Positions 1 through 28,062 of a stretch of 28,062 nucleotides of DNA are shown here, piece by piece. The notes under the pieces are model-generated. The model was not told the origin of the DNA and made no database searches. It saw only the letters and a list, made by a program, of their open reading frames with translations. Position numbers and translations under genes: made by a program. Position 1 is the stretch's first letter. The number at the start of each line of letters is the position of its first letter. The DNA comes from a virus (Duplodnaviria; Caudoviricetes), in the IMG/VR virus record IMGVR_UViG_3300020699_000011, positions 1 through 28,062 of that record; one strand, written 5' to 3'.

Positions 1-1472
1 TAGCCTTGCGTTCCCTGCGCACCTGTTGAGCCTTGCGCGCCGGTTACACCCTGGAAACCTTGATTTCCTTGAAACCCTTGAGTTCCTTGATTCCCTTGAG
101 CTCCTGTGCTACCTTGCGGTCCCGTGCTACCTTGAACTCCTTGAGTGCCTTGTGCTCCTGTGCTACCTTGTGAGCCTGTAGAACCTTGAACGCCTTGGAA
201 ACCTTGATTACCTTGAGCACCTGTTGAACCCTGAGCACCTGTGGAGCCTTGAGCACCGTTGTTACCTTGATATCCTTGTGGTCCTTGTGCACCCGTAGAA
301 CCTTGCGCTCCTGTAGAACCTTGTGCGCCTGTAGAACCTTGCGCACCAGTACTACCTTGAAAACCTTGTGAACCAGTACTTCCTTGCGCCCCAGTGCTTC
401 CTTGAGCGCCAGTCGAACCTTGTGCTCCTTGGTATCCTTGAGGCCCAACACCTGAAGTAATAGAAAATGTAATTGGGTCTGTCCCAATTTTAATTACGCC
501 GTCTGGATTTGACCCTTGTGATACTTGAATCCATGTAGTGTCTGCATTGACAGTGCCGTTAATAACAAGTACAAAGTCACCGGGCTCAACTTGACCCGCA
601 ACGCTATTGTTGTAGTCTGTTGCACGTGTAAGTTTCCATAGCGAAGAAGTTCCACCTGCGCTAGTAATTGTATAAATACCATTTTGAACTGCATTTGATT
701 GATTTTTAACAAGTACACGAGTGTTTGATGGAAGAGGTCCGTTATAAGTGTAACTATCTACAACTAAATAACCATTTGTAGTTGCTTGTAAGTAAGCACC
801 AATTCCTGTTCCGTTATCCTGGTCGGCAGAACCATTTGTGTATGTTGGCGAGTTTGGAAGACCTGCTGCAGTTGCAGTGTACACAGATGCGTGAGCATTT
901 GCAGTAGAGTTTTGACCTTGAACTCCTTGGTATCCTTGAGCTCCTTGATAACCTTGATTTCCTTGATACCCTTGTGCACCGTTGTTACCTTGGTAACCTT
1001 GCGTTCCCTGAGCTCCCGTAAAACCTTGATAGCCTTGTGGGCCTTGATAACCTTGTTGCCCTTGAGTTCCAGTTGTACCTTGAGTTCCAGTTACACCTTG
1101 AAATCCTTGAGCACCCTGGTATCCTTGTGGACCTTGAACTCCTTGAGTTCCTTGAACTCCTTGAGTTCCTTGAGTTCCTTGAGCGCCAGTAACTCCTTGA
1201 AAACCTTGTGAGCCTGTAGAACCTTGAGTTCCAGTTCCGCCCTGTACTCCTTGGTATCCTTGATAGCCTTGTGCGCCTTGCGCGCCAGTGCTACCTTGAA
1301 CTCCTTGAAATCCTTGTAAACCTTGAGCTCCAGTAAAACCTTGCGCTCCTTGATTACCAATTTGTCCTTGATATCCTTGAGTCCCTTGAACTCCTTGAGT
1401 TCCTTGAGTTCCTTGAGCACCAACAACAGCGGTAGTCCAATCTGAACCACTCCAGTACTTTAATTGTGCCAC
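1..1472 (-). CDS. Collagen-like (Gly-X-Gln) fibre protein 1, 3' end truncated by the window edge (at least 490 aa)
   Basis: Missing from the ORF track because no stop lies in the window. Translated by hand from GTG at 1472: MAQLKYWSGSDWTTAVVGAQGTQG..., about 165 aa of G-X-Y, a globular domain at ~455-910 (RVLVKNQSNAVQNGIYTITSAGGTSSLWKLTRATD, a common phage fibre/decoration motif), then G-X-Y again to the edge in the same frame. Confidence 0.92.
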   Translation of the reverse strand, partial: MAQLKYWSGSDWTTAVVGAQGTQGTQGVQGTQGYQGQIGNQGAQGFTGAQGLQGFQGVQGSTGAQGAQGYQGYQGVQGGTGTQGSTGSQGFQGVTGAQGTQGTQGVQGTQGVQGPQGYQGAQGFQGVTGTQGTTGTQGQQGYQGPQGYQGFTGAQGTQGYQGNNGAQGYQGNQGYQGAQGYQGVQGQNSTANAHASVYTATAAGLPNSPTYTNGSADQDNGTGIGAYLQATTNGYLVVDSYTYNGPLPSNTRVLVKNQSNAVQNGIYTITSAGGTSSLWKLTRATDYNNSVAGQVEPGDFVLVINGTVNADTTWIQVSQGSNPDGVIKIGTDPITFSITSGVGPQGYQGAQGSTGAQGSTGAQGSTGSQGFQGSTGAQGSTGAQGSTGAQGSTGAQGPQGYQGNNGAQGSTGAQGSTGAQGNQGFQGVQGSTGSQGSTGAQGTQGVQGSTGPQGSTGAQGNQGTQGFQGNQGFQGVTGAQGSTGAQGTQG

Positions 1473-1508
1473 ACCGCTACCTTATTACTAGTAATCTTAC
1501 TTGCAATT

Positions 1509-1530
1509 CTATACATTAAACAATGTATAG
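1509..1530. promoter_or_regulatory. Perfect 9-bp inverted repeat just after the collagen gene 2 stop (weak terminator or operator); 12-bp palindrome nearby
   Basis: CTATACATT-aaac-AATGTATAG at 1509-1530; ATTACTAGTAAT palindrome at 1484-1495. AT-rich and without a U-tract, so function is uncertain. Confidence 0.35.
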
Positions 1531-1531
1531 T

Positions 1532-3598
1532 TTATGCTATTTGTATTGCGGTCCAACCAGTAGTATTTGTTGTAGAGATTCCAGTTGAAACACTTGACTT
1601 AAAGACAATGTCTCCAGTTGAAGTAGCTCCAGCCGCTACGTACACAGGACCCATTGTAGTCAATGTTGCCAAGAATGTAGTAGAAACATTTGTAACTCCA
1701 CTAGAACCACTAAACTTAAATTGAGCAGCATATCCTCCGGTAAGAGAACTTCCTCCACCGACTTGAGCTTGTATTGTTCCAGTTGCACCAGTAGTTGTTG
1801 CAGTTACTGTAGCATTTACAGTTACAAGCCACGTACCAGCAGCTAGTGTTCCAGTATTAAATACTGCTCCAGTTGAATCTGCTAAGATAGTCACATCAGT
1901 AGAAATGTTTCCTGAAGCGTAAGCAACAAACGGAGCTACAGCATCGGCAGAAGTATCCAACCAAAGAATGTTAGTGTCTGAAGGCGGAGTTCCATACGAC
2001 TCGTAAATACCTGGGTCACCAATGTTTCCTTGTGAACCTTGAGTACCAGTTTGACCTTGAGGTCCCTGATATCCTTGTGGTCCAGTATCACCTTGGAATC
2101 CTTGAGTACCTGTATCTCCTTGGTATCCTTGGTAACCTTGAGAACCAGTTGCTCCTTGGAATCCTTGAACTCCTTGATTACCAGTTAAGCCTTGTTCTCC
2201 TTGGAATCCTTGATTTCCTTGAACTCCTTGAGTCCCTTGGAATCCTTGAGACCCTTGGAATCCTTGATTACCTTGAGAACCAGTATCTCCTTGAGAACCC
2301 TGGTATCCTTGGTTTCCTTGGTCGCCCTGATATCCTTGGTTTCCTTGGTACCCTTGAGCACCTTGAGAACCAGTGTTTCCTTGAGTACCTTGGAATCCTT
2401 GGTTTCCTTGGTCGCCCTGATATCCTTGGTTTCCTTGATAACCTTGCGTACCTTGCGGTCCAGTATCGCCTTGGAATCCCTGAACTCCTTGGTCACCCTG
2501 GAACCCTTGATTACCTTGATAACCTTGTGTACCTTGTGGACCAACTGCTCCGTCAAGGTTAACTACCCATGATGAACCAGAAGGTGAACCAACAATGTCA
2601 GTAGTATTAGCAATGTTAAAAACAAGTTTACCACTTGCATTATCATATGAAACTACACTTGCAGTTGCGTAATTAGCATCGTCTTGCGCAACAAGAATAG
2701 TTTGAGGAGTTGAATAAGCAAGTCCAGCAGCAACATACAGTATGTTACTTCCAACTGCAAGAGTTACAGTTGTAGTACTTGTTGTTGAGAACTTGTCTCC
2801 TGTGACACCTTGGTAACCTTGGTAACCTTGAGGTCCCATGTCTCCTTGGAAACCTTGTGAACCAGTATCTCCTTGAAAACCTTGCGGGCCTTGGTCTCCT
2901 TGGAAACCTTGAGTTCCGTCATTACCTTGCGAACCTTGACTTCCGTCTGCACCTTGATTACCTTGGTATCCCTGGTATCCACGTACACCTTGGTAGCCTT
3001 GTGGTCCCTGGTCTCCAGTAAATCCTTGATATCCCTGAAGACCTTGGTCTCCTTGGAAACCTTGTTCGCCTTGTACGCCCTGTGTGCCCTGGTTTCCTTG
3101 AGCTCCGTCACTGCCTTGCGAACCTTGATATCCTTGATACCCTCGTGTTCCTTGAGCTCCGTCATTTCCTTGAGTTCCTTGAAGTCCCTGGTCTCCTTGA
3201 TACCCTTGGTTTCCTTGATTACCTTGAAATCCTTGGAACCCTTGAGAACCAGTATCACCTTGGTATCCTTGTGGACCGTCATTACCTTGAAAACCTTGAG
3301 TTCCTTGGTCGCCTTGCGGTCCTTGATATCCCTGGTTACCTTGCGCACCGGTTGTTCCTTGAGAACCTTGATAACCTTGCGCACCTTGTGACCCTTGAGA
3401 ACCTTGATTACCTTGGACACCAGTAGAACCTTGAGGGCCTTGATTCCCTTGAGTACCTTGAAACCCTTGAGTACCCTGAGAGCCAGTGTCACCTTGAGAG
3501 CCTTGATTACCTTGAGTACCTTGCGACCCTTGCGAGCCCTGAGCTCCAACAACGGCCGTAACCCAGGCTGACCCGTCCCAATACTTTAACTGTGCCAT
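1532..3598 (-). CDS. Collagen-like fibre protein 2 (688 aa) with an internal beta domain and a C-terminal BclA/C1q-like domain
   Basis: Two long G-X-Q tracts separated by GDKFSTTSTT...SWVVNLDGAVG; C-terminal beta sandwich with GTLAAGTWLVTVNATV; AAGGA upstream of the ATG. Confidence 0.92.
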   Translation of the reverse strand: MAQLKYWDGSAWVTAVVGAQGSQGSQGTQGNQGSQGDTGSQGTQGFQGTQGNQGPQGSTGVQGNQGSQGSQGAQGYQGSQGTTGAQGNQGYQGPQGDQGTQGFQGNDGPQGYQGDTGSQGFQGFQGNQGNQGYQGDQGLQGTQGNDGAQGTRGYQGYQGSQGSDGAQGNQGTQGVQGEQGFQGDQGLQGYQGFTGDQGPQGYQGVRGYQGYQGNQGADGSQGSQGNDGTQGFQGDQGPQGFQGDTGSQGFQGDMGPQGYQGYQGVTGDKFSTTSTTTVTLAVGSNILYVAAGLAYSTPQTILVAQDDANYATASVVSYDNASGKLVFNIANTTDIVGSPSGSSWVVNLDGAVGPQGTQGYQGNQGFQGDQGVQGFQGDTGPQGTQGYQGNQGYQGDQGNQGFQGTQGNTGSQGAQGYQGNQGYQGDQGNQGYQGSQGDTGSQGNQGFQGSQGFQGTQGVQGNQGFQGEQGLTGNQGVQGFQGATGSQGYQGYQGDTGTQGFQGDTGPQGYQGPQGQTGTQGSQGNIGDPGIYESYGTPPSDTNILWLDTSADAVAPFVAYASGNISTDVTILADSTGAVFNTGTLAAGTWLVTVNATVTATTTGATGTIQAQVGGGSSLTGGYAAQFKFSGSSGVTNVSTTFLATLTTMGPVYVAAGATSTGDIVFKSSVSTGISTTNTTGWTAIQIA
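2305..2437. repeat. 43-nt exact direct repeat (2305-2347 and 2395-2437) within the collagen-coding tract
   Basis: atccttggtttccttggtcgccctgatatccttggtttccttg occurs twice, 90 nt apart. The general ccttg 9-nt periodicity reflects CAA-GGN codons. Confidence 0.85.
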
Positions 3599-3694
3599 TA
3601 AATCCTTATTTAGAAAGTGTGAGTAAAATGTCTAGATGTCTTGTGTCTATTGTATCTTTTTTTACAAGCAAAAAGTTTAAGCAAACCTTTTATT

Positions 3695-4651
3695 TTAATT
3701 AGTTGGCGTCCAAACTCCACTAATAAGTCTAAGTACGCATCCTTCAAAAACAGGCATTCCACTTACTGGATATCCAAGTATCATTGATGACGTGTCAATC
3801 CCAGAAGCTCCTTGGTTTCCTTGTGAACCTTGGTAACCAATATTTCCTTGAAAACCCTGCGTTCCTTGAGGCCCTTGATATCCTTGAGAACCTTGAGAAC
3901 CAGAAGAACCTTGATTACCAATATTTCCTTGCGTTCCTTGGACTCCTTGTGCACCTTGATACCCTTGATTTCCCTGGCTTCCCTGGTATCCTCTAGCTCC
4001 TTGCGCTCCTTGCGCGCCTTGATATCCTTGAGGACCTTGTGGAGCAACGGCCGGAGTAGTTTCGTCAAGCCAAAGAATGTTTTCATCAACTGGAGGAGTT
4101 CCAGTGTCAGTTGCTAAAATGCCAGGGTCTCCGGTAACTCCCTGTGGACCTTGCGGGCCAGCTGGTTCTGATTCCCATGATACCGCAGTACCTGATGAGT
4201 AAAGAATTGTACCTTGTGGGCCAATTGGAAGATTTGTAAGAGCATTTTCACCAGTACCAATAAGAAGGTCGCCAGCATTTTGTACTTTTCCAATTGTATT
4301 TACTACAGCAGTGTTTGCTTCTTTTAAGTCGACTGATGTAAGAATATGAACAACAGGAGCATTTGAATTATGTGAAACTGAATTAGTTCCATCATAGCCA
4401 CGTGTTATTCCTGTAAGAGTAACTGGACCTGAGCCCCATGAATAAGAACCGGCAGGTACGTAAATCTTTTCTTCATTTGCGTTTCCAAAGTCAAGTGCAA
4501 GAGCAAATCCTCCACCAGAACCAAGTCCGTTCCAACCTGATGTTGTATTGACAACAACAATTGTCGTAGCAGAAGAAGAAATTGAAGCATCAAGTTGTGA
4601 TGTAGGAGCTCCACCAACATAAGTATTTGTTGTATATGGTGTGCGAGCCAT
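3695..4651 (-). CDS. Fibre/virion structural protein 3 (318 aa): N-terminal beta domain and short collagen tract
   Basis: N-terminal domain with EEKIYV...ITRGYDGTNSVSH, fibre motif AGDLLIGTG...LPIGPQGTIL...W, G-X-Q tract, and a C-terminal GYPVSG...WTP unit resembling the repeats of the 694-aa fibre. Confidence 0.85.
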   Translation of the reverse strand: MARTPYTTNTYVGGAPTSQLDASISSSATTIVVVNTTSGWNGLGSGGGFALALDFGNANEEKIYVPAGSYSWGSGPVTLTGITRGYDGTNSVSHNSNAPVVHILTSVDLKEANTAVVNTIGKVQNAGDLLIGTGENALTNLPIGPQGTILYSSGTAVSWESEPAGPQGPQGVTGDPGILATDTGTPPVDENILWLDETTPAVAPQGPQGYQGAQGAQGARGYQGSQGNQGYQGAQGVQGTQGNIGNQGSSGSQGSQGYQGPQGTQGFQGNIGYQGSQGNQGASGIDTSSMILGYPVSGMPVFEGCVLRLISGVWTPTN

Positions 4652-4684
4652 TAACTTTTTTCCTTCACCGAGTCACTTGGTGCA

Positions 4685-4693
4685 ATTTTACCA
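4685..4693 (-). promoter_or_regulatory. Putative extended -10 promoter element (TGG-TAAAAT) upstream of the collagen gene block
   Basis: Minus strand reads aaagaTGGTAAAATtgcacc in the 4652-4718 spacer, followed by GAAGGA and the ATG at 4651. Confidence 0.45.
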
Positions 4694-4718
4694 TCTTTTT
4701 GAGCTTGTAAAGCAATCA

Positions 4719-5363
4719 TTAAGTTAGACTTAAAGATAAGCCAGTAAGAGCAGGAATACTTGGAGTAGTTCCAGATGAAGCCACGGTTAAGTGCTTAGAA
4801 AGATACGCAAATCCAATTACATTTCCACCAGTTATTGCATTATGAATAGTGATTGCAGCAAGAGTTCCCCATGAAGCACTTGATGTTGGAAATGAAACAA
4901 TGTTTGCATTTGTTCCTGTAGTTGGGTTTGTTCCACTTGGCGCAGGAAAATTAGTTGTTGTATTTGAGTAAGCAACTCGTGAATAGTTTGTTCCAGCAAT
5001 AGATACTTCATTGAATGACGGTGAAGTACTTAACCAAAAAGGAGAAGTTGTTGATGCAACATCTTGCCAAGTTACTGTGCCATCAACAATTGTTCCTCCA
5101 GCGCTAACAGAAGACCAATTTGGTTCGGTACCCGATGTGGTGCCTGTTGATGAAGCAACAAAGATTCTATTTGTTCCAGTTCCTGGAGTTGCAAATGTAT
5201 CAAAAGTTGTTGGGATAACGTATGTTGCCCCAGACGTGGCTGCAGTAGTTGCAGACCAAATATTTGTAGTTTGAAGACCAAAATAGTATGTTGCTGGAGC
5301 AGCAACTCCGCCAAAAATGGCTGGATAAGCAATTGTTGATTCACCGTAGTATGTAAGTGGCAT
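4719..5363 (-). CDS. Virion structural protein (214 aa), tail-associated, with an inserted Trp-rich module
   Basis: YFGL...NEVSIAGTNYSR...VSFPTSSASWGT...TGGNVIGFAYL is a recurrent small phage structural protein pattern; insert W...GTTSGTEPNW...DGTVTW. Confidence 0.75.
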   Translation of the reverse strand: MPLTYYGESTIAYPAIFGGVAAPATYYFGLQTTNIWSATTAATSGATYVIPTTFDTFATPGTGTNRIFVASSTGTTSGTEPNWSSVSAGGTIVDGTVTWQDVASTTSPFWLSTSPSFNEVSIAGTNYSRVAYSNTTTNFPAPSGTNPTTGTNANIVSFPTSSASWGTLAAITIHNAITGGNVIGFAYLSKHLTVASSGTTPSIPALTGLSLSLT

Positions 5364-5375
5364 CTTGTTCTTTCT

Positions 5376-5966
5376 TTAGAGTGTTACATCATAGTATCGG
5401 GCAAGGTCGGCAGGAAACACACTAGTGTCTGCCTGGTCCGGTACTAATCCTATACAACGATGGGCAAGTGAAGATGCAGTAGAACATACCATTCTTTGGC
5501 CAGAGCCAAGAGCTAATTCTATTGTAGGAATAAAGCAATCAAGAATCATTCCAAAGATTGAAAACCAGCCGTACTTAATTCCTTCACACCAGAGTCCAAA
5601 TTGAACTACTGTATTTAATTGCTCATTTGTAGCTTCAATTGGACTCACAACTACATAGCGTTTGCTTTTATAGTTTTGTAAATCTACAATTGTTCCGCCT
5701 TTTGCTTCCATTTGCGATACTTTGGCTTCTTTTCCTCCAATAATTACAATCATTGAGTGATTAAATGCGCAAAATTCTTTTTTGTATTGCGCTTGCCTAA
5801 AAACATTTCTGCGAACCCAGTAGCGAATTCTTTGCCCAAATCGAATTACAAAAGGAAGAAAACCATTATGAACAACTAAAATTAAGTCTCCAGGTTTTGA
5901 TGTAACGCAATGCTTGCCAGAATTAAACATGGTTCTAGTTGCGCGAGGAACTACAGCATTTTTCAT
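5376..5966 (-). CDS. Permuted papain-like NlpC/P60 enzyme (YaeF/YiiX-like), 196 aa
   Basis: KPGDLILV near the N-terminus, FNHSMIV (His), MEA, KYGW..I and C-terminal MVCST (Cys): the His-before-Cys order typical of the permuted family. Confidence 0.85.
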   Translation of the reverse strand: MKNAVVPRATRTMFNSGKHCVTSKPGDLILVVHNGFLPFVIRFGQRIRYWVRRNVFRQAQYKKEFCAFNHSMIVIIGGKEAKVSQMEAKGGTIVDLQNYKSKRYVVVSPIEATNEQLNTVVQFGLWCEGIKYGWFSIFGMILDCFIPTIELALGSGQRMVCSTASSLAHRCIGLVPDQADTSVFPADLARYYDVTL

Positions 5967-6325
5967 TCGGCTTCTCCTTCATGAAAACCTAAATGACGTT
6001 CTAGTTTCATTGCAACTTCATCAACTTTTTCTGTGTAACTTTTGATTATGTCTGTAAGTATATCGACTTTTGCTTCAGTCCTTGCCGCAGTGTCTCCAAG
6101 GCGTTCAGTGTTTTTACCGTTTGGCGTAACTTCTCTCTTTATTTGCGTTATGGTCTCATTTAAGTTTTTAATGTCTTCTTTCATTTCATCTGTATCGCCT
6201 ATTTTATTAGCAACGGCTCTAACTATAAGCTTGTGGTAAATCCTAACAATTCCCCATGCTCCTCCACTAACAACAACAAAAGAAGACATTAAGCCTAACC
6301 AAAAGTTAAGTGAATTGACAAACAG
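5963..6325 (-). CDS. Single-TM coiled-coil membrane protein, holin-like candidate (120 aa from CTG 6325, or 108 aa from ATG 6289)
   Basis: Hydrophobic NFWLGLMSSFVVVSGGAWGIV, then a coiled coil with VTPNGKNT..LGD; sits between two NlpC/P60 genes; ATGA overlap with the next gene. Confidence 0.65.
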   Translation of the reverse strand: MFVNSLNFWLGLMSSFVVVSGGAWGIVRIYHKLIVRAVANKIGDTDEMKEDIKNLNETITQIKREVTPNGKNTERLGDTAARTEAKVDILTDIIKSYTEKVDEVAMKLERHLGFHEGEAE

Positions 6326-6356
6326 AAAGCTCCGTAAATACTAGAAGTGTAGCGTC

Positions 6357-6854
6357 TTACTTCTTAGGTGCTGGCGGTACGTGTGCGCTTGCTGCATTTA
6401 TTGCGTTTGTATTAAATCGCAAATATGTTTGTGGCAAACGACCATCTTGATTGACGTGAACGTAACTAGGGTCGCCCTGTTGGCCATGTGAGATGGTTAG
6501 AGGGTTCTTTGCGTTAGCGCCTGATACGTCAACTACAAGTGCTGTGTGCCATCCGGTTCCTGGTCCATAAACAATAACATCACCTGGTTGAACTTGGTTA
6601 AGAGGAATTTTAGTTCCATGAGCAAGTAAAGTTCCTGTGTAACCCGTGTGATTGTACGATTGAGCGTTTGGGTCTGGTGCGCCAGCCCAATTGTAGCAAA
6701 GGGTGACAAAAGCAGAGCAGTCAGCGTTAACCGGCAGTACGCCAGGCTTGCCAATGCCACTCATGCGTAGTGGTCCTTCGGTGTAGTTAAACTTTTCGTG
6801 GTTAGATGCAGCCCATTTGGCCCAAGTTACAATATTATTGCGAACATCAGTCAT
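6357..6854 (-). CDS. NlpC/P60 cysteine peptidase, endolysin candidate (165 aa)
   Basis: ADCSAFV (catalytic Cys), GYTGTL, QPGDVIVYG, WHTALV (His), ISHG; SD TAGGAG 5 nt before the ATG. Confidence 0.88.
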   Translation of the reverse strand: MTDVRNNIVTWAKWAASNHEKFNYTEGPLRMSGIGKPGVLPVNADCSAFVTLCYNWAGAPDPNAQSYNHTGYTGTLLAHGTKIPLNQVQPGDVIVYGPGTGWHTALVVDVSGANAKNPLTISHGQQGDPSYVHVNQDGRLPQTYLRFNTNAINAASAHVPPAPKK

Positions 6855-6862
6855 TGTTTCTC

Positions 6863-7042
6863 CTAAGGAAGTGAATTAGCAAACGTCTTTAAACAATCAT
6901 TATTACAAAACACTACTATCCCTGGAAAAGCAGATTTAGGTTCTCCATTGACTGAAGTTTGAAGGTAAAAGAAATCAGACTCACCGTCAAGAACTTCTTT
7001 ACAACCATCACATGTAATTATACTTGAAGTAGTTATTCCCAT
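6863..7042 (-). CDS. Small zinc-finger protein (59 aa, CxxC...CxxxC)
   Basis: Below the ORF-track cutoff. Translation: MGITTSSIITCDGCKEVLDGESDFFYLQTSVNGEPKSAFPGIVVFCNNDCLKTFANSLP*. Its TAG overlaps the SD of the NlpC/P60 gene. Confidence 0.8.
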   Translation of the reverse strand: MGITTSSIITCDGCKEVLDGESDFFYLQTSVNGEPKSAFPGIVVFCNNDCLKTFANSLP

Positions 7043-7125
7043 GAGTAGTATTTTATCATGGATGGGCTAATTACTTCTGTCTTGCATCCATCACAAGTAA
7101 TTACGCTTGTTGTGTTGATTCCCAT
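7033..7125 (-). pseudogene. 30-codon ORF: truncated, diverged copy of the 5' end of the zinc-finger gene
   Basis: AGAGG-cata-ATG, then MGINTTSVITCDGCKTEVISPSMIKYYSWE*; 12 of the first 15 aa are identical to the downstream gene. Confidence 0.7.
7050..7058 (-). promoter_or_regulatory. Putative extended -10 (TGA-TAAAAT) 7 nt before the zinc-finger ATG; leaderless promoter candidate
   Basis: Minus strand TGATAAAAT-actactc-ATG, with no SD in front of the ATG. Confidence 0.5.
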
Positions 7126-7134
7126 TATGCCTCT

Positions 7135-9219
7135 TTAGACGATTCCTACAACACTAAGTGTAGAGAAGTTTATTTGACCAGTTCCTGTGTTCCAGTTGCA
7201 TCTCATTGTCATTGTTGAATTTGTTACTACTGGTGAAAGTGGCACATAAACAAGCGACCCTGAATAAGTATTTCTAGTGGTTGTTAATGCTTGACCAATC
7301 GCAAAGTTTGCAACAAGGGCGTTACTTGGCCCTTCAATAATGTTTACAGAAAGAGTTGCGGAAGCAGATTGAGCATTTGCTTGACCCATAGAAAAAGTAA
7401 TTAAAAACTTTGAATAAACGTATGTATCTGTATTAAAAACAACACTGTTAATTGCTACTGGGGAAGTTCCCACCGGAAGGGCTGTTGATTGAGGATTTGC
7501 ACTCCACGCATCATTGTTTGGCGTAGAACCTGCAATGGCGACGATTGTGTATTTTTTTAGAGAATCATTCCATTGAACCGCACCGTTTCCACCACCGTTA
7601 GGCGAAGGTGTAAAAGTGTATTTACCGCCATCCCAATAAAGAATTGAACCATTACCAATAGAGCCAAATCCAGGAGTTGAACTCATGTTTGTAAAAAGCC
7701 ATTGCTGAGAAAGGTTATCCCAATACATAAGGCTTCCGTTAGACGGACTTGTGGTTCCGCTAACAGCCATACCTTGAATCTTGGCAACCGTTGGATTTGG
7801 GTAAGTTCCTGAAAGGTCACCACCAGCTGCACCTGATGGTGATGCCGCAGCTGGAGCCCAAGCCGTACCGTTCCATGTAAGAACGTATCCGGTAGTTGCA
7901 CCAGTAGTTGTTCCCAAAGGCGAGCCGTTAATCTTGGCAACCGTTGGATTTGGGTATGTTCCAGTTAAGTTTCCACCAGCAGAACTTCCAGAAAGAATTG
8001 GAGTTACAGCCGTGTATGAACTTCCGTTCCATTGAAGTATTTGTCCATTTGATAGAGAAACACTAGAAGTCCAGAAACCTCCATTCCAATACATAACTGA
8101 GCCGTTGCCAGTTGGAGCTCCTGTAGAGATAATTGCATTAGTGCCTGCATATGTGGAATAATAAAGAAAGTTTCCATTTGATATAGTAGTAAGGTTTAAT
8201 GTATTGCCTTGCAATTTTGCAATTGTTGGGTTAGGGTATGTACCAGTTAAGTCACCGGCAGCAGTAGTTCCTGAAACTACAGGTGTTACTGCAATATATG
8301 AACTACCGTTCCATTGAAGTATTTGTCCGGTTCCAGGCGTTGCCGTTTGCACCCACCCAGCAGTGTTCCAATAAAGCATCTGCCCTGCAGCAGTCGGCGC
8401 CGCAAAAGGAGACCAAGAAAAACTTGTAGTACTATAACCAAGAAGACTTCCATTTGAAGGCGCGTTACTTCCTGTAACATTTAATGTGTATCCTTGAAGT
8501 TTATTAACTGTCAAGTTTGAATAAAGACTACTTGCAAGGTCGCCGGTTGCAGTTGATGAAGTTGTAAGAACTGTTTGCGCTGTGTAAGAACTGCCATTCC
8601 AAACTAGTACTTGTCCGGTTCCAGGTGTTGCTGTTTGAATCCAACTGGCACTATTCCAATAAAGCATTTGTCCAGCGGCAGTTGGTGCTGCAAAAGGAGA
8701 CCATGTAAAACTTGTAGTGCTGTACCCAAGAAGACTTCCATTTGATGGAGCAGAATACCCAGTAACATTTAATGGGTATCCTTGAAGTGCATTTACAGTA
8801 GTTACTCCTGTGTTAGTTGTTGTGACATCAAATAAAAGAGATTGCGGAGTCCATGTTGAAGTTGAGTTGTTATAAATAAGAATTTGAGCATCAGTAGGCG
8901 CCGTTGCTGAGACTGCTTTACCTTGAATTTGTGTTGCGTTTCCAGTTCCTCCAGAAGAAGGAGACCATGCAGTTCCATCCCATGCAAGAACATAACCTAC
9001 AGTTGCTCCTGTAGTAGTTCCGAGTGGAGAACCGTTAATTTTTACAACGTGAGCAGAAACTGCGCCACTGCCAGTTGCAGTAACATCTCCAGTAAGTGCT
9101 GTAATGCCTGAACTTCCTCCTCCTCCAACAGAAGAAACCGGCGTCCACACTGCATCTGAACCTTTACCGGTTGACGTTAAGTAAAGTCCTTTTGTATTTG
9201 TTTGTGGAATGTTACTCAT
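7135..9219 (-). CDS. Tail fibre protein (694 aa) with beta-rich shaft repeats and a C-terminal tip domain
   Basis: Repeated (A)GDL(T/S)GTYPNPT(V/I)AK(I/L)xG and GQ(V/I)LxWNG..W/Y units; beta-sandwich-like C-terminus. Confidence 0.85.
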   Translation of the reverse strand: MSNIPQTNTKGLYLTSTGKGSDAVWTPVSSVGGGGSSGITALTGDVTATGSGAVSAHVVKINGSPLGTTTGATVGYVLAWDGTAWSPSSGGTGNATQIQGKAVSATAPTDAQILIYNNSTSTWTPQSLLFDVTTTNTGVTTVNALQGYPLNVTGYSAPSNGSLLGYSTTSFTWSPFAAPTAAGQMLYWNSASWIQTATPGTGQVLVWNGSSYTAQTVLTTSSTATGDLASSLYSNLTVNKLQGYTLNVTGSNAPSNGSLLGYSTTSFSWSPFAAPTAAGQMLYWNTAGWVQTATPGTGQILQWNGSSYIAVTPVVSGTTAAGDLTGTYPNPTIAKLQGNTLNLTTISNGNFLYYSTYAGTNAIISTGAPTGNGSVMYWNGGFWTSSVSLSNGQILQWNGSSYTAVTPILSGSSAGGNLTGTYPNPTVAKINGSPLGTTTGATTGYVLTWNGTAWAPAAASPSGAAGGDLSGTYPNPTVAKIQGMAVSGTTSPSNGSLMYWDNLSQQWLFTNMSSTPGFGSIGNGSILYWDGGKYTFTPSPNGGGNGAVQWNDSLKKYTIVAIAGSTPNNDAWSANPQSTALPVGTSPVAINSVVFNTDTYVYSKFLITFSMGQANAQSASATLSVNIIEGPSNALVANFAIGQALTTTRNTYSGSLVYVPLSPVVTNSTMTMRCNWNTGTGQINFSTLSVVGIV
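8290..8787 (-). repeat. Tandem 288-nt (96-aa period) internal duplication in the tail fibre
   Basis: LQGYPLNVTG...GQVLVWNGSSY starting at 8787 and LQGYTLNVTG...GQILQWNGSSY starting at 8499; differences mostly at third codon positions. Confidence 0.9.
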
Positions 9220-9228
9220 AACTTACCT

Positions 9229-9738
9229 TTATTGCGCACTCACTAATACTACTGACATATACGTAAGAAAAGTTCCAGTTGTGGCAAGTGAATCTTGAAT
9301 TCCATAAATGTAAAGACCATTTGATGCAATTGCAGAAAGCGTGACCGGAGTACTGTTAGCAGAAAGATGCACAATGTCAGAAACTACACTTGTGTATCCA
9401 TTTACTGTTGCAATTGTTTGAACTGTTGTTCCTTTAGCTTTTATTGTTCCACCAAGTGTAATAACTGCTTGTCCGTATGTGCCTGCCGATGGACTTACAT
9501 ACGGAGCAGTTCCAGTTGCGCCAAAAGTTATTGCGCCAGACACTTGATAATAACCAGAAGTTGGCACGACAATTCCTGATGCAGATGCGGTTGCTCCATT
9601 TGCAACTTCAGTTGTTACATTCCAAGGAACCACCGTCGTTCCAGAAATAGTTGTTGCATAAACGTAAGAAACACGAGCAAGTGGTTGCCCTGCTTTTGGT
9701 TTTATTGTACTAGAAAGATAGTAGAGTTCTGCTTCCAT
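9229..9738 (-). CDS. C1q/TNF-like domain protein C (169 aa)
   Basis: VPW...NG...SGIVVPTSGYYQVSG...SDIVHL...TYMSVVLVS; paralogous to the two upstream genes. Confidence 0.75.
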   Translation of the reverse strand: MEAELYYLSSTIKPKAGQPLARVSYVYATTISGTTVVPWNVTTEVANGATASASGIVVPTSGYYQVSGAITFGATGTAPYVSPSAGTYGQAVITLGGTIKAKGTTVQTIATVNGYTSVVSDIVHLSANSTPVTLSAIASNGLYIYGIQDSLATTGTFLTYMSVVLVSAQ

Positions 9739-9744
9739 AATCTC

Positions 9745-11976
9745 CTAAGGACTCACATACACAATTGATAAATAAGTCAAATTAGGGAGCCCAGTGGTTC
9801 CGTTTCCCCAAGCATAAACTTGACCACTATTTGTTGTTGCGTAAGCAGTAATTACAGCCGTCACTGATTCATTTTGCGTAAGGTACACAAGGTCAGAAAC
9901 AAGAACTCCGTATTCCAATGCTGTAGTTTGCTGGTTAATTTGGTTACTTCTTGCAATCAAAGTATCATTAGCATAAATATCCATATAAGCATAAGAACCT
10001 GAAGTTAAGTTTCCGTAAGAAATTGAACTTGTAGAACTTAATTCTGCTCTTCCAATAACTTTGTACCAACCAGTTTTAGGCACTGTAAATCCGTCACCAC
10101 TTGCAATCATTCCATTTACACAAAAAACTGCTGGTTGGCTCCAAGTTATTTCTGTTTGTGTGACTCCTGTATACGCAGTATCATATGTTGTAACTGTGCC
10201 AGTACTAAATGTGTTTCCAAACACATAAGGAAGTGAAGTCCCAGCAAGTTGATTTTCGTAAGTAAAAGTAGCAGGACTTGGCACAGAAAGAACTGTTACT
10301 GGAGAGTTGTTAAATCCAGAAAGAGAACTAATGTTTCCGCCTGCAATAGTTGCATTTGCAGAGTTTAAGTAAGAAAAATTATAGCCATCAATGTATGAAA
10401 TTCCAGTTTGCAACCCATTAAATCCAGATAGTCCAGTAACATTAAATCCTACAACTGGTGTTTGGCTTGTATCGATTGAAGAATCATACGTGAAGTTTAA
10501 AGAATCATTTACTGTAATGTTTGCTCCAGTTACTGTGAATCCTGATACTCCAGAAACATTTCCTCCAGATGCGGAACTTGCAATAGTGCTAGCATACGTA
10601 AGTGAAAGACTTGTTGGCACAGTTGTAATTGCGTATGTGCCACTAAATCCAGTTCCGTAAGACCATGTCCCACCGTAAGCAATTTGCGTTTGAGTTGAAG
10701 GAATAGAAAATGAAGTTGATGAAATAGGAGTTATTGTGTATGTTCCGCCGTAAGGAGAAGCTTGAGTTCCAACGTATCCAATAGACATAGTGGAATGATT
10801 AGTAGTTCTAAAATAACAAGTTGTGGAAAAACTAAATGTTGGATATGTTTTACTTCCAATTACTACTGTGCCTGTACTTGTGACAATTTGATTTCCATTA
10901 AATCCAGAGTTTCCACTCCAAGTTGCCGATGTTAAAAAAGCATCAAAAGAACTGAATGCAGTACGAACTTGAACAATTGTTGAAGACGGACATGAATCAA
11001 CAGTCCATGTTCCGTTGTATTTAGAATTTGTACCGGTGAGACCATTAACAGTAAAACTACTGCCTGGAACTAAACCATGGTCATGTTGTGTGTAGTACCA
11101 TACAGTAAAACCTGTAACAGGACTTCCAACAATTTCTGAAAGATTACCTGATGTTGAGACACCAGAAATGTTAACTGTATTTCCAGTTGATGCGCCATAC
11201 GGAAGAGTTGCTGCATCTACAACAACAGTTGCAGTAGTAGTTCCTGTGTTTCCAGAAGTAGTAATTCCTGGCACAGTTCCTTGATAAATAATGCTGTATC
11301 CAGCGGACCCTCCTGCAATTGTCACTGTGACTGCTGTTGTTGGTGCGTTTGAAGTAACAACTAAAGCATTGCCAGATGACGGAGTGTTTGGAGTAATTGA
11401 AGAAATTGAACCTGAGCCAGAAGGAACATACACGGTAACATTTTCTCCAACAGTTAATGTGTGCGGTGAAGAAGTATTGACTGTGACTGCGCTTCCGTCT
11501 CCACTAATGTCAACAATACCAGAAGAAATAGCAGGAAGATTATAAGAAATGCTTGCGGTGTTACCAGTTACAAATCCATGATTTGTAGTTGTGGTGACAG
11601 TGGCTGTTGAGCCATCTCCAACAATTGAAGCACCTGAAAGATTAACTGTATTATTTGCAATTGTAACTGCTGCATTGTCTTGTAGAACATGAGGCGTAGT
11701 TGTAGTGACAATTGCTGTTGTACCATCTCCAATAATAGTTGCAATTGAAGAGTTTGTTAAGTTATTTGCAATAGTGACAACTTCTCCGGGAACAAGTCCG
11801 TGAGAAGACTGAGTTGTAAGAGTTACAGTTGAAGCATTTTCAAGCGCAGAAATTGAAAACACGCCGATATTAGTTGCACTATTTGTGATGAGTTGAGAAC
11901 CATAAAGAGCAATACGGCCTGCAGGTATTCTAAGATTTTCTTGATTAAATAAAAGATAAGAAAGTTCAGCGTCCAT
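9745..11976 (-). CDS. C1q/TNF-like protein B (743 aa) carrying a ~570-aa insertion of nested beta domains
   Basis: The N-terminal 35 aa and C-terminal ~135 aa align by eye with both flanking paralogs (FTVPKTGWYKVIG, SDLVYL, TYLSIVYVS); the middle holds TT..HGL..G..VTI and GFNG..T...FTY motifs. Confidence 0.8.
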   Translation of the reverse strand: MDAELSYLLFNQENLRIPAGRIALYGSQLITNSATNIGVFSISALENASTVTLTTQSSHGLVPGEVVTIANNLTNSSIATIIGDGTTAIVTTTTPHVLQDNAAVTIANNTVNLSGASIVGDGSTATVTTTTNHGFVTGNTASISYNLPAISSGIVDISGDGSAVTVNTSSPHTLTVGENVTVYVPSGSGSISSITPNTPSSGNALVVTSNAPTTAVTVTIAGGSAGYSIIYQGTVPGITTSGNTGTTTATVVVDAATLPYGASTGNTVNISGVSTSGNLSEIVGSPVTGFTVWYYTQHDHGLVPGSSFTVNGLTGTNSKYNGTWTVDSCPSSTIVQVRTAFSSFDAFLTSATWSGNSGFNGNQIVTSTGTVVIGSKTYPTFSFSTTCYFRTTNHSTMSIGYVGTQASPYGGTYTITPISSTSFSIPSTQTQIAYGGTWSYGTGFSGTYAITTVPTSLSLTYASTIASSASGGNVSGVSGFTVTGANITVNDSLNFTYDSSIDTSQTPVVGFNVTGLSGFNGLQTGISYIDGYNFSYLNSANATIAGGNISSLSGFNNSPVTVLSVPSPATFTYENQLAGTSLPYVFGNTFSTGTVTTYDTAYTGVTQTEITWSQPAVFCVNGMIASGDGFTVPKTGWYKVIGRAELSSTSSISYGNLTSGSYAYMDIYANDTLIARSNQINQQTTALEYGVLVSDLVYLTQNESVTAVITAYATTNSGQVYAWGNGTTGLPNLTYLSIVYVSP

Positions 11977-11985
11977 AAATATTTT

Positions 11986-12480
11986 CTACGAGCAAACGTA
12001 CGTTAAAGATAAGTAAGAAGAAGCCGTGTCTGAAACTCCAGCAGTCCATAAATAAATAGAACCGCCAGATGAAGCAGTAACTAAAGCTTTAACAACTCCT
12101 CCTTGTGGGACGTACACTAAATCTGCTGCTGCACTTGTGTATAAAGAATTAGATGCTGATTGAGCAATTGCCGTTCCTTGACTATAGTTTATTCCATTCA
12201 CAATTAAGTCTATTCTACCAAACGAACCTGAAGCAGGCCCAGAATAAGTAGAGCTAGAACTCGAACTAAATGTTGCTAATGCTTGCACAAGATAGTAACC
12301 TTGAAAAGGCACGGTAATCCCAGATGTTGCAGCAATCATTCCGTTTGTTGCAAAATCCGTGGCATTCCAAGTAGGAGAAAGAGTAGTTGAAATTAGTTGA
12401 GCACTTGTTGTATGCACTCGAGCTACTGGCTGGTTAACAGGTACGTTTTTTGTAAGTAGATAAAGAGTTCTTACATCCAT
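11986..12480 (-). CDS. C1q/TNF-like domain protein A (164 aa)
   Basis: PTW...NGMIA..SGITVPFQGYYLVQA...ADLVYV...SYLSLTYV; TAATG overlap with the upstream gene. Confidence 0.75.
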   Translation of the reverse strand: MDVRTLYLLTKNVPVNQPVARVHTTSAQLISTTLSPTWNATDFATNGMIAATSGITVPFQGYYLVQALATFSSSSSSTYSGPASGSFGRIDLIVNGINYSQGTAIAQSASNSLYTSAAADLVYVPQGGVVKALVTASSGGSIYLWTAGVSDTASSYLSLTYVCS

Positions 12481-14750
12481 TATGAAAGTTCCATTGTTGA
12501 AGTAAGTATCATCATTGGCTGGTTGTTTAATCCAGCAATACCGTCATAAAAATGAGAAGTTAAAGATGATGTTGTGTTTTTTCCAGTTGGGTCATATGTT
12601 ACATCAGCAATGTATTGAATTGCTCCGCATGGATTTGTATACTTTACTGTAGACCATCTTGCAATGTTATCTTCAACAAATCCCATAAAGTTTGGGAATG
12701 GCGAATTTGTAGCAGAAAAAAGAACTAATGAAAGCATTTGGTTATTTGTGTTAGAAGACCAGCCATTAACTGTTTGCACAACATACGGTGGGAACGTGTA
12801 CGTTAAAGAAGGAGATTCATCTGAATCTGGAACATAAACACGAGTATCTTGAAGAGCAATGTTAACTCCAAAATTAGTTCTTGTACCGCCAGATTCAGTT
12901 AATACTAAGAATTTTCCAGTTACATTTGAAGGAAGAGGAATGTCAATCCATGTTGAAGGATAAATAAATGATGCAAATCCATAACTTGAAAGAAGTGATA
13001 GCGTTCCATCATCATTAAGAAAAACTACAGCATTTGTTAATGCATCGTAAGCAGAAACTCCACCGTAAAAAGTGGCAAGTGACATTATGTTATCACTTGT
13101 GCATGCACCATCTTTACTAAGACCAATGACTGAAGTATTTGTAATTATGTTATTGCCTTGCACTCCAAGAATTAGTTGATATTCGTCAACAAATCCTTCT
13201 ACATCTGCATCGCTAAACAACGGGTTGTAGTACTGCGCTATAACATTTTGCCAAGACCCAACTTGAAAAACGCTATTACCATCAATCCATGTTGCCATGC
13301 AATAAAGAGTAAGAAATCCCATGTCAGTTGTGTCTCTTACATACACAAGATTTCCAACACTAAAACTACAAAGACTTGAACGTTGAAATGGTCTTCCTTG
13401 GCCCGTGTCGCATGGAAGTTGTGGTGTTGGACTTAAAGAAGAAAGAACACCGGACGAATCTAGTATTGCATAGTATCCGTTATATATTTCTTGCCCATTA
13501 GAAACACCGCCAAAAATAAACAAATAATCAATTGAGTCAATAGTTACTACACTTAGAGAAGGAGTGACATCTGTTGAAAGAAGGTTAAATGCAGGAAAAG
13601 AAAATCCTTGAATTGTCCCGCTATTATTGTATGTAAGTTGAAGTGATTGCCATGTTCCCATAGTACCGTCTTGAGGAAAAGAAGCAGAATAAAGAGTTCC
13701 AGATGGTCCTATTGCATATAAAACAGAACAAGAAGGAGCAAATGTAATAGCAACTTTGTATTCTGGAAGAGGAGCGCCTTTTGACCAAAGCCCGACTTCT
13801 CCAGTAAGATACTCTGCAAAATAAACATCATTTGTTGTAACTACTCCAGTATTTGAAGTAGATGCTGCATTTATTGCAGCAGTTGAATTTGAAGATGTGA
13901 TGTTAGTAACTACAACATAAGTGGATGCATTTACAAATTGCGCGTCAGTTGAAGTTGTTAAAGAAATAAAAGAACCAACCGGATAGACTCCAGTGTTTCC
14001 AAATACAAATTGACATCCTAAAAGATAATTGTTTACTGCATCAACACTTGTGTATGAAATAGTAGTTGAATTAGAACCATCAAATAAGATTGCATTTCCA
14101 CCGAGTGTAGAAAAGTTAGCAATGTCAACAACGCTAATAATTCCATCATTAGAAGTAAATGAAGTTATTGTTGAAGAAGTAATAGTAACGCTATGAAAAG
14201 TTGTAGTTGTAAGTGACGCAGAAGGAATCATCGAACTATTCATTGAATAAAACGGCCCTGGAAGATACTCATTTCCATCAGTCCAGTTTGAAGATGGAAG
14301 TGCATTAAGTATTTCTTTTGGAATTGTCAAAGAATAAGAACTTACACCGTCAGGATAATAATGACCACCAGATGAAGTAGAACCTTGAAGAGATACGGTG
14401 ACATCACAAGATGAAGAATAGTTATTCATAGTTGCATTGCTATTTGTAGCAAGTTGTAAATATGAAATTGGAATTCTAAGACGAGAACCACTAAATACGT
14501 TGATTCCATCAAGAGATTGCGCAATAGAAAAGTTTGTTATTCCATCTATTTGAGCCCATCCTGAAAAAGAAGTATTTGCAAATGGCCCACCAAATCCCAT
14601 TGTTACTCCAGATGTTGAAGTAGTGAATCTTGGTATTGTGCCGTCAGAATAAGAAGAAACTAATGTGTGAACAGAAAGTTCTTGATTTATGTCTGTAGAA
14701 CTTATACCGTTAGTTTGCGGTACTGAATGCCAAGTATTTAATGTAGGCAT
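12480..14750 (-). CDS. Tail-tip/baseplate protein (756 aa) with a degenerate Kelch-like region
   Basis: GLWSKGAPLP, VLYAIG, GTW, YLFIFGG, NLVYV, GSW blade-like motifs; N-terminus paralogous to the upstream gene; TAATG coupling at both ends. Confidence 0.65.
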   Translation of the reverse strand: MPTLNTWHSVPQTNGISSTDINQELSVHTLVSSYSDGTIPRFTTSTSGVTMGFGGPFANTSFSGWAQIDGITNFSIAQSLDGINVFSGSRLRIPISYLQLATNSNATMNNYSSSCDVTVSLQGSTSSGGHYYPDGVSSYSLTIPKEILNALPSSNWTDGNEYLPGPFYSMNSSMIPSASLTTTTFHSVTITSSTITSFTSNDGIISVVDIANFSTLGGNAILFDGSNSTTISYTSVDAVNNYLLGCQFVFGNTGVYPVGSFISLTTSTDAQFVNASTYVVVTNITSSNSTAAINAASTSNTGVVTTNDVYFAEYLTGEVGLWSKGAPLPEYKVAITFAPSCSVLYAIGPSGTLYSASFPQDGTMGTWQSLQLTYNNSGTIQGFSFPAFNLLSTDVTPSLSVVTIDSIDYLFIFGGVSNGQEIYNGYYAILDSSGVLSSLSPTPQLPCDTGQGRPFQRSSLCSFSVGNLVYVRDTTDMGFLTLYCMATWIDGNSVFQVGSWQNVIAQYYNPLFSDADVEGFVDEYQLILGVQGNNIITNTSVIGLSKDGACTSDNIMSLATFYGGVSAYDALTNAVVFLNDDGTLSLLSSYGFASFIYPSTWIDIPLPSNVTGKFLVLTESGGTRTNFGVNIALQDTRVYVPDSDESPSLTYTFPPYVVQTVNGWSSNTNNQMLSLVLFSATNSPFPNFMGFVEDNIARWSTVKYTNPCGAIQYIADVTYDPTGKNTTSSLTSHFYDGIAGLNNQPMMILTSTMELS

Positions 14751-16054
14751 TATGACGCAGAAATCGGGGCATTTGCCGCATTATAAGAAAGTGAAATTGT
14801 TGAAGAAATACCAGCACCTGGATAAGACCATACAGTATTAGAGTTTGCAAACATCCCAATTGCATCAATGTAATGTATTTCTCCATTTGCAAGATTACCA
14901 GTTGCTGGAAGCACATTAACAATAATTTTTGCGAGAACAGCATTTGCTGGCGCAAGAGCATTGGCATTGTAAGTTGGAGTAAATGTATTTGCAGAAGTCT
15001 CAGCGGTAAGAGTTCCTTGAGAAGTTGTAATAAGAACTTGCGCTCCTGTGTACCATTCAATGTCAACTCTAATGTTTCTTAAAGTACTTGCTGGTGCAAC
15101 ATACGCAACAGCAGAATAGTGTGAACCTGATGTTACTGGAATGTATTGAATTCCAGTTGATGTGTTAGTAAGCGCGGTGCTAATTTTTGCAGAAGAAGGA
15201 GTTCCAGAAATAGTTAGTTTAGCAGAATGCGTTCCATTGTACGCAAGTGTTGTTGAAGTGGCTACACTTCCTCCAGTTGCAGTAAACGTTCCAATGCTAC
15301 TTTCAAAACTTGCATCATCTCTGCAAAGAAGATTGAAAGGAGCAGAAGGATATTTTGCTGCCCATTCTTGCACTGAGCTAATTAAATTATTTCCATTGTA
15401 TTGGTATCTTTTATGTAGAGCGCCGTTACCTTCATAAACATTTGTAAGATTTGAAGTACTTGCAATTGCAGTTTGAAGAGTTGAATACATACGAATTGCG
15501 TAGCCGTAACTGTGAGATGTCCAACCAGTACCGTTGTACGTATATGCTCCAGTAGAATCGGTTGAATGAGTAAGAACTACGTCATTAATGCTTGGAACAA
15601 TGCAAGGAGCAGTTGAAACTGGAGTAAAAACAATGTTGTAATACGTGTACGAAGACATTGAATAGTTTAATGGGAATCCAGTAGTTGGGATTGTATTTTG
15701 CCCGCCACTTGGTAGCCATTCTGCTGGAATGTAACAAGAAGCATACACTACACCGTCAGGTCCTCCTCCAGTATCTCCTTGAAGAGTTACGTAAACGTCA
15801 CATCCGGCATTTGTTGTTCCAAGTGCAACTGCAATCCATCCTAGATTAAGTGAACTTCCAACATTTGAAGTCTCAAATCTATAGGAAAGTTGTCCATTTG
15901 TTCCTAAAGAATCTGTTTGACTGGCAGCCGTAACAGTATTGATAAGAGAGCCGGCGTACGTAAATGTTGCATTGTGAACCGAAAGAAATTGATTAACTTG
16001 TCCAGAAAGAGTAGCTTGGCCAGCAGTTGCTGAAGACCATGAAGGAGTAGTCAT
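14750..16054 (-). CDS. Tail-tip protein (434 aa) with a C-proximal CBM4/9-like (galactose-binding-like) domain
   Basis: Start moved to ATG 16054 (TAATG overlap). NLL...ASFESS..TFT...AYNGTHSAKL...GSHYSAVAYV...IEWY...APANA...HYIDAI matches the usual pattern of phage CBM-like domains. Confidence 0.72.
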   Translation of the reverse strand: MTTPSWSSATAGQATLSGQVNQFLSVHNATFTYAGSLINTVTAASQTDSLGTNGQLSYRFETSNVGSSLNLGWIAVALGTTNAGCDVYVTLQGDTGGGPDGVVYASCYIPAEWLPSGGQNTIPTTGFPLNYSMSSYTYYNIVFTPVSTAPCIVPSINDVVLTHSTDSTGAYTYNGTGWTSHSYGYAIRMYSTLQTAIASTSNLTNVYEGNGALHKRYQYNGNNLISSVQEWAAKYPSAPFNLLCRDDASFESSIGTFTATGGSVATSTTLAYNGTHSAKLTISGTPSSAKISTALTNTSTGIQYIPVTSGSHYSAVAYVAPASTLRNIRVDIEWYTGAQVLITTSQGTLTAETSANTFTPTYNANALAPANAVLAKIIVNVLPATGNLANGEIHYIDAIGMFANSNTVWSYPGAGISSTISLSYNAANAPISAS

Positions 16055-16587
16055 TACCAAGCCACCGCGTAAAGAGAAAGTTGAAGAGAAAGAACTAAAC
16101 TTTGTCCGACTGGCCAAGTAACTGTAGGATTAAATGCTGCATGGTCTAGCATATCTCCTGAGTTTGCTTGGTTTTCAGCAAGAACAAAAACTCCAGCTTC
16201 AGTTAAAACATAGTCAGTATTTGAATTATTTATTGGAAATTGAAATTGCCATACAGCTTGTCCTGGATTTGAACCTACTGCTGAAATGTATCCAGAAGCA
16301 GATGCAGTAGTACGACTAAGTTCTTGTTTAAGTTGCGTGTCTGAAATGGCTGGTGGAATTGTGTACACATCTCCAATGCCAATTGCACCGTAAATTGGAG
16401 TAATTATGTAAGGAGAAGTTCCAATGTCTGCGGCAATATCTTGCACTCCAAGATATGCTATTGCAGCAGCAACGTCAGAAAGTCCAGCAGTACAAATAGT
16501 ATTGTCTTCCTCCCACATACCAGTTCGTATCTTGCCATCAAATGTCTCTACTTTAAGTTTTCCGTGGAAGTTTAGTCCTGCGTTCAT
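16054..16587 (-). CDS. Baseplate/tail-fibre attachment-like structural protein (177 aa)
   Basis: NTICTAG...AIGIG...PAISDTQLKQELSR...LTEAGVF...GDMLDH pattern; start set at the ATGA overlap 16584-16587. Confidence 0.7.
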   Translation of the reverse strand: MNAGLNFHGKLKVETFDGKIRTGMWEEDNTICTAGLSDVAAAIAYLGVQDIAADIGTSPYIITPIYGAIGIGDVYTIPPAISDTQLKQELSRTTASASGYISAVGSNPGQAVWQFQFPINNSNTDYVLTEAGVFVLAENQANSGDMLDHAAFNPTVTWPVGQSLVLSLQLSLYAVAW

Positions 16588-16910
16588 TGCCATGCACCTT
16601 GTATATAAGTAGTTCCATCATTATAAGTAGCTAAATTAGTTCTAGCAGTAATAACAATATTATCCATCATAATCATACCGTCTGAAGATGTTTGAAAAGT
16701 ATACAGCACATCAGGAGAGTCTGCAGCAACTGTAGGGTCTGTATTTGAGTTTATTTGGTCATTAAGTGCGCCAATTGCATCAGCAATTGTGTACGCTCTT
16801 TGGCCAGTTGCTGGAGTGTAGTACTGAACTGGAGAGTTTGGTTGCAATGCTGTAAAACCAGATGTTGAAAATGAAAGTGACAAAGAAGCATTTATTGAAA
16901 TTATAGCCAT
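16584..16910 (-). CDS. Hypothetical tail-associated protein (108 aa)
   Basis: Coupled to both neighbours (TAATG and ATGA); no recognisable motif. Confidence 0.7.
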   Translation of the reverse strand: MAIISINASLSLSFSTSGFTALQPNSPVQYYTPATGQRAYTIADAIGALNDQINSNTDPTVAADSPDVLYTFQTSSDGMIMMDNIVITARTNLATYNDGTTYIQGAWQ

Positions 16911-18436
16911 TAGTGCAGCACTCTAATCCCTGTCACAGAGCATTTTCTGTACCCACCTTGAGTAACATTTATTGTTTGTTGAGTAATCATGTATTGAGCG
17001 TATAAACCTGGAGCAAAGTTTCTTTGCGAGTCAAGAAGAAGACTGCTATCTAATATAAATAGTTGACCTGCTCTCCAAAGTCCAATCCATTCTTCATTTG
17101 TTGTAAAAACAATTTTTTCTTGCGGGTGACCGTATTCTGCAAGTTCTCTTGTTGCTCTTTGATATGCTCCAGCAGTAGTACTAATTGATTGCTGGTTGAC
17201 AACAATTGCAAATATGCCTTTATTGAGCCCTCCAATTGCATTCTGGGACTGCTTTAAATCTGCTTGTGCGGTAATAGTTGAACGATATCTATACCACAAA
17301 TGAATCACAGAACCAGTGGTTGGAATTGTGCCATAATTAGGCGTAACTTTTAAAGACCAAGTTCCATCGTTATTTTGAGCAATTGTCCATTTATCTGTGA
17401 CTGGAGTTATTCCATCAAAAATAGATATACTTTGTTGCACGCCATTAACAGTGATTGCTGGAAGAACTGTCTTTTTTAGAGTTTGAGTTGTGACTGCTCT
17501 TGCTGAAGTATCTGGAACATAAGAAAGACGCCAATTTGAAGTTTGACCGTCTCCAACATAAGAATTAGTAGGCGGTTTCTTTAAAGTTGTTGAGTGAGTA
17601 ATTGAACCGCCAACAACAAGTGCTCGATTGTAGAGAGAACTACCGTCAAATTCGTATTGAAGTCCTGCTCCTTGGTCTATGTGACATTCGTAATAAGAAA
17701 GATATCCTTCAACAGTAGGCTTGTCTGTGACAACAACTCCAGAATCATATGCTTGTTGCTGGTCGTAATAATGAAGATTTAATTGACTATCTACATACCA
17801 ACCGTAAGCACTTTGAGAAGAAGCCATTTTTGATACTTTTTGAAGAGCAGAAGTCAAGTTTTGATAATGAATAACAGTACGTGGAAGAATAGGTCCAGGT
17901 TCAACAAATCCTCCATCGCTAACAAGAGATGCGTTAATTCCACAATTTGCTTTTTTAACTAAATCAACAACTGCATTTCCCATTGAAATACCTTCAAATG
18001 TTCCTTGAACAATTGCAGCATTAGCATATCCACTAAAGTCTACACAACTTAAAGTCCATTCTGCTTCTGTAGGAGAGTTTATGTAAAGTGTTTGCGTCTG
18101 AACATATCCATAAAAAAGAGTAGCATTATCATCAGCATCTTGAGGAAGTGCTCCTTGACCAAGATAATAATTGTACGCAGTTTGGTCAAAAAGTTTTACT
18201 ACTGAAAACGATGGAAAAACAAAACTTGGAGAAACTTTTAAGTTTGGTGGAACTCCGGTTGAATAGTTTGCATCAACAATAGAAATTGTAGCCGTGTCGC
18301 CTTGACGACCAAAGTTTTGTGATACTGATATGCCATTTTTTCCACCTTGATATGCAAGATAGTGTCCATAATCAACTGTTGCGCTGTTAGGAGGTGTGAT
18401 AAAACACGAAAGCTGCGGAGCAAGAGTGGCAGTCAT
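16910..18436 (-). CDS. Baseplate hub/tail tip protein (508 aa)
   Basis: Directly follows the tape measure gene; LFYGYV, LSCVD, WYVDSQLNLHY, YNRALVVGG, WRAGQLF motifs typical of hub (gp27/gpD/Tal-like) proteins. Confidence 0.72.
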   Translation of the reverse strand: MTATLAPQLSCFITPPNSATVDYGHYLAYQGGKNGISVSQNFGRQGDTATISIVDANYSTGVPPNLKVSPSFVFPSFSVVKLFDQTAYNYYLGQGALPQDADDNATLFYGYVQTQTLYINSPTEAEWTLSCVDFSGYANAAIVQGTFEGISMGNAVVDLVKKANCGINASLVSDGGFVEPGPILPRTVIHYQNLTSALQKVSKMASSQSAYGWYVDSQLNLHYYDQQQAYDSGVVVTDKPTVEGYLSYYECHIDQGAGLQYEFDGSSLYNRALVVGGSITHSTTLKKPPTNSYVGDGQTSNWRLSYVPDTSARAVTTQTLKKTVLPAITVNGVQQSISIFDGITPVTDKWTIAQNNDGTWSLKVTPNYGTIPTTGSVIHLWYRYRSTITAQADLKQSQNAIGGLNKGIFAIVVNQQSISTTAGAYQRATRELAEYGHPQEKIVFTTNEEWIGLWRAGQLFILDSSLLLDSQRNFAPGLYAQYMITQQTINVTQGGYRKCSVTGIRVLH

Positions 18437-21375
18437 TAGTGTGTAAGAACTACACCAGCCTGTGGAAGTACCGTAGAATTAAGGTGCTTACCAAGAGCAT
18501 TTGAGAAGTCGTTAAGAGAACCGTACACTGCTCCACTTACATTGACATTTACAATAGTTGTTCCGCCTTTTGAACCGCCAGTGCTTGAATATACTGGAGA
18601 AACTACTTTTTTATTTGTAAGATTTTTCATTTGGTTTGGAGTAAGAACAGTTTCTCCAGCTTGAAGAAGCGCTGGCACTTCTTGTCCAGGGTACCCTTGC
18701 ACAACTCCACCTGTGTGGAAAGGCCATAGTTTTCCTACAAAATTGACAACCGTATTTAATCCAGGTATTTTATTTAAGACTGTCTTAAATGCATCCCAAA
18801 CTTTTGATGCTGCATTTGTTATTCCTTTTGCAATACTTTCAATAATGTTAGTTCCAAAAGAAACCATGTCGCTTAATACTCCGCCTAGAAAGCTAAGAAT
18901 TTTTGAACCAAGCGAGCCAAAGAAACTAAGAATTTTACCAAGTGCGCTAAGCACCGTCCCAACTGCTTTTTCAACAGAAGGACCGATGGCTTCCCAAATC
19001 TTTTTCCATACTTCCCAAAGAAGTGTAATTCCTGCAACAATAAGTGCAATTGTAGCAATAAGTGGTAATAAAAGAATTCCAAGTGCAACCATTGCAATTT
19101 TCACAACTGCAACAATTAAATCAAAAATAGGCTTAAGAAGCTTCCATGCATCATCCCATATTTTTACAAAGAAATCTGCAACGTCTTTTGCAACTGTTTT
19201 AATTACTCCCCAAACAGTTGTCCAGTGTTTTACTAATTCGTACACTGCAAGTACTACGAGTGCTATAACGGCAATCACTGCAAGAATTGGCCAAGTAACA
19301 GCCCAAATAGATGCGGCAAGTCCTACATTTGCAGTTTCTGCTGCTCCAGCAGCAATTGTTTCTCCTCCAAGCGCAGTATCTACAATAGCAGTGTTTGCCG
19401 CCATAGTATCTTGTGCAACCTCTACTTCTCCGTTAGAAACAACAAGAGCTTCATTCATTGAAATCTGCTCAGTTATTTTTCCAATAACTTTTCTGACTCC
19501 GTCAGAAACTGCTTTAAAGCCATCTCCTAAATTCTTAAATGCAGTTGTTGTTGCTCCTACTACTTTATTGCCAGCCCACATTATAGTTACAAAAAGACCA
19601 ATACCTCCAACAACTTCCATAACAACTTTTACTAAATCTTTGTTTTTCCCAACAAAATCAGCAACTGGCTTTAAGACAGCGGCAATGCTTCCAACAATTT
19701 TTTCCATAATTGGAAGAAACGCATTTCCAAGTTCAATGCGCACCGCAGTAATTGCATTATGCATTTTTGTCATTGAAGCTTCGTAAGTACTATTAGCTTT
19801 TCTAGCAGCTTCTTGAATTGCTTTTTGATTTTCAATTGATTTAGCTGCTTTGTCGTACCCGGCGCCTCCAGCAAGAATTGTTGGAAGAAGAGCTTTTGCT
19901 TGAGTACCGAAAAGAATTGTTGCAATACGAAGTTGGTCAGACTGGTTTTTCATTGCAGCAAGTTTTGGCCCTACTTGTTCAATAACTCCTTTAATGCCGA
20001 CAAACTTTCCACTTGAGTCAAACAGTTTTACATTTAATTGCGCTAATTCATTTTGTACAGGAGTGAGTTTTAATGCATTAAGTGTTTTTACGGACTCACC
20101 ACTTTGAGTAATAAGTGTTTTAATTGACTTTAAGTATCCTGCGTATGCAGGACTGGTCTTAGAATATGATTTTATTTGCGCATCAAATGCTGCTGCACTC
20201 ATACTACCGTGAGTATATGCAGTAGCCATTGCTTGTAATGAAGATGGAAGTGACTTAATAGCGTTATTGATTTCTCCTACTGTTGGCACCGTCGCTCTAC
20301 CTGTTTTTAGCAATGTGTTAAGCATACTATTAAGAGCTTGCGATGACCTCTTTGGGTTCATTCCATGCTCAGTCATGTCTAGCATCAAAGAAGTTGTATC
20401 TTTAATGCTTGGAGCAAGAATTCCTAATTGACCCTTCATACGAGTTATCTGTTGTGTGACCGCAGACATTCCTTGACCAGTAAGACGGCCTACGTTATAA
20501 AGTTCGCTTTCAGCAGTGGCAGCATCTTTCACATTTAATTGATACTGTTGCATAATTTTTGCAAGGTTAGTTGTGACCGTTGCAAGAGGCTGCCCAGATG
20601 CTGCTGCGCCTTCAGCAGCAACTTTCATAAAATCTACGGCGTCTTTAGCAGTTAGTGTGTGTTTTGTAAGTGTACTTAATTGACCAGCAACGGAACCGTA
20701 AGAACTTGCAATTGTTTGAGCACTAAAAATAGAACTTTCTGACATGTTCAAGAAAGATTGACCTATTTTGTCTGCCGCTTCCATTGGAAGATTAGCACTA
20801 TTAGCAATTTTAATTACAGATTGTTGGTATTCTGCCGCTGCTTTTGCTGATTCATAACCAATACCAATAATTGCAGCAGTAACAATTGCTGCTTTTGGAC
20901 CAATTGAGTTTAATTTATCTACAGTTGATGTTCCTCCACCTACGCCTTCTGCTTGCGCTTGTAAGTTTAATGCATCGGTGTGGACTTTTGTGGCAGCAGC
21001 GGCATCAAGTTCTGCTTTGTTAACCATTTGAAGAGTAGCCATGTACTCTTTAGACACAGCAATTTGCGCTTCTTTAGCTGCTATGTCGCCTTGTGATGCT
21101 TGCTCTGAAATTGTTTTGAACTCTGCAGTTACTGTATTAAGACGTTCTTGAGCAGTAATAAGTTCTTGTTGTTGTACATTTGCAAGTCCTCCAGCTATTT
21201 CAACATCATTAAGCGCCGTCGTCATAATTGTTCCGGATTGTTCCGCCGCATCTCCGGCAAGACCAAAATAATTACGAAGTTTTTGTATTTGCTCGTTTGC
21301 AAGACCGAACTGCTCTACAATGTTTTGAGTTGCTTCAATACCAAGAAGAAGTGTGAGGTCTTTAGTTAATGCCAC
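18436..21375 (-). CDS. Tail tape measure protein (979 aa)
   Basis: Long Ala-rich helical protein, TP901-like core (LFDSSGKFVG, LFGTQA), hydrophobic segments, W/F-periodic repeats and C-terminal FHTGG...EVPALLQAGETVL; follows the chaperone pair. Confidence 0.95.
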   Translation of the reverse strand: MALTKDLTLLLGIEATQNIVEQFGLANEQIQKLRNYFGLAGDAAEQSGTIMTTALNDVEIAGGLANVQQQELITAQERLNTVTAEFKTISEQASQGDIAAKEAQIAVSKEYMATLQMVNKAELDAAAATKVHTDALNLQAQAEGVGGGTSTVDKLNSIGPKAAIVTAAIIGIGYESAKAAAEYQQSVIKIANSANLPMEAADKIGQSFLNMSESSIFSAQTIASSYGSVAGQLSTLTKHTLTAKDAVDFMKVAAEGAAASGQPLATVTTNLAKIMQQYQLNVKDAATAESELYNVGRLTGQGMSAVTQQITRMKGQLGILAPSIKDTTSLMLDMTEHGMNPKRSSQALNSMLNTLLKTGRATVPTVGEINNAIKSLPSSLQAMATAYTHGSMSAAAFDAQIKSYSKTSPAYAGYLKSIKTLITQSGESVKTLNALKLTPVQNELAQLNVKLFDSSGKFVGIKGVIEQVGPKLAAMKNQSDQLRIATILFGTQAKALLPTILAGGAGYDKAAKSIENQKAIQEAARKANSTYEASMTKMHNAITAVRIELGNAFLPIMEKIVGSIAAVLKPVADFVGKNKDLVKVVMEVVGGIGLFVTIMWAGNKVVGATTTAFKNLGDGFKAVSDGVRKVIGKITEQISMNEALVVSNGEVEVAQDTMAANTAIVDTALGGETIAAGAAETANVGLAASIWAVTWPILAVIAVIALVVLAVYELVKHWTTVWGVIKTVAKDVADFFVKIWDDAWKLLKPIFDLIVAVVKIAMVALGILLLPLIATIALIVAGITLLWEVWKKIWEAIGPSVEKAVGTVLSALGKILSFFGSLGSKILSFLGGVLSDMVSFGTNIIESIAKGITNAASKVWDAFKTVLNKIPGLNTVVNFVGKLWPFHTGGVVQGYPGQEVPALLQAGETVLTPNQMKNLTNKKVVSPVYSSTGGSKGGTTIVNVNVSGAVYGSLNDFSNALGKHLNSTVLPQAGVVLTH

Positions 21376-21377
21376 TC

Positions 21378-21620
21378 TTAGTACCTTTGCTTGCCTTTGT
21401 TAAGTTCAGCGTCCTGCTTGGCGCGCTGCCTATTTTCTTCATTGGCAATCACATTTATAATTGTAATATAGTCTTGAACTTCTTTAAGCGGTCTTAGCTT
21501 TAATGTTTCAAAGTTAAGACCTACGCGCTCATAGAGCGCATTTTCAATTAGAAACTTCTGTAGAGACGGATGCTCCGCCGAGACTTTCATTCCCATTATC
21601 GCGGCTCTCACCGCCGTCAC
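21378..21620 (-). CDS. Tail assembly chaperone frameshift extension (gpT-like, 80 aa in the +1 frame)
   Basis: Overlaps the 3' end of the upstream chaperone in the +1 frame and ends 2 nt before the tape measure start; classic G/GT position. Confidence 0.7.
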   Translation of the reverse strand: MTAVRAAIMGMKVSAEHPSLQKFLIENALYERVGLNFETLKLRPLKEVQDYITIINVIANEENRQRAKQDAELNKGKQRY

Positions 21621-21993
21621 GAAATTGAATCTCATCTTCTCCAGAACGAGGCTTAGAAGCTTCGTTAATTCTTTCATAGATGTCAATAAAAACTGCCTGT
21701 GGAAGGCGACTAATTGAATTGTGCTTTAATTTGGCTGGTGTAAGTGGTAAGTCATTTCCTTCTTCATCAGTAAGATTCCAATCAACAATTGCACGGTAAA
21801 CTAGTTCGTTTTGATACGCAATAGTGTCTGGTTCTGCTGTAAGATTATTGCCACTCATTGACATTTTACCAAGAAGTGCTCTTTGAGCTGCTTCATAGTC
21901 CTCTGCCGTAAGTGATGTTTTTATGTCAATCCAAAATCCTTTTGCGACAATTATTCGCTCAGGTTCGTTGAACAGTGATAAAAATCCTGCCAT
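21544..21993 (-). CDS. Tail assembly chaperone (gpG-like, 149 aa)
   Basis: Between tail tube and tape measure; AIVDWNLTDEEGNDLP motif; GAGGA upstream. Confidence 0.85.
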   Translation of the reverse strand: MAGFLSLFNEPERIIVAKGFWIDIKTSLTAEDYEAAQRALLGKMSMSGNNLTAEPDTIAYQNELVYRAIVDWNLTDEEGNDLPLTPAKLKHNSISRLPQAVFIDIYERINEASKPRSGEDEIQFRDGGESRDNGNESLGGASVSTEVSN

Positions 21994-22027
21994 ATAAATC
22001 TTCCTCTATCTTGTTGTCGGTTGTGTC

Positions 22028-23002
22028 CTAGTATGCTGTTGAAACGAGATTAGTAACTGTTGCGCCAATACTAGCAGTAGCAGTTGCCAAGTCGTATGAT
22101 GCTTCAAAGTCAAGAGTAGACATAACAACGTTATCCATTTTGATGTCATCTGCATACTTTGAAAGGTTAATTTGTGGCAATGTAATAGTCATTGCTTGGC
22201 CGCTTGGGTGAGTAAATGAAACATTAAGTGAACCTTGAGTTCCATTCATTAACTTAGTGTAGTAACCCCAGTCAGTGTCATCCAAACTATCAAATACAAC
22301 TTGAATTTGACCAGTAACTTTACGAGTTAAAGGAGTTAAAAATTGCAAATCGTGTGAACCATTAAATGTATATGTAGGTTTTAGACCGTTTTCAATATCA
22401 ATGCTTACACTTGTAACTTGAATCAAATTAGTGTTTCCAAAAACAGAAAGTTCTGCTTCAGCAAATACAAAAGGAGATTCATTAACTACAGAAATTGGGC
22501 TACTTGGCGTGTCAAGTACTGTTGCACTTTTAGAAACAAGAGATGCTGTGAATTCAACAGCATTGTCTCCAGCAGAAGCTTTAACGTTGTATTTTCCAAC
22601 TTTAGAACCAGCAAATTGCAATGACTGGTACCCACCAATGTTCTTTTCAACAGTCATTGAATTCAAAGAATTTGCAGCAGCAATAGTGTGAAGATACTTT
22701 CCACCACCTGCACTTGTAACAGTGTCACTACCAATTGCAGCAACAAATAGCTCTAAACCATTTGTTGGAAAGAAAGGAGCGCTAACGTCTCCAGCATGCT
22801 TGTATTCTCCATACAATGCAAAAACATTTACATCTCGAATACCCATAACAACTTGAGGGAAGAATAGACCTGGGTCAGACTCAAGTGTTACATCTGTGAA
22901 TGGGACAAATGATGTAGGAGTTACCGGAGTACCGAATGTGGTCTCTTTAGCAATTCCTACGGCGGATAGGGAACCGTACTTTTCTACAATCGGTGTGGTC
23001 AA
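22028..23002 (-). CDS. Major tail tube protein (324 aa)
   Basis: VGIAKETTFGTP, SMTVEK, SIDIENGL, RKVTGQI motifs of siphoviral tube proteins; TTG start after GAGG-TTT. Confidence 0.88.
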   Translation of the reverse strand: MTTPIVEKYGSLSAVGIAKETTFGTPVTPTSFVPFTDVTLESDPGLFFPQVVMGIRDVNVFALYGEYKHAGDVSAPFFPTNGLELFVAAIGSDTVTSAGGGKYLHTIAAANSLNSMTVEKNIGGYQSLQFAGSKVGKYNVKASAGDNAVEFTASLVSKSATVLDTPSSPISVVNESPFVFAEAELSVFGNTNLIQVTSVSIDIENGLKPTYTFNGSHDLQFLTPLTRKVTGQIQVVFDSLDDTDWGYYTKLMNGTQGSLNVSFTHPSGQAMTITLPQINLSKYADDIKMDNVVMSTLDFEASYDLATATASIGATVTNLVSTAY

Positions 23003-23015
23003 AAACCTCTCTTAA

Positions 23016-23282
23016 TTAGTTAGTTGGTGCATCAGAAGAGTCTGTTTTGACTTCTTCATTTGGCGTCGTTGTTGGTGAGTCCTCGACTTTAGCGGTCGGC
23101 GCTTTTGAAGCTTTTGGAGCTTCTTTAGCTTGCTGACCGCTTACGCTCTCATATTGGTCAGGAAATGCAGTGAGAAGACGTTTTGCAAACTCATCGGTGA
23201 CATCAATAATTGTGCCTGTGACAAGAGGAGCTACGTCAATCAAAGTCTTTTCAATAAGTCCAATGTATTTAAGTTGAGCCAT
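23016..23282 (-). CDS. Hypothetical protein (88 aa) with a low-complexity C-terminal tail
   Basis: Fills the gap between neck and tube genes; TAATAT 7 nt before the ATG. Confidence 0.75.
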   Translation of the reverse strand: MAQLKYIGLIEKTLIDVAPLVTGTIIDVTDEFAKRLLTAFPDQYESVSGQQAKEAPKASKAPTAKVEDSPTTTPNEEVKTDSSDAPTN

Positions 23283-23297
23283 AGAGTAGATATTATC

Positions 23298-23759
23298 CTA
23301 ATCAGAAGTTGAAACTATAGTCATAGACTTACCAAATGCTTCTAAGACTAATGGTCGTATTTTTATTGCAACTTTTTTATTGAAATCATTACCTTTTGTG
23401 TCTCCACGAACAACAGAAGAAGCAAAAACATAGTCTCCAAAGCCGTTCCTAAATCGCAATGCAAGAGTTTTTTGCGGAGTGATAACTGTACCGCCAGTTG
23501 TAGGTTCAAGCACATACTTAGCATATGGCGCTGTAGAAACAAACTTTACTTTTACTGCACCAGTTAAAGGTTCAATTCTGTATCCTATTGAAGCTCTAAA
23601 CCTTCCAGCATCTGGTTTTACATTACTAACTGGAGCATCTTTTTTAAGTTCCATAAGAACAATTGGAATGATTGTTGCCATTGCTCTTCTTTGAGTGGCC
23701 ACCCAGTCAAACTCAAGTTTTTCTAGACCTCTAACTTTTGTAATAAAAGAACGTCTCAT
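23298..23759 (-). CDS. HK97 gp10-like neck/tail completion protein (153 aa)
   Basis: Basic protein with APV...GRFRASI...TAPYAKYV...ITP...ALRF pattern; synteny. Confidence 0.75.
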   Translation of the reverse strand: MRRSFITKVRGLEKLEFDWVATQRRAMATIIPIVLMELKKDAPVSNVKPDAGRFRASIGYRIEPLTGAVKVKFVSTAPYAKYVLEPTTGGTVITPQKTLALRFRNGFGDYVFASSVVRGDTKGNDFNKKVAIKIRPLVLEAFGKSMTIVSTSD

Positions 23760-24238
23760 TACGGTATTGACATTTCTTCAATTGTGAATTCAAGAAGAGC
23801 TTCGTATAAATACAATCTTTGGTCTGCAAGAACATGTGCAGGCGATTGTTGAATAGTAAATTGCTCACCAATTGCAACAAGTTGAGATTGTTCCCCAGTA
23901 AATGCATCTGTGACAGTAATTGGCATAGGAGTAGTAACCCATGCGTTAACCACAGCATCAATTAAACTTGCAAATGCGGAGTCAGCATTTGGGTTGTTTG
24001 CATTATCTGGACTCATAAGCCAAACACTTACTATCCATGAAGTGTTTCTAAATCCAGTACCACGTTTAGCAGTTTGACGTTTATTAGTTCCACTTGTGAC
24101 CCACACATAAGCAGCAGGCCCAGGAAGTTTTCCTGGATTTGGAGGAGTAATGTACGCAACCAAGTCTCTTCTATATAAGGGAGAAGAAATGCCATTTGTT
24201 ATTTCTTTTGCTTTTGTTTGGATTACATTTACACCCAT
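23759..24238 (-). CDS. Putative tail terminator/head-tail joining protein (159 aa)
   Basis: Size, position, LPGPAAYV motif and C-terminal beta strand (LLEFTIEE). Confidence 0.55.
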   Translation of the reverse strand: MGVNVIQTKAKEITNGISSPLYRRDLVAYITPPNPGKLPGPAAYVWVTSGTNKRQTAKRGTGFRNTSWIVSVWLMSPDNANNPNADSAFASLIDAVVNAWVTTPMPITVTDAFTGEQSQLVAIGEQFTIQQSPAHVLADQRLYLYEALLEFTIEEMSIP

Positions 24239-25149
24239 TAAATAACTCTTCTATATGGCTTAAGAATATCTTTTACATCTCCCATAACAACGCTAATAGA
24301 AGCTCCTTGATTTACAACACTTCCAGGCATGTTTTGTACTGTTGTAGCAGTAGAACCACGAGCTAAAGCTTGGTAAGTTGCATGAAGAATAGCTGCTTGC
24401 TGGACATCTTCTGGAAGAGAAGAAATAATAATTTGAGACTGCGAATTTCCATTGTGAGAGTACATAAGAGGTGAAGTAAGTGTTGCAACTCCAGGACCAC
24501 TTGAAACACTTGTAGACGCAATTTGCACATACTCAGTTTCGGCACCGTCGTAAATCCACATTCCTCTACCAACAGAGCCATTGACCATTCCAGTGCAGTC
24601 ATCAACAGTTACTGTTGTGTCTCCAATTGCAGCAGGTTGGACAATTCCAGCATGCGCCCAACCATTTGTATACGTAAGTTGAAGTCTAAATGCTTGGCGA
24701 CCTCCCCACCAAGATACATAGCCTGGAGTAATCATAATTGCAGAAGGACCGGCAGCAGACTCAATTGAAATGCCACTTGAAATTGTTAAAGCATTTTCAA
24801 CGTATAAAGCATTAACTGGAATTTGAGTCCAAGTAGGTCCAGCAGTAAGTGAAGAAGTATACTGAGCTCCTAAAACTTCTGTGACTGGCCATCGTGATGT
24901 AACAACTCGAGTAAGTCCATTGTTAGCAGTTGTGAACCTCCAGTTAGGGCCTAGAAATTCTTCTACGTCCACCGTAGCACGAAGTGGTTGGTTACAATAG
25001 GCATCAATCCAGTGGGTTGCTCTCCAACAAATATTTGTTTGTTCAGCAAGTTGCGCGTCTGGGTCAGAGTCAAAATCTGGAATAGTTTCCCATGAAATTC
25101 CAGTAGGAGCGTTCTTAAGGATTGTTGGTGTTATGTATGGCGTTGCCAC
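24238..25149 (-). CDS. Head-tail adaptor protein (303 aa) with an inserted beta domain
   Basis: PYIT...ATHWIDAYCNQPL...LTYTNGW...LPEDVQQAAI...ILKPYRRV is the gp6/gp15-like adaptor pattern; GGAG SD before GTG. Confidence 0.8.
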   Translation of the reverse strand: MATPYITPTILKNAPTGISWETIPDFDSDPDAQLAEQTNICWRATHWIDAYCNQPLRATVDVEEFLGPNWRFTTANNGLTRVVTSRWPVTEVLGAQYTSSLTAGPTWTQIPVNALYVENALTISSGISIESAAGPSAIMITPGYVSWWGGRQAFRLQLTYTNGWAHAGIVQPAAIGDTTVTVDDCTGMVNGSVGRGMWIYDGAETEYVQIASTSVSSGPGVATLTSPLMYSHNGNSQSQIIISSLPEDVQQAAILHATYQALARGSTATTVQNMPGSVVNQGASISVVMGDVKDILKPYRRVI

Positions 25150-25151
25150 TT

Positions 25152-25406
25152 CTACTCCGCGCTAGTTTGTTGTGTTAGTCGTGCGTCTTCATTCTTCTTA
25201 CATCTTGTGCACAACCAATTTTCAATAGCATGAGACCATCGAACATGCTTTTCACAAACAGCACCTCGACAATCGTCGCACCAACTTACTACAAATCTGC
25301 CCGGTTTAGAGCAGCGAACGCATTTTCTAGCTGGCTGACCCACGACGAGCTGTTGTCTTTGCTCCACCGCGGACTGCTGCGGCTGCTTCACGAGCAGATT
25401 CCGCAA
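25152..25406 (-). CDS. Small zinc-finger protein (CxxC-CxxC-CxxH-CxxC); start uncertain
   Basis: CVRC-x10-CDDC-x4-CEKH-x11-CTRC; its last codons carry the SD of the adaptor gene; 5' part overlaps the upstream gene in the +1 frame. Confidence 0.65.
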   Translation of the reverse strand: MRNLLVKQPQQSAVEQRQQLVVGQPARKCVRCSKPGRFVVSWCDDCRGAVCEKHVRWSHAIENWLCTRCKKNEDARLTQQTSAE

Positions 25407-25638
25407 CCTTTAGTTGCTCAAAACGAGCAATGTCTTTTCCAGCAAGTTCGGCATCTTGTTGCTCGTCATATGTCAATGGAACATTGCGAATATTATTTAC
25501 CCAACCCATTTTGATAAGTTCTGGCTCGCATACAACGCAACTAACGCTAATGTATGTTTCATTTTTTGTGCGTACATGTGAATGCCCAGCACCAGAAATT
25601 GTTACTATGTCAATGTCACTTTGTCCGTAGACTGTCAT
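25327..25638 (-). CDS. Hypothetical protein (103 aa) with HxH and CxxC motifs
   Basis: AGGAG SD, ATGA overlap with the upstream gene; GHSH...SCVVCEPEL. Confidence 0.8.
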   Translation of the reverse strand: MTVYGQSDIDIVTISGAGHSHVRTKNETYISVSCVVCEPELIKMGWVNNIRNVPLTYDEQQDAELAGKDIARFEQLKVAESAREAAAAVRGGAKTTARRGSAS

Positions 25639-25922
25639 GTTGTCTCCTGAATCTTCATTTCACTGCCGCATTTAGGGCATGTGTCTTGCCACTTCCAACC
25701 AGTAAAGAAACAACCAGTGCATTCAGCACCTCCGCCCTTTACATGCCCGAAGCCTAAAGCCGTCCTTGTAATAACACCAGTTTGTGCTACTCCAGATTTC
25801 ATTGCTTGACGCACGTCTCTTGGCTCATCAATTGTGACTTTACCTTGGCGATTAGCGTCAATCTTTTTTCCATTTGGAAGTTCGATTCCCGTGCAACCTG
25901 GTGGAACTGAAATAGATGTCAT
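25635..25922 (-). CDS. Hypothetical protein (95 aa) with a C-terminal zinc ribbon
   Basis: CTGC-x10-CPKCG; AGGA upstream of the ATG. Confidence 0.8.
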   Translation of the reverse strand: MTSISVPPGCTGIELPNGKKIDANRQGKVTIDEPRDVRQAMKSGVAQTGVITRTALGFGHVKGGGAECTGCFFTGWKWQDTCPKCGSEMKIQETT

Positions 25923-25955
25923 TAGTGTTTCCTACTTAATTGTTTTGATGACTTA

Positions 25956-25961
25956 ATTATA
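25956..25961 (-). promoter_or_regulatory. Consensus TATAAT -10 element just after the capsid terminator
   Basis: Minus strand ...ttttcttttgTATAATtaagt..., 33 nt upstream of ATG 25922. Confidence 0.45.
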
Positions 25962-25962
25962 C

Positions 25963-25995
25963 AAAAGAAAACGGCGGTGGTTTGCACCACCGCCG
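25963..25995 (-). terminator. Rho-independent terminator after the major capsid gene
   Basis: CGGCGGTGGT-GCAA-ACCACCGCCG: perfect 10-bp stem, GNRA loop, then TTTTCTTTT. Confidence 0.93.
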
Positions 25996-26015
25996 AATTC
26001 TTTGTAAAAATAATA

Positions 26016-27833
26016 CTAGGCGTTTGTACCACCGAGTGCAGCAGTTGACTGCTGTAGACCCTGGATAACACCATTGTATTGTGGCGCGTAGTTAACGAGT
26101 GCACCGTACATGTAAATACTGTAACGGAACGAAGCGTCAATTACTGGCCAGTTGATTGACAGGTAGTCCTGAACCATAACGTTTTCCCAAACGTTGGAGA
26201 CGTTGCTCCAAGACATTGGGAGTGTGTATGAGTTAAGGAATGCAGTACCTTGAGTCAGCCAAGGGTGAACAACGCAGCGGAGAATGCTACGGGTGATAGG
26301 GTTCTGAACTTCAGAAACCGCAGCACCTGTGCGTACTCCACCTACATCATCGCTTGATAGGAACAAACGGTAGTTTGTGTTTGCTCCTGAAGCAATGATT
26401 TCATCAGCAAGACGAGCGATGTCTGAACCTTCTGCAACCAATTCTGCAGGGTCGGCACGGAATCCACCAGTTTGCGATGCGTTACCAGTTGCTGCTGAAC
26501 CACCGTTCCACATTGCTTCAAGAGCAGTGAAAAGAACATTGTGTGTCAGAGTACTGTTGACTGACTTGTTGATGTATGAACCAGTAAATCCAGCAGGATA
26601 AACTCCAGCACCACCAGCAGCTCCACCAGCGTGTCCGTCAAGAATTGACAGCCAGCCTTCGTAGTCATTCGACGAGTATGTACCCGTGTCAGATGCAGGT
26701 GGGTTTGTTCCAGAACCAGGTACAGTTCCTTGTAGTGTAAATGTGGTTGCACCAACATTAGCAGCCATGAGGTAGTAGCCGGCAAGACTTCCAGGAGCAG
26801 ATGCAGCATTAGCAACATAAATGTTGTACTGGTAAGCACCGTTTACTGGAGCAATCTTAACGTCAATCACCTTATTAGCAGCAGCAGCAACGTAAGCGGC
26901 TGTCCCGCTGTTAATTGTTGTTTCACCAAAGTAGTTCTTTGCAGTTACTACAACATAAATGTTGTTTGTAGTAGCGCTAAGTGCTGTCTCTGCTGAAGTA
27001 GGTGCACGCAATGTTAGTGTTGGGTTTGCTGGGGCGGCTAGAGCAGCACTTGTTCCTGAAAGGAGTGTGTACTCTTCACCAAGCATGAATTCCTGCAGCA
27101 ATACCAAGTTGGCAAGAGCAGAAATGTCCTCAAAGCCCTGACCGGCAAATTGAGCAAGCCATGATAGCGATTCGCTCAAACCGAAGAACTTGTAAGGAAT
27201 GTTCATGTCGGTCGCATTTTGCGCGCCAGAGGCAGGCAAGTTTAGCGGCCAGTTCCCACCGATTGACTGACCAGATGGAATTTCCGAGATGGAAATACGC
27301 TGGTTAGGAACGCCAGTCTCAGAACCAGAAATTCCGGTTACGAGCTTAGCACGGTGTGAGGTACCCTGACCTGCGACGCGTGGGACTTTGTTGCGGAGAG
27401 GCGAGTACACCGGGTAGATGAGTCGCGAAGGAGCAACAAGGTCAAACGGTACGAAGCCGGAGCTAAGAGGAGACGAAAGCGTAATGTTCTTGCCAAGCTC
27501 GGCAGAAAGAACGCCGTTCAACTCATTAACGAGTTGTCCGTATCCTGGGTTGTTACCTTCAGTAAGGAAAAGACCAAACTGTGAGGTGAATGCTGGGTTG
27601 ATGCTCTTACGAACTGAGTCAGGGTTTGAAACGGAATTCTTAACAGATGTGCGAAGAGCACGTTCTGCTTCAAATGAACGCTTAAAGATTTCGCCATCGT
27701 CGGTCAGTGGCTGGTTGCCACCAATCTTAGCGAATCCAGCACCCTTGACCAGGTTAGGCATACGACCCGAAATCATGTCAGATGCACCCGAATAACGAGT
27801 TGCGTCGACAGCAGTGTCAGTTAAATTAGCCAG
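26016..27833 (-). CDS. Major capsid protein (605 aa from CTG 27833; 586 aa from ATG 27776)
   Basis: Upstream of the neck genes and followed by a strong terminator; PFDLVAPSRLIYPVYSPLRNKVPR, EEYTLL.G, VVHPWL, YGALVNYAP motifs; higher GC than the tail genes; GGAGG precedes the in-frame CTG. Confidence 0.85.
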   Translation of the reverse strand: MANLTDTAVDATRYSGASDMISGRMPNLVKGAGFAKIGGNQPLTDDGEIFKRSFEAERALRTSVKNSVSNPDSVRKSINPAFTSQFGLFLTEGNNPGYGQLVNELNGVLSAELGKNITLSSPLSSGFVPFDLVAPSRLIYPVYSPLRNKVPRVAGQGTSHRAKLVTGISGSETGVPNQRISISEIPSGQSIGGNWPLNLPASGAQNATDMNIPYKFFGLSESLSWLAQFAGQGFEDISALANLVLLQEFMLGEEYTLLSGTSAALAAPANPTLTLRAPTSAETALSATTNNIYVVVTAKNYFGETTINSGTAAYVAAAANKVIDVKIAPVNGAYQYNIYVANAASAPGSLAGYYLMAANVGATTFTLQGTVPGSGTNPPASDTGTYSSNDYEGWLSILDGHAGGAAGGAGVYPAGFTGSYINKSVNSTLTHNVLFTALEAMWNGGSAATGNASQTGGFRADPAELVAEGSDIARLADEIIASGANTNYRLFLSSDDVGGVRTGAAVSEVQNPITRSILRCVVHPWLTQGTAFLNSYTLPMSWSNVSNVWENVMVQDYLSINWPVIDASFRYSIYMYGALVNYAPQYNGVIQGLQQSTAALGGTNA

Positions 27834-27864
27834 AAACCTCCAAAGTTTCTAATAGTGGATTAAA

Positions 27865-28062
27865 CTACTCAGTCTCGAATGAGACTTTTTCGAGCAGTGT
27901 TCGCAGTTGACTCTCTGCACGCATGCGAAGTTCTGGGTTACCAGACTTCGTCATTTCGCTTAGATAAGCTACTTGCTCTTTGAGACCGTCCTCGGCAGTA
28001 CGACGAAGCACATCGGCTTCAGTTGCTGCCTTTTCAATAGCTCGCTCTACCGCTACCGTACC
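27865..28062 (-). CDS. C-terminal 65 aa of an upstream gene, probably capsid scaffold or prohead protease-scaffold
   Basis: Open frame GTVAVERAIEKAATEADVLRR...LRTLLEKVSFETE*; charged and helical; directly before the capsid gene. Function from synteny only. Confidence 0.6.
   Translation of the reverse strand, partial: GTVAVERAIEKAATEADVLRRTAEDGLKEQVAYLSEMTKSGNPELRMRAESQLRTLLEKVSFETE

Follow-up and report, generated by a model that had tools for sequence, protein, structure and literature searches.

Why should an uncultured freshwater phage distribute over three neighbouring fibre genes the two halves of a module that other phage proteins carry in one piece? Fibre genes 3, 2 and 1, all on the minus strand of the stretch of DNA that was analysed (28,062 nt, hereafter the window), raise this question, as the four-strand module P..P..GxLWxDT–LKYWNGxxW, contiguous elsewhere, is cut here between strands 2 and 3: strands 1-2 (the socket) are found in genes 3 and 2, and strands 3-4 (the plug) in genes 2 and 1.

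The fibre locus

The three genes and their parts are arranged as follows:

3695-4651, minus strand: gene 3 (318 aa), putative root fibre without a plug; in order, an N-terminal domain, 5 collagen triplets, a socket, 27 triplets and a short end module
4160-4651, minus strand: N-terminal domain of gene 3 (residues 1-164), putative virion anchor
4058-4132, minus strand: socket 1, module strands 1-2 (gene 3 residues 174-198)
3698-4036, minus strand: gene 3 tail, which follows the socket and consists of 27 Gly-X-Y triplets plus an end module of 32 residues
1532-3598, minus strand: gene 2 (688 aa), middle fibre; in order, a plug, 84 triplets, an 80-aa domain, 61 triplets, a socket and a 137-aa tip domain
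3548-3598, minus strand: plug of gene 2, module strands 3-4 (residues 1-17)
1949-2020, minus strand: socket 2 (gene 2 residues 527-550)
1535-1945, minus strand: tip domain of gene 2, C-terminal to the socket
<1-1472, minus strand: gene 1, putative terminal fibre, starting with GTG and cut off by the window edge
1422-1472, minus strand: plug of gene 1 (residues 1-17), from the GTG start
447-908, minus strand: internal domain of gene 1 (residues 189-342), with PHROG matches

The N-terminal domain of gene 3 matches phrog_23837 (virion structural protein, E 9e-20), phrog_38058 (tail fibre, E 7e-7) and phage clusters without names in the Atlas, and is probably the virion anchor. The internal domain of gene 1 is common among phage fibre and virion proteins (PHROG). 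The tip domain of gene 2 has no Pfam or PHROG match, no homologue of the tip region was found among proteins of 378-1204 aa, and the Atlas gives a weak BclA_C-type lead (0.85 only). An AAGG(A) site lies upstream of both plug starts, and in-frame stops are found four codons ahead of the gene 1 GTG. The initial annotation had left it to be checked whether the part of gene 1 beyond the window edge contains a socket and the next gene a plug. In contig L480 (98% identical) gene 1 is present at its full length of 740 aa, including the plug; no socket occurs in the complete gene, nor a further plug in the gene after it. With gene 1 completed from L480, the 3-2-1 chain closes at two sockets and two plugs, with a root that has no plug (gene 3), a middle that has both halves (gene 2) and an end that has no socket (gene 1).

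All three genes contain long Gly-X-Y runs that match Pfam Collagen (PF01391; 175, 239 and 55 bits, versus a cut-off of 27.2). In gene 2, Y is Gln in 117 of the 145 triplets and Pro is rare; the Pfam match is the sole ground for assuming a triple helix in these proline-poor Gly-X-Gln repeats. As the collagen runs (57/60/14 triplets in L480 gene 1, 84/61 in gene 2 and 5/27 in gene 3) are not length-matched, a heterotrimer of genes 1-3 was ruled out. Collagen rises by ~0.29 nm per residue, at which ~145 + 131 triplets would make a chain of roughly 240 nm. A strand-complementation system for building collagen fibres had been proposed; such a system also occurs without collagen, in L014, and 7 of the 33 plug proteins in a fresh scan lack a collagen run.

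Two halves of one module

It had been noticed at the outset that genes 1 and 2 begin almost identically and that genes 3 and 2 have an internal peptide in common, and indeed the plugs share 14 of their 17 residues (18 of 21 including the first collagen residues) and the sockets 16 of 25; between the two plugs, 8 codons differ synonymously and 3 with a change of amino acid. Both halves are orphaned in cis, as stated in the initial annotation, with no second half after either socket and no first half before either plug. Matrix scores as well as profile tiling bear out that plug and socket complement each other as the two parts of a single contiguous module. The score matrices were trained on 27 contiguous motifs from other phages only (8 of 35 candidates having first been dropped as tandem repeats or off-pattern). 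The plugs score 33.9 and 28.7 bits, against 1.0 for the best other N-terminus of the 25 window proteins, and none of 4535 shuffled N-termini scores at least 12 bits; the sockets have, narrowly, the top first-half scores of the 25 window proteins (7.6 and 6.8, the next being 6.5). Given these scores relative to other window proteins and shuffled N-termini, the halves are not a product of chance. In the profile comparison, the contiguous module spans 39 columns, of which the sockets cover 2-24 (prob 84.7, E 6.7e-6) and the plugs 26-38 (prob 97.3, E 2.8e-11). The plug match is in part built in, since an LKYW pattern had served to collect many of the contiguous examples.

The halves also have features of their own. 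Gly at position -5 occurs in 23 of the 27 contiguous modules and is outside the three commonest residues in 34 sockets, and a Pro at most 8 residues past the Asp is present in 24 of the 34 sockets versus 3 of the 27 contiguous modules, so that, judged by their sequences, the sockets are a specialised subfamily with its own signature. All 34 plugs have only 2-3 residues ahead of strand 3. A Lys-Asp isopeptide bond was rejected as a general mechanism, because variants have Arg, Thr, Met or Glu in place of the plug Lys and because Lys occupies that position in only 11 of the 27 contiguous modules.

Pairing of sockets and plugs across phages

A survey of orphan plugs and sockets, as proposed in the initial annotation, shows that the halves co-occur in socket-then-plug order across phages. 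Pairs were counted by the matrices, which replaced a noisy regex count, and loci with only 300-base flanks (L126-L165, L246-L262 and 19 of another set) were left out. In IMG/VR, a plug gene is next after an orphan-socket gene in 26 of 52 dereplicated pairs, versus 16 of 1072 others (all three sets); within the socket-selected loci only, the next gene starts with a plug after 13 of 25 socket genes versus 5 of 322 others. After genes with only the contiguous module this is the case in 0 of 7, and after collagen genes with neither half in 8 of 83. Seen from the plug, a socket is present in the upstream neighbour of 26 of 42 plug genes and in the downstream neighbour of 2 of 42. The fresh scan (33 of 87 matches dropped, four of which, L417, L435, L450 and L456, seem to be real plugs lost to the start filter) finds that 24 of 33 plugs have a socket directly upstream, while 1 of 30 has one downstream. 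Within 2.5 kb, the counts are 28 of 30 upstream versus 4 of 24 downstream; in the fresh scan, only 1 of the 33 plug genes lacks any upstream socket, with just 507 bases covered there.

Presence and absence of the halves can also be followed with the gene 1 internal domain as bait, which is unrelated to either half (10 of 122 loci without a gene start and 2 short open neighbours were left out). Neither a plug nor an upstream socket is found for 31 of the 36 dereplicated bait genes, while the other five all have an upstream socket; two of these have a plug by matrix, and the remaining ones a plug with a longer loop, recognised by regex or by eye (L484 and L489; L488 on a first reading). The coupling persists across intervening genes in L006, L008, L206, L211, L235, L485 and L498, and socket and plug counts balance in L008, L014, L025, L030, L032 and L480.

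The pairing is not complete: under strict scoring, 26 of the 52 socket genes have no adjacent plug and 16 of the 42 plug genes no adjacent socket, many of these cases being, by eye, loop variants or separated pairs. No plug is visible in the socket loci L171 and L217, and L006 has 7 sockets versus 4 plugs within 20 kb. Diverged plugs are often found in multi-link loci (L006, L032), 7 of the 33 plug proteins also carry a socket, and in a triple-plug variant (L110, L115, Cd1, Trax, Ardmore) three tandem plugs occur together with a C-terminal socket. Because loci are related, p-values overstate how independent they are. A scan of GTDB N-termini with one exact plug pattern gave 81 matches in 80 loci with DNA (of 115), of which 15 passed the filter and none was a convincing plug gene. 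A DNA match in T5 pb4, an internal stretch resembling the second half without a first half, was dropped.

Predicted fold

Contiguous relatives of ~37 residues were modelled as four strands (E4-6, E17-19, E24-28 and E33-35; pLDDT 91). The best match in two fold searches is the 38-residue crAss001 capsid chain 7qof_l, which is statistically weak (Foldseek prob 0.97, E 0.4, rmsd 1.3; VIA Z 4.8 over 34 aligned residues), followed by CBA120 TSP3, the Mtd N-terminus and the trimerisation domains of collagen XV/XVIII; by sequence, Mtd_N matches 1 of the 27 contiguous members, weakly (E 0.19). The contiguous module is predicted from these models to fold like the trimeric knots of fibres, with the cut falling in the loop that joins strand 2 to strand 3. 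A natural protein in which plug and socket are 13 residues apart was modelled with all four strands, a weak result without a control (pLDDT about 77 in both halves and 69.7 on average, the other four models reaching 52-58); fold searches with this model gave nothing at Z of at least 2 or at E 0.001. Sequence searches of solved structures with the contiguous and plug profiles and two locus proteins, as well as with the gene 2 C-terminus and the gene 3 N-terminus, returned only chance, collagen or coiled-coil matches. A weak match to 9d83 Gp49 (E 0.18) was also seen among solved structures.

The proposed joint and its alternatives

Since the halves are on different proteins and their pairing in gene order recurs, each fibre likely clips onto the preceding one in a forked chain. 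For genes 3, 2 and 1 we consider it probable that the complementary halves are rejoined in trans, three sockets and three plugs making up a predicted trimeric knot that would fasten fibre 2 to fibre 3 and, in turn, fibre 1 to fibre 2. Each fibre protein would be a homotrimer, with the root domain of gene 3 binding the virion; the plug hairpins would complete the knot, which may also set the register of the collagen that begins directly after the plug, and the socket chain would leave the knot sideways via its proline-containing linker and end in a tip of its own. The linking of gene 3 to 2 to 1 that had been put forward is retained as far as the order and the complementary halves are concerned, but the plain end-to-end splice is amended to a fork, because the socket proteins run on for 120-140 residues past the socket (collagen and an end module, or a tip domain). 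Each joint would be a fork displaying an extra adhesion tip, the tail of gene 3 being the predicted side arm of fork 1. Among the points against such a joint are that, with a symmetric 3+3 knot, the tails of three sockets would need to regroup off-axis, and that gene order alone would also be expected from repeated gene fission.

In one alternative arrangement the halves do bind, but the socket trimer remains on-axis together with the tip it carries, and its three sockets receive their plugs from separate fibre trimers, resulting in a one-to-three tree or a cross-linked mesh. The collagen or tip domain after the socket may itself trimerise, sockets outnumber plugs in L006, and in Tuc2009 BppU-BppA the hairpin completion is 1:1 on each trimer arm; still, this seems unlikely, as collagen directly follows the plug in most cases (26 of the 33 plug proteins have collagen), by which the three plugs are kept together, and three tandem plugs after a C-terminal socket point to three hairpins filling one trimeric site. 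Equally doubtful is that the halves act separately, the plug as a collagen-nucleating cap and the socket as an internal spacer, with their adjacency a relic of fibre genes that were split or shuffled at this loop. Fission does preserve the socket-then-plug order, related fibre regions contain contiguous (L566, L576, L586) and split (L485) forms, and the loci are not independent. A relic is difficult to reconcile, however, with the conservation of both halves across otherwise unrelated proteins, the co-variation of their presence and absence, the coupling across intervening genes, the distinct socket signature and fixed-length plug N-termini, and the finding that just one of the 33 plug genes, with 507 bases covered there, has no upstream socket.

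The similarity among the plugs and among the sockets implies that they may be interchangeable, and gene 2 could then mainly plug into itself, giving a polymer of variable length that begins on gene 3 and is capped by gene 1, for which the plug proteins that also carry a socket would be suited. We regard this as very improbable, since balanced counts in several loci fit a single copy per link and plugs in multi-link loci have often diverged. Least credible of all is a union of the halves in cis, through DNA deletion, splicing, read-through or frameshift, into an ordinary contiguous module: such a form exists, but each socket lies 120-140 codons ahead of its stop, so that read-through or frameshift cannot unite the halves, and contigs of four runs span the gene boundaries with no socket-plug link in any of the 15 joints listed (81 further ones exist; contigs only).

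Returning to the trans-completed trimeric knot, there is perhaps an even chance that it is a widespread, programmable appendage joint, in which a gene cluster encodes a forked, multi-tip fibre tree through how many sockets and plugs it has and in what order, and of which the form with a C-terminal socket and triple plug serves cultured phages as a 3:1 adaptor that attaches one adhesin to a trimeric fibre. If true, the architecture of flexible fibres, usually beyond the resolution of cryo-EM, could be read from sequence, and many small 'hypothetical' genes starting with MxxLKYWxGxxW would be fibre or adhesin subunits with a named attachment point. Phages could then gain or exchange tips without rebuilding a fibre gene, and the 17 + 25 residue pair would be a heterohexameric connector of possible use in protein assembly.

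Comparison with known systems

In chaperone-usher pili, each subunit is completed in its fold by the N-terminal extension of the next one, as is proposed here, but there the subunits are monomeric with an Ig fold, and a chaperone and usher are involved; no family of the incomplete Ig fold, chaperone or usher type was found among the 25 window proteins (28-kb contig only). Residues 1-38 of crAss001 gp21 are described as a trimer in the excerpted text of PMC10172136, and the identification of 7qof_l as gp21 rests on its 38-residue length and that description. The N-domain of this head-fibre protein, a small trimeric beta knot in a fibre, is likened to the module by the best, statistically weak, fold match, the Mtd N-terminus and collagen XV/XVIII trimerisation domains being weaker neighbours of the contiguous module. 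All strands of gp21 are on one polypeptide, whereas here the module is cut and two genes share its strands.

No description of the split motif was found in the literature that was covered (subscription journals mostly fall outside this coverage and supplements are not included), and PMC13730344 and PMC13320782, in their excerpted text, describe other architectures. In Lactococcus phage Tuc2009, crystallography has shown that a C-terminal beta-hairpin of the adhesion protein BppU completes a sheet in a domain of a second adhesion protein, BppA (PMC4742702, excerpt). According to the same excerpt, that joint is a titin-like sandwich with a C-terminal donor, 1:1 per arm and used once, in contrast to the N-terminal donor, predicted trimeric four-strand knot of ~37 residues and serial use between collagen-like fibres proposed here. 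Klebsiella phage KP32 gp37/gp38 combines a T4 gp10-like branching domain with a conserved N-terminal peptide, and deletions show that it is through this short peptide that the second RBP attaches to the first, which is encoded upstream (PMC13352976, excerpt). Here too the downstream protein begins with a short conserved peptide, but the KP32 acceptor is described as a whole gp10-like domain, and the excerpt does not present peptide and acceptor as halves of one module; no gp10-like Pfam or PHROG match was found here, the acceptor in gene 3 being a 25-residue stretch between collagen runs. In mycobacteriophage Mysterious, the C-terminus of the gp40 fibre trimer is engaged by an N-terminal triangular three-hairpin fold of gp41, the product of the next gene (PMC13252515, a preprint, in excerpt), which is the layout of the triple-plug variant; that joint is 3:1 and terminal, and is not termed a split module in the excerpt. 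Acadian gp40 and gp41, the counterparts of this pair, are negative on both matrices and belong to a different sequence family. The Tuc2009 BppU-BppA completion, the KP32 docking peptide and the Mysterious gp40-gp41 joint are each a precedent for the principle of the joint proposed here.

Gene cluster and the four peptides

The window is the entire 28-kb contig of this virus and holds a minus-strand structural operon of the long-tailed phage type, in which tail tube, tape measure, minor tail and NlpC/P60 genes are followed by three collagen-like genes. The stretch 1400-4700 is present in 24 public runs, every one of them freshwater or freshwater sediment DNA, and ten of these are possible sources of the contig. 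The collagen-like genes carry two sockets and two plugs (i.e. strands 1-2 and strands 3-4 of a small module), and a check on the sequence found all four peptides where the initial annotation had placed them:

3695-4651, minus: gene 3, 318 aa; N-terminal domain, 5 collagen triplets, socket, 27 triplets, end module
4058-4132, minus: socket of gene 3
1532-3598, minus: gene 2, 688 aa; plug, 84 triplets, 80-aa domain, 61 triplets, socket, 137-aa tip
3548-3598, minus: plug of gene 2
1949-2020, minus: socket of gene 2
<1-1472, minus: gene 1, GTG start; plug at its N-terminal beginning
1422-1472, minus: plug of gene 1

In L480, a metagenome contig that shares 98% identity with the window, gene 2 (3220-5374) encodes 718 aa versus 688 aa in the window, with 10 more collagen triplets, reflecting either repeat-length variation or an assembly difference. 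Gene 1 is complete there (740 aa) and has the plug. The initial annotation had asked whether its missing 3' end carries a socket and the following gene a plug: gene 1 lacks a socket, the following gene lacks a plug, and no plug turned up over 4.8 kb downstream. The putative fibre chain closes at gene 1. Another locus, L003, has the same root/middle/end layout with different tips.

Immediately upstream of gene 3 lies a gene (4719-5363, minus) with a Pfam match to Gp80, GP4 fibre I (E 9e-11), a fibre that assembles as dimers on a rope protein (PMC13730344). A 694-aa protein (7135-9219, minus) repeats a module QG.P/V....P..G..L.W/Y....W, and similar modules are found at the end of gene 3 (3698-3793, minus) and of the middle fibres in L003, L008 and L025. 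Two overlapping ORFs (21378-21993, minus) with a weak Phage_TAC_5 match are flanked by the tail tube and tape measure genes, where the tail assembly chaperone frameshift pair is usually found. In the region 25152-27776 (minus), a probable capsid protein of 586 aa, whose sole match is phrog_13692 (unknown function), is followed by small Cys-containing ORFs.

Two halves of one module

Contiguous motifs from fetched loci (64, dereplicated to 35, of which 27 were kept) were used to train matrices, and these, based on the 27 contiguous motifs only, picked out the window plugs by a wide margin and the window sockets only narrowly. In a profile comparison the sockets correspond to columns 2-24 and the plugs to columns 26-38 of the contiguous module, and matrices and tiling together bear out the proposal that the peptides are complementary halves of one contiguous unit. 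Since the contiguous module is predicted to be four-stranded (pLDDT 91), the cut falls between strands 2 and 3. Two structural searches placed the module closest to 7qof_l, a crAss001 capsid chain of 38 residues (weak; E 0.4, Z 4.8), and next, also weakly, to CBA120 TSP3, the Mtd N-terminus and collagen XV/XVIII trimerisation domains; residues 1-38 of crAss001 gp21 are described as trimeric (PMC10172136).

From the sequences, the split state looks selected. The Gly of 23/27 contiguous modules is missing from the sockets, in which the proline lies two residues closer; exit through proline occurs in 24/34 sockets versus 3/27 contiguous modules, and in 18/23 when sockets selected on that pattern are set aside. 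In 34/34 plugs strand 3 is preceded by 2-3 residues. Between the plugs of genes 1 and 2, 8 codon differences are synonymous and 3 change the amino acid.

Socket-plug coupling across phages

Three IMG/VR scans were analysed with one common gene-pairing procedure, restricted to loci with full flanks. Where loci were chosen by socket alone, a plug gene came next after 13/25 socket genes versus 5/322 other genes; over all three sets the counts were 26/52 and 16/1072, with 0/7 after genes having only a contiguous module and 8/83 after collagen genes without either half. The socket lay upstream of 26/42 plug genes and downstream of 2/42. A further N-terminal plug scan, overlapping these sets (87 matches, 54 kept, 33 after dereplication), placed a socket in the upstream neighbour in 24/33 cases versus 1/30 downstream, and within 2.5 kb in 28/30 versus 4/24. 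The loci are related, and nominal p-values therefore overstate the coupling. The expected co-occurrence of orphan plugs and orphan sockets thus holds in these related IMG/VR loci, in socket-then-plug order.

With the internal domain of gene 1 (447-908, minus), which is unrelated to the halves, as bait, neither plug nor upstream socket scored in 31/36 genes, although both halves can be read by eye in one of these (L511). Both scored in 2/36, and 3/36 had a socket plus a plug variant missed by the ungapped matrix (L484 and L489, both checked, and provisionally L488); the positives represent about three lineages. Some fibre genes with this domain have a contiguous module near the N-terminus (L566, L576, L586), others a plug with an upstream socket (L485, L489, L552).

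Strict scoring overlooks longer-loop plugs and pairs parted by other genes (L006, L008, L206, L211, L235, L485, L498). True exceptions are L171 and L217, which show no plug, and L006, with 7 sockets versus 4 plugs in 20 kb. Several L006 genes have two sockets, and five unrelated genes separate its root from the first plug gene. The genomic case for a putative paired joint is strong.

In a second layout (L110, 4028-4251; L115, 5007-5236; L075; L098) the fibre terminates in a first half, and two or three tandem second halves stand in the following gene, at its start or end. Cultured phages share it, i.e. L478 (Cd1 tail fibre and next gene), L477 (Trax gp32/gp33) and L476 (Ardmore gp23/gp24); in these three the triple plug scores well, but the first half at the C-terminus can be recognised only by eye. 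A query protein for this layout weakly matched 254 phage records. The arrangement is a candidate 3:1 adaptor and, as the same parts rearranged, supports three hairpins per site. Many small plug proteins (L015, L023, L040, L012, L013, L029, L485 and neighbours) have nothing beyond plug and collagen except a short, hydrophobic C-terminus (D..(F/L)MLGGM or D.S.IL..QVFS in type) that may be a second docking peptide.

Proposed joint and alternatives

It seems likely that three sockets and three plugs would form a six-chain knot. The root trimer would be anchored via the N-terminal domain of gene 3, which has a PHROG match to a virion protein; knot 1 would lead on into fibre 2, and knot 2 into fibre 1. 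Because the socket chain runs on beyond the cut, each knot would be a fork with an extra tip. In L030 (8 sequences), a natural protein with plug and socket 13 residues apart, all four strands are assigned in the predicted fold; this model (pLDDT about 77 in the halves, 62 in the linker, mean 69.7; other models lower) is a weak, uncontrolled substitute for the complex, and had no match in fold searches.

The feature itself is real. That the halves are fused in cis is highly improbable, because the sockets lie 120-140 codons ahead of their stops, the gene boundaries are bridged by contigs of four runs, and 0/15 joints listed link socket to plug. Self-polymerisation of gene 2, which has both halves, is very unlikely. 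Somewhat less remote, and unlikely to an equal degree, are side-on docking, in which one socket fibre would bind to three, and independence of the halves, left behind by gene fission. The six-chain knot remains the preferred reading.

Comparison with known systems

The proposed joint can be compared with donor-strand complementation in chaperone-usher pili, where the fold of one subunit is completed by the N-terminal extension of the next. Among phages, a 25-residue hairpin of Tuc2009 BppU completes the BppA sheet (PMC4742702), KP32 RBP2 docks through a 29-residue N-terminal peptide onto the RBP1 branching domain, with deletion evidence (PMC13352976), and the N-terminal triangular fold of Mysterious gp41, with three hairpins, binds the gp40 trimer (2026 preprint, PMC13252515). 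Acadian gp40/gp41 is a putative similar joint from a different sequence family than the split module: Acadian gp40 (L479:13539-15100, gp40/gp41) has the 136 aa and the D19, D20, E21, D103 and Y134 given for Mysterious gp40, without its R7, R18, R28 and R51. At its C-terminus Acadian gp40 has a truncated knob-like peptide, and gp41 opens with three short repeats. Searches of mostly open-access literature turned up no split trimeric knot that serves as a serial joint between collagen-like fibres. Given the Tuc2009, KP32 and Mysterious joints, the principle is already known in phages.

Follow-up and report, generated by a model that had tools for sequence, protein, structure and literature searches.

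The virus DNA studied here (28,062 nt in full, hereafter the window) encodes on its minus strand a 743-residue protein, P0001 (9745–11976), that contains one whole unit of an FCCH/endosialidase-type β-barrel, preceded by six N-halves of such units and followed by six C-halves. It is highly likely that these pieces form seven nested barrels, with the outermost barrel placed in a loop of a C1q-like domain and the chain running out and back as an unbranched arm; the outer pairing in this arrangement is based on relatives and geometry. The block that interrupts the C1q-like domain (10160–11875) corresponds to approximately residues 34–606.

The assembly is a single contig of 28 kb, and the window is the minus-strand structural module of a tailed phage, with a capsid-type gene (phrog_13692), a tail tube gene (PF18906), a chaperone, a tape measure gene (PF10145), several tail genes, an NlpC/P60 gene and collagen-repeat fibres. 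A search of genome contigs found no prophage or host. A short paralogue lies on either side of P0001 (164 and 169 residues), and the order of the three genes is retained in both of the other lineages whose loci are complete, L002 and L003. L005 and L006, which are closer tail relatives, carry one short gene at the P0001 position and no arm. Seven full-length homologues of P0001 (44–99% identity, 739–755 aa) share a common layout in the alignment. A tblastn search of P0001 against GenBank phages returned only one weak match of 50 residues, and the best Atlas feature score of P0001 (0.76) serves as a lead only.

The segments of the gene and its two neighbours are as follows, in the direction of translation and with the evidence in parentheses. 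The C-halves are numbered from the outside, and C1, the last in the chain, is the predicted partner of N1.

11986..12480, minus strand: C1q-like paralogue of 164 aa, uninterrupted, upstream of P0001 (C1q-like profile; Atlas features 0.96; TM 0.75)
9745..11976, minus strand: P0001 gene, 743 aa, C1q-like domain split by seven barrel units
11878..11976, minus strand: residues 1–33, N-terminal helix common to the paralogues and first C1q-like strand (profile positions 1–36, E 1e-3)
11758..11868, minus strand: N-half 1, residues 37–73, predicted partner C1 (profile 36.5 bits; mirror test)
11650..11757, minus strand: N-half 2, residues 74–109 (profile 18.0 bits; mirror test; DNA likeness to N3)
11542..11649, minus strand: N-half 3, residues 110–145 (profile 34.8 bits; mirror test)
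11428..11541, minus strand: N-half 4, residues 146–183 (profile 28.6 bits; mirror test)
11314..11427, minus strand: N-half 5, residues 184–221, degenerate, without the HG..G box (alignment; no profile match in P0001, 8.6 bits in P0006)
11161..11277, minus strand: N-half 6, residues 234–272, divergent (alignment; profile 7.9 bits)
10909..11160, minus strand: central contiguous barrel, residues 273–356, predicted arm tip (AF2 model; superposition)
10756..10908, minus strand: C-half with predicted partner N6, residues 357–407 (profile 11.1 bits; mirror test)
10654..10755, minus strand: C-half with predicted partner N5, residues 408–441 (profile 21.5 bits; mirror test)
10546..10653, minus strand: C-half with predicted partner N4, residues 442–477 (profile 28.7 bits; mirror test)
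10429..10545, minus strand: C-half with predicted partner N3, residues 478–516 (motif and alignment; profile only 3.0 bits; mirror test)
10321..10428, minus strand: C-half with predicted partner N2, residues 517–552 (motif SGF.G...YID..F, invariant in the alignment; no profile match in P0001; mirror test)
10183..10320, minus strand: C-half with predicted partner N1, residues 553–598 (profile 14.0 bits; mirror test)
9748..10170, minus strand: rest of the C1q-like domain, residues 603–743 (profile positions 29–163, E 2e-27)
9229..9738, minus strand: C1q-like paralogue of 169 aa, uninterrupted, downstream of P0001 (C1q-like profile)

Profiles for the N-half and the C-half were built from contiguous units in other proteins, with the P0001 family left out. 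The N-half profile gives five matches of at least 12 bits on P0001 (N1 to N4 and the centre) and the C-half profile gives five of at least 11 bits. All N matches come before all C matches, with no interleaving. Sixty shuffled controls yielded 0.02 N matches per shuffle at 12 bits and 0.35 C matches at 10 bits. Four of the 14 halves fall below the scores reached by the others in P0001 (N5 and C2 with no match, N6 at 7.9 bits and C3 at 3.0 bits); too divergent for the profiles, they were assigned by the GFxG...F[TS]Y motif, the alignment and the mirror test described below. The motif series of the initial annotation is thus real: every quoted motif was found in the claimed order and is aligned across the seven homologues, and the profiles agree when set against the shuffles. 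The halves of P0001 are copies of one domain, with the N-parts in forward and the C-parts in reversed order around a continuous core.

The C1q-like domain that hosts the block is split. A profile of seven uninterrupted paralogues matches residues 1–41 of P0001 (profile positions 1–36, E 1e-3), a stretch that includes the first few residues of N1, and then residues 603–742 (profile positions 29–163, E 2e-27). Because the two profile segments nearly abut, the seven-barrel block is an insertion after the first C1q-like strand. The same domain is whole in both flanking paralogues, which bears out the proposal that the block interrupts it. The predicted model of the 164-aa paralogue resembles a C1q cluster (TM 0.75 over residues 12–164), and its Atlas feature score to C1q-bearing clusters is 0.96. 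The paralogue is therefore assigned the C1q/TNF jelly-roll fold on its model, and the assignment is carried to P0001 by the profile match. The Pfam C1q and TNF families were not matched at cut-off by the paralogue (TNF, 14.2 bits versus 23) or by P0001, and sequence matches in the PDB were limited to CD40L/RANKL at E 0.19–1. Phage C1q/TNF-like tail proteins (PF00386-bearing clusters) resemble the paralogue in fold and, by homology, residues 1–33 and 603–743 of P0001. P0001 differs from them in the 570-residue insertion after the first strand and in the three paralogues that stand here in a row.

An AF2 model of full-length P0001 (8 sequences) has a mean pLDDT of 39 and is confident only at approximately residues 271–360, where the pLDDT ranges from 64 to 87. 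In this model the central unit is a six-stranded, closed antiparallel barrel. Residues 272–360 superpose on the Uba1 FCCH domain (6dc6; Z 9.8, rmsd 2.6, 80 aligned residues), and the central unit superposes on the phi92 endosialidase barrel (Z 9.5, rmsd 2.2, 80 aligned residues) and on tail-tube barrels; the Z scores against PDB entries 6dc6, 4hiz, 9l0f and 9jlf are 9.8, 9.5, 7.3 and 8.0. The suggested likeness to the E1 FCCH domain thus holds for the modelled fold of the central unit, but the Pfam cut-off is not reached: PF16190 scores 15.1 bits (E 0.025), where 29.5 would be required, and covers residues 47–70 only. P0001 has no Pfam match at cut-off, a Foldseek search with the full-length model gave no match at E 0.001 or better, and a relative, P0089, passes the PF16190 cut-off with 35.8 bits. 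No ubiquitin-related role is implied by this likeness. On siphovirus tail tubes, FCCH barrels are found as decorations of the outer surface, and the FCCH (PF16190) and endosialidase decoration barrels are single contiguous domains in the part of that report available to us (PMC13576161), whereas six of the seven copies in P0001 are split. The accessible portion of a further report mentions an FCCH-like match in a tail tip and makes no mention of nesting (PMC13612043).

If each N-half pairs with the C-half of the same rank from the outside, similar N-halves are expected to have similar partners. This mirror test was applied to six of the eight aligned rows (two near-copies were left out), with boundaries set by eye. 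The similarity matrices of the N-halves and the C-halves correlate with r 0.83 in nested order, a value reached by 3 of 720 pairings, and with r −0.19 in parallel order. Adding the centre gives an r of 0.65, a value reached by 40 of 5040 pairings. Levels 2–4 are the most similar on both the N and the C sides, and N2 and N3 share 73% DNA identity over 91 nt. Nest depth is identical in all seven full-length homologues. No member of the C1q-like family with another depth was found in 64 hub-gene loci and three more, which held known long forms and single short genes only, or among the 14 matches of a 1.84-billion search. A search for other depths among shorter proteins gave one match, which belongs to another family, and a scan with P0010 gave none.

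Changes in depth were observed in another tail protein. P0017, a weak match of the 1.84-billion search, led to 95 longer proteins, of which the top 41 are Dit-type. These 41 proteins (27–92% identity across the final 420 aa, with a median of 39%) all close with a run of halves, which falls into three N/C classes, 7/2 (332–353 aa), 8/3 (411–430 aa) and 9/4 (497–500 aa); one exceptional 7/2 protein has a run of 421 aa owing to an unrelated insert. By automated counting, N exceeds C by 5 in 32 of the 39 proteins with an anchor motif, and two of these 32 reach this value through compensating weak matches. The seven exceptions come to 5 by eye (halves had been missed or counted twice), and the two proteins that lack the motif are 7/2 and 8/3. 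The 7/2 form has one whole central unit fewer than the 8/3 form (P0039, residues 562–640). In a tree built on the Dit core from 38 of the 41 rows, the starred branches force at least five changes of each label, 7/2 and 8/3; some of these changes may come from recombination. N and C parts are therefore gained or lost together in the Dit-type relatives, as the initial annotation had predicted for homologues of P0001. The co-variation concerns a host protein other than the C1q-like one, because the P0001 family, with the same depth in every homologue, shows one depth only.

The five spare N-halves of the Dit-type proteins are explained by the next gene, which ends with five C-halves followed by a [YF]RSGW strand in all six loci (L018:6012–10867, L019:5778–10859, L099:12001–17960, L100:11995–17961, L101:2734–7875 and L102:12001–18179). 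The five C-halves were found automatically in five loci, and in L019 as four plus one by eye. In these loci the Dit-type gene stops inside a C-half and the next gene starts with other domains (Fn3 in L018); the [YF]RSGW strand is the one that terminates unsplit Dit proteins. Thus, a Dit with a nested arm is probably completed in trans by two proteins. Four of the six loci belong to the cultured Microbacterium phages Zooman, Pumpernickel, Cece and A3Wally, in which the nest proteins carry no annotation beyond 'minor tail protein'. The large tail gene that follows has a 6N/6C run in its interior (counted automatically in P0089 and P0097, partly by eye in the others). The Dit-type and following minor tail proteins of the Microbacterium phages resemble P0001 in their runs of N-halves and then C-halves of the same barrel, 6–8 deep. 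They differ in that the host is a Dit (PF22768) or the next large tail protein, and in that the Dit nest extends over two genes.

The pairing of halves can be followed in a model of one of these relatives. An AF2 model of P0039 (8N/3C, 38 sequences) has a pLDDT of 83–97 over residues 491–707, which include N6–N8 and C8–C6, and the third strands of N6, N7 and N8 are paired. N1–N5, which lack partners in the chain, are modelled as hairpins (pLDDT 66–80) with the third strand unpaired. The barrel of 9e7m, 78 residues in size, can be aligned for 72 residues with the discontinuous range 523–690 of P0039 (Z 6.8, rmsd 2.9), which in the model forms a barrel of N7 and C7 around the inner unit. Three reductase barrels likewise span the model from residue 525 to residues 685–689.

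Two other readings of the order in P0001 were considered. The barrels might be completed between chains, with the N-halves of one subunit joined to the C-halves of another as a domain-swapped arm. The five Dit N-halves with likely partners in a separate gene make trans pairing plausible, and C1q/TNF-like domains usually trimerise. In P0001, however, the N and C counts are equal within one chain, the central unit is contiguous, and the short C7–C6 and N6–N7 links hold the partners adjacent in a single chain; the P0039 model also closes its nest confidently as a single chain. Inter-chain pairing is accordingly considered improbable. It is still more improbable that there is no nest, with neighbouring N-halves folding together and C-halves likewise, or with two separate β-rich fibre segments. 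Such an arrangement is compatible with the low-confidence full-length model of P0001, and barrels of this general class can form from two similar halves. The five consecutive N-halves of P0039 that lack partners are nevertheless modelled as hairpins with an unpaired third strand, the co-variation of counts and the mirror similarity would be unexpected, and the split C1q-like domain requires that the chain return to its start. The pairing of N1–C1 to N6–C6 is most likely that of a nest, given the relatives and the geometry. Recursive insertion into the same loop, with N1 joined to the last C-half, was proposed in the initial annotation and agrees with the split host domain, the order of the halves, the mirror test, the Dit counts and the P0039 model.

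Related nests take several other forms. In a third family, an NNCC insert of 154–161 aa occupies a site where one relative has nothing, and the P0009 family includes members with 0 and 2 units and with unrelated inserts, with no clear case of a single unit. In L021–L052 (for example L021:5640–9128), L053, L081–L091 and L095, one site in the C-terminal domain is an insertion hotspot that holds nothing, a two-level NNCC nest or unrelated inserts of 65–116 aa, depending on the relative. P0079, P0071 and P0064 are Dit proteins with an apparently tandem NCNCNC order, a period of ~60–63 aa and extra short strands after the last unit; they may represent another way of nesting, with just the final strand of every barrel coming back at the end. 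Branched nests occur in P0050, P0057, P0059, P0061, P0025, P0028, P0032 and P0067, where whole barrels also lie within the first hairpin of an N-half.

Additional features were observed among the structural genes. Long collagen-like Gly-X-Y fibre genes with frequent GxQ triplets are located at 44–487, 1532–3598 and 3695–4651 of the window, and a 694-aa fibre-like protein with internal duplications is encoded at 7135–9219. A Pfam LigD_N match of the latter (E 4.5e-7, below the cut-off) is probably spurious. The 756-aa gene of the window (12480–14750) has homologues at L005:11850–14276 and L006:11818–14187, which by eye seem to have, near the C-terminus, one whole FCCH-like unit that is absent from the window copy; the profile scan did not list these homologues. 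The tail tube of the window (22028–23002) has 324 aa, and those of the relatives L114:5186–6406, L119:4276–5724 and L160:3866–5524 have ~406, 478 and 552 aa; the longer tubes contain one, two or three copies of another small β domain at one site, apparently in tandem. These 0–3 extra units were rejected as copies of the same barrel, being of another barrel type and apparently tandem.

In the proposed nest of P0001, each barrel would be opened at the loop after its third strand, that is, in mid-barrel, and the next copy inserted there. The chain would run out through six N-halves, form the central barrel at the tip and run back through six C-halves. The levels would close in reverse order on the return path because the links are short, and both ends of the arm would be held at the base because the C1q-like domain is split. 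Growth would proceed by insertion of whole units at the tip, as in the Dit family. We estimate the length of the two-stranded arm very roughly at 15–20 nm. The N-terminal helix and the C1q-like domain would anchor the arm at the tail tip, where P0001 may, at about even chances, form a trimer with the two flanking paralogues.

For the role of the arm we lean slightly towards a putative spacer or adhesion arm that would bring the tip barrel from the baseplate towards the glycans of the host surface. Less probable, yet with an appreciable share of our expectation, is that the nest is real and the arm serves as a structural strut or decoration, with the C1q-like head binding the receptor; this reading bears on function alone and leaves the nested build as proposed. 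It is favoured by L005 and L006, which manage without the arm, by the tail-tube decoration noted above for FCCH barrels (PMC13576161, as far as its available text goes), and by conservation, which is higher at the base (C1, 0.67) than at the tip (N7, 0.37; C7, 0.52). The variable tip, on the other hand, suits a host-facing role. The fold of the tip also matches the endosialidase barrel, which binds sialic acid, but a shared fold shows no function, and a literature search on the sugar-binding site of the endosialidase barrel found no paper.

The initial annotation knew of no description of six-fold recursive nesting, and the novelty so claimed is wrong in general. A six-level recursive nest of hybrid motifs is highlighted for the Si3 insertion of cyanobacterial RNA polymerase RpoC2 in the accessible part of an ECOD survey (PMC13114784), and the crystal structure of Si3, likewise from the text available to us, shows motifs built from distant sequence in an arm 150 Å long (PMC10895346). 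Si3 (β', RpoC2) and P0001 share one small β domain recursively inserted, several copies of which are assembled from distant parts, in an elongated arm. As described in those portions, Si3 uses a sandwich-barrel hybrid motif in a trigger-loop host and is branched, with four of its eight motifs continuous; the nest of P0001, a protein of the phage tail region, by contrast appears strictly linear, with a depth of seven barrels of which a single one is continuous. P0001 was rejected as an Si3/SBHM proper, since its unit matches FCCH-type barrels and its gene lies in a phage tail module; the likeness is in build only. Contractile tail sheaths have been described as 'Russian dolls' of different domains (PMC6088184, in the part available to us); they too are phage tail proteins with domains inserted one in another, but the inserted domains are two to four different ones and not copies of one in the same loop. 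Our literature search, which covered mainly articles outside subscription journals, turned up no account of FCCH-type barrels nested in one another in phage tails. Specific to this case are the very probably nested, seven-deep linear arrangement in a C1q-like host and its three-paralogue cassette; the relatives add evidence of coupled gain and loss and of a nest divided between two genes in Microbacterium phages available in culture.

Counting the insertion into the C1q-like host, the depth of P0001 is seven insertions, which exceeds the six-level case highlighted in the available part of the ECOD survey. The usual picture of repeat proteins is that of beads on a string, and split units such as those of P0001 escape domain annotation. 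We tentatively suggest, at somewhat less than an even chance, that phage tails make general use of the FCCH-type barrel as a self-nesting block, from which arms grow by insertion of whole units at the tip, here seven-deep on just one subunit of a C1q-like heterotrimer and, in Microbacterium phages, as arms zipped from two gene products over five levels. A self-nesting domain would give an arm with two strands at every joint that is lengthened one unit at a time at its tip, a different rule for the evolution of tail adhesion arms and a possible design scaffold. The same build, including the two-gene form, is present in Microbacterium phages that can be grown.
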